Source of the DNA: Eledone cirrhosa
Lineage: Eukaryota
Assembly: GCA_964016885.1 (NCBI GenBank)
Contig: OZ024740.1
Coordinates: 102,238,001 to 102,302,000 of the forward strand
DNA: 64,000 nucleotides
Direction of reading: 5' to 3'
Shown: one piece after another, positions 1 to 64,000 of the stretch
Layout: every line of letters starts with the position of its first letter
Numbering within the stretch: the first letter of the stretch is position 1
Position numbers and translations under genes: made by a program
Notes under the pieces: generated by a model
The model's input: only the letters and a program-made list of their open reading frames with translations
Databases searched by the model: none
Told to the model about the DNA's origin: nothing

Positions 1-1189
1 AAGGTTTTTGTATTCTTTAACGATTCATTAGTTCAGAACAAATATATGTAGTGGTGTATCATGAACAAGTAATGGATTATGTCTCTCTACTATGAGCACC
101 CTGAAGGATGTGTGCCTCCCACGAGAATGAGCTTCTGTCACATTTGACAATGAATGTTCCTATAGGTCACTCAATTGAACAGTTTACTCATGAAATTAAC
201 ATGCAAATGACTGAGCATTCCACAGTCATGTGAAACCTTAATGAAATCCTCAGAGATTCAGTGTGCCATAGCTTGTGACAAGGCTGGTCCTTTCAATTAC
301 AGGTACAGTCTATCTGACAGATTTTCATAGTTTCTCCACCTAGCCAGTTATATTTGCCCAAGATGTCATGCTGTGGGAAGAAAAATGTATCTAGTTTCTC
401 CAACGATCTATTGTATCTGAAAATTTTCCTTTAAATACAGTAGAACAAATATTTGTTTTTATAAAGCCTAGTTTTCAAGTTACTGTAGTAGGTTACAGAA
501 AATTATATAAGTGTGGGGAAATCTTCCAGATGAATTTCACAACAAAAAAAGAAAATTTATTTACTGTATTAAAGACTGAAATTTTCTGCTTCAAAATTTT
601 CTCCTTTAAAAACTATTATCTCAAAAGAAGGAATGTGTTATAAGAAGAATTCCATTTAACCAATGAAATGCCACTAGATTCTGTAGATTAAAATAAAAAA
701 GATATGATGATGGTTCATCTTGAGTTCACAGCTTTAATGATATAATGGACAATTTGCTAAGCAGTTTACTTTTCTGAAATTGAAACATATTTGTATTAGG
801 ACTTAAAATTCCACCTTATTCCTTCATCATAATCATCCACATCTTCAAAATGGTTTGAACAGGTTTTAAATTTTAGTTGTTTGTGTGTGAGTGTGTTATA
901 GCTCTATTTTCTTCTTCTTCAATGGAACCCATTTAAATTTCACTAACGCATCTAAAGTTTTCTTTGGCATGCCAACTACACCAATCTGACACAAGCTAAT
1001 GTCAACTTCTGAATTGTATACCATTCACTATTCAATTTAATCTACCTCTGCATTTTAAATACATTCCACTGAGATCAACTTTGTTTTACATCCTGTCAGG
1101 GTTGATAAAATAAAGTACCAATCCACTGCCTTGGATTGGCAGAATTGTTATAGATTGTGTCAAGAAATAACAAAAGAGTAACGTTCAAC

Positions 1190-1400
1190 ACAGCAGCAGG
1201 CTGGAAGAGGCCCCACATCAGATAGTTGGATGTCATTAAGGAAGATCTCCAAAAGCTCAATGTAACTTTGGAGGATGCAAAAGGGGCTGACATGGGGCTG
1301 CCAGCAATGGAGAGTACTGGTGGACCTGGTTGGCTCTTCATGATGACACCTCTGGGGACACTGACAGAAGATGACCCCAGTCCCATCAGACAAGAGCAAG
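1190..1400 (+). mobile_element. Degraded 3' end of an RTE-like LINE
   Basis: Reads ...RPHIR*LDVIKEDLQKLNVTLEDA, resembling the GRPxxRWxDxIKxDL C-terminus of RTE ORFs; contains a stop codon. Confidence 0.4.
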
Positions 1401-2847
1401 CAAATGTCAAGAATACTTTCAGTATTTCATCTGGTTCTTTGTAATCTGAGTTCAAATCTTGCTGTGACCTGTTTGGATGATGAATTAATCTATCACTCAG
1501 ATTGACACCATTATCTAGCCCTTGGTTGCCTGTAGTGGTATCCATTCTGTTGCAAGCAATCAAACTAGGTCCTTTGTTTAAAGATATATTCCTCCTTTTC
1601 ATCAGTCTCAGAAACCTTGAGAAAGGACACAGGTCCTTCTCCCTCTGTCTAAACAATAAAAAAAACTTTAACCCTCTTTGCATTCTTCAATATTGACTCA
1701 CCCCTTACCTTGTATAATTAACACTACAAGTCAACAAGTGAACATTTCAGTTGCTTGAATTTATAGAAATAGTCTCAAATCACACCATGCCATCTAAAAA
1801 ATAGGAGACACATAACCAGAATAATGTAGAAGTGGGAACATTACAGCTACAAAAAAAAAAGGAGATTCATGGTTCAAATGCTTCCATTCATAGATCTGCT
1901 CAGTAAGGGCTACACAACAGCCTACAACTAACTCACAAAACTTTGTCACTCAGCAAGTTACCATTCATTCCCATTGCCCAGCTTACAAATACTAGATGGC
2001 ACCTTTGAAACAACCATTTCTTTACTCCCTGTTCACAGCCTGAACCTTAAATCTACAGAACAAATACAAAAGTTAAACAAGACCATACTCAAACTACCAG
2101 AGCATATGTAGTAATTTGTGTATTAACTACTTATGGATTTAAATTATTGCATATATCAATTTTGGGTTATTTATTGTCTATGTAGAGAATATATAGTTTA
2201 TTTAGTCATTGCTTTTCAGTTTTCTATACAATTTACAGTTAAATATATTATTGACTTGTAAGCAGTGTCTGTTTTTGTTATTATAATAGAACTCTTCAGC
2301 TGTGTCAAAGACATGACAACCTTCCTAATGATGTTGACACAATAAAACACACCCAGTGCTCTCTATAGAGCACAGGCACATATGTAAGCACGATGCAGGT
2401 CCCTGGCCTATCTAGGAGATCAGTAATTCTGATTAAGTACCAATTTCGTCTGTAACAACTCGTCCAGCCTTAGGTAGCAAGCAAAACAGACTTTAAATGA
2501 TGATATATATAAACCTATAGATTTTAACACCATCACTGCATGTGTAAACTAATTAAAATCAAATTGACATAGTCTTAAATAGTTGTCTATTTGTCTATAC
2601 TATTTCATTATGAACAGAAAAACAAGGATCAACTTGACTATAGTTTCAAATGTTATTGTTCTTCACTCTACCTTAAAACTGCATTATCAAGGCATTCTTG
2701 AAAAGTACAAAACATCACAATGAATGCATCTGGTTTTATCTTTGTCACTTGTAATGAACCATGTGCTCTTTGACATAAGTGACAAATGATAATGAGGATT
2801 AAAGTTATATCTGTATAAATACAGAGTGTGTAACTGAGACTGCACCA

Positions 2848-2877
<30 letters not shown>

Positions 2878-2885
<8 letters not shown>

Positions 2886-3090
2886 ATACTTTGGGAGGGT
2901 CATGTTGCCAATAAGAAACACACGCACCAGTTGCTTTCACTTCAATTTAATTTAATATATATTTATAAATTTACAAATTTATAAATTTATAAATTTCTGG
3001 TTGGTTTATATATTAAATTAAATTGAAGTGAAAGCAACTGGTGCGTGTGTTTCTTATTGGCAACATGACCCTCCCAAAGTATAACAATAT
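2878..3090. repeat. Perfect ~84-bp inverted repeat next to (TA)n
   Basis: 2878-2961 is the reverse complement of 3007-3090. Confidence 0.9.
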
Positions 3091-3144
3091 CGGTTTCAAC
3101 ACACGATTTCAGATAAAGAATCTTGCTAAACAAATTCAGAAACG

Positions 3145-3188
<44 letters not shown>

Positions 3189-3191
<3 letters not shown>

Positions 3192-3760
3192 GTTATGTAA
3201 TAAACACCATAAGGCAATTGTTCCATTTACCAGTGGTTTCTTAAAAGCAAAAGATTTTGCTTTCAATCCTCAGAATGAAAAAATCCTGGTCTGTTTATTG
3301 AATTTGGATTTTAAGAAACCACTGGTAAATGGAATAATTGCCTTATGTTGTTTATTACATAACTATTAAGCTCTGTTACCTACATAGAACGCTCTTTTTT
3401 CCTGGACCTTTCCGACGGAATTACTTCATTTATACAGCTCCAACCGGGATTGATTGAAGCATATTCTATATTACATATACGATTGGCACTTTCCAGCCCG
3501 ATTAGTTGAGCACTCTACAGTTTTCAGGAATTTAACCAACATACACCATGGATCTTTATGAATTGGATTATTCAAAATCCAAATTCAATAAACAGACCAG
3601 GATTTTTTCATTCTGAGGATTGAAAGCAAAATCTTTTGCTTTTAAGAAACCACTGGTAAATGGAATAATTGCCTTATGTTGTTTATTACATAACTATTAA
3701 GCTCTGTTACCTACATAGAGCACTCTTTTTTCCTGGACTTTTCCGACGGAATTACTTCAT
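3189..3760 (+). mobile_element. Rearranged terminal-repeat (pLTR-like) fragment, probably Penelope-like
   Basis: Direct repeat 3309-3429/3640-3760 and inverted repeat 3189-3312/3574-3697. Short ORF start MDLYELDYSK at 3548 resembles PLE ORF N-termini. Related sequence at 46219-46345. Bounded by (TA)n. Confidence 0.5.
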
Positions 3761-3782
3761 ATATATATATATATATATATAT

Positions 3783-3820
3783 AATCGATTTTTGGATCTA
3801 ATTTGACCCTCATCAGATGG
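3783..3820 (-). ncRNA. Degenerate minimal type I hammerhead ribozyme
   Basis: Minus strand CUGAUGA-GGGUC-AAAUUA-GAUCC-aAA-AAUCGAUU-A: paired stem II, palindromic stem III, GAAA mutated to AAAA, stem I 3' strand replaced by (TA)n. Confidence 0.6.
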
Positions 3821-4711
3821 CATGTATATCATCACACTTAGTATTATTCTGAAATGGATGTATTAATTTGCATATAATTAGCGTTTGTGATGGTAATTAA
3901 GTAAGATATATATTAAGAAGTGCGCTATCACGTAAAAAGTATGATAAAATTGTATCTGTATAAATACAGAGTATGAAACCAAGACTGCTCCAAATTGAAT
4001 AAATATATACATGTATCTAATATATATATGTATACATTCTTTTACCTAGTCTGAGGAGGTCTATGACTATGCTGGAGCCACCATATGTGTGTGTGTCTGT
4101 ATCTGTGTGTGTGTGTTTATGTCTGTGTGTATTCATATACACATAGTTAATTATGTAAGTGTTGCCAATTGCTTGAATTTTTATTGATTTCATAAAGGAG
4201 ACATGAAGCTTTAAACTGTTAAGTGAAGAAACAAAGTGAGATGGTTTGAGGCTCATAGGCCCTATGTAAATGAATCAGTTCCAACTAAGGAATCCCCATA
4301 GAATAATAGACTTCTACTGGAAGTTTGTAATGATGTTAAGGTCATTATCAAAATCAAGTAAATTGTCCCAGCTAGGGATTGGAACCAGATCACTGATATG
4401 ATTCATTAAAAACTTACTACACAATGGGAATGAACTTGCCTCAGACTCAATAATGAATGTTCCAGTTGTTTGTTTAATGACATATCCTACTCATAAAAGA
4501 AACATGTAAGTGGCTAAACATTTAGCAAGTTTCAGTGTAACAGTGTAAGACAAGGCTGGCTCTTTGAATTACAAGTAGTCTATCCAACAGGCTTCCAAAC
4601 AGTTTCTGTCTACCAAATTTCACTCACAAGGCATGAGCCAATCCAAGGCTATTGTAAGTGATTCACATATTTTACATTGTGTATATCTGCCTGCTACCAG
4701 TACAATCCGCT

Positions 4712-4870
4712 TCATGGTCGAGTGGTCAGCAACTAAAGTGGCTCCCTTACCAGACCCTGGTCTGGTGAAGAGGGTAAGTGGAACCTAAGCATCACAAAAA
4801 AACATGAGCTGTTAAAAAAGGCAGATGAACTCCTCAGAGATAAGGGCAATACTCCAACGATGGCTTCACC
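4712..4870 (+). mobile_element. Diverged homolog of the RTE-like 5' leader at 37024
   Basis: Colinear blocks TCATGGTCG..ACTAAA.TGGC..ACCA..TGGTGA.GAGGGT..CTGT.AAA..GGCA..CTC..GAG shared with 37024-37157. Confidence 0.55.
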
Positions 4871-5430
4871 AACCTGCAATTGACCAAGCGTAATGAATAC
4901 AGCTACACCCCTGACATGACCAAAACATAACAGAAAATTATGAAAATCAACCAGGGTGACAGGATTCTTCAACAGGAGTGAAATTGGATTAGATTGGATA
5001 TCACATAAAATTCCTACCTACTTTTTCTGCATATTTCTGTTATGTATCAGGGTCATCTTTACCAATTACTAAAATTTTGGATTTTGGTAAGTATGTAGAT
5101 TTGTATATATGTGTGTGTGCCCATATCTGAGTTTACGATTACTGTTTGTTTATGTTCCATAACTTAGCTGTTTAAATAAGTAGCAGACTTCAAAAAATAT
5201 GTATTAGAGTTGGTATAATTGACTAAATTTTCTTCAATGTACTGTCGCATGGCTGACCAGGTACAGCCAAATGACTGATACCAGCAAAACAATAAAAGAA
5301 TACACACACATAAACACATACATATAATATTTACACCCTACCTTCAAGTATTGAGTGCAAATCTAGTTAATGTTAGTATGTCTTATGTACTAAGGTACTT
5401 TAGGCAACCATTCTAATATGTATATATATA

Positions 5431-6052
5431 ATAGGTAAAACTTCGATTTATACCTATTCTTGTCGATTTGTCTTTTGGATCGACTCCCTCCCCCCCCCCC
5501 TCTCTCTCCATTTGGTTGTTTTCGGTCTTGTCACACGTGTCATAAAACCCTTTTGGATTAACTCCCTTTCCCTTCTCCTCCCTCTTTCTCTGTCCTTCTT
5601 GCTCACCCCCTCTCACTTCCAGATCCTCCATCTTTCTCTCTCTCCCCTCATTTTACTGAGATCGCCACGGAAAAACCTTGCTCCGCTGTTATCACTGCTA
5701 ATGGGCTTATACCCATCAGCGTACTATAACTTATTCCACTTTCTCTTCGGTTACTTTACATACATGTGCCATTGTCCTGTGTCCCAACTTATATCAGTAT
5801 GTTTACTTTTTCCTCTTTTCCTTTTTTTCTTCTTCCTCTCTCTTCAATATTACTTCTTTCCCTCATGGCCTTTTGATGAATAAAAGGCCATGGGTGCACT
5901 ACAGATCGATCTTCCGTTTTAAGCACCGAAACATCTAAGATCTGTAGTAAACAGCTGATGAAGAGATACTTTTCTTCTCTTGTTTACGTCCCGTTTACCT
6001 TCTAACCCATCGTTTTCAGTAACAACACAGCCTAACTCTTCACCTGTAATTT
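5431..6052 (+). mobile_element. Non-coding, (TA)n-flanked PLE-UTR-like insert carrying a permuted hammerhead
   Basis: Bounded by (TA)n, pyrimidine-rich, same layout as 28812-29302; PLE origin is inferred. Confidence 0.5.
5859..5966 (+). ncRNA. Non-circularly permuted hammerhead-like RNA, copy 1 (partly degenerate)
   Basis: GAAA 5928-5931 precedes CUGAUGA 5955-5961. Helices: 5898-5907/5939-5948, 5893-5897/5923-5927, 5864-5874/5882-5892, 5908-5912/5931-5935 (1 mismatch), 5914-5919/5949-5954 (1 mismatch). Confidence 0.65.
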
Positions 6053-6065
6053 TATATATATATAT

Positions 6066-6213
6066 AGAATTTTGAACACCTGCATTGGACCTTCACAATA
6101 ATCCTTGTTGTAAATATATTCTGTCACTGATTTACAAATTATATTTGGAAGTAAGCATATAGCGTTGGGTGCTTAAACGAATTGCATCATTATTCACTGA
6201 TTTTTATAGTATA

Positions 6214-6270
<57 letters not shown>

Positions 6271-6642
6271 TTAATATAAAAATTGTTTCTACTTTTGGCA
6301 CAAGGCCAGCAATTACCCAGTGCATTACTGGTACTTTATTTCATCGACCCCGTGAGGATGAAAGGCAAAGTTAACCTCGGCGGGATTTGAACTCAGAATG
6401 GCAAGAGACGTAACTCTATGCGTCAAAGCATGGCGTCCGACCCTCTACCGATACTGCCAATCCACAAAAATGTTGACTAATCAGGATTGAGTATGCAACA
6501 CTCCAATCAGTGAATAATGATGCAATTTGTCTTAAGCACCCAACGCCATATGCTTTCTTCTAAATATAATTTATAAATCAGTGACAGAATATATTTACAA
6601 CAAGGATTATTGTGAAGGTCCAATGCAGGTGTTCAAAATTCT
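6066..6642. repeat. ~137-bp imperfect inverted repeat enclosing (TA)n and a SINE
   Basis: 6066-6202 is reverse-complementary to 6505-6642 with several mismatches. Confidence 0.9.
6281..6465 (-). mobile_element. tRNA-derived SINE (family A)
   Basis: Pol III A box TGGCAGTATCGG and B box GAGTTCAAATCC on the minus strand; central GCCTTTCATCC..GGGGTCGAT.AAATAAAGTACC block; multiple copies in window. Confidence 0.85.
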
Positions 6643-7224
6643 TTTATTCATAAAGCTGTGATATATATTTCAATGGTGATCATGGCTATATGATGTTTTG
6701 ATAATGCCAGCAGTAACACTACACCATCAAACAGTATCTTATGCAATAAGGTTATGTTTTCAATGCAATACAAGCTAAAAGACAGGGGAACTGACTGATA
6801 TGGTGTTTACACCACATAATTCTGTTCAGGCTTCAGTAGTGTAAACAGACCTTTGCAATTAGCCTTATTGTCACCTCCAGCCTTCTCAAAACATTTTTTT
6901 TTCAAAACTCCTATGTTCCAACCTTTATTTTCTCCTGAGGAAGGACTTATGTCCAAAATGTCAAACCCTCTTCTACTTTCTCCTAAGTGTGATACTAATA
7001 AGACTTTGTGTTTTTGCATCTCTGTTTGTCTAGTCATTTCTTGAACTATATATATATATATATATATATCCCAGAAAAAAAGAGAATCAGTGTTGCAACA
7101 AATTTATTGGACATATTACAATCGTTTCTCTGGCAACCAGCTCTGTGATATCATACTCTGCTCTATGAGAGAATCGAGTGCTCATACGGTCTACTGCATA
7201 CGGACGCTTTAAGCATCCAACACC

Positions 7225-7259
<35 letters not shown>

Positions 7260-7262
<3 letters not shown>

Positions 7263-7853
7263 TCATCATCATCATCATCATCGTTTAACGTCCATCTTCC
7301 ACGCTAGCATGGGTTTGGACGGGAATTTTCCCACTTGAGGCAAGATTGGTTGTCCTGCTCGTATAGGACTGTCTGGCGGGTTTTCTACGGCTGGATGCCC
7401 TTCCTAACACCAACCACGTTTACAGTGTGGACTGGGAGGTTTTTACTGTGTTACCTACACGGCCACATTACAGCGTGGACTGTGTGTTTTTTTTTCGTGA
7501 CACCTACACGACCTCATTTATTTCAGACTGGATGTTGTGGTACCAACATAACTTTAAATCGAAAGGGGTGGTGTGGATGGGGGGGGTGTATTGTTGTTAA
7601 GAGGTGCCTACTGACTGTAGGTTTCGCTTTGTACTTAGGCAAGGCGGATCTTCTGTATTACTGTGTAGCGCCAAAGATCTCGGTCCAGTGACATTGTCTT
7701 GGAGAGGTGTAAGTGTGTGAGGTCGGAATTTATCAAGTCGTCCCAGGTTTTTCTGGGTCTGCCTACTCTGTGGCTACCGTCTATTTTTATCGCCCTGCAC
7801 TTCTTTATGCAGCTGTCGTCTTCCATGCGCATCACGTGACCATACCAACGTAG
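7260..7853 (-). mobile_element. 5'-truncated RTE LINE
   Basis: RWYGHVMRM..GRPRKTW C-terminus, 3'UTR GTTAGGAAGGGCATCCAGC motif, (GAT)n tail. Confidence 0.9.
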
Positions 7854-7933
7854 TGATATATATATATATATTTATCAAAGCCCCTATATCAAAGTGATAT
7901 ATATATATATATTTATCAAAGCCCCTATATCAA
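7854..7933. repeat. ~40-bp tandem duplication at the RTE 5' junction
   Basis: GTGATATATA..TTTATCAAAGCCCCTATATCAA occurs twice. Confidence 0.8.
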
Positions 7934-8150
7934 TGGAACCAAGACATTCGAACTGTAGCCAAGAGGTGGCTAATATTGAAGAACTCATTAGAGCCTAACA
8001 CATGCCTTAATGCTAGAAGTGAACTATGAAAACCGTTCCTGCACAGCACCAATTGCCATGTATATTAAGTATGGCGATGATGATGATATATATATATACA
8101 GAGAAAGAGAGAGAGAGAAACTAAATTGACTTAAACATATTGGTTTTCAA

Positions 8151-9266
8151 TCATCATCATCATCATTTTATGTCCGCCCTTCCCTGCTTGCAAGGGTGAG
8201 ACGGGTCTTATTCAGCACAGCATCTCTCCACTTGTCACGGTCCTTCGTCATCTGCACCGTGAGCTTCAGCAATCTGAGGTCTGTTCTCACCACCTCCGCC
8301 CATGTTTTTCGTGGTCTACCTCTGCCACGTCTTCCTTCAACTGGCATTTCCTGGCACTTATTCATCCATCGGTCATCCTCCATGCGCATCACATGTCCAT
8401 ACCACCTCAGTCTCCTCTCTCGCACACTACATTCTATGCCTCTTAGACACAGTTTCTCTCTCAACACATTCATGCTGGGTCGTTCACGCACATTGACACT
8501 GCACATCCAATGGAGCATGCTTGCCTCATTTCTCTCCAGCCATCGCATATCCTCTGCAGTTGCTGCCCATGTCTCACTACCATGCAGCATCGCGCATCTC
8601 ACACAGGCATCATATAACCGGTCTCGGAACACCCCCGTCCCATGCTAATCTGATCTCCTAGGTACCGGAAGCTATCCACCACTTCTATAGCACCTGCCTG
8701 CATTTGAAAAATGTGTCTATCAATGCGACTTCTACTGTCTAATTACCCTGTACATCTACTGCAAACATATTTCTCCCTATCTGTTACTTTTCCTGCTATC
8801 CCGCTACATCTCTTGTGTACCCAGGATCTGCATTGTGTGCATTTTATAGAATTTATGCCAGTTCCTCTTCTGCATATCGAACATGGCCATTTCCCTGATG
8901 GAATCAGAGTTTTGTCCTCTTTTCTACTCATCAACACTTTTGTCTTAGCTAGATTCACTCTCAGTCCTCTTGCTTCCAACTGCTGTTTCCATAGCCAGAA
9001 TTTATTCTCTAGCTCCTTTACTGATTCTGCTATAAGAACCAGATCGTCAGCATAGAGAAGTTCCCATGGACAGCCAGTCTTAAACTCCTCTGTTATGGCT
9101 TGGAGGACTATAATGAACAAGAGCGGGCTGAGGACCGAACCTTGATGTACTCCTACTTGTATCTGGAATTCCTCACTAAACTCCATTCCTACCCTGACTT
9201 TACTGACAGTACCTCTGTACAAAGTGTGCACTGTCCTCACAAGCCATTCCTCAATACCTAGTTTCC
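8151..9266 (-). mobile_element. 5'-truncated RTE LINE, short-3'UTR subfamily (RT pseudogene)
   Basis: ORFs 8743-9282 (QGSVLSP, YADD, zinc finger) and 8168-8632 (GSETW, LRWYGH, GRPRKTW); internal deletion; (GAT)n tail. Confidence 0.92.
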
Positions 9267-10338
9267 ATTTCAATATATACATATAAAGAGGGAGAGAGAG
9301 GGATTGGAAATCATCATCATCATCATTTGACTATATGTGTGTATACACATTTACATAGGTATAGAACATGTTACTCTATAATACTGGGTTATAGGAACCT
9401 ACATGCCTGTAGTCAGTACCTGTAGCACTTTCGAAAAACTTGTATTTCTATACCATTTGTTAGGAACTGTTTAAAATATATATTTTTAGAAAGAAATTAA
9501 ATAGATGGAACAAATAAGCCACATGTGTGTTGGTGTATGTGAGAGAGAGAGAGAGTGAGAGTGTGTGTGTGAGAGAGACAGAGAGGAATGGTGTTAGAAA
9601 GGGTGAGAGATATAGAGGTAAAGGGATATTAGAGCAAGAGTGAGAGAAGTGAAAGCTGTGATATGTGTGAGCAGCAGTGTGTTTGTGTGTAACTGTATGT
9701 GTATACATGCATGGTGTGTCTGTGTGTATCTGTCTGTCTGCTTGCCAGTATGTATGTATACTATTTATCATTTAGAAAGCTTTTTAACTAATGGTGAACA
9801 GTGAGAGACTATATATGTCTGGTCTACCTTCAGAAACTTCCACCAGCCTCTTCTCTCATTTCACACCATTCCTACAGCAAATGCAGTAGTAGCTCAACAC
9901 ACAAAATAAGATTTGGGTAAAAAAAAAGACAAACAAACATCAATAACAACAGCAAAGAACCTAAAAACTCTCCAATACAAATATACTTGACAAAGAAACT
10001 GATAGCTTAAAGGATGGATGTATTTTGGAAATTAGCAGATTTTACAGCAGAGAAGCTAGAGTGGAATTAATCAATTTCAAATCAAATTTTAAGTAAGTTA
10101 TCCATTTATATATGCATCTATCTGGCTCTTCTACCATTTCCACCCTCATTCCCCCTACTCCTTACTAAACTTGGCAACTTCTACAACTATATTTATGATT
10201 TCATTTCAAGTTCAACTGCTAAGAGTAGATTACTACAATCCACTATTTCCATTTTCAGAACAGAGCTTATAATATTTTACATATTTTTATAATTTGTTCT
10301 GTTATATTGAGAACCAAGTTGTTTAAGTCAATACACTT

Positions 10339-10375
10339 TCTCTCTCTCTCTCCCCCCCCCCTCTCTCTCCCTCTC

Positions 10376-10461
<86 letters not shown>
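10339..10461. repeat. (CT)n microsatellite
   Basis: Direct observation. Confidence 0.95.
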
Positions 10462-10464
<3 letters not shown>

Positions 10465-12631
10465 TGGTGGGGGAAGGCTTTTTCAGATTTACCAAAAGTA
10501 CTGTTGGTGCCAAAATGAAAAAAAGCATAATAGACAAAGAAACATTCCCTCCCCTATTCTATTTTAACTCTTAGCAAAGTCTTCTTTTTGCCTGTTGATA
10601 GCCTCAAATATGTTTTTAAATCTCCATATTATTCTTTGTGATTTATTATAGAAACTATTTTTGTTCCAATTATATATATATATATAAAATTCTTTAGAAT
10701 GTGCAAAACTAATCCCTCATTCTCTTTATATAAAGTATCAAATTATTTCTGCTGTTTTGTTCCCCCATTGTGAATTTCTGAAAAAAGCTTCTCTGCAGAT
10801 ATTTGTTTTCTAAATAGTTTCACTCTTTTCTCTCTTTTACTATATAATTCTTTAATAGTGTTCTTTGATTTTAGTGAGGATATTCTTAGAATACTTTACT
10901 TTATTTATTTTAATTTTCGTTTTCAAAGAATGAATTGTATATAACTTTGGTTCCAAGTTGAAATCTTGCCAGTAATAGCTACACACATGAGAAGATATTA
11001 CAAAGTGTAATTGTGTAGGCAGAGTTCCTCCCTACTTCTTGTTATCATTATGCTTTCATCAACCATATTGATAATACTGGTATGTTTGTTTAAACCCCGG
11101 CTAGATTTGTTTAGTCCCTTTTCTCCCTTTCTATAAAATTCCAACATCTCTAACGCTTTTGTGATCATATTTCTAATAAAAGACACTGCATATGATTTTC
11201 AAATAATTTTGAAAATAATCAAGAATTTGAAGGAATTTAGTCATATAACTAACTTTCTCTTTTTTTAAACTGGTGTTTAGAACATAACTTAACAAAGGTT
11301 CGTACATGAAATTATGATGGAATTCTTTTAGATGAATCTAAACATTTTAAAGTAAACAGCTTTGTATCGTAGAACCAGGGGCGGTTTGATATCAAAACAC
11401 TAATTTCAATTACATTTCCTTCCATTCAAGTTCTTTTTTAAGAGGTTAAACCCTACTTTGAAAAATTAAATATGATAAAATCTACAATAAACACATCGTA
11501 TAACTATTTATATTCCTTCACTGAAAGTTTACACCAAGAGAAAAAGTTATTTTAATCATTTGTATTTAAAGTAAATTGAGGTAGTTTTAGAATCATAAAA
11601 GTTGTTCCTAGTTTTTAAGATTCTCAACAAGTTTTGCTAGTTAATAAATGTAAAATCTTTCTTGAAAGTAGTATATTAATATCCAATTCTGGAATAATGA
11701 TTGTATTGCTTATTCAAGAACATGTGCTGTGAGGTTAAGCTGATAATGTTTGGCGCCATGAAAATGTAGCAGTGTTCTTTGTTTACAGCATTTTCCTGGA
11801 TGATAATTTCTTTCATATGCTGACTTTGTGTACCTTCTTCACTGCTGTTGACATAATATCATATCCAGGATGGATACAATATAATGTAATATAATATAAT
11901 ATAATATAATATAATATAATATAGTATATATGTACATATAGAAAGAGAGAGAAAGTGAAAAAGTTTAATCTGGCTTTTAATAATATCTTATTTCTAAGAT
12001 GTACAAAGCTTTCAAAAGTAAGGTGAGAAAGACTTATACTTGGCACTGCTACCATCAACACCACCATCATCATAACCACTACCCCCACCACCTCCACTGC
12101 TACGCCTGTCCCCCTTCACCTTTGCACAATCACCCAAGTAAATAGATTGGGCGGTAAAAACTATTGTTTTGGATATTTCCAAAACAAAAGGTGTTTCAAA
12201 TAATTCCACTTAAGGTTTTTATCTATGTTGTGATTATAGAGGGAAATAACTGGAGCAATATATAATAACTAACACAAGTTTATGTATTTAGAGAAATCAT
12301 ATAGTTGTGTTTGTTCAGTAAGATAATACAACATAAACGGTACATCTCAGCGAAGAGTTTTTCTTTGTTTTAAAATAAAAAATAATGGCTCTCTTTTCAA
12401 GATTTCATTGTATACAACTAGATGTTCTGTTATGTATAAAGTCAATAGAAGCGAAATTCAATTAATATGTACCAAAGAATTCATCTAGAATTCTTCAGTG
12501 TAAATATTTTCTTAGCCTGATGAAAATTGATGAAGATTATTTGATAATGGCTTTGTTCATCTCATGTTCACAGGAAAGAAATGTATATATTTAACTGGCT
12601 ACATCTAAATATTGAGCATCAGGTAACATGC

Positions 12632-12695
<64 letters not shown>

Positions 12696-12734
12696 CAAAT
12701 TCATATATAGATAGATAGATCGATAGATAGATAC

Positions 12735-12880
12735 ATGGTTGGTGTTAGGAAAGGCATCCAGCTGTAAAATTCCTGGCCAAATTTACTATGCTGTCGAAGC
12801 AAGGTATGGTATGGCCAATTCTGGCCAAACTTGTCTCCTGACATGTTCGACCCATCTAACCCGTGCAAGCATGAAAAATT
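12735..12880 (+). mobile_element. RTE 3'UTR remnant
   Basis: TGGTTGGTGTTAGGAAAGGCATCCAGCTG and terminal CCCGTGCAAGCATG stem-loop. Confidence 0.7.
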
Positions 12881-13477
12881 GTTTGGAAATAGTAACACAA
12901 ACATAATATATCAATTAATAGACCCTTGAATCAAAATAAAATTTCCCTCTCATATACATTATTAATACGTATTTGCTATGCAGATCCAGTATATAGACAC
13001 ACTCCAACTATACTTTCTCTTTGTTTGAGGATTAAGTATCAAGTTAAAATTCCAATCCGAAATTTGCCAAACATTTGTTGATCTAATTGGAAGCTGTTAT
13101 ATCATATTTAGAAAAGGAAAATAACTGCTGAAGCCACAAATACTCAAATACATAGCATTAGCCTCAATTTCCTAAATCTTTAAATGAATGATTAAAATAT
13201 TGCTATTAAGACTTTCTCTGTTACTGTTAAACATATGTAAACACAACAGTAACTTTGTTACACTGTCTTTTTGTAGCCTACATTTATATAATGTTTACAT
13301 TGACCTGCAGATGTTCAGACTAGACATCATAGTCTGAAAAGGGAATAACCTACAAAGGTCATCAGCCCTACTCCATTTCTCATTTTACACACACATATAC
13401 ATTTATATATATGTGTGTGTGTGTGTGTACACATATATGTATATATAAATACACACACACGCACACGCACACACATA

Positions 13478-13650
13478 TCATCGTCATCATCATCATTTTA
13501 CGTCCGCTTTTTCCCTGCTTGCAAGGGTGGGACGGGAACTGATTCTGGCTTGATTTCTACAGCTGGATGCCATTCCTAACATCAACCTCATTTACAGTGA
13601 GTGCTGGGTGCTTTTTTGCCGTGGCACCTGCACAACCACTTTGCAGTGGA
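13478..13650 (-). mobile_element. RTE 3'UTR remnant
   Basis: (GAT)n tail, CCCTTGCAAGCAGGG terminal hairpin, homology to 23520-23600. Confidence 0.8.
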
Positions 13651-13799
13651 ATGATATGGACCCCAGTCCCTATCATCTCATTTCTACAGCTGAGTAAATA
13701 TATATATATATATATATATATAAAACAGTTTAGTCAAAAGAGGAAAGTCAATTCTGTGTCCCTTTTTTTTTTTGTTTCTCTTGTGAGGTTTGGAGAAAG

Positions 13800-14200
13800 C
13801 CAAGGAGAGTGAGATTGATGTTTAAACTATTGCAAGTTTATGTCTACAGCAAAGACATGAGCAGGGAGGGAAATTTTGATGGACAATGTTCTGGATAAGA
13901 CAGACTAGGTGCTTAGTCCAGATTTTAGAGGGGCTAGGGCTGTACACAACATAGGTGATGAGAGATGGACAAAGAATAATTATGAGTATTTGAGTAAATG
14001 TACCATGAGACCAGAAGAGACCATTGTAGTAGCATCGAAAAAGACAGAGGAGACAGTAAATCTTTGAGTAATTTCTTGTCAGACAAGGTGAGATGAAAAA
14101 GATGCAGTTGTTGATATCCTTAGACTAGAAATTTGACTCAATTGCTTGCAATAAAATGGATTCTGCTGAATGCATCCAAGATTCAGATGGCAGTGTTAAA
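13800..14200 (-). mobile_element. Highly degraded CR1/L2-group LINE 3' fragment
   Basis: Minus-strand remnants LDAFS.., RCYYNGL and C-terminal LPAHVF..NLQ.FK resemble CR1/L2 ORF2 ends. Confidence 0.4.
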
Positions 14201-15309
14201 ATGGACAAGAATTTACATTCTATTACCCTGACTAACTTAATTCTAAAATGTTCAGTAACAGTTAGCTATGGTACACAAAAGGTTTACGAATTTTATAATA
14301 AAAGATTTTCTCATTTATTCACTTGAAACTTTGAAAACTACTAATATACTATATAAAATGTTAGTCTGTCTATCACACTGTTTATGTTTTTGGCCCCAAT
14401 TATAAAGAAGTAAACTAAATCAACTGCACTACTTCGCTGATGACAAAATGCAGAGCCTACAACAAGATACGTACCTGGCAATTCCCTGGAAGAAGAGCGC
14501 TATATCTTATCTATTCTGTTATTCCAAAGACTTAACAGTATCTCAGTAATCAGATTATATAGCACTAATCGCTGCTTGTTCACTATATATGCTAGATTTT
14601 TAAACCAAGTTCATTGGCTGCTTTTTACAGAAAGAGAAACCATTTCATATGATTTTCTTATAAAGATTAAATAGAATAAAAATATCCCTAAACAAGATTT
14701 TTTTTAAATCATGAAATATATTTGTATACAACATCAAAATAACCAAGCATGAATATATTAGTAATAAACTAGATTTTGAATAGCCACAAAAATCCTAATT
14801 TACTCTTGTATTGATTTGTGCCATTCAGCTGTGATGATGCTCCTTAGATCAGTGCATGTAGACACATATAATGAGACATTATTTTTAAAAAAAGACTATT
14901 TTGAAAATAGTTTTAGAGAGAGGAGTCTTTGGGAGGGGTATGTAAACAATAGAGTAAAATGAAGAAGTTTATCATGGAGCCCACAAAAATGACCCTTGCT
15001 TCAGCAAGCAGAATAGCTTTAAGTGGAAGGGGATAAAATCATTTAAAAAAACAGAAAAAAAACAGGCAACCTTCTTACTGGAAAATAATCACTAGAAAAG
15101 GAATCCTTAGTGAAAACTGTTGTTCTTCAAAATTATTCATTCTTTCCATTAGCAAGTAATCATAGGCACAGACTTGTGTGGTTGTGTGGTAAATGATTTC
15201 AATTTGCAACCACATAGTTTTGGACTCAGCTCCAATGCATGGCACCTCTGGCTTGACCAAAGACGGGAGGGAAATTTGGTACTTGGAAATTATATAGAAA
15301 CCTGTCATA

Positions 15310-15343
<34 letters not shown>

Positions 15344-16296
15344 GGAGAAAGTATGATCCCGATGGCAGAGCTCAACCCATTTCGACGGCTATTTCTGAAC
15401 TAAAGTAGGAGTTTTTTTAGTCTGGTAAATAAATAGCCAAACTTTTCAAGAGGTACTTCCTTATATGGGAAGATTGTAGTTGTCAAGAAGATTGGTCAAA
15501 ATTTGTAGCAGACACAGAAAAGTCTATCATGGCAGTGGGTGCGGCTGAACTTGCCTGTAGAACAATAAGGCAGTGGGTAGAGCTGGTCAAGCATTGAAGG
15601 TGAAATCTAAGGAATGTGTATGAAAGTAAGCCAGAGGAGGTAGGCGAAAAAAGGTTTCTTTAGAAAAAAGGAGGAGGGACGTTATAGAATTGGTAAATCA
15701 AATGGGATTAGGGGACAATGAAAAAATATAATAAAAAAAATATAATAAAAAATGAGAGAAAGATATATCAGAATGTAAGATTGGAAAGTGAGAAGTGAAA
15801 TAAAACAGAAACTAAGGAGTCTAACACAGCTGCTACATTTAGTTGGTTCTGCTTTTTCGGCCAATGCTATAAAATGAGTTGCTAGATGAGAATTATTGAA
15901 AATTTAGAATTGGGTATTAAAAATTAATACCACATCTCTGGGGTCTAACACAGCTGCTATGAATAGTTAGTATAGTAATCGGTCAATGCTATCTATAAGT
16001 TACTGGGGTGGGGGTACTGAGGCTAAAGAGGCCCGATGGGCTGCCTCAGGGTAGGCGAAAGGGGAAAAACAAAGAAACGAACGAGGAAGAAGATCGGTGG
16101 TGGAAAGAAGTGATAGGAGGAGACAAAGGGAAGAGGAAAACATAGAGGAAAAGAAAAGAGGTACATCTACCTATATAAGTTGGGGCTTTCCCTATCTTAT
16201 TCGGCAAGTGGGGTGTTTCAGCCCTTGTCTACCCACCCGGATCATTAGGGGGTTTGAGGGTGAGGTAAGTCTTCCGCAATCTGTGTTTGCATGCAG

Positions 16297-17055
16297 TTAC
16301 CAGTCGTCTTTTTTGTTTAGGAGTTGATCCTTCGTAAACAGCATTTGTAATGTTTCCCCCGAGCATAAGTTACACAAACGGCATCCTCCCGTGTAAGAGT
16401 TAGCTCTGGACAGTAAGCTCCAAGTAAGATGGTAAGTTATATTATTATCTTGGAGGTCCCAGATTTGGCCCGAAAGTGTGGTGGCATGTCGCCGGACCGG
16501 GTTTCGGAAAGTATGTCGGTGTTGATGGAGCCGGGTCTTAAAGTCACAAGCAGTTAATCCTATATAAGCTTTGTTGGAGGTGTCCATCCTCATGTTACAC
16601 TGGTAGATCACGTTACATTCTCGGCATCTGTTGTTGAGGGGGCACGTAGATCTATTAGGGCAGTTACACCTCCTGGTCAGCTCTCCACTAATTTCTAGGT
16701 TGTTTCTTCCATAGGGGTTAAGTTTTTTGTTGTTTGAGGAGTCGATGTTTTGTGCGAAGTTAGGTGTGGTGCTGTAGGATAGCTTGATAGTGTTTTTGTT
16801 GATTATGTTGTGGTTGCGGTGTTGTGGTGGAAAGTGTTTTTTGAGGAGCCTAAAGAAGATTTTCCCGATAGGTGTTGCCACCTCAGCATTGTGGGGAGGA
16901 TTGAACCATGCTACGTGGCATGAGCGGCGTCGTCGCCTGCTGGTTCCGCCAAGGGAAGCTGGATAAAAGGATATTTTCTTCCGGAAGCCACTCCGCTTGA
17001 GAGCCTGGTTGTAATGAGGTGCATGTTCGTTGAATATCTGCTCATTAGCGGACAA
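16297..17055 (-). pseudogene. PLE linker + GIY-YIG endonuclease
   Basis: WFNPP, IKLSYS, VIY/YIG motifs and Cys cluster. Confidence 0.9.
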
Positions 17056-17208
17056 ATGAAATATGCAGAGGGAGATGTTTTTAACCAGAATATTGATGTT
17101 TCTAGGATGGTTAGAACGGCAGTGGATGTAGTGCAGGTTGTCGTTTGGTTTCCTGTATGGGTAGTACAGATCATTTTCTAGGTTGAGGGTAACTTCCAGG
17201 AAATTTAC

Positions 17209-18021
17209 TCAGGTTAGGGACGTTTGTAGGGTGATTTTAAATCCCCAGTCCCGGAAAAAGTTGATAAGTTGTTTACGGACTCGGTCTGTATTAGTGGGGT
17301 TGTACCCTTTGAGGGTAAGGAGCCCATCATCTCGGTACAATCCACCGCTGAATGCGGGAAACATTTCGGTGAGTTTAAATAGTAGCAATAATCCTGTAAA
17401 ATCGGTGACCTCAGCCGAATCGGTCGCACCCATGCTGACGTCGAAAGGGGAGTCGGGAGCTCTCTTTATCCACTTGGAGTTGTCGAAAAGTAGGACTGTT
17501 TTCCTGGTGTGGAAAATGAAATTTCTTTCCTGGTCGGTGATGGGCGCGAGTGTTTCAGCAAAGTCCAAGGCGGCCGTAAGGAGTGGTAAGGTAATAGATG
17601 CATAGTAACTCTCTATGTCAAACTGGATGAATTTTGTGTCCCGTTTGTCCTCAATATTCCTGAACCATGAGATTACTTCCTGGGTGCTAACCCATAGGCT
17701 AAGTCTCGCATTTTGCTTAACTTTTGGTATAACGCGGTCTAGGATATTTTCGCTGATTCTCCCACTGTCCGACTTCGTCGAGTTTATAAGCCTGATGGAT
17801 GGTTTGCGGTCGAAGTCGGATTTGTGGTCCTTCAGTGTGAAGTAGGGAGTCCATGGGTCGAGGGGTTCAGTGCGGTCTGCAACCCCGAGGCTAGAGGTAA
17901 TTTGTTGTCCCTCTAGATTTATGACCTCCATAATTGAGTGGTTAGCCTTATTATAGGTGGAGTTTAGGCTGCTCGTGATCAGTGTGTAGTATCTGTCCGG
18001 GTTGACGAAATAGAGGTTTCC
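17209..18021 (-). pseudogene. PLE reverse transcriptase domain
   Basis: ORF 17209-18081 (its N-terminus is microsatellite); premature stop followed by in-frame VNFLEVTLNL. Confidence 0.9.
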
Positions 18022-18113
18022 GTGTGTGTGTGTATGTGTATGTGTATGTATATATACGTGTATGTATGTATATATATACATGTGTGTGTGTATGTGTATG
18101 TATATATACGTGT

Positions 18114-19443
18114 ATCATCATCATCATCATCATCTTTTGACGTCCATATTCCACGCTTGCATGGGTTTGGACGGGAGTTTTCCCACTTGAGGCAAGAGTG
18201 GTTGTCTTGCTCGCATAGGACTGTCTGGCGGGTTTTCTACGGCTGGATGCCCTTCCTAACACCAACCACATTTACAGTGTGGAACTGGGAGGTTTTTACC
18301 GTGTTTCCTACACGGCCACATTACAGCGTGAACTGTGTGTTTTTTTTTGTCGTGACACCTACACGATCTCATTTGTTTCGGCCTGGATGTTGTGGTACCA
18401 ACATAACTTTACATTGGAAGGGGCGGTGTGGATGCGGTGGGGGTAGTGGGACGGGGGTATATTTTGTTAGAGGTGCCTACTGACTGTAGTAGGTTTTACT
18501 TTGTATTTAGGTCAGGCGGGTCTTCTCTATTACTGTGTACCGCCAAAGATCTCGGTCCAGTGACATTGTCTTGGAGAGGTGTAAGTGTGTGAGGTCGGAA
18601 TTTATCAAGTCGTCCCAGGTTTTTCTGGGTCTGCCTACTCCGTGGCTACCGTCTATTTTTATTGCCCTGCACTTTTTTATACAGCTGTCGTCTTTCATGC
18701 ACATCACGTGACCATACCAACGTAGCCTTCTCTCAAGTAAACATCTGATCCCTCTTATTTCTAATTTTTCCCTTAGTTCGTTAATGCTTTGCCGTTCACG
18801 TATATTACTATTACACATCCAGCGGAGCATGCAAGCTTCGTTCCTCTCTAGTCTGCGTATATCCTCTGCACACAATGCCCAGGTCTCACTGCCATACAAC
18901 ATTGCTGTTCGTATGCAGGCATCATACAACCTGCCTTTCATTTTTAGGGAGAACCCTTTAGCAGCTAATAGTGGTATAAGCTCTCTGAACTTTTTCCATC
19001 CAATTCTGACTCTAGCTACTGTACTTTCAGAGCACCCTCCCCCACTGCTGATTTTGTCACCCAGGTAACGGAAGCTGTCCACTATTTTTATAGAACCCTC
19101 TGTGCAATTGAAAGAGCTAGTATTCTGTGGGCACTTGCTGCTACTTATTGCACCAGAGCACCGGCCACATGTAAAATCTATGTTCTTAGTTAGCTTGCCT
19201 GTGATCCCACTACATCTTTTATGCACCCATATTTTGCATTTGGGACATAAAATGGAGTTTCTACCTACTCCTTTCCTACACACTTAGCATGGCCATTTCC
19301 CGGATGGGACTGGCGCCCTATTTTCGTTCCTACAAACTAGAACTTTAGTCTTAGACAGGTTAATTTTAAGGCCTTTTGATTCTAGGCCGTGCTTCCATGT
19401 TTGGAATTTCTTCTCTAGTTCGGCCATTGATTCAGCTATGAGC
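18114..19443 (-). mobile_element. 5'-truncated RTE LINE
   Basis: ORF 18507-19283 with zinc finger, FRYLG, GSETW, LRWYGH; (GAT)n tail; near-identical to 35442-36706. Confidence 0.95.
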
Positions 19444-19468
19444 GTTTCAGCATATTCAGCTATGAGTG

Positions 19469-19509
<41 letters not shown>

Positions 19510-19522
19510 GTGCGTGTGTGCG

Positions 19523-19563
<41 letters not shown>

Positions 19564-19607
19564 GTGTGTGTGTGTATGTGTATATATGTATAAATATATA
19601 TATGTAA

Positions 19608-19768
19608 ACATGGTTAGTGTTAGGAAAGGCATCCAGCCGTAGAAAACCTGCCAGACAGTCCTATACGAGTGAGACATGGTCACCCGACCAATCTTGCCTC
19701 AAGTCAGACAATTCCTGTCTAAACTCATGCTAGCATGGAAGATAGACATTAAACGATGATGATGATGA
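19608..19768 (+). mobile_element. RTE 3'UTR fragment, tail-to-tail with the next copy
   Basis: 3'UTR motif and (GAT)n directly abutting the (CAT)n of the minus-strand copy. Confidence 0.85.
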
Positions 19769-19769
19769 T

Positions 19770-21388
19770 CATCATCATCATCATCAAAAACATCAGTTTT
19801 ACGTCCATTTTTCCACTCTAGCATGGGTTAGATGGGTTGTCTTGTTGTGAGCAGTAGCCTGTCGGCTGACCATGCCTTGCTCATACAGGAACTGATTCTG
19901 GCTTGATTTCTACAGCTGGATGCCCTTCCTAACACCAACCTCATTTACAGTGAGTGCTGGGTGCTTTTTTTCCGTGGCGCCTACACATCCACTTTACAGT
20001 GTGGGCTGGGTGCTTTTTTGTGTGGGGCATATTGTCTATATGCTTCAGCTTCAGCTTGTACCCATGGGGGGTCGGTTCTTCTGTATTACTGCATGACGCC
20101 AGAGGTCACGGTCGTGTTTCATCACCTTTGAGCAGTGTAATTGGGTAAGGTCGGCTTTTATCACCTCATCCCAGGTCTTCTTGGGTCTCCCCACTCCGCG
20201 GTTTCCATCAACTTCTGATGCTCTAGACTTTTTTATGCAGCTGTCATCCTTCATACACATCACATGTCCATACCAATGCAACCGCCTCTCCTGAACACAG
20301 CATTTGATTCCTCTTATGCTCAGTCTCTCTCTCAATTCGTTTATGTTTTGGCCGTTTGCGTATATTACTATTACACATCCATCAGAGCATGCAGGATTCG
20401 TTTTTTTCTAATCTATGCAAGTCTTCCACAGACAGCGCCCAGGTCTCACTACCATGTAACATTGCTGTTTGTATACACATCATACAGTCTGCCTTTCATT
20501 TTGAGGGAAAAGCCTTTTGCAGCTAGCAGTGGCAGTAGCTCCCTGAACTTCTTCCATCCCGTTCCTACCCTAGTTATTGTACTTTACAAACACCCACCTC
20601 TACTGCTAATTCGGTCACCTAGGTAGCAGAAGCTGTCTACTGTTTCTACAGAGCCCTCCCAGAGATTGGTCGTACTTGTTTCCTGTGGCTGTTTGCTGCT
20701 TGCTGTCCCAGCACAGCTGCTACATGTGAAGCCTACATTCTTAGTTAAGCTTCCTGAGATCCCACTACATCTCTTGTGTACCCATTGTTTGCATTTGGGG
20801 CAGAGAATGGAGTTCCTACCTACACTTTTCCTACATACTGAGCAAGGCCATTTCCCTGAAGGGATCTGGGTTCTGTTTTCTTCGTCTACTTACAAGGACC
20901 CTGGTCTTTGTCAGATTGACTTTGAGACCCTTTCTTTCTAGTCCCTGCTTCCAAGTTTGGAATTTCTTCTCTAGTTCCACCATAGATTCAGCTATAAGTG
21001 TGAGATCATTTGCATACAGGAGTTCCCATGGGCATCCGGTCTTAAACTCCTCCGTTATTGCCTGCAAAACTATGATGAACAGGAGAGGGCTAAGGACAGA
21101 GCCCTGGTGGACACCGACCTGTATGCTAAATTCCTTGCTATAGTCATTGCTAATCCTAACATTGCTGACTGCTCCTCTATACATGGGTTGTACAGCTTTC
21201 ACAAGCCATTCATCTATCCTAGTTTTCTAAGAGCCCACCAGATTATAGCACGGGGAACTCTGTCAAAGGCTTTCTCGAGATCGACGAATGCCAGGTAGAG
21301 CAGCTTACTTTTAGCTAGGTACATTTCCTGTAACTGCCTCACAAGGAAGAGGGCATCAGTGGTGCCTCTTCCTGGCACAAACCCAAAT
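19770..21388 (-). mobile_element. 5'-truncated RTE LINE, frameshifted
   Basis: FGFVPGRGTTDA, DLEKAFD, QGSVLSP, YAND (catalytic YADD mutated); homologous to 22085-23728. Confidence 0.95.
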
Positions 21389-21420
21389 GATGATGGTGTA
21401 TGTATATATATATATATATA

Positions 21421-21476
21421 CCCTTGCAAGCAGGGAAAAGCGGACGTAAAATGATGATGATGATGATGATGATGAT
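21421..21476 (+). mobile_element. Minimal RTE 3' terminus
   Basis: CCCTTGCAAGCAGGGAAAAGCGGACGTAAAA(TGA)n embedded in (TA)n. Confidence 0.8.
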
Positions 21477-21500
21477 ATATATATATATATATTTATATAT

Positions 21501-23728
21501 GATAGAAAATTCAAGCATGTTTTACAACGTGAGGACCAGAAACAGGAGGTATTCAAGATTGCGAGGCAGTGTGTCAGAGATAGTTGTGATGTCATTGGAG
21601 AGAAGTGTATCCGGAATGATAAAGGTGAGCTTGCCCTCACAAGTGCTGAGAAGAAAGATGCATGGAAGAGTCATTATGATAGATTACTAAATGAGGAGAA
21701 TGCATGGGAAGAAGAGACCCTACCCCACGTAGACCCTATAGAGGGACCAGCAGTACAAGTCAGCGGCAGCGTAGTAAGTAAGGCAATCAGAGATATGAAG
21801 ATAGGGAAGGCAACCGGTCCATCGGGTATAGCTGCCGAGATGCTGAAGGCATCTGGGTCTGTAGGTCACACTATAACCACACGTATCGTTAACCAGGTAA
21901 TACTAGAGGGGGCCATACCAAAAGATTGGTGCAGTAGCATCATTGTCAACTGCTACAAAGGTAAAGGCGATGCACTAGATAGAGGAAACTATAGAGGTAT
22001 AAAGTTGATGGACCAGGTCATGAAAGTAACAGAAAGAGTTATAGCACAGCTGATTAGGGACCGGGTGAATATAGACGAGATGCAATTTGGGTTTGTTCCA
22101 GGGAAAGGCACCACTGATGCGCTCTTCCTTGTGAGGCAATTACAGGAAAAGTACCTAGCTAAAAGTAAGCCACTCTACTTGGCATTTGTCGACCTTGAGA
22201 AAGCCTTTGACAGAGTTCCACGTGCAGTAATCTGGTGGGCTCTTAGAAAACTAGGAGTAGATGAATGGCTTGTGAAAGCGGTACAAGCCATGTATAGGGG
22301 AGCAGTCAGCAAAGTTAGGATTGGCAATGAGTATAGCGAGGAATTTAGCGTACAGGTTGGGGTCCACCAGGGCTCTGTTCTTAGCCCTCTCCTGTTCATC
22401 ATAGTCCTGCAGGCAATAACGGAGGAGTTTAAGACCGGATGCCCATGGGAACTCCTGTATGCTGATGACCTCGCACTCATAGCTGAATCTATGGTAGAAC
22501 TAGAGAATAAATTCCAAACCTGGAAGCAGGGACTAGAGAGAAAGGGCCTCAAAGTCAACATGACAAAGACTAAGGTCCTTATAAGTAGACGAGAAAACAG
22601 AACCCAGATCCCCTCAGGGAAATGGCCTTGCTCAGTATGTAGGAAAGGTGTAGGTAGGAACTCCATTCTTTGCCCCAAATGCAAACAATGGGTACACAAG
22701 AGATGTAGCGGGATCTCAGGAAGCTTAATTAAGAATGTAGGATTCACATGCAGCAGCTGTGCTGAAACAGCAAGCAAACAGCCACAGGAAACAAGTACCA
22801 CCAATCTCTGGGAGGGCCCTGTAGAAACAGTAGACAGCTTCTGCTACCTAGGTGACCGAATTAGCAACGGAGGTGGGTGCTCAGAAAGTACAATAACTAG
22901 GGTAAGAACGGGATGGAAGAAGTTTAGGGAACTACTACCACTGCTAGCTGCAAAAGGCTTCTCCCTCAGAATGAAAGGCAGACTGTATGATGCGTGTATC
23001 CGAACAGCGATGTTGCATGGTAGTGAGACCTGGGCGCTGAAGGTGGAAGACTTACGTAGATTAGAGAGAAACGAAGCCTGCATGCTCCGATGGATGTGTA
23101 ACAGTAATATACGTGAACGACAAAGCATAAATGAATTGAGAGAGAGACTGAGCATAAGAGGAATCAAATGCTGCGTGCAGGAGAGGCGGTTACGCTGGTA
23201 TGGACATGTGATGCGTATGAAGGATGACAGCTGCATAAAAAGGTGCAGAGCACTAGAAGTTGATGGAAACCGCGGAGTGGGGAGACCCAAGATGACTTGG
23301 GATGAGGTGATAAAAGCCGACCTTACCCAACTACACCTCTCAAAGTCAATGACACACGACCGTGACTTCTGGCGTCACGCAGTAATACAGGGTACCCGAC
23401 CTCCCATGGGTACATGCTGAAGCATATAAACAATATGCCCCCCCCCCCCCCACCGCAAGGTGGTCGTGGAGGTGCCACGGCAAAAAAGCACCCAGCCCAC
23501 ACTGTAAAGTGGACGTGTAGGCGCCACGAAAAAGCACCCAGCACTCACTGTAAATGAGGTTGGTGTTAGGAAGGGCATCCAGCTGTAGAAATCAAGCCAG
23601 ATCAGTTCCTGTATGAGCAAGGCATGGTCAGCCGACCAGACACTGCCCACAACAGGACAACCCGTCTAACCCATGCTAGCGTGGAAGAACGGACGTAAAA
23701 CGGTGATGATGATGATGATGATGATGAT
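21501..23728 (+). mobile_element. Young 5'-truncated RTE LINE
   Basis: Uninterrupted reading frame 21501-23420, 3'UTR, (GAT)n tail, (TA)n on both sides. Confidence 0.97.
21795..23420 (+). CDS. Non-LTR (RTE clade) reverse transcriptase with inserted PHD-type zinc finger
   Basis: KATGPSGI, NYRGIKL, QFGF, DLEKAFD, GVHQGSVLSP, YADD, YLG, GSETW, LRWYGH, GRP motifs; C4HC3 at 22629-22760. Confidence 0.95.
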   Translation: MKIGKATGPSGIAAEMLKASGSVGHTITTRIVNQVILEGAIPKDWCSSIIVNCYKGKGDALDRGNYRGIKLMDQVMKVTERVIAQLIRDRVNIDEMQFGFVPGKGTTDALFLVRQLQEKYLAKSKPLYLAFVDLEKAFDRVPRAVIWWALRKLGVDEWLVKAVQAMYRGAVSKVRIGNEYSEEFSVQVGVHQGSVLSPLLFIIVLQAITEEFKTGCPWELLYADDLALIAESMVELENKFQTWKQGLERKGLKVNMTKTKVLISRRENRTQIPSGKWPCSVCRKGVGRNSILCPKCKQWVHKRCSGISGSLIKNVGFTCSSCAETASKQPQETSTTNLWEGPVETVDSFCYLGDRISNGGGCSESTITRVRTGWKKFRELLPLLAAKGFSLRMKGRLYDACIRTAMLHGSETWALKVEDLRRLERNEACMLRWMCNSNIRERQSINELRERLSIRGIKCCVQERRLRWYGHVMRMKDDSCIKRCRALEVDGNRGVGRPKMTWDEVIKADLTQLHLSKSMTHDRDFWRHAVIQGTRPPMGTC

Positions 23729-23749
23729 ATGCATATATGTGTGTGTGTA

Positions 23750-23812
<63 letters not shown>

Positions 23813-25979
23813 GCATATATGTGTGTGTGTATGCATATATATATATATATATATATATTTGTGTTTGTGGTTTACTATTTATATTTAGTAAACCATAAGT
23901 TAGTGATTCAATAAAAATAGATCAATAGAATAATTACCAAACTTTTAAAAATATGTACTAGGTTTGGTATGCTTGACTAAATACCTTCTAGAATGACCAC
24001 AGACTGATAACTGAAACCAATAAAAGAAATAAAAGGAAAATATAGTCATAAGGTTCAAGATTACTGCACTGATGATGAAGTGAGAAAGGTGATGGTGAAA
24101 TTTAAATAGAATGAAGAATATCTAACTCTTCAAATATGCAAATGAAAAATAAAAAGAAAGAAATTCACTGCCTTAGTAGCCTAGGCATAAAAGCTATAGA
24201 CTGCTTTGATAATTCCCTGAAATTAATAGGTAAATTCTGTTGAATGTAAGATCTAATTAAGTTTTGGTTTTGCACCAGTGATAGCAGAATATGCAACGGT
24301 CAGAACGTCTGACAGAAGTTTAGGGAGCTGCTTATTTTTATTGATAAAAGGATTCTTTTTTGTTTTTCTTTTTCGTTTATTCAATTATGTTTTCTTTCTC
24401 AGCATGATAATGTTATATAACAGGGGAAGATGGCATTAAGAATGAAAGATTAACAGATGCTAGAAATGAATATGTTCTGTTGAGAAAGCTGAACATAAAA
24501 GAGAGTTGGTCAGGGCATGCAGAAGAATCAATTGCATTGGTTTGGATGAGTAAAACGTCTGTTTGAAACTAACAGAACAAAAAATGTTATCATTTCATAG
24601 TTTTTGTGATCCCAGTGGACATATTTGATAATTAAGTAAAGCAGTAGAATCTGGAGAAACCAGTGATGTTATGTAGCATCAGAACATAATAGTAATAATT
24701 CAAACAGTCAAATAATCAACAGCATGACTTTGGTTTTGTTTAGCTAAAATATAGGTGGCAAATTTGCAGAGTTGTTAGAACGTATGACAAAATACTATGA
24801 TGTATAAAATGTAGGAAGCTTATGAGCGGGAAATACCTGCAATTACAGTCAGTTACTATAAAATAGCTTATAAAAATCTGATAAAGACTCTTAGAGATGG
24901 AAAAAGTGTTGTCAGCAACCACTGCAAATAATCAATCTCCTTTTCTCCTGTACTTGTTCTTCCTTTTCATTCTTAGTTCAAATTCCCTAAGGCCAACTTT
25001 GCATTTCATCATTTTAGGGTCAATAGAATAAAGTACCAGACGAGTGATTGGTGGAATTGATAGACCCTCAGGCAAAATTCCATGCAATATTTATGCTAGC
25101 TATATATGTTCTGAGTTCTTGCATGGTAAATTTAATCTGTTTCTTAGTTTAACACCACTACCTAGCCCTTGGGACTCTTTAGCAGAGCGCTCTCCCCAAG
25201 GATCGTAGACCCTTCCCTTCCCTCCTTGACAGAATAAAAATTGGTGTGGAGTTATAGCTTTGTAAAATTACTACACTTCAATTTCAGTCTGTATTTTAAT
25301 AAGGCTCAAATATGCATTAGTCATATGATAATATCTAAGGCATAGTTGAGACTTATTGAGTAGCTCACCATAATTGGAGTGCAGAAATCTTACAATTATA
25401 TAAAACTCATATTAGCTAAATAAAATTAATATAAGAATTAGATTAATGATGAAGAAATTTTCAAGAATAATTTTATAAATGTGGCAAGAAAAGACAGAAA
25501 ATTAATAATTAGCACAAAGATTAAAATATATTTTGCACCCCAGAGCAACAAAGAAATTCTCATTAATTTAACTATTCATCATTTTTTCCTTACATTCTAA
25601 ATATTTGGTATTACAGTTTTTCCTTCATACCATTTTTGCTAGAATTGCAATCTGTAAATTAGACTTAGTTTACAATATAGGTCAAAGAAGTTTGAAGCAA
25701 TAAGTAAGAAATGTAAGTTTCTGGTTGCAAGTCTGCTGAAGGAAATGATACATTGGTTGCATTAATAAAGTTTAAGGTGCAGTACCACTTGAAACTTGTA
25801 TTAAGACTTAATTATTCACTGCTAACTGTAGAAATTACTTCTAAAATACTACGAGCAATAAAATTCCTTCCATGTTTCTTCAAAATTATTTAGTAATAGC
25901 TATCAGTGGAAAAATGTCATTGTAACTTTCTCATACATAGCAAATACTCTGCTGCATTTACTAATATTTATATATTTAG

Positions 25980-26175
25980 TAGAATCATTAGAATTTTGGA
26001 CAAAATGCTTTGTGGTATTTAGTTATGACCCTTTATGTTCTGAGTTCAACCCCTTCCAAAGTCAAACTTTGCCTTTCACACCCTTCATGGGGTGAGAGAA
26101 TAAAGTACTAGTCAATTTAATCAATTATACCTTCCCCACAAACTGTATGGCCCTATGCCAAAGTTAAAATTCAAT
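25980..26175 (+). mobile_element. Degraded SINE (family A-related)
   Basis: TTCTGAGTTCAA, CTTTGCCTTTCA and AATAAAGTAC blocks. Confidence 0.6.
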
Positions 26176-27319
26176 ATTTAGACATTTGATTTCTTAATCA
26201 ATTGAACAGGAGAGGTATTTCAACTAATTTTCTAAGGATATTTTTTCTGTCCCTCAGTACTGAATCTAAAATTCATTTACAAACTTATATAAATTTAACA
26301 TTGTTTCTACCATATTTCTAACAGAATACACTGCCTATGATTTTCAAATACTTTTGAAAATAATCAAATATTTGGAGAGATTTAGTAATATAACTAACTT
26401 TCTTATTATTAAGCTGGTGTTTGGAACATATCAAAATTTCATACATAGTTATTATGATGTAAGTTGTTTTAGCTAAATATAAATACTTGCTCGGAAGGTA
26501 AATGGATGTTAAATGATAATGATGATGATTACAACAGTGATGTCAATGATAATGCTGACAATCACAATAACTATAAAACAGTTTCATAATCGAAGCTTAA
26601 AGTTTTCAGGCCATTTGATATTAAAATGGTTAAAATGCCTGGATTTCTTTTCTTACACAAACAAATAAGTGAAATATTTCAACTTATTTCCTGAGTTTAA
26701 TATCTTTTGAATCTTAGTTCTTAATCTGCAATTCAATAGCAAACTTACTCATAGAAATTCATATAAATTTAAATATCTTAATCAAGAACTTGTAAGATGT
26801 CACACTATCTATTCATCCATTGCTTTGTCTATTTCCATTCAAATTTACAAATACTAGAAGGAAGTAAAAAACAAAAAGCATCTCATATATAGATGATTTA
26901 TACTGTCATAAGACAAGAAATATAACTTTGTGATTGCTTGAAAACTGATAGAAATAGAAGCCAAATATACCTCAAATCACGCCCTAATGTTTTCAATATA
27001 TATCCAACCCACACTATAAAGTGGTTGTGTTGGTGCCATGATAAAATATATCCAGCCCACACTGTAAAGTGGTAGTGTTGGAGCCAATGAAAGGGCACAT
27101 TAGATAATGTCCTACATATGAGTAAAAAGCCAAGGTTGCCAGCTGGAATGACTTTGATCATAGATTTACTCAATCAAGATTGACCTGGGGTTAAACAACC
27201 ACAGTAACTATCAAAATTGATAGACCATAAATTTTTATGAATAGTTAAAAATGTATTGATACCTAAATGCTTAATTTGATGCAATTCTCATAGCTCTTTA
27301 GGTATATATCTTCACTGTC

Positions 27320-27500
27320 ATCATCATCATCGTTTAACATCTATTTTCCATACTTGCATGGCCTAGATGGCTGTCATGTGCTGAACCCTGACCAGTCAGA
27401 TGACTAGATCCTGCTAGTAATTGTTGTTTTGACTTGGTTTCTACAGCTAGATGCCCTCCTTAATTTCAACCACTATACTGCGTGTACTGGGAGCATTTTA
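27320..27500 (-). mobile_element. Old RTE 3'UTR remnant
   Basis: (CAT)n CGTTTAAC.. and CTACAGCTAGATGCCCTCCT motif. Confidence 0.65.
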
Positions 27501-28013
27501 TTGTGATTCCAGCATTATCACCCGACAGGGATAACTGGGTGCTTATTGTAGCACAAGCATCACCTCATCAAAGTACTATGGTGTTCAGTGTCCTTGGTCT
27601 TGTTGGAGTGCATTAGTGGGGGTTTCAACTGGAGTACAGAGATTGCACTGCCTGTTGGATCAGGTCATTGAGGCAGCCTAGAAGCAAGTGGATGGTATCA
27701 GACATATTGTGGGGTGGGCCTAACTTCCTTTGATGGTATAAAAGGGATCACGTATGTGCTGCTTGAGATGGTGATGGGGTACTGGATCATACAGGTAGTA
27801 TTGGAGCAATTATTTTTTATGGGTTGAGAAAATGCTGGTAGTGCAAGGACTCAACAGGAAAGGTTCATCTTAGCTTTCATGCTTGCATGTTGGGCAAATG
27901 AGTCAAGATTATACTAGCAGGTGAGGACCTGAGCATATACTGCTGTTCGTTTATGCTTCTGCTTGCACATAACACAGCTGCAAATTACATCCAGACAAGA
28001 TTTGAACTATTAA

Positions 28014-28251
28014 CCCTTTAGACATCAATCTGCCTCATATCACTCCTGGTTCTATGTTTTTAAGCTGTTTATTTTAAAGTGTTTATACTTTCTAAAATCT
28101 TCTATCATATTTCTATGTAAGAACACTTAAGTTATATTCAAAACACTATATTAATAATCAGAAAGTTAGTTATATTACTAAGTCCACCCAAAACTAATTA
28201 TTTACAAAATAATAGGCAGTCTCTTTCATTATGAATATGGTAATGAAAGGG
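28014..28251. mobile_element. piggyBac-type MITE
   Basis: TTAA|CCCTTT...AAAGGG|TTAA termini (TTAA at 28010-28013 and 28252-28255); related partial copies near 11185-11400, 26330-26635, 43290-43390, 44590-44780, 59260-59395. Confidence 0.65.
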
Positions 28252-28584
28252 TTAAAACATCTGATTTGTTTATGTATTCATCAACAACACCTAGGTTACA
28301 TGAAATGTAAAACTATTTTTAATTCTGAAATAAAATGTTAAAGAAAAATAACCTGACCTTGATCAAAAGTAAAAGAACAAAGAAATGGTTAGACCAGAGA
28401 CAGCAATCATGTGTTTTGGTTTGTATCAGTAAAAAAATCAGTTAAATAAAATTGGTTTGATTTCTTATCGTTGTTTAGTCTCAAATCAGAGATCCTGCAC
28501 TGAGAAGACCTATGATCAAAGGCATTCCACTTACTCTCAGATCTTGAATAATCGATCCCCCTCCCATTTATTAATTTTTCAGAC

Positions 28585-28731
28585 CAACATAACTTTGCAT
28601 TGAAGGGGGCGGTGTGGATGGGGTGGGACGGAGGTGTATTTTGTTAGAGATGCCTACTGACTAGTAGGTTTTACTTTGTATTTAGGTAATACAAAGTAAA
28701 ACCTACTAGTCAGTAGGCATCTCTAACAAAA
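28585..28731 (-). mobile_element. RTE 3'UTR fragment ending in a perfect 44-bp fold-back
   Basis: Homologous to 18395-18511; arms 28639-28682 and 28688-28731. Confidence 0.85.
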
Positions 28732-28780
<49 letters not shown>

Positions 28781-28811
28781 GTATATATATATATATATAT
28801 ATATGTGTATA

Positions 28812-29302
28812 TGATAATAAGGACGCTGCGGAGTTGCAAATGGGTTACATATGGAAAAAGTTTGTCCTTCATCAGTGGTCTTCCAACCATCATAGGCATT
28901 TCATCGCTTTAAAGACCATATACCTCCGGTTGGTGCGAGCAACGGTTAAAAAAAGTCGTTGGGACACGTAAATAAAGGGGACGCGAGGGTAAACAAACAA
29001 AATGGTGAAGCAACAGAAAGTGATGAAGAAAGAGACAAGTCCCAGATTTCTATGAATTTAAATTCGGTGAAATCGGGAACAAGAGAATAAAGACCATCAA
29101 ACCTGGTTGAAATGTGAGCAAGGAAGGAATTTCGCACAGGTCTAACGGGAGGAAGAAGGGGTCTAGTCTGCGAATTCAGTAAACATAAGTTCTGTGAAAT
29201 CGTAGACGAGAGAGAGAGAGAGAGAGAGAAAAAAATTCATACCAGCTTGGCCAAGAGTGCGCGAGAAAAGAATTACACACAGGTCAAACGGGAAGAAAGA
29301 GG
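28812..29302 (-). mobile_element. Non-coding, (TA)n-flanked PLE-UTR-like insert carrying a permuted hammerhead
   Basis: CpG-retaining insert between two (TA)n arrays; pyrimidine-rich on the minus strand; same layout as 5431-6052. Confidence 0.5.
28863..28966 (-). ncRNA. Non-circularly permuted hammerhead ribozyme, copy 2 (intact core)
   Basis: Minus strand UGUCC CAACG..CGUUG C UCGC A CCAACC GG AGGUAU A UGGUCUU UAAA GCGA U GAA AUGCCU AUGAU GGUUGG AAGACCA CUGAUGA A GGACA; stem III 6 bp, stem I 7 bp, AUA triplet. Confidence 0.8.
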
Positions 29303-29937
<635 letters not shown>

Positions 29938-31283
29938 CTAGCAGATTTACCCGGCGTTGCCCGGGGTTTGAAATTATGCTAAGAATATACAGCTAGGAAG
30001 TAAAAGAAGAAAATTATTTGTCCCCAACCTGTCAAAATAAGCAGAAGTCTTCAATAAGTAATGCAAACAAATATTTAGTGCAATCTTTGTACACATAAAA
30101 CTATGCTGATAATGAAGGAAATCACTGAACAGGATGTATTTATACAAAGGATTAAAGACAATACACGTTGCAAATCTGTAAAAAAAACAGGCACTTTTGC
30201 TAAAGTACAAAAAGTTGTAATGAAAGCAGTGTTGTATACAAACAAAATAACAATGAGAGTAGAATAAGAGAAAATCTATTCTTTGAGAGCATCCTTTGCT
30301 GTGTATGTTTAAATTGTGAACTTATAATCCAAAATATCCTGGATGACATATTCATTGGTATGTTTTGTAATGAGTAAGGTGAAGTCAAGGCAGAGCTGTA
30401 ATAAGTGTTTTTGTTAACACTAAAGCACTTCAGGACAGACGATATTCTTTGTTTTTCTTTTCGGAACAAACGCAAAGAGATTATCTCTACTGTGAACTGG
30501 TGAGCAGGCAACGTAGAATTGTCCATGCGAAAAGCAAGGTTCATCCAAGTGAATTCCAGCGACGGACAGAGTTTGACCTTGCAACTTGTTTATGGACATC
30601 GCAAAGGCAACACAAAGGGGAAATTGGGTTCGGCGAAAGGAGTAGGTAGTATCCACGCCTGATGTAGTCAGGCTAATTTTTGTTATTATCACATCCTCGC
30701 CTGTTCCACATCCGGATAGAATGGTAGCGTCAATACTAAATGGAGACAGTTTTTTAACCACAAGGCGTCTACTATTGCATAGTTTTGGAGGAGTGATATT
30801 TCTCAGCAAAATAACTGGCGTTCCCTCTTTCAGAACCAATGTATTAGGAGGTAAACCGGCAGGATTTAAAGAATTTAGAAATTCAACTGGATAATTGACC
30901 GCATCCTGTGGATCACATACAGTATCAATAGATATATATATATCCGTGGGCATCCAGGAAGAAGCTGAAGAAGCTGATCGTTAATACAGCTAACCGTGAT
31001 ATTTTTGGGTGCAAGAATGGCTCTTTCGTATAGCCAATCAAGATTCGTATAGTTATCACGCAAGTTCGGGAATACACTCGCCTTGAGATCATCGACAGTT
31101 TCATCTACATTGCTGATGTGATCAATTGCTATGTGTCCATCTGTATCCGGAGGTAGGTTACCATCTCCTATTGTAAGAATGTCTCCAGAAAATGTTGATG
31201 ACAGAGGGTCCCCATGCAATCTTGCACGCATGTTGGTAGTTAGTCTTAATGAGGTCACTTGTCGCCACAATGGCTCTTCAGTA
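29938..31283 (-). mobile_element. Helitron 3' portion
   Basis: Pif1-type helicase C-terminus, subterminal hairpin CCCGGGCAACGCCGGG (29950-29965), terminal CTAG (29938-29941) followed by T. Confidence 0.92.
30420..31270 (-). pseudogene. Helitron Pif1-like helicase C-terminal half (frameshifted)
   Basis: LTTNMR, AILAPKN, YPVEFLNSL, LLRN, RRTQFPL, AMSINKLQGQTL, FSHGQFYVACS, TKNIV motifs. Confidence 0.92.
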
Positions 31284-32812
31284 GGTTAACAATACGTGTG
31301 GTTATAGTGTGACCTACAGACCCAGATGCCTTCAGCATCTCGGCAGCTATACCCGATGGACCGGTTGCCTTCCCCATCTTCATATCTTTGATTGCCTTAC
31401 TTACTACGTTGCTGCTGACTTGTACTGCTGGCCCCTCTATAGGGTCTACTTGGGGTAGGGTCTCTTCTTCCCATGCATTCTCCTCATTTAGTAATCTATC
31501 ATAATGGCTCTTCCATGCATCTTTCTTCTCAGCACTTGTGAGGGCAAGCTCACCTTTATCATTCTGGATACACTTCTCTCCAATTGCATCGCAACTCTCT
31601 CTGACACACTGCCTCGCAATCTTGAACACCTCCTGTTTCTGGTCCTCACGTTGCAAAACATGCTTGAATTTTCTATCCTCTGCTTCCCTCCTAGCTAAGT
31701 ATACTTGTCGCCTAGCTTCCCTCTTGGTCTCTAGGTAATGTACCCTACTCCCCCCGTTCTTCCATTCTTTCCATGCCTGTCTCTTGGCCTTAACTGCCTC
31801 ATCTACCTTATTGTTCCACCACCAAGTCACTCTCCTCCTGCTTGAGGTCTTACTCCAACCACAGACCTCATCCGTCGCCTCCAGTAAGTTATTTTAGGAA
31901 CTCCCAGTTCTCTTCTACATTGAATGTCTCTATCTGTTCTTCTTTACTGTCGTAGGCGTTGAGTAAAATATCTTTAAATCTGTTACTGGTTGAGGTGTCT
32001 TTCAGCTTCCAGATCTTTCTTCTCCAGGTTGGCCTCTTTTTCCAGGTTCATCTAGTTCTGACTGTGAGGTCGCTGACAACTAAGCTATGTTGGGATGTAC
32101 ATTCCTCACTAGAGAAGGCTTTTGTGTTTATGACCGTCCATCTGTCATGCCCTCTGATGAGGATAAAATCTATCTGACTAGAGTGCTCCCCTGATCTATA
32201 GGTGATCAGGTGGTTGTCGGGTTTTTTAAAGTTTGTGTTACATATCAACATGTCATTGGTGTCGCAGAATTCTAGAAGTCTGAATCCTTCCTCATTTCTT
32301 GTGCCAACCCCATGGCCTCCATGTACTCTATTGAAGCCGTCGCAGTGTTTATCTACGTGTCCGTTAAAATCTCCTGCGATGATTAGGAAGTCATTGTCGT
32401 CTGTTAGAGCAGTAGTGTGCATTAGGGACTCGTAAAACCTATCCTTAAGTTCGTCTGGCAGCCCCGATTGGGGTGCGTAAGCTGATATTATTGTGGTAAT
32501 TGTTTTATTCAGGACTAGTCTGAGTTTAATGATTCTTGCATTTACCCTGTACACTGAGATTACTTTATCTACCCACTTGTCAGCTAGTAGTATACCTACA
32601 ACACCCATCCCATCGTCATTTCCCACCCAGAAAAATTTGTAGCACCAACTTTTTCCTACAAAGACTCTAGCAGACTCTCCTCTCCATCTAGTCGCTTGCA
32701 CACAGCATACATCAATTTCCTTTCGCTCTAGCATTTCTACGATTTCTCCTGCTCTTCCTTTCATTGAGCCTACATTGATGGTACCAACTCGGAGTTTGGG
32801 CATTTGTCGACA
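31284..32812 (-). mobile_element. 5' half of RTE LINE (AP endonuclease + linker), 3'-truncated
   Basis: ORFs 32048-32803 and 31255-31830; 31284-31680 is nearly identical to 21501-21897. Confidence 0.93.
32048..32803 (-). pseudogene. Apurinic-like endonuclease domain of RTE
   Basis: GTINV, CVQ(A)TRW (conserved E lost), YAPQ, GDFNGH, QIDFIL, SQH motifs. Confidence 0.9.
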
Positions 32813-32875
32813 CTATATACATATATATATATGTATGTATATATATGCGTATATATATATATATATATGTGTGTA

Positions 32876-32970
<95 letters not shown>

Positions 32971-32971
32971 T

Positions 32972-33002
<31 letters not shown>

Positions 33003-33052
33003 GTATGTATATATATATATAGAGAGAGAGAGAGGGAGAGACAGAGAGAGAG
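32813..33052. repeat. (TA)n/(GA)n compound microsatellite
   Basis: Direct observation. Confidence 0.95.
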
Positions 33053-33201
33053 TAAGAAATGTGTTTGTGTGTGTTTGGTACATGTCTGTCTATCTATCTC
33101 TCCAACAGGGGGCCCAAACATGTGGCCCGCGAACTACTTTTCCATGGTCCATGGTCCATGGTAGAACCAATATTTCAGATTCCATTATAACTGGTGAAAA
33201 T

Positions 33202-33415
33202 AAGGCGGTGAGCTGCTGGAATCGTTAGCACATCTGGCGAAATGCTTAGCAGTACTTCTTCCGTTTTTACGTTCCGAGATCAAATTCCGCCGATCTCAAC
33301 TTTGCCTTTCATCTTTTTGGGGTCGATAAATTAAGTACCAGTTGTGAACTGGGATTGATGTAATCGACGGGACCCTAAACCCTAAATTCCATGCCTTGTG
33401 CCTATAGTAGAAATG
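33202..33415 (+). mobile_element. tRNA-derived SINE with 18-bp TSD
   Basis: GGCGGTGAGCTG..GATCAAATTCCGCC..GCCTTTCATC..GGGGTCGATAAA; ATTATAACTGGTGAAAAT at 33184-33201 and 33416-33433. Confidence 0.88.
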
Positions 33416-33823
33416 ATTATAACTGGTGAAAATCATCACCCACCACCACGTTTGACCCACTGTGCCTCTCCTTCAGGACGTAATGGTCCTTTTATGTCCT
33501 TCAGTTTGAGACCCCTCGTCTACACACACACACACCCACACACATATATATATATATATATACACTTTACTTTTTTTTCTGTCTCTGGACTACGCCCGTG
33601 CTGGAGCATCACCTTGGTAAGTTATGGGCACGTCAACAAACCAACAATCATTGGTGGGAGCGCAAACACAAATGCAAAGACACACACTGACATATATATA
33701 TATACAACGTGCTTCTTTTAGTTTTGGTCTATCAAATCCACTCACAGGGCTTTGGTCGGCCCGGGCAGTGGGACTGAACCCAGAAACATGTGGTTGGGAA
33801 GCAAGCTTCTTGTCACACTGACC

Positions 33824-33860
<37 letters not shown>

Positions 33861-34114
33861 CGTGTGTGTGTGTATTACCAAAATTAACAATGAAAATAAA
33901 AAGAACAAAGTCAAGTTACTTTATAACTTTGTTTTTATTTCGTTGTTTTTAGTTTTATTGTTAATTTAATACCTAATATTTGACTCTGCATCTAAAGAAT
34001 TAATCCAGCGAAACACAGAACTTCTCTATGGATTTTACAAGATTACATTGAGTTTTGTCCAGAGGTAGACCAGGCTGAAAAAAGAATATATATATATATA
34101 TATATATGTGTGTG

Positions 34115-34159
<45 letters not shown>

Positions 34160-34322
34160 TAACAGATTAAAGTTTAAGCAAAGAATCGCTGCTTTCACCC
34201 TTAACGGAATCTTCTGAAACTAACAAAGTCAATATTTGCTCTACGGTTCTTATATATTTGATATATATTTATATATATTTATCCTTATATTTATATATAT
34301 TTATATATATTTATCCTTATAT

Positions 34323-35295
34323 TGCGCAGAGGGTTCTATAGAAATAGTGGACAGCTTCCGTTACCTGGGTGACAAAATCAGCAGTGGGCGAGGGTGTTCT
34401 GAAAGTACAGTAGCTAGAGTCAGAACTGGATGGAAAAAGTTCAGAGAGCTTATACCACTATTGGCCGCTAAAGGGTTCTCTCTAAAAATGAAGGGCAGGC
34501 TGTATGATGCCTGCATACGAACAGCAATGTTACATGGCAGTGAGACCTGGGCATTGTGTGCAGAGGATATACGCAGACTAGAGAGGAACAAAGCTTGCAT
34601 GCTCCGCTGGATGTGTAATAGTAATATACGCGAACGGCAAAGCATAAACGAACTAAGGGAAAAATTAGAAATAAGAGGGATCAGATGTTGTTTACTCGAG
34701 AGAAGGCTACGTTGGTATGGTCATGTAATGCGCATGAAAGACGACAGCTGTATAAAAAAAGTGCAGGGCAATAAAGATAGACGGTAGCCACGGAGTAGGC
34801 AGACCCAGAAAAACCTGGGACGACCTGATAAACTCCGACCTCACACACTTACACCTCTCCAAGACAATGTCACTGGACCGAGATCTTTGGCGGCACTCAG
34901 TAATAGAGAAGACACGCCTTACCTAAATACAAAGTAAAACCTACTACAGTCAGTAGGCATCTCTAACAAAATACACCCCCGTCTCACCACCCCCACCCCA
35001 CCCACACCGCCCCTTTCAATGTAAAGTTATGTTGGTGCCACAACATCCAGGCCGAAACAAATGAGATCGTGTAGGTGTCACGACAAAAAACACACAGTCC
35101 ACGCTGTAATGTGGCCGTGTAGGCAACACGGTAAAAACCTCCCAGTTCCACACTGTAAATGTGGTTGGTGTTAGGAAGGGCATCCAGCTGTAGAAAACCC
35201 GCCAGACAGTCCTATGCGAGCAAGACAACCACTCTTGCCTCAAGTGGGAAAACTCCCGTCCAAACCCATGCAAGCGTGGAACATGGACGTTAAAC

Positions 35296-35329
<34 letters not shown>
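34323..35329 (+). mobile_element. 5'-truncated RTE LINE with 14-bp TSD
   Basis: RT C-terminus, 3'UTR, (GAT)n; ATTTATCCTTATAT at 34309-34322 and 35330-35343. Confidence 0.95.
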
Positions 35330-35333
<4 letters not shown>

Positions 35334-35383
35334 ATCCTTATATATTTATCTCTTTGGATTTTAGTCTTCAAATTTATTATTAT

Positions 35384-35441
<58 letters not shown>

Positions 35442-35445
<4 letters not shown>

Positions 35446-36706
35446 AAGCACGGCCTAGAGTCAAAAGGACTTAAAATTAACCTGGCTAAGACCAAAGTTC
35501 TAGTTTGTAGGAAAGAAAACAAGGCGGCGGTCCCTTCTGGGAAATGGTCGTGCTCGGTATGTAGGAAAGGCGTAGGTAGAAACTCCATCTTATGTCCTAA
35601 ATGCAAAGTATGGGTGCATAAAAGATGTAGTGGGATCACAGGTAAGCTAACTAAGAACATAGACTTTACATGTGGCCGGTGTTCTGGTGCAATAAGTAGC
35701 AGCAAGTGCTCACAAAATACTAGTTCTTTCAATTGCGCAGAGTGTTCTATAGAAATAGTGGACAGCTTCCGTTACCTGGGCGATAAAATCAGCAGTGGGG
35801 GAGGGTGCTCTGAAAGTACTGTAGCTAGAGTCAGAACTGGTTGGAAAAAGTTCAGAGAGCTTATACCACTATTAGCTGCTAAAGGGTTCTCCCTAAAAAT
35901 GAAAGGCAGGTTGTACGATGCCTGCATACGAACAGCAATGTTGCATGGTAGTGAGACCTGGGCATTGTGTGCAGAGGATATACGCAGACTAGAGAGGAAC
36001 GAAGCTTGCATGCTCCGCTGGATGTGTAACAGTAATATACGTGAACGGCAAAGCATAAACGAACTAAGGAAAAAATTAGAGATAAGAGGGATCAGATGTT
36101 GTTTACTCGAGAGAAGGCTGCGTTGGTATGGACACGTGATGCGCATGAAAGTCGATAGCTGTATTACAAAGTGCAGGGCAATAAAGATAGACGGTAGCCA
36201 CGGAATAGGCAGACCTAGAAAAACATGGGATGAGCTGATAAACTCCGACCTCACACACTTACACCTCTCCAAGACAATGTCACTGGACCGTGACCTTTGG
36301 CGGTACTCAGTAACAGAGAAGACCCGCCTTGCCAGTAGGCATCTCTAACAAACTACACCCCGTCCCGCCACCACCCCCACCCCATCCACACCACCCCGTT
36401 CTATGTAAAGTTATGTTGGTGCCGCGCCATCCAGGCCGAAACAAATGAGATCGTGTCGGTGTCACGACAAAAAAACACACAGTCCACGCTGTAATGTGGC
36501 CGTGTAGGCAACACGGTAAAAACCTCCCAGACCCACACTGTAAATGTGGTTGGTGTTAGGAAGGGCATCCAACTGTAGAAAACCTGCCAGACAGTCCTAT
36601 GCGAGCAAGACAATCACTCTTGCCTCAAGTGGGACTACCCCCGTCCAAACCCATGCAAGCGTGGAACACGGACGTTAAACGTTGATGATGATGATGATGA
36701 TGATGA
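35442..36706 (+). mobile_element. 5'-truncated RTE LINE
   Basis: ORF to 36348 with zinc finger and RT C-terminus; (GAT)n tail; (TA)n both sides. Confidence 0.95.
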
Positions 36707-37023
36707 TATATATATATATATAAATCTACATACATATATACATACATACATTTACCGATGAATATAGCTATGCATTCATACATTTGTATATATACATGCA
36801 TTTATATTTAAGTGTCTAAGGATGTTGACATGAGTTATGTTTTTTTTTTTGGTAAAGAGAAAATTTTGTCTCCAGATTTTATGACCTAGGGAGATTAAAT
36901 ACAACACCTCTGGCTGAAAGGTGACCAGGTTCTCAAACCTCATCAAACATCAATGCCGGCATGTGTGTGTATATTTGTATATATGTGTATGTATATATGT
37001 ATGTATGTACGTATGTATGTATC

Positions 37024-37580
37024 TCATGGTCGGGTCATTGGTGACTAAACTGGCAACCCCACCAAGGTTTCTTGGTGAGGAGGGTGACTTTGGACATCCT
37101 GCAGGACTAAAAACAAAACCTGTCAAAGGGCAAAGGAGCTCTTAAGAGTCAATGGCCATCCAAAATCACCAGGAGAGATGACCCTTAGCCTTTGTCAAGG
37201 CAGAATTCTAGGAGAAGGAAAACTCTGATATAACACCTGCAACCCTGATGGTATCCAATGATGTTGACTTGTTCTTCTTTTTGGTAAATATCATCTTAGT
37301 TAAGAGAGTGGGACTGGCTTTGTGCAGTGCCTTTGCTCACTATAAAAGCTTCACGGCACAGGCATTGCTTTATATCTGGAGATCTCTCTGCACTTGTCAT
37401 CACATGGTACCATGGGCCTGGCAGTTTGTGTCAATAATTGTCACAAGTGCAGTGTTTGTACCAGAGTTTTCAAGTCGCTGGCTAGACTAAAAAGTCACAC
37501 TCGTTCAGCGCATCGGTAGGGATTCTCCTACATGGATATAAAGTTGTGGCCGTACTCGAAAACGAGTTGGCAGCCACCAT
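37024..37580 (+). mobile_element. Probable RTE-like 5' leader fragment
   Basis: GC-richer insert between (TATG)n arrays. Contains CTAGGAGAAGGAAAACTCTGA, a motif I associate with RTE 5'UTRs. Homolog at 4712. Confidence 0.5.
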
Positions 37581-37739
37581 GTATGTATGTATGCATGTGT
37601 GTATGATTGTATCACCATTGCTTATTTCATTTTCTTTGATTTCTTCCGTGTTTCTTTTATCTCCCTAGGGAATTCGTTGACAAACTTATTTATTTTCGTT
37701 TTCTTCATTCAAATGCATTCACACTGGCTGTCTCAGAGA

Positions 37740-37888
37740 CAAATATAGCTTCTAAAAGTTACCTAAGTAAATAGCCTTCCAGTGCCCCTCTAGCGCCCCC
37801 AAAGCTTCAAACGCCCCCTAACGCGCCCCTTGCACCAAAACGTTCCCCTGGAGCTCCGAAACGCCCCCCCCCCCGTTGAGAACCTTTG
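37740..37888. mobile_element. hAT-like DNA transposon terminus
   Basis: Subterminal GCCCCC repeats followed by GTTGAGAACCTTTG (TIR-like). Confidence 0.45.
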
Positions 37889-39094
37889 ATCCAGTGTGTC
37901 CCTCCCTTTTCAAAACTCTAGGATGTCACTTGAGGGAGATTTGTCTAATATTTCTAGGAGTTTGATCAACCACATCAGATTTCTTTAATTCCATTGTGAT
38001 AATTTAATATTTAATGTTAAGCCCTAGGAACAAAATTTCTTTGATTTTTTTAGATAAGTTCTAAAGGAATGTTAGTACTTTATTAAATATTGGATCGAGG
38101 TAATTAAACACACAACCCTATCCAAAGTATATTAGCTACCACATTTTCAGTAATCCTCCATCAGTCTGTATGCATTTTTCAAAACCCTTGTCTCTCTCAA
38201 ATAATCTTAAATCTTAGAATTAACCAAATACCTAAGTTATCAGAAAGTTCATCTTATATTTAACTTCTGTGGAAAGAACTTTAGCGACTAACATTTAGTT
38301 ATTTAAGTACAGTTAGTTATTTATTTTTAAATATAATCTGTTTCTTACAGACAAGAAGAGGCTTATATGTGGTCACTTGAATTGTTAGAAATAGCACCCA
38401 AATATCCTTCAAATCACACCACTAATTGAGAAAAGTATGGAGGGCTCAGATAGTGTAGTACTAGACATATAAAAACACATGAAATATAGGATGGTCATGG
38501 CTGGAATACCTTTCATCAGATGTCTGCTCTTTCAAGGCTGACCTGTGGCTAAACAGAAAACCTTACCAGTTCTAGTCATTACCCAATATAAAATAGAGAT
38601 AATCATATAGCAAATCCACAAGTTTATATAGTTTTCAGTTTCTAGTAGTAACTATTTCACTCAAATAGCTAATGTTTGACAAATCTATAAATACCCCTAC
38701 TTCTAAATATAGACTCTGACCACTAATATTCTTTTCTTAACGATCATCAATATCCCAGACTTCATTCACTTACTGAATAGGGTAGAACTCATCAAATCAG
38801 ACCAAAGAAACAATGTTTCCATTGGTCTTTCTATTGCTGAAATCATCTACTGATTGCAGCTCTTGGCAGAAAGAGCAACATGAAATAAAGTGGCTTGCTC
38901 ATGGTTGTGAATCCAATTCTTTAACCACTAAACCATGCACTTTCACTAATACAATTAATTAATAATCATAAATACAATAATAAGCATTTTAAGGTCATTT
39001 TTTTTTCTTACTAAAGAAGGGGTTAGCTTTGTGGACCCCATAACAGACTCCATTTTCATCATTGAGGCAAAGTTTTATGGCCAGATATGTGTTG

Positions 39095-39635
39095 TAGGTT
39101 GTACATTTTGTCTATCTCTGTATGTGGTACATTTTGTCTCTGTATGTGTTACATTTTGTCTATGTATGTGGTACATTTTATCTATGTGTGTGGTACATTT
39201 TGTCTGTGTGTGTGGTACATTTTGTCTGTGTGTGTGGTACATTTTGTCTGTGTGTGGTACATTTTGTTTGTATGTGTGGTACATTTTGTCTGTGTGTGGT
39301 ACATTTTGTTTGTATGTGTGGTGCATTTTGTTTATGTGTGTGTGCATGTGCTGTGTATAGAACATTTTGTTTATGCTTATGTAGGCGTTGTGTGTAGAAC
39401 ATTGTGTCTATTTGTGTATGTGCATGGTGTGTGTTGCATGTGGTGCTTTGTTTATCTGTGTATTGCATGTGGTACGTATGTATCTATCATGTATGTGTCT
39501 ATCATTGCATGTGGTATGTATGTGTATATCATGTATGTGTCTATCTATGTGTGTGTGTGTGTTGTATGTGGTACATGTCTATGTGTGTGTGGTAGCTTTT
39601 GTCTATCAATATGTGCGTGTTGTGTGGTACACTTT
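39095..39635. repeat. Minisatellite, ~22-26-bp unit TGTGTGGTACATTTTGTC(TG)n
   Basis: More than ten tandem units decaying toward the right. Confidence 0.9.
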
Positions 39636-40024
39636 GAATTATATGTAACATACAGTGATCAGTCATTGAAGCTGACACTGAAATCTTTCATATTTTCATG
39701 TATTGATTCACTGATAAAAAACACTGTGTTAGAGTAATCCTTCTGCATGGTCCAGGGGTGAGGTAGAACTCAGTTTTATAAACAAATGAAGCATTTGTTA
39801 ACTCTTAACATCCTGTAATGATTGAACAGAGAATGTCTAAAAATGGTTTTGTTAATTCAAGATTTTATAGTATATTTATTTTGGACAGATCAGTGTTAAA
39901 ATTTGCAATATTAGACTAATGATTTTAATATTTCATGTTATGTAGTCATACTGCTATTTTGTACTTTTCAAGACTGTTTTGTTGACTCTTTAGAATTTAT
40001 GCTAGCGTGGAAGATATACGTTAA

Positions 40025-40057
<33 letters not shown>

Positions 40058-41254
40058 ACTCTATATATACTATTGTATTTTCACAGTAAAGGATTTATCT
40101 CCCATAATATCGAATTTATGAGATTTTGATGTTATTTATTTTGAGAACAATACCGTAACATCAGTATGAGTGGCTAGTTACAGCCAGTTTGAACAGAAAG
40201 AGGTGAGATAATTCTGGCTGGATACAGCTGGTTTAAATGCTAAAGGGTTAATGTGGTTTTGTGTGGATTATGAACCAAAGCTGGAGGACTCTACTTGGTT
40301 GCTTGAATTGCATTCTTGTGATGGGTGACAGGTGCTTGCTTGCTTCGTATTGTTTTGTCATCCAGTCTTACTATATATGATTGTTAATTGCCCTAACATA
40401 AACACAAACAAATCTGCAAGAAGCCCACATTAGCCACAAACTCAAGCAAACATAATCCATAAACCTTTACTCAACTTTACCCACTAGATATATACATTGA
40501 CATAAAGTAAAACCAGTCATGCCCTTCAGAACTGTGCCAAAAACACTCTTACGGTACCCCCACAAAACATTCTGGCAAATAAAACCTATACCCATCAAAT
40601 ATAGCAACCAGTATTTAACATATTACTATCTATTCAGACTCCTGCTTCGAAATTGTACCAAAGATTTCAATTGCAATAACAGCTGAATCTTCCAAGGAAC
40701 CTTTCACATACATTCACACACACACCACCATCATACTTTTACATCGATTTTTTCATGTTAGCATGGGTTGGATATAATGTTTTTGAGGCAGCTGGATGCT
40801 CTTCCTGACACTAATCCTTTTAATTGCTTCTTATGACAGAGATATAGTACATCTATTCTAAATCAGATACACACAGTTTTGTCTGTTTTTCCATATTAGC
40901 ATGTGTTGGATGGGACTCTTTGAGGTAGTGTTTTATGGCTGGATGTTCTTCCTGATGCTGACCCATTTAGTTGCCTCTTACAACACTTCATTTCACGTTG
41001 CTCCAGTATACTCAGCTGAAAATGAGTACCAGCAATAGCTGGGGGTTTAACCCTGTAATGGACTGGCATCTTGTCCAGGGGGAAGTCTTGTACTTTCAGT
41101 CACTTCACGCCACAAAACCAAGATAAGCACTGGCTTAACAAGCCTTCTGGCTTAAAACAGACTTTAGACTTAGACTTACAATACTCAGATTTTAATCATC
41201 AAATAAGTTATCGACCCCATGGAGGATATCTTACTTAACTACTAGAGACATCAT

Positions 41255-41415
41255 AATTGTTTCTACTTTTGGTACAAGGCCAGTGTATTACTGGTACTTA
41301 ATTTTATCGACCCCGTAAGGATGAAAGGCAAAGTTAACCTTGGCAGGATTTGAACTCAGAATGGCAAGGGCCGTAACTCTATGCGTCAAAGCATGGCATC
41401 CGACCCTCTACCGAT
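41255..41415 (-). mobile_element. SINE family A
   Basis: Homology to 6281-6465. Confidence 0.85.
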
Positions 41416-43044
41416 CATAATGAATGGTAGCTATCTCAGTGACCATTATTCGATAGTTGATGTGGAAAAGCAGACATTAAATGATGATAGTATTGATGAT
41501 AACGCTAACAATGATGATGCTGGTTGTATTGTGATGGTGGTGATGATGGTGCTGAACATTGCAAAACCCCTATGAAGAGATTTGGCTGAATATAGTTTCA
41601 GACTGAACAGCTTTATATATAATATATTTCAAATATATATTGTCACATTTATTGGAAACTGATTCTAGATGTAGAATGGAATATGTTCTTCAGTTACCTG
41701 TTACTTTTTACTGGATTTTCTTTTTCTTTTCTTTCTTTTTTCACTATATCATTGAAAGTACTGAAGACTTATTATTAAAGTATTTTTCAACCAGGAATCT
41801 ATTTTATTGCATTTCTCTTTCATAACTCTACAAAACAGCATGACTAAACCTTAACCTAAACCTTAGCAGTATTGACACATTTGCTAATTTCCTATTTCCA
41901 CATCTTAGCAATAGAAGAAATGAGTCAGTTAGGCTACATACATAACTATACATTATTTGCATTATTTGACACTTAAGAAGCCTATATTGGCTTTCAGCTA
42001 TAAAGCCTTAAATTCTCTCATAGCTTTTACACAACCATTACATTGCTTCCAAGATTTTTTTTTTTGTGTTTTTTTTCACTTGTACATTATGTTGTTATTG
42101 TTTAGCCTCAGATCAAGTTTGATCAAGTAGACACTATGATCAAAGACATTCAATCTTTCTTTTTTTTCTTCTGACAGTCTATTCTAGGAGATTAGCCAAT
42201 ATGTCCCTTTCTTCCTGCAAAGTGACTGTGTGTGATTTGAAGGAGATTTAGTTGCTATTTCGTGCAGTTCAAATGACCATATATTTTTTGCATTGTTGTT
42301 TAACTCTAGATCAGTCATGATTGAGTAGGCCTTATTATTAAGTATATTACCACTTCATGTTATTTGTATATCTATGACTACACTGTCCAGTGTCACCTTT
42401 CTTTTATAAAATGATAAGGTGGTATTTGAGGGAATGCGGTTGCTTCTTCAAGCAGTTTTCAAGCAACTGCATAGATGTTACACCACTTTTCCCCTTCACT
42501 TCAAAATATTCAAAGCTGGCCTTCTGCTACTCTTTGTGTCTTCTGCCATAGCAATGAAAAGGGGAAGCCCTATTTAATGGGACCTCAGCTACTAGTTTCC
42601 TCGTCTGCCATAACAAATAAGAGGGGAGGGAAAATTCCTGTTTAGTGGTGACCTCTTCTACTGGTTGTGCCTCTTGCTATAGAAATGCAAGAGTGTGGAG
42701 GATAAATAATGCCTGCCTCAGGCAAGCCATGAGGGGGAAATACTGCTTCATGGTATTTATACTTATATTCTAAATCTTCCTTTTCCTGTGATCTAATTTT
42801 GTTGTGTTTTCTTGATCATTTTCACTCCATAAGGATATATTCCTACCCATTTCACATAGCCCATTACAACAGCTTCACTAAGGGCATAAGCATATTCAAT
42901 GATTTTTTTACCCTTTTTATAACCTGCCTCTGATTCTTTAATACAAAATCTCTTATTACCAAGTATGCATATCAAATTTAAACCTCTCCCATATAATATT
43001 GTGCAAGTATTATTTGTTAAGTTACACTACAAATACTATCTTAA

Positions 43045-43258
43045 TATTTCTGATTTAGGCACAAGGCCAACAATTTTGAGGGAAGGGGAAAGTTGATTAA
43101 ATCGACCCCAGTGTATTACTTATATTTATTTTATTGATCCCATAAGGATGAAAGACAAAGTTAACCCAGGCAGGATTTGAACTCAGAATGTAAAGGGATA
43201 TAACACTATGATACAAAGCATGATATCCAACACTCTACCATTACTGCCAATCCACCGT
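43045..43258 (-). mobile_element. SINE family A variant
   Basis: A/B boxes and central block present. Confidence 0.8.
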
Positions 43259-43854
43259 CACGTGAAAAGAATATCTTAATAATGACAAATGAAGCTGTTT
43301 TTCTAAATTCCTCAAAATTATTGATTATTATCAAAGTTAATTGAAACTTAAAAGACAATGAAATTAGAAATATAGTTATGAAAGGGTTAATGGGACTTCC
43401 TAGATAATCATTAATTCTATATACTGATGATGAGACCACCAAAGATGATAAATAATAGTCTTTGCAGTGATTTTGCAGCTGGTTCGCTGCAATACATGTT
43501 TGGCAGTGAATCAGCTGAATAGTTAGAGCATTTATTCTGACTTCTTGCATTCCCACTAAGGTAAGCTTTACTTCTTATCCTTTTGGGGTCATTAAAATAA
43601 AGTATCAGTCCAGGGCAGTAGATTAGCAGAATTGTTAATGTCAGACATGATGCCTTGTGGTGCCCATTTTAACATCACCACCTGGTTCTGGAGTACTTTG
43701 AGTAGAGTCTACTCTGTTGCAAGTAAACGGACTAAGTCTCTGGTTTTAGGATGCATTCCTCCCTCTCATTCACCAGTCCTGGAGCCCTTGAAAAGGGATA
43801 TGATCATTGCCTTTCCCTCTCTGACTAGACAGTAAAAATGAGAATTAAGAAAAA

Positions 43855-44163
43855 TGCAAGTGCCCAGTCTACACTCTAAAGTGGTCGTGTTTGTTGTCAT
43901 GGCAAAAAGCGCCCAGCCCACACAGTAAAATGGTCATGTAGGTGTCACAATAAAAAGCACCCAGTACACACTGTAAATGTTTTTGGCATTAGGAAGGGCA
44001 TTCAGCCATAGAAACCAACTCAAAATCCGTTCTGTATGAGCAAGACATGTTCATCTGACCTGGCTTGTCTCACAATGGGACAACTCGTCTAACCCATGCT
44101 AGTGTGGCAAAATGGGCATTAAACGGTGATGAAAATGATGATGATGATGAGGATGATGATGAT
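43855..44163 (+). mobile_element. RTE 3'UTR remnant
   Basis: Three AAAAGCACCCAG..CACACTGTAAA repeats, AGGAAGGGCATTCAGC, (GAT)n tail. Confidence 0.85.
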
Positions 44164-44941
44164 TTTTAACATAAACATATCAGTCTACATATCTATCAAA
44201 GATTCTTTTTCAGCTTTTACCTAACTCTCATCTAGCCTGTAAGTTAACTCATCTAGCCTGCTTCTAACCTTAGTTTTAGATTTTATCAGAGCTTCAAACT
44301 AAGGAAAACAGATTTACACAGTTGATTTTATTTGACAAGATTTGATCTTTTTACAATACTTTAGCAAGCTTCTAGCAAGTTTACCTCAATCATGTTTTTT
44401 CCCCTCCTTACTTCATCTGTTCAGCTGACATTTAAAATAAACAGTGCATTTTAATGCTTTATCCAGAATACAGCACAAATTCGATTGGTCTTACATGACA
44501 AAATTTGATTGATGTCTTTACAATAATCTACCAAACTTCTAACATATCATATCATATTCTTTTTTTTTCCTCATCTGTACTGCTGACATTTAACCCTTTT
44601 GATAACCAACCCAACCAAAACTACCTCTGTCTAGGAAACGTATCACCCATTTGAAGGTTCATACTTAAATTAAAATCTTCCAGCATAATTTTATATAAGA
44701 ACATCTTGTTATGCTACAAATTAAATTAAAATTTTAGCAAATCCTTCCCAAACACTTCATTAATTAATTGAAATATAAAGTAAAGTATATAATTAGAAAT
44801 AGAATGGATTTTACAGACTAATCAACACAAATTCAAACCCACAACTGTTCATCTAATACAGAGACACCACATGTACACAACATTCTTGGACCTCCCATAA
44901 AAATCCAGTTTGCTTCTAATGTATTTATTATTTATCTTATG

Positions 44942-45043
44942 CCGCGGTTAACTTTGCCTTTCATCCTTACGGGGTCGATAAAATAAAGTACCAGTAATTC
45001 ACTGGGTATTTGCTGGCCTTGTGCCAAAAGTAGAAACAATTAT
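44942..45043 (+). mobile_element. SINE family A 3' half
   Basis: Homology to 57680-57785. Confidence 0.85.
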
Positions 45044-45346
45044 TTATCTTATACCACAATTCATGAGCATTGTTGGTTACAGGTTTCTAATGAGTTAATC
45101 CCTGGTTCACTGTTTTTCTGATGACAAAAAATGACATGGGGTAGTTTATAACTTGATTCAGAACAAATATAGCAAGTGACTTTATTTGTAAAGCGCCATT
45201 TAAAATATTTTTGTCAGCAATGCTATTTCTTGCACAGATGTTTATTTCCTTTGTCAATACACATAAGTGAAAAATACACCACTCATTGACACACACACAC
45301 ATGTAAACATACATATATATGTATTATGTAAAATGGATATATAAAT

Positions 45347-45510
45347 AATTGTTTCTACTTTTTGCACAAGGCCAGCAATTACCCCAGTGCATTACTGGCA
45401 CTTTATTTTATCAACCCCGTAAGGATGAAAGGCAAAGTTAACCTCGGCGGGATTTGAACTCAGATCATAAAGGGCCATAACTCTATGCGTCCAACCCTCT
45501 ACCGATACTA
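45347..45510 (-). mobile_element. SINE family A
   Basis: Homology to 6281-6465. Confidence 0.85.
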
Positions 45511-45815
45511 CCATATATATATATATATATATATATGTATACGTACATACATATATGTATACAGACATAGTATGTATATATATGCACACATATATATATG
45601 TACGTATGGATTCAGCGAACATTTATTATAATGCTCTGTGTGTTTGTAAACAAACAAAAAGCCCGAATTAAGCCGTACAGTGTTTAGCAACCATCGTTGC
45701 CCTTTTGTTCAACACAGACAAAGGAACGATGTACTAGTTTCAAGCTTATTAGCTATCGTCAGCATCGTATACTTTCCTGCCAGATGATTGAACGTCTAAA
45801 AGTATATACTTTCCT

Positions 45816-46091
45816 TATGCATATTAACGGCTGAGCAGCCTAATTTGCATATCGAGTGAGTTCCATACATACATATATATATGTGTGCATGTATGTATAT
45901 ATATATATACATACTACTGTACATCTGTATACATATATGTATATACGTATACATACTTATATTTAAGTAACAGCCGTACTAAGAGTGAGAAATGAAATTT
46001 CATTTCATTTTTCCCATTTATCTTTTTGGTGCTCCCGGCCGACTAACTCACTCGATATGCAAATTAGGCTGCTCAGCCGTTAATATGCATA
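45816..46091. repeat. Perfect 47-bp inverted repeat around an AT-rich microsatellite
   Basis: 45816-45862 is reverse-complementary to 46045-46091. Confidence 0.9.
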
Positions 46092-46092
46092 G

Positions 46093-46155
46093 TTATCTGA
46101 TGAGAACGCAAATATCATCCCATGATGATATTTGTTTTTGAAATGCGCATAATAA
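46093..46155 (+). ncRNA. Minimal type I hammerhead ribozyme (PLE-type)
   Basis: UUAU-CUGAUGA(46097-46103)-stem II GCAAAUAUCAUC/GAUGAUAUUUGU-GAA-AUGCGCAU (palindromic stem III)-A-AUAA; overlaps AATAAA. Confidence 0.75.
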
Positions 46156-46354
46156 AATACATGGAACTCTTTTAACCATCTTTTGATTTTATATTATATA
46201 TATATATATATATATAATTATGTAATAAACAACATAAGACAATTATTCCATTTACCAAAGGTTTCACGAAGACATAATTAAATAGCTCTGAAGCATACAT
46301 AGAGCACTGTCCTTTCCTTTACCCTTCCTCTGGAAATATTTCATATATATAGTT

Positions 46355-46468
46355 GCGTGGCTAATTGGTTAGTGAACTGGATATACAATCGTGAGGTTGT
46401 CAGTTCGATTCCTGGACCAGGCGACAGGTTATGTCCTTGAGCAAGACACTTTATTTCACATTGCTCTT
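46355..46468 (+). mobile_element. tRNA-derived SINE (family B)
   Basis: A box TGGCTAATTGG, B box GTTCGATTCC, then GTCCTTGAGCAAGACACTT; degraded relative at 56385-56550. Confidence 0.75.
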
Positions 46469-46563
46469 ACCTGGAGTTGCGACCGATAGATAGTATTAGC
46501 AATTGGAAAGACCAACGGAAACATTGTTTCCTCAGTCCAATTTGACAAAAATCAATCTAAAAG

Positions 46564-46598
<35 letters not shown>

Positions 46599-48389
46599 TA
46601 TACAATGGACTTCTGCACAGTTTTGCCTACAAAATTCCTCTCAAAAGGTATTAGTCAAGCCATGCCTACGGTAGAAGACACTTACTTTTCCAAGATTCTA
46701 CCCAGCCATTAAATCTGGCATCATGGTATGATGTAACTTTAATACTTACAGTTCTATATTATTACATTAATAACTCAAGTGGGGAGTAGCACTATATCTG
46801 CTAAAAATATTTCTGCATTTTACTGTGCATACAATCTGCAATCTTCATTTTATATGATGCTCAGTTGCTATAGGTTAATGACTCTCTTTAGAACTGATAT
46901 ACGTTACCAAAGATCTTAATATTTCTTTTATTTTAATCTCAGCCATTTAGATTCTAAATTCTGCCGTTTTATTTCTATCTACCTTATGTTTTGCATTTTG
47001 TGAACAGTAGCATTGTCATTGGATATAGATTTCTCACAGGTCAATCACTTGTTGGTTTGCTGCATTTACAATGGTGAGAGTAACATGGGAATATCTGTGC
47101 CACTTGAGCTGAACAAATATCACACATGTATTTAATGAAACACACATATGCAAACATATATTATGGGTTTCCACAGTTTCTGTCTAACAATTTTCATTTG
47201 CAATCCAAAGCTATGATAGAAGATTCTTGTCCAAAATGCTGCAAAGTAGGATTTAACTCAGAATGATATGATTGCTAGCTAAGTGACCCATCATCATAAT
47301 CACTATCATCATCTTCATCATTACCATTTAACATCAATTTCCCTGATAGCAAGTATTGGATTAGATATATTTTATTTTAATTCATCTGCAAGACTTAGCT
47401 ACAACTCAACCAATGTATTGTTTAGCTACAATTCAACCGATTTATTGGTTGACTTTATCAATATTTCTAATTGAATCTCATAGGATGTGTAATATTTCTA
47501 ATAAACTATCCTAAATATTTTATCATTCTAATTATTTAATCTATTGATGTTTTCCTTACTTTTATATTACTTTATAAAATAATTTAAACAAACAGATATT
47601 ATTGACTATAATAATATCCATTTAAAGAGTATTTGTGGTGTGTGAATTGGCAGTCATTAGCACATTGGTTTAAATACCTCATGAGTTCAAATTCCACCAA
47701 GGATATCTTTGCCTTTCTTCCTTTTAGAGTTGATAAATAAAGTAGTAGTTCAAGAAAAGTGGTTTGGCAGAATTGTTTGGGTGTCAGACAAAAAGCCTTG
47801 CAGTATCTGTCTGGCTCTGTCCATTCTGAGTTGAACTCTTCCCGCCTATCACTGAAAAAGTGATGGCATTTCTGCCAGGAGTTGTGACCAACAGATAGTA
47901 TCAACAAAAGAAAGATCAATGGATTTCCTTACAGTTTCTGCCTCCCAAATCAACCCAAAAGATATCCATCTGAAACTAAAGAAGATAGATAGTCAAGGTA
48001 CCACGTAGAGGAATGGAACTTAAAACCATGTGGTTGTGAAGCAAACATTTTAACTTCACATCCTTGTCTGTGTCTAACAGTAGTTATTAGAATGTAAACA
48101 ACTGTGTGTCAAGTCACAAACGTATTTATGTAGTAGTACAAGACTGATGGTCAGACAATAATTACTGTAGCACTAATATATATACAGTATAGACCTGTTT
48201 TCATATATATTTAGTCTCACTGAAATTAGGCCCATGAAAACCTTATCAGCAGCTTGGAAGTTCTTACAATTTGTTTATTCATAACCCACACATCATTCTA
48301 GGAATTATATTTCATATAAGTTGCTTGCTTGCATTTTCCAGGTAGAAAATGTTATACTATTTAGACATGTAATTCAATTTTACAGAGAA

Positions 48390-48690
48390 ATGATGTTGAA
48401 AGATAGAATCAGGTGTGAAGAGGTAACAGGTGTTAGAGATACACTTCAAGATACAGCAAAAACGAAGTGGAGGAGAATAGAGGACAATAGATGGACAAAG
48501 AGACCCACAGAGCAGATTCCACGAGAGGGATGGAAGAGGGACAGACAGAAGAGGGGATAAAGGGACGATATTGAAGTATTTATGAAGGTACATTATAAAT
48601 TTGGATATACATGAAGGTACAAGACAAGTTTGGACAAAAACAGCTAGACTAGAAGGTGCTTAAGAGATATATTCAGCAGTAGACCATTGT
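48390..48690 (+). mobile_element. Degraded 3' fragment of a different RTE family
   Basis: LKDRIR..TGVRD..KW..DNRWTKRPTE.IPR..RQKR, typical RTE C-terminus. Confidence 0.7.
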
Positions 48691-49029
48691 TTGATCAACA
48701 GGACAGCCATTCACCTAATATCATCATCATAACAATGATATGGGATGGATAGGTCTGCAGTAGCACATCCCTCCAAGTTTCTCAGTCCTCAACCCTTTAG
48801 CATTTACATTACTCTATATATACTTTTGAAGGAAAACAGGAAGACGATACTTTGGTTCGTGAAGACGTTCCTTGGCAATGAACGGAAAAAAACAAAGATA
48901 ATACGTTGTTATTTGGAGCGATGAGAACAATTACACGCAAAGACAAAACCACGTTTATGGTATAAATGAAGTCGTAGACTAATATTCTATTTAGGAAACC
49001 GAATGATACTCGGCTTCGGAGTTAAGAAT

Positions 49030-49110
49030 AATTGTTTCTACGTTAGGCACAAGGCCACCAATTACCCAGTGTATTACTGGTACTTTATTTTATCGACCCT
49101 GTAAGGATGA
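49030..49110 (-). mobile_element. SINE family A 3' fragment
   Basis: Homology to 6281-6360. Confidence 0.8.
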
Positions 49111-49654
49111 GTAAATAAATTAGTAGAACGAAAATGACAGAGGTTATTAAAAACAATAATACTTGAATATATACATACACGCATCCATATACGTACATAC
49201 ACGTGTAAACGCGAAAACACACGCCATGCATGCATAAACACGCGCACACATACATAAACCCGCACAACACATGTTCCCGCACACATACAAATGTATACAC
49301 CAAGTACACATAAAAAAATATATATGTGTGTATACGTATAATTATATAAACGTACATAAATATACACACATACATATATAGTGCACACACACACATATGT
49401 TCGCCAAATGTCCGTCAACCAAAAGTCAATGTATGCATATACACAAAATACACATATACACATAACCATATATATACCAGTATATATAATATAATATATA
49501 CACCTATAACAAATACAAGCATATATACGTACGAGAAAGTATACGTACCTTCACAAAACATATGGGTAAGATATACTTACGTATACAAATAAGTAATGGT
49601 ATAATCATGAAATATACTTAGCTACCACACCAAGACGTAAATTATACGCGTATT

Positions 49655-50980
49655 GTACTATCCGTTAGGGTATAATGTGGGGCTGTAATACAGGAAAGTT
49701 TTATGCAATTTGTGTTTACAAGCCGAAATTGCCTCAGATTTTTTGTTTAAGATGTGGTCATTGGCGTAGAGTATTTCCAGGGCTTCAGCAGCGCAAAGAT
49801 CATATGGTCTTTTATTTCCGTTATACGATCTAGCCTTAGCTAGGATCTCCCAGTGTAACTTATAATGGGTGTGGTTGTCTTTTAGACTCCAGATATAAGC
49901 TGAAAGTGACGTCATATTCCTTTTTAAAGGGTTAAGAAAAGAATGGGTGTGCATGTAAAGACGCTGCTTGAATCTATTGGTGGTTAACCCTATATAGGCC
50001 TTACTGGACGTGGGTGTTTTGACCTTACATTTGTAGACAATGTTACTGGAGAGGCATTTCCCGGATAGTGGGCAGTCAACCCGATTCCTACAATTACAGT
50101 ACTAGCTACAGGGTTGCACGTGTTACTACGGCTAGGTAATTTAGCTAAATTTGAAGCAGTGATGTTATGTGCAAGATTAAGAGTCGTAGAGTAGGATATT
50201 TTAATGGTATTTCTATTAAAAATTTAATTATATTTATGTGCTGAGGGGAAATGCTTCTTAATAAGGGAGAGAAAGATCTTAGCTAATGGTGTGGCCACCT
50301 CCATATTATATGGTGGGTTATACCATATAATTCATCGGGATCTATTTTTCATTGGCATATGCTCATACTTAGTATATGCTACCTTATCGACAAATCCACT
50401 CCGAGCAAGAGCTTCATTGTAATATGTGGAATGGTCGGTGAAAATATGCTTGTTAGTAGATAGACAGGAAAGCCTCAAAGAAATGTTTTTTACCAGGTTC
50501 TTGGTTATGCTGGCAGGTTGGTTAGAATGCTTACTTATGTAATTAAGCGTATCATTCAGCTTACTATATGGGTGGTGCAAGCCATTCGACAAATTGAGGG
50601 AATCGTTGAGGTAATTAACGACCGAGAGGTTAGCCTCAACCTGTATGGAGAAGTTGAAGCCTTTAAAGATGGCTGTGAGTTCTTTTCTGAACCTGTCTCA
50701 AGCGCTACATATTAAAATGAGAAAACTCATTGCTAGAACAGCCGTTAAAATAGCTAAATGCTGTCAAAGACAGCGATGGGCAAAAATGCCTCAGTGAACA
50801 GAGACCAGCGACCAGTGGTCAACAGAGAGACAATCCACAAGGTGGGAGATAAGCAGAGGAAATATAGAAAAAATTGAAAGAAGAGGATGACAAGGAGAAG
50901 TGTGCTGACACACAGAAGTGACTGGAAGAAATAAATAAAGGTGATGTACAAGTTTACATACACACATCTTCACCCTTATC
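49655..50980 (-). mobile_element. Second Penelope-like element (RT thumb + GIY-YIG pseudogene, with UTR-like piece upstream)
   Basis: ORFs 50332-50592 (HHPYSK..YISKHSN..YYNEALARSGF) and 49658-49954 (TSLSAYIWSLK..LC..E..ILNKKSE..CKH); NIVYKC/YIGLT readable at 49980-50045. Confidence 0.88.
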
Positions 50981-51017
50981 AGCTCTCAAACCAGCTAAAT
51001 GGCTTTGCACGATTTGA

Positions 51018-51100
51018 CCACAGCCATCCTTACGTCTCTTGACCACATCCATCCTTACGTCTCTTGACCACAACCATAGTTACACCTCTTAACCATATCT
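51018..51100. repeat. Short ~25-bp tandem repeat
   Basis: CATCCTTACGTCTCTTGACCACA twice plus a degenerate copy. Confidence 0.8.
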
Positions 51101-51349
51101 GTTAATACATGACCTATTATTTTAAAAAATCTTATTCTAAATATACTAGTAGAGATAACATGATAAATTAATAACAATAATTAACATGTCAGAATCAGTA
51201 GCGCAATTGATACAGTGTCATGTAAGTGTTAGTTACATTCAGTTATATTGTATCTTTAGATTCTACCACTAGTGTTGTCCTTACTTTGGAGGTCAATAGA
51301 ATAACTATTCGTCTCGTACTGGTCTCCTGTTGTTGCAGTTCTTCATGGT

Positions 51350-51735
51350 TTTGTTGTTGTTTTTCTTCTTCTCCACCCACTTATTTCTGAGAGGGCCGTG
51401 GGGGAAGAGTCTTCAAACACTCCTTCCAGTGGGTTCTCTCAGAAGCAACCATCTCCAACTAATCTGGTTGGATCCCCAAGCGAGACCAGCCAAGTTGGGG
51501 TCTGCTCCTGGGTCTCATGACAGTTGGTTTTTCCCATAAAATCTATCCAGCGATTCTTTCCTGAGGCATTCTAACCACATGCCCATTGTATCAGAGAAGT
51601 AGCAGCTCTACCTAGAATGACTCTCTGATCTCTGAGCTCAGCACTCTGTTGAGTAACGTTACTCCAAAGAGCTTTTGGAGGAACCCCATTCGGGCCACTT
51701 GTATTTGCGATCATATTCTTTCGGTCATTACCCAA
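51350..51735 (-). mobile_element. Degraded 3' fragment of another RTE family
   Basis: Minus strand WVMTERI*SQIQVA..GFLQ and terminal LFPTAL/LPPRP-like end. Confidence 0.65.
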
Positions 51736-52146
51736 TATTCAAGCTGGTCTCTTGCCTTAGAAAAATATATGCTGTTCATACTTGACCTTTTTCCTGGAAA
51801 AACCTCATCATCTTTATATCAACTTTTCCATGCTGGTATGGGTTGGATGGGACATTTTGAGGGAATACTTATCTTCCAGGTGCCCTTCCTGACACCAACC
51901 ATTTTTAGTAATGTTCCAGACATCCCCTAAATAATGATACAATTATTTATTTTACTGAATTCCTCTAAATACTTCATTATTTTCCAAATTATTTGAAAAT
52001 CATTGGTAGTAATAGACACACATATATGCTGGCTTGCATGTGTGAGCAAACTCTTGCATGCTTACACACAAATACAAACACACTCATGCACGTAAACACA
52101 AATACACAAAATTAGTCATGCCTATACATGAGCATGTTTATAAAAT

Positions 52147-52330
52147 AATTGTTTCTACTTTAGGCACAAGGCCAGCAATTACCCAGTACATTACTGGTAC
52201 TTTATTTTATCGACCCCGTAAGGATGAAAGGCAAAGTTAACCTCGGCTGGATTTGAACTCAGACTGTAAAGGGACGTAACTATGCTAGAAAGAATGGCGT
52301 CCGACCCTCTACTGATACTGCCAATCCACC
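52147..52330 (-). mobile_element. SINE family A
   Basis: Full-length homology to 6281-6465. Confidence 0.88.
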
Positions 52331-52346
52331 AATGAATGAGATTGAG

Positions 52347-52615
52347 ATCGAGATCATGTAGGTGTCACGAGAAAAAATACACAGTCCATGCTGTAATGTG
52401 GCCGTGTAGGTAACACGGTAAAAAGTTCCCAGTTCCACACTGTAAATGTGGTTGGTGTTAGGAAGGGCATCCAGCCATAGAAAACCTGCCGGATAGTCCT
52501 ATATGAGCGAGACATGGTCACCCGATCAACCTTGCCTCAAGTGGGACAACTCCCGTCTAACCCATGCTAGCATGGAAAATGGATGTTAAACGAAGATGAT
52601 GATGATGATGATGAT
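52347..52615 (+). mobile_element. RTE 3'UTR fragment
   Basis: Homology to 35063-35329; (GAT)n tail. Confidence 0.88.
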
Positions 52616-55600
52616 ACTATTGTATTTTCATGTGTTTTGTCAAATTTAATACAGCCAAAACAGCGCATAATGGGAAAATACTTAGAAAAGGAAGTTGCCC
52701 CTGAAATGGGAATACAAATGGAATAAAACAAGTTTTGCGTAACTCGGAGCACGGGTTCCTGAGTTTTCTGGGTACCTTCATAAATAGAGAGAAAGATAGA
52801 GAGATAGTGGTTGTGAGAGAGTAGATTGAAAATTTCATATTTTAAATTATGTACACGTCTGTATATATTTTGATGATTTAAAAATTATTTTTAAGTGAAC
52901 GTGACCCAACAGGTCACAGGTGGTTTAGTCTCACATAATATTGAATCTATGAGATATTGATATTATTTATTTTGAGAACAATACCTTAACATCAGTATGA
53001 GTGGCCAGTTACAGTCGGTTTGAACTGAAAGAGGTGAGAAAATTCTGGACAGATATATCCAGTTTAAATACTAAAAGGTTAAACATCTATCTTAGAATCC
53101 CATTGCTCTCATTATCTTCACCCACATCTTAGCACTATCTCCTCCAAAGTCTTTGAACTAATATGAGAGCCTTCATATGGTTGTTCAACCTGCAAGAAAT
53201 AGTAGCTAAATCTCTTTCAAATCATACACTCGATTTTAAAGAAAAAATACTGACATATTTGATAATGTAGAACTAGAAACATCATTTCTGAAAACAAAAG
53301 ATAGGATGGTCATAGTTGGAATGATTAAATAATTATATGTGTGCTTGATCAGAGTTCCTCTGTGGTTTAACAACAAGCCTTCTGGCTACACCTATTATTG
53401 ATTCTGTCATAACATTTCTTCATTCAACATCAGTCATCCATTAGTATTATATGTCTGTCCATACCTACACCACCAGCTTTACAATGATCAATAGCACTGA
53501 CACCCAAATGCTTCTTCTACTTGATTTTTCACCTTTCAAAAGTTAGTTCAATTCTAGTTAGATCACGTCTTCAAACTTCACAACACATCCTGAAAAAATC
53601 CCCCTCACTCTCTTATAAGTGTTCTATTACACAAAATACTAAAATATATATTAAAAAAAAGACTATTATATATGTTTCACTCTTTTTTTCTACAAGCATT
53701 GATTTCTTTAGTAAGCATCAGAATATGGAGGCAGGAAAATGAGATTGCGTGACATCATGATTTTGTCAATGATATATGCAATATAAGCGAAAGGAAAATT
53801 ATTTCAACAGGAAATTGAAACCAGGTCATGGATACAGCTTGCTAGACATTTGTCTGTATTTGTCTCTTTGTCTATAGAGACTGCATTAAGGTTTTTCTAG
53901 CATAGAACAAGACTACAAAGAGGACAGTTGATAACAACCTCAGTGCATGATAGGTACATATCCTATGCAGTGATTGCAATAATAATATACAGTAATTAAA
54001 CTACAATATGCATTAGGTTCAAATCATTCCATTTTCAGATCATAATCAAGATGTGTTATCTCCTTTTTATTCATATATCCAAACTCTGCTACATCAATAT
54101 CTCATAGGATATGAATTGATTTGTTTCAAAGAATTTTATCGAAATGTTTCCATCATAATTTTGGAAGATTCTGACTAAGGTGTTTAGTTTTGCCTTTTAT
54201 CTTTCTGGGGTTGATGATATATAGTACCAGTCAATTATTTGACTCAATTTAATTGACAATATATCTTCCTCCAAACTTTCTGTTGGGGCACTTTAAAAAG
54301 TGAAAAATCAGTGGCTCCAAATGAGTATTGACTTAGTCTGGGATGCCCCATCCAAACATCACTAGCAGGGAAAAACATGTTAAATGATGATGATAATCAT
54401 CATCACCACCACCATCATCATCATCAATTATTCTCTAAGTGTTGTGATTGTAGAAAAGGAAAGGAGCAGTCTCACAAAGATTGCAATACTACATAATTAT
54501 ATAAAGCATAAACATATGTATTTCTTTATTACTCTCATAGTGTAGACCTTGTCAGGTCTAAGTGGTGGGATAATTATTCAAAGTAATATAAACAACAGTT
54601 TATGTGTTAATATACAAACGATTGCAAGTACAGATTTGAAACAGAAAGCAATACACAACAGGTTTTAAAATGTCAACATCGATAAGAGCAAAGTATTATA
54701 CGTGGCTATGAATACAAGTCCCTTCTGAATGTCACACGAGGTGAGAGTGGAAAATTTTGTTATGATAAAATTGAGAGAGAATAGATATATTTTTTTAGAA
54801 TAACTAGCAGAAATGAGTTACTGCATCAGGGATTCTTGCAGCTGAGAATGTATCTCATGAGACAGGCTGACTGTAGAGTTCAGTTTGAAGTTGGCTTAGT
54901 CTGTGCAGAGAAGCAAGCATGTAGTTTGTGTTACCTGCTAATAAAACTCTACATGGTTTGTAGCTAGTAAATCAGTTAGTTTTTTATGTATCATGGTCGA
55001 ATATGTGTAATATCTATACTAACAACATGACTGTCAGCATGTTTGTAGGAGTAGTCTGTAGAGAGTAGAATAGACAAGCTTCATAGCTCTGATTAAGCTG
55101 TAGTCATACTTACATATCAAGGGCTAGGTATGTAAGAGTTATGCAGCTCAGGACAAACTGTTATATCATGACCAGCTCTAGATTAACCATTAAGCAAAAT
55201 AAGCGCGTGCTTAGGGCATTTGTTTCCTTATACAGTATATACTATATCTTTTCAGTGCATAGAGCCTTTCAAGGTCTTAATCTAATTTTGGTCAGCAAGT
55301 AAGCTACAGTGCTGATGCCCGATGACTGTCATGTAATATTTTCTATTGTAAAGAAACCTCTTAATTAGTTGGTCTATAGAGAAAAATAAAGTTGCAGTAG
55401 TAAATGTTGGTGAAGTTATAATGCCCTATAAATTGAGGGGCATAATTTTGTCTACATAGTTGTGTAACTCAAAACAAGTTGTGCTCAAGCTGTTTATAAA
55501 ACTGCCATAATGAAATGTTGGTGAAAACCCAAATGAACAGTGAGAGCCATCAAGGAGCTCTGTGTAACAAGCCCCAACCACATTCAATGAGAGTAAATAG

Positions 55601-56574
55601 CTCTGAAAGGCAAGAACACATTCTTGATTTTATAATGGTATATACTTGGAATAGTCCATTGTTTGGGTTAGTTCATTTCTTGTGTAATTTTGACTTCCAG
55701 TAGAGTAGTAATAAGGAATGCTCTATCCAAAACATTGATAGTTCAAATTCATGCAATCGGATTACTATGAGTAAACTATTTTCATTCAAAAGCAGGTAGC
55801 AATTTTAGTGGCATACCTTTTTTCAAAAAGAATGTAGGCAGTGCATTTCGCCATCATAATACTAGCAGATTGGCTGATATAGTACTGCTGCTGATGATGA
55901 TGATTCTGTTAATGAATAGACATGTTGTTCATTGATTCTCAATTGAATAAATTGCAGACCAAATTTATAGTTATGAGTTCATATTTTGGTACTGGTAACC
56001 ATTAGAGAAAAACTGCTTCTGAGGTGGGGGAGGATTAAAATCTATAATCAACAAACAAGTGTGGTATTTTTAATAAGAGCAGTTGAATAACAAATTTTGA
56101 CAATATAGATAATGCAGATTGGAGCAGATGTGGTTTTTACTGCCAGCAAGTGAACACAATAATCATTCAGTAATTGAATCACTTCATAAGTATCTACTAC
56201 AAACCAACGAGGAAGCTTCTATGTAGTAATCTGTCATTTTAGAAATAGCAACTAAATTTCGCTTATATTTCACCTTACCATCATGAAATGGGAGGCGTAT
56301 TGGACAATGTTATTTTAGATATGCAGCTTCTCGAAGGATTGGATGGCCATGGCTGGGACAAACGTATGTTGCCTATTAAGCTCATGAGGGTAATGGCATG
56401 AGTTTGATTCCCAGACTGGATGGTGCATTGTGCTCTTGAGCAAAACACATAATTCACTTTGCTCCAGTCAATTCATCTGAGAATAAATACCAGCAGCAAC
56501 TAGAAGTTAAGGTTCTGATGGATTGGCATCCTGTTCAGAGGGGAGTCTTTATATATATATATTTTTTTTTAAGT

Positions 56575-56870
56575 CCCAAACAAAGCATGAAGCCACTTAG
56601 TGTAAGGGACTACAAAGAAGGAGAAATTATGTTGAAAGGAATGAATTTACTTTAGACTTGAAAGACTTCAGGTCATTAGAAGGAGAAAAATAATGAGATG
56701 GAAGAGAGTTCCAAAGTGTAGCAGTTCAAGGAAAAAATTCTATGATTGTAGAAAGACTTCCTTATCTGTGGAACCACAACAGTATCTGGATGAAGATGCT
56801 ATGAGTTTCAAGTTAGGTGAGCAGGCACAAATTGATCTAGAACCAAAAGAGAAAGTTCATTAGAGCTCTT
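56575..56870 (-). mobile_element. CR1/L2-group LINE 3' fragment
   Basis: Minus strand FFP*TATLWNSLPSH..DLKSFKSKVNSFL, typical CR1/L2-group C-terminus. Confidence 0.65.
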
Positions 56871-57609
56871 CTCAAGTCTTGTAATCTCAATTGCTTAATG
56901 CTAATGAAACCAGAATATTCTCTGAGCTAATGAGCTTCTAGGCTCAAAAGAGATTTTAACTTTAACATCTCATGTCAGAGTAGAACCTACAACTAAATAA
57001 CAACAATAATAACAGCCTGTCTACTATGTTTAATATTCAGTAACAGTTTTGTAAGATTCGATCAATAAAATACTCATTAAAATTTTGCAAATTTAATAAT
57101 ACTGAGGTGAACCTCCTATAATGGAATAAGGAAATATGGGCAAATATGTCATTAAATGTCATGAATAACTTGATTATCAATTCTAATGTCATAATTTAAT
57201 GAGAAACTTTCTAGACAGTTAATCAAACTGTTTAAATTAGTATTTAAATCTTCAAAGAACTTCTCTGCCGTATTTGAAATAAGGTACCATATGTTTTAAG
57301 TCCTTAATCTCAGTATTTTGTATAATAAATTCTGTATGGCTTTGACATAGATAATAATCAGATGTTTTGATTGGCTTCATCTCTAGCAGATAAGTGTTGG
57401 TCTTCAATAGCAAAGAGGTGAGGTGTTGGCAGTAACTCAATAATTCTGATATCATCATTTACTATTTTCACTTTGGTCATGTTCTTTTTCCTTTACATGA
57501 TGTTAACCCCACATTGGGTTGTTTTGTCCTTGTACTGTTGCTATTGTCTTGGGCTCTAGTGGCTAATAAAAGAAATCATTATTATTATTATTATTATTAG
57601 TGATAGGTC

Positions 57610-57790
57610 GGTGGATTGGCAGTATCGGTAGAGGGTCGGACATAGAGTTACGGCCCTTCCCATTCTGAGTTCAAATCCCGCCGAGGTTAACTTTGCCTTT
57701 CATCCTTACGGGGTCAATAAAATAAAGTACCAGTAATACACTGGGTAATTGCTGGCCTTGTACCAAAAGCAGAAACAATTATTATTATTA
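57610..57790 (+). mobile_element. SINE family A with (ATT)n tail
   Basis: A box TGGCAGTATCGG, B box GAGTTCAAATCC; (ATT)n on both flanks. Confidence 0.9.
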
Positions 57791-57794
57791 GTCA

Positions 57795-58900
57795 TATTTT
57801 GATTCTGCTTCATCACTGCATTAGTGAGCATAAGTCTGTGCACCTTGGGTATGCACAGTGTTTGTTTTTGGAGGTGTTATTTATTGTATTGAGAGTTCTC
57901 TTTATAATGTTTACAGTGCCAAGTAGTGCTATTTTTGGTGAGTCCTGGGGTTTTATTATACCCAGAGCACCTATAATTATAGGTATTATCAAGGATCACT
58001 TGGTTATTGATCAGACAGTTTTGAGGCATTTTAAGAAATATCACAAACATGTCTGTGGCCTGGATTGGTTTTAAGAAGGCATATGATATGGTGCGCCATT
58101 CTTGGATTGGTGAATGCCTGCAGATATTTGGTATTGCTGACAACATCACAAGGATTCTGCTGAAGAGTATGCCAAAGTGGAAAACCAAGTCATCTTCAGG
58201 CAATGTCTTTCTGGGAGAAGTAGCAATTAAAAGAGGTATCTTCCAAGGGGACTCATTCTCACTGTTACTATTTGTTACAGCACGGATACCTATAACACTC
58301 ACACTCAGAAAAATAAAATGGGAAACTCTGTTTAATCTTTGTCAGTCGCATTTGCTCCTCTACAAGCAGTGCAACAATTCAGATAAGGTTCCTTGTTTGT
58401 GCTATGTCTTTTTTGCGTTATATCTTTTTTGTAATTTCAATTATCATTCTCCTATTTACCTTTCTCATATTCATTGGAATCACCAATCTCATTCTAAGCC
58501 ATACCAGGGTTCAATGAATAATATTCCTCTTCAGCATCCTTAACATTCCCATCACAATTTCCCTGCTCCTGATGCCCATTTTTCTCTCTACATTCAGCTG
58601 AGCTTCTGCTTCTGCTCTAACCTCCCTTTGTTGTTCATCTACAGGATCCTTTAAACATTGACTAATCGGAGATATTTCTACCTCAGTTAACCAGCTCTTC
58701 CTCCTAATCTCCCTCACTTGATACCTTAGTTTACTTTCAAACATTTCAAACCTGCTCTTTTCCATCCAAAAGTCCACAGTGTGTCATCCTACTGCACAAC
58801 TTCCTTCCAGTTTTGCTCTTTTATGACATTCAATCAGTGTAGTGTTGCATATTATTCCTTCATCCATTTGTGTCTAGATGCATGCACATTCTGTGTAAGA
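57795..58900. mobile_element. Scrambled R4/Dong-like (RLE-type) LINE
   Basis: C-terminus IIPIIIGALG..KIALLGTVNIIKRTL on - (57795-57990); RT WIGFKKAYDMVRHSWI..IKRGIFQGDSFS on + (57995-58320); N-terminus RHKWMKE..ESKLRYQVREIRRKSWLT on - (58330-58900). Confidence 0.75.
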
Positions 58901-61900
58901 TCTGTTGCTTTGTAATGACTGCCTGAATCCAGTTACTTTCCCTGTTGCTGGGGCTCTAAACATACTGGGCAAGGAACCTCCACCATGATTGGTTCTAGCT
59001 TCATTCATGCTGTTAACTATTTCATTATTGTTTTGCATCATGATTACATGAGAGTGATTTGTGGAGCCTTTATTATTATTATTTCAGCTTCACAGGCTAA
59101 CTTAGTTATAATCATTCTTCTAGGTATACACTGGAACCAATGCAATGAACTGTACCTTTCCACCTCATAAATTTATGTATATGTGCCACTGCAAGGAATC
59201 ATTATTTAAAACTGCTTGTATGAATAGTTGCAAGTTGTTCCTTTTAATAGCAATCCTTATGGTTCTATGATACAAAACCTCTCAATCTAAAAACAATGTT
59301 GTTTTACTAAATCTCTACAAATTCACGATTATTTCCAAAACTAAATGAACACATACATCATGTATTTCATAAAAAGCAGTAATGAAAGGGTTAAAGTTAC
59401 TTATTATTGTTAGTCTTTTCCTACTGTTGTTGTTGTGTAGCTCTGATTGAGCACATAGATAGTCACTCAATGTATTTTACTGTTGTTATGTAGGCCTAAA
59501 TGAGCTTTGATTGGGCAAATGTATGACAGACAGCCAGTCAGTCAATATATTTTACAATTGTTGTTGTTGATGTTATGCAGGGCTAAATCAACTCTGAATT
59601 AGCAGCCATATGACTTGCATTAGTTACAGGGGAATTGGGCCACTGAGAATGAGGTTCTTGTCGCTGTTGGTAGCTTGCCTTACCAACATATTAGATGATG
59701 TCCATGAAGATCCTTAATTATTTCTGTGGCTTAACCTTGTTATCATCCACAGTAATACTAGTTAACTGGCCTAAAAAATTATAAGAGGGAAAACCCAGTG
59801 CCCCTTGTTGTAGCATGTGATTGAGCATGCATATCATTCCCACTTTTATTTTCTCCATTTCATATACAAATTGTCTTTATTTGTATGAATAAAGAAGTTA
59901 CTTAATAACATACTTTCAGTTATTCTAAGTTTGTTACTCTTTATATGTGAAAGTCTTTGCTTTCTTATTGTTTATTTACTCTTTATATTCTATTTTCTCT
60001 TACTCTATACCGTATGTTTGTTCTTCTACCATATTGTCACTTCTCACAATGTTAAAGATTGAATAAAAGCTCTTACTATTGCAATCTATCAAGACATCTA
60101 CGAGTTAACACTCTATCTCTCCCTGACACTCATTTATCTTCTAATATCTACAAGTCTTTATTTGATATTTTGTATAAATTTACTTTGCAATGACATGGTT
60201 CTATGTTCAGTCCTATTGCACAACATCTTGGGCAAGTTTCTTCTACCATAGCCTAAACATTGCAAATTGGATAGACTGTACCTGTTTGTGAGAATTGGAA
60301 TTAATCTAACATCAATCTTTAGTGAAATTCATTCAAAACAGGTAATTTCATATCTGAGAATGGAAAACTCAATATTTTCATGTGCTGCTTCCTATAGCAA
60401 TCGATGAGTCATGTTTTTTTTTAACTTTTGTTTCCTCACCACCTAACACCACCACTAATCTCAGAGGCCCTTCCTTCTATGGCTAGGCTATAAAACTATT
60501 TGTTTGTCATTATTTGTCTGATAAATTCCATTGTCAGATTAACTTTTTTTTTAATATCTATAATTTTCTATCATTTATCTGTTAATGTTTGCTCTTTATC
60601 TGTCTGTTAATATCCAATATCATTTATCTGATAACACTTGACCATTACTTTCATCCTGTTAGGGTTGGACAGTAATATATCTGAGCATTAACACACACTT
60701 CATCATAACTATCGACTTGTAATACTTTTGATTGAGGTAAACATTGATTTCTGAATGATGAAACCAAATACTATAAATAATTAGACATTAAATCAAAGGA
60801 TGCAGAAAATAATTATATACAGTAAATATGAATGGTTGATAAATAGATTTTTCGCAAATTTTAGTTTAAAATGTGAATTTTCGTTTTTGCTGCACAGTTT
60901 GTCAGCCAGGCGTTGTTGCTGTTGTTGTTTAGCTCCAGGTTATCTCTCATTAAGCAGACCTATGATCAAAGGCATTTTAGCTGTGACCATTTTTTTAATT
61001 TTTTTTATTTCAGGTAAAGTTGTATCTAGGTTTACATTATTCAATAATTAATGTGTTATTCATTTTTTAAAACAGTAGGGTATCATTTGAGAGTGATTCA
61101 TTTAAACTGGTAACCAATTGTTAGATGTAAAATCATATGATGTTATGATCTGCTATTTGTTTACATTAAAAGTACATGTTATTGCTATTTCATAATAAAT
61201 TATATCTAATGATACAATTTATTGCATAAAATTTCAATCAAAAGCAGAGGATTTGAAGAATTGTTAGTGTTAGATGAGATGGCTTGCAGTAGTTTTCAGG
61301 GCCTCTGAGAATGATTGGATAGAGGGGGAAAGTCATCCCTAAACTGGAGACATGGCATAAATGCTTACAACAGTGTGGACTCTGCTAAAGGTTCCCAAAG
61401 AACAGATAGTGGTGTAAAATTCTAGTGCATTACTTAAGAACTCAGAATGAAAAAAAAAAAAAAAATACTGCAAGGCATCATATCCAATACCCTAAACTGG
61501 TACTTTATTTTATCGACCCAGAAAGGATAAAAAACCAAGCTGAACTCAGAACAGAAAAAAAATTGAACAAATACTTCAAGGCATTTTTTTCTTTTGCATA
61601 CTCTTACAACTACTAATTTGTCGCCTTCTTGACTGTATGTTTACACAATCAAGACTGACTTGTAACTAAACAATAACATCTAAAATGTTGTCATATCATT
61701 CTCAAGCTGCAAATCAACAAAACCTACCAAGAAACTGAAATTCAACCTACAACAGTCATGCCATGTGATGTATTTACATAACTATTTCCTTTAACTCTTA
61801 ACATCCTGTATCACATCAAACTGCAGTAGCAAAATACTCTTGAAAGGTATAAAACAGCATCACATTAAAAATTAAAGTTTTTAGTCTGATACTGGAAATT

Positions 61901-63061
61901 TCCACAACAATATGTCCACTGGTAAAGACACTATAAACATTTGAATTAACAAACCTATATACTTAGATATTTACTGTGAAATCATGACAGGATTTTACTA
62001 GTTAAGGATGCACAAATATTACATATTCTTATTTTTCGAAACCCCATCCCAACATATTTGGTCAACTTAGTCAAATTAGTAACCAAATCTCCCTCAAATT
62101 TCACCCTATTCTTTTTTTAAATAAAAAAGGATAAATTAGACAATGAAATTCCTGCTATGAAATATAACAAATGGGAGGAAGGGCAGTGTCCATAACCCAT
62201 CTCTCAATGCTTCCAGTTATGTTCCAAATGCATAGAATAATGTAGATTCTGTTAGTAGCACCCTTGAACTAGGTGGTGTTGTTAATCTAGGCACTGGTTT
62301 ATACCTTGCCCAAACCGTATCTGCTTAAATTAGGATTGATCAAGTACTAAATGACAAAAACCAACTAAATCACTTTCCTTTTTCCACACTGTAATGATGT
62401 ATTTTGGTCACTTGTTGTTGTGTGTTTCAACTGGACTCTTAAGTCCTGAGAGACAACTTCTCTATTGCTGGTGCCATGATAAAATATACCCAGTCCCAAG
62501 GGCCTTGTTTCAGTGGGGTACCCACTTTTTCAAACATCTATATTTTATTTTTTGCTTATTTGATATAATAAATTCTTTTTAAGCTTATTTTTTTTATATC
62601 TGAACATCATTTGAATATGTAAAATTTAATTAGCATAAAATTTTACTTATGTGATAGGGTCCGGGAAAGGCACTATAAGCAATTTATGCTCCTTTAAGAA
62701 TCAGCAAATGTTGGTTTGTCCCCCTCACATTTTAAAGGCAAACGAGGCCCCTGCCCAGTCCACACTTTAAAGTGGTTGGTGACAGGAAGGTCATTCAGCT
62801 AAGAAGATTATCCAGCTGCAAAAAAAAAAAACACTACAACATAAAGAATTCCTCACATTATATGTATACTGAAACCATTGAAAAAAAGAAATGAAACTTA
62901 TAGGTCCCACCAATACAGGTTTAGCTGGTCTTCTATGTGGTAGCATCTCACAAGATTCTCAAGTGTTTTAATGGTTGAGTCCCCAGTCCCACCATGAAAA
63001 GAAACATGAAATACTTAAACCTATGACCTTATGATCATGAGTCCAACACTTTAACTAAGGA

Positions 63062-63421
63062 AGGGGTTCTCAGCCATTTTTGCATCATTGCTCACTTTCA
63101 CATGAAAATGAAAATATTTTCCACTGCCCACCTGTATGGTAAATATTCAAAAGCATGCCAAAAATATTTGATAAAGGTTTGTTACTGGTTTGTTATTCCC
63201 ATTTAGTTTCCTTTTTTTTTTATATATACAGGTTCTTTGCATATCTCCTTTGAATATTTTTTTCAGGTAGCATATGCTGAAATACCTTCTTAGTACTCAA
63301 AATCCCATATCATCCATCGATATTTTTAATCACCCACCATTTTCTGTTCAGTTGTTCATCGCCCACCCAGCAGTTGAAATCACCTGCCAGTAGCAATATT
63401 GCCCAGGTTTGGAAACCACTA
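63062..63421. mobile_element. Degenerate hAT-like MITE
   Basis: Imperfect TIRs AGGGGTTCTCAGCC / GGTTTGGAAACCACTA. Confidence 0.35.
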
Positions 63422-63544
63422 GGTCACAAGCTTTCACACTATAACCATGTGTACCATGTCTCTCTCTCTCTTTCAGAGATTTCACTGACAACTCACATCA
63501 TCCCTATCATTCCACTCACACATATTTCCATAACACCTCACTCT

Positions 63545-63673
63545 TCACACAAACACATATATATATATACACACACATTCAGCTACTCACACACACACTT
63601 AAAAACATATACATACACACACATACATGCGTACATACATACATACATATACACACACACATACACACACCCT

Positions 63674-63710
<37 letters not shown>

Positions 63711-63855
63711 ACATACATACATACATACATACATACATACATACATACATACATACATACATACATACATACATACATACATACACACCCATAAATATAC
63801 ATACAGAAACATATCCATATACATACAAACACGCACACACACATATACACACATG
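63545..63855. repeat. (CA)n/(CATA)n compound microsatellite
   Basis: Direct observation. Confidence 0.95.
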
Positions 63856-64000
63856 AACAGCTTCTGCTATCTCTAATTCCTTGACTATTTCTTCACTTCA
63901 CACTGGAATCTGTATCGTTTCTTACATATCTTCTCCCATTCCACTTGTAGCCTTTGCAGGGTCTTTAGCCTATTTCCCTATTCAGCTACTCATATTTCAC

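Follow-up and report, generated by a model that had tools for sequence, protein, structure and literature searches.

Based on helix-by-helix comparison of repeat copies in the genome of Eledone cirrhosa, we propose, at a probability of roughly 0.8, that positions 5859-5966 of the stretch analysed (64,000 nucleotides, hereafter the window) hold a decayed copy of a conserved motif that would act as a self-cleaving hammerhead-type ribozyme of new wiring. The motif is a real, conserved hammerhead-core RNA, which departs in one feature from the known type SGC and differs from all circular hammerhead types. The copy at 5859-5966 belongs to a repeat family termed F1, and a second window copy to a young family, F2, as laid out below.

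5458..6076, plus strand: F1 unit, 5'-truncated, with a (TA)n run at its end (limits set by homology to other copies)
5859..5863, plus strand: helix a, 5' strand, pairing with 5962-5966, the strand directly 3' of CUGAUGA
5864..5892, plus strand: hairpin h (5864-5874:5882-5892, 11 bp, 7-nt loop), between helices a and b
5893..5897, plus strand: helix b, 5' strand, the stem II equivalent, pairing with 5923-5927 directly 5' of GAAA
5898..5907, plus strand: helix c, 5' strand, pairing with 5939-5948 (10 bp)
5908..5913, plus strand: stem III strand with U16.1 (5912) and H17 (U5913); C5911 is mismatched, G in 41/53 other F1 copies
5914..5922, plus strand: 3'-side strand of stem I and UAA linker (5920-5922) to helix b; C5915 is mismatched, U in 45/53
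5923..5938, plus strand: helix b, 3' strand, GAAA (5928-5931), stem III strand and 3-nt bulge (5936-5938)
5939..5961, plus strand: helix c, 3' strand, stem I strand (5949-5954) and CUGAUGA (5955-5961)
5962..5966, plus strand: helix a, 3' strand; A5964 is mismatched, G in 45/53
28801..29303, minus strand: F2 unit, 5'-truncated; period about 615 nt, copies 97-99% alike
28863..28966, minus strand: the same architecture in F2, with stems I, III, b and c fully paired, a k-turn-like hinge and a predicted cut after 28919

The six helices, the core and the mismatches at 5911, 5915 and 5964 that an earlier note had described were all verified by a direct sequence check and a pair table. The mismatches are C.C in stem III (5908-5912:5931-5935, at 5911/5932), C.A in stem I (5914-5919:5949-5954, at 5915/5953) and C.A in helix a (5861/5964). 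In standard hammerhead numbering, H17 is U5913, G12 is 5928 and C3 is 5955, and the cut is predicted after 5913. Two marks of the hammerhead class, the CUGAnGA/GAAA/UH core and stems I and III abutting it, are present, and the blocks follow each other as S, G, C (cut site, GAAA, CUGAUGA). F1 also carries a GUU triplet, which we count against the hammerhead reading. Rfam returned no hammerhead match at 5859-5966 or at 28863-28966, and in the minimum-energy fold of 5859-5966 predicted with a pseudoknot-free model, h and c form and stems I and III do not.

The order and spacing are common to both window copies, as previously observed, with 23 nt from GAAA to CUGA in each. The core and a UAA(A)GC linker are shared as well, but they are not the only shared parts, as had been thought, because the spacing and the bulge-plus-GAU stretch 3' of stem III (UAUGAU in F2 and most F1 copies, UAAGAU at 5859-5966) recur too. 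Aligned to each other, the window copies are identical in 62 of 121 columns; none of 1000 shuffles scored as high, and 10 of 1000 did once the core had been taken out. The earlier description of the copy at 5859-5966 as independent is not supported. Together with the shared hinge and spacing, these scores make common descent likelier than separate origin, and the two copies are probably distant homologues.

Stem II and the surrounding junction set the wiring. Across 12 copies, helix b pairs in 40 of 48 cells, whereas the two registers of a direct stem II reach 16 of 48 and 14 of 48; direct pairing from the strand 3' of CUGAUGA (positions 2-5, or with one extra base) was rejected as lying at chance level, one copy (L067) being an exception with 4/5 pairs in the direct register. 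Positions 10.1 and 11.1 pair in 10/12 copies, as G-C, A-U or U-A, and are A.C in F1; beyond this pair, stem II runs only through helix b. In F1 the 10.1 and 11.1 bases pair outward, U5863 with A5962 in 50/53 copies and G5893 with C5927, or as G-U, in 50/53. The strand 3' of CUGAUGA pairs with the 5'-most segment (helix a), while a adjoins hairpin h and h adjoins b, and the behaviour of 10.1-11.1 suggests a four-way junction able to migrate by one pair. In family F7 (L108, L086, L116, L118, L119), helices a and b are contiguous by eye and hairpin h is apparently absent, a three-way junction that is possibly a simpler state.

Between stem III and helix c, a 3-nt bulge is followed by G and A in 8/8 sequence types. 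The first of these positions faces its partner as G.A in 7/8 and the second as A.G in 4/8; both are found in the F2 window copy, F2b, F3 and F6, and A-U stands at the second position in F4, F5 and F7. A k-turn consists of a 3-nt bulge, then G.A and A.G pairs, and by this pattern the hinge is k-turn-like in most families. In F1, 5859-5966 included, the hinge holds Watson-Crick pairs, not G.A. A kink at this point would fit the direct c-III link into hammerhead geometry.

That the architecture is kept across diverged families, as had been suspected, was borne out with compensatory changes. The covariation set comprises eight equal-length natural copies, one per type and gapless (4 of 12 copies were dropped for length). 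Helices b, c, III and I with 10.1-11.1 are paired in 92.9% of 184 cells, two-sided changes occur at 18 of 23 pairs, and shuffles matched the observed covariation in 0/500 cases on four of five measures and in 1/500 on the fifth. Pairing falls to 31-48% when the registers are slid. By helix, 97.9% of cells pair in stem I, 92.5% in stem III and 95.8% in helix c, and the CUGAnGA, GAAA and UH core is invariant, in copies selected with the core. This covariation is strong but yields no probability, because the eight copies are related and, like the registers, chosen by the investigators, so that cells are not independent events. Helix a pairs at 32/32 across families, a figure that is the best of 36 registers and therefore was not used as a test.

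Within F1, 53 distinct other copies span the motif, out of 79 matches, some of them selected by a pattern requiring the core. The core is intact in 47, and b, III and I are also fully paired in 14. Overall the helices are 86-92% paired (helix a 86% of 265 cells, hairpin h 92%), and helix c shows compensatory changes between F1 subfamilies, the pair 5901/5945 being A-U in 36 copies and G-C in 12. Among 31 F1 copies selected by DNA likeness only, 5 of 340 core cells hold a letter other than the commonest one, versus 144 of 2985 cells elsewhere (p 0.002).

The copy at 5859-5966 itself is decayed, in agreement with the earlier view, since the commonest letters of the 53 other copies (G in 41 at 5911, U in 45 at 5915, G in 45 at 5964) restore pairing at all three mismatches. 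The proposed check, that a family consensus should repair them, was run on the F1 copies and gave the pairing letter as the commonest at each. In the 31 copies selected by DNA likeness only, the pairing letter stands at 5911, 5915 and 5964 in 28, 30 and 26 copies, respectively, and a comparison of four contig runs with F1 confirmed the family letters at these positions (letters only). As mismatches in stems III and I adjoin the predicted cut site, this copy is likely slow or dead as a ribozyme.

The units carrying the motif are numerous in the 3.0-Gb source genome, with candidate places in the thousands. F1 gave 1040 first-pass candidates (40 scored), with 187 exact matches to a 3'-half pattern versus 0 for controls, and F2 gave 2051 candidates, with 694 matches to an F2-type pattern versus 0. 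A degenerate core-and-spacing pattern matched at 184 places, and its reversed control at 1; GAAA and CUGA are nearly always 23 nt apart in these matches, and the motif loci examined fall into about nine sequence types. On a four-helix score with a maximum of 19, the window copies reach 17 (F1) and 19 (F2). A score of 16 is reached by 83 of 157 core-pattern matches from this genome, many of the rest being truncated, and by 1 of 115 listed matches from viral contigs, which, among the matches listed, behave as background.

F1 is non-coding, with a unit of ~650 nt, a tandem period mostly of 650-760 nt and a pyrimidine-rich motif strand, the last also found in the F2 and F3 units of about 520-630 nt. 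Unit 3' ends cluster about 50 and 90-100 nt past CUGA, and the longest ATG frames span 57-93 aa. F1 and F2 occur as tandem and inverted copies in (TA)n insertion context without a linked ORF, and the units display the traits of Penelope-like non-autonomous (retrozyme-like) elements, namely tandem and inverted copies, (TA)n targets, an optional tail and no ORF. The layout of Penelope-like elements given in the consulted parts of Craig et al. 2021 (PMC8557442) includes tandem or inverted copies, (TA)n and a tail, and the F1/F2 layout matches it, tail included, as it fits the non-autonomous retrozyme-like units described in the consulted part of 10.64898/2026.07.22.740005.

The closest known relative of the motif is of type SGC. 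The consulted parts of Eckert 2023 (PMC10085705) divide the hammerhead into blocks S, G and C, report the non-circular order SGC from metatranscriptomes, and list six block orders on the assumption that CUGAnGA and stem II are contiguous. There, SGC-1, which is active in vitro, has the strand order III, H, I, linker, II, GAAA, III, c, I, CUGAUGA, U, II, c; its I-II linker is 3 nt long, and one U is added at A9/10.1. Some type-SGC monomers that cleave have c linked directly to III, a link that Eckert et al. flag as hard to reconcile with the crystal structure (PMC10085705). The motif has in common with type SGC the S, G, C order, the ~3-nt linker from stem I to II and a helix tying stems I and II, and with SGC-1 the circular strand order and an insertion tolerated at A9/10.1; by comparison with the SGC-1 oligos, helix c is the equivalent of the stem I-II interaction helix. 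Block C, unbroken in type SGC, is broken here. In type SGC, the stem II and interaction strands lie 3' of CUGAnGA (PMC10085705), whereas here they stand at the 5' end and run on into stem III, and the strand next to CUGAUGA enters an extra helix within a multi-way junction. The motif corresponds to the SGC-1 circle with c linked to III and with its break placed 3' of CUGAUGA, so that the strand following CUGAUGA would not supply stem II. Type SGC comes from spruce and other metatranscriptomes, in contrast to an animal genome with thousands of candidate places, and the parts of PMC10085705 examined make no mention of a k-turn for it, unlike the k-turn-like hinge of most families here. The consulted supplement of Eckert 2023 contains no match to 'Octopus', 'Acropora', 'Eukaryota' or 'Metazoa' (PMC10085705).

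The circular order C, G, S of types I, II and III is not that of the motif. As far as the consulted parts tell, it is that of the type I hammerheads of Penelope-like pseudo-LTRs (Cervera and de la Pena 2014, PMC4209133) and likewise of the non-LTR retrozymes (Li, Clavereau, Pollet 2026, 10.64898/2026.07.22.740005), both with a short stem III. Like the motif units, these have a single motif per unit close to the 3' end, tandem or inverted copies and short non-autonomous units, and their frequent extra nucleotide at 9/10.1 resembles the motif. The canonical Penelope-like elements (PLEs) of the E. cirrhosa genome carry type I hammerheads, whereas F1/F2-type families do not. At A9/10.1, single-base insertions are known and tolerated depending on the base, while A10-to-C/G changes at this step harm a viroid hammerhead, according to the consulted parts of PMC4209133 and PMC3705267 for the former and of PMC3705267 for the latter. 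That a junction at A9/10.1 goes against the contiguity of CUGAnGA and stem II assumed in Eckert 2023 counts against the proposed fold. Neither a whole junction at A9/10.1, the motif's wiring nor permuted hammerheads in Naiads were found in the literature searched outside subscription journals.

Naiads were reported without canonical hammerheads, eight families, including those of Octopus and Euprymna, being marked 'HHR_half_core' (Craig et al. 2021, PMC8557442). This half core shares with the motif CUGAnGA in the 3' UTR, GAAA far off on either side and a preference for (TA)n; the consulted parts of PMC8557442 give no structure for it, and the full structure here would account for the half core. 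File S5 of PMC8557442 was read by eye at 60 of 62 CTGATGA and 14 of 23 CTGACGA places, which passes over motifs broken across lines. The same wiring, with strands in the order a-h-b-c, was found at the 3' end of three Acropora entries, Pomphorhynchus and one further entry, at that of a Beroe entry with a weak stem I, and, with the bulge and a G.A hinge, in two Octopus entries; a Euprymna entry has it in degenerate form. The host range among these Naiad consensus sequences thereby takes in corals, a ctenophore, an acanthocephalan and octopuses, and in several entries 10.1/11.1 are unpairable (C/C, U/C, A/C), like in F1. In the same file, at least four nematode Naiad entries can be read as type CSG, their block C being unbroken, and a horseshoe-crab entry before Naiad-1_Dst may be plain type SGC with long inserts.

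Because the same wiring ends Naiads reported without a canonical hammerhead, the motif is likely their missing ribozyme, and the terminal part of a Naiad-type element is the likely origin of the motif family, a link made through shared RNA wiring as read by eye. Naiads have an ORF, whereas F1 and F2 have none, and the motif loci lack the upstream ORF with N-terminal GIY-YIG that marks a Naiad. No autonomous partner bearing the motif was present among 50 GIY-YIG loci examined (30 + 20), of 150 scored from 10,595 candidates; these 50 have C-terminal endonucleases or no long frame, and canonical type I hammerheads are present in several. Remnants of PLE ORFs in the neighbourhood of motif copies were rejected as partners, not being collinear with them. 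A motif resembling the Octopus Naiad consensus matched the genome 10 times versus 7 for controls, one Naiad reverse transcriptase pattern had 0 matches in the genome, and a second led to old remnants only, with the motif absent. We find it fairly probable that non-circularly permuted hammerheads occur across animal phyla in Naiads and in the non-autonomous elements derived from them, the motif being a seventh wiring beyond the six permutations (entry by a four-way junction at A9/10.1, a k-turn-closed frame and a possible L7Ae/15.5K site) and nematode Naiads the type-CSG form of the same circle.

Several related elements were seen along the way. Loci L306-L316 are old Naiad-type reverse transcriptase remnants (FWIPKLHK motif), 65-85% alike and with many stops; L199, L203, L209, L211 and L206 have canonical type I hammerheads 3' of PLE frames with C-terminal endonucleases; and a frequent repeat with a CUGAUGA...UGAAA core is also present (further loci L086, L120, L205, L212). 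The window holds a PLE with C-terminal GIY-YIG at 15340-18114 (minus strand), whose 3' UTR of ~950 nt is pyrimidine-rich and whose 3' end has 3435 genome candidates. CUGAnGA is absent from this 3' end (15345-15700); a conserved GAAA-capped hairpin with a GC-rich end is found at about 15345-15395, and a stretch of ~85 nt is about 75% like F1 sequence upstream of the motif (low complexity). A second, broken remnant of the same type lies at 49658-50697 (minus strand). Further repeats of the window are LINE copies with reverse transcriptase, PHD finger and endonuclease pieces (21450-23420, 32048-32812, 18507-19283, 35365-36348), a Helitron-like Pif1-type helicase remnant (30420-31285, minus strand), near-perfect MITE-like inverted repeats with sub-threshold Rfam miRNA matches (2899-3069, 28648-28722) and a SINE-like family with five or more window copies (6271-6465, 41234, 43125, 45338, 49020, 52137).

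We propose that the motif would operate as follows. Stems I and III and the core would fold as in any hammerhead, with stem II supplied by the 5'-end strand (helix b) and not by the strand 3' of CUGAUGA. The chain would enter and leave via helix a at A9/10.1, and a, h, b and the core would form a four-way junction there; most families here have one 10.1-11.1 pair at this junction, and in F1 and the published Naiads it would be shifted by one step. Helix c would brace the far ends of stems I and II and join stem III through the 3-nt bulge, whose k-turn-like form in most families may give the sharp bend required by the wiring; the motif would amount to the SGC-1 circle opened at another place. 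Each ~600-nt unit of a tandem transcript would receive one cut (predicted after 5913 in the copy at 5859-5966), which would define the RNA ends for a Penelope-like reverse transcriptase provided in trans, a function modelled on proposals for pseudo-LTR hammerheads and retrozymes.

Insertion 5' ends offer an indirect sign of such cuts, since they should accumulate directly 3' of the site if templates start there. In F1, 7 of 35 ends lie at or just 3' of the predicted cut (within 14 nt), and in F3 10 of 27 lie just 3' of it (34 copies, from which 7 internal ones were removed; (TA)n blurs 7 of the 10 values), where ~2-3% would be expected if ends were uniform. The pile-up in F1 and F3 could instead stem from microhomology to (TA)n or from reverse transcriptase stalling at structure. 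F2 has no such pile-up, with 0 of 28 ends at the predicted cut (37 copies less 9 internal). This lack in the youngest family would agree with a hammerhead descendant that no longer cuts, its fold being kept as a signal at which the element's reverse transcriptase binds or initiates, as would the position of the motif near the element's 3' end and the consulted report of an Anolis PLE inserting in vitro without hammerhead cleavage, with no reads ending at the cut site (PMC11167929). We judge such a loss of catalysis improbable, as the core drift expected from it is not seen and the catalytic bases and UH rule are invariant across families whose helices have turned over.

Somewhat less improbable, but still unlikely, is a hammerhead active only as a dimer or after refolding, in which S and G of one unit would combine with C of its neighbour and a and h would form a switch. 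Covariation cannot separate dimer from monomer, because the pairings are identical in both. The units are often tandem, a monomer would be strained where zero-nucleotide links connect the far ends of I, b and c, and metazoan PLE hammerheads are reported, in the consulted parts of PMC4209133 and PMC11167929, to be active as dimers or protein-assisted. The conserved hinge and the fixed spacings of 23 nt and 20 nt fit a rigid monomer, the 5-bp stem III is stable and no short palindrome, and there are cleaving type-SGC monomers that possess a direct c-III link (PMC10085705). Finally, repeat copies are not independent and short helices arise randomly, as would suit chance pairing in a low-complexity repeat spread by transposition. 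The pattern matches versus controls, the four-helix scores, the helix b counts and the recurrence of the wiring in Naiads of distant phyla (by eye, PMC8557442 File S5) oppose this, and the cross-family covariation refutes it, leaving it a negligible chance.

In conclusion, non-circular hammerhead permutations were previously known only from metatranscriptomes, and the motif described here has hundreds to thousands of copies in the genome of an animal. It breaks the assumption, inherent in the list of six orders, that CUGAnGA and stem II are inseparable, and provides a candidate structure for the Naiad 'half core'. The k-turn-like hinge suggests how an interaction helix may join stem III directly. 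Descriptor-based ribozyme searches of animal genomes would miss the whole set.
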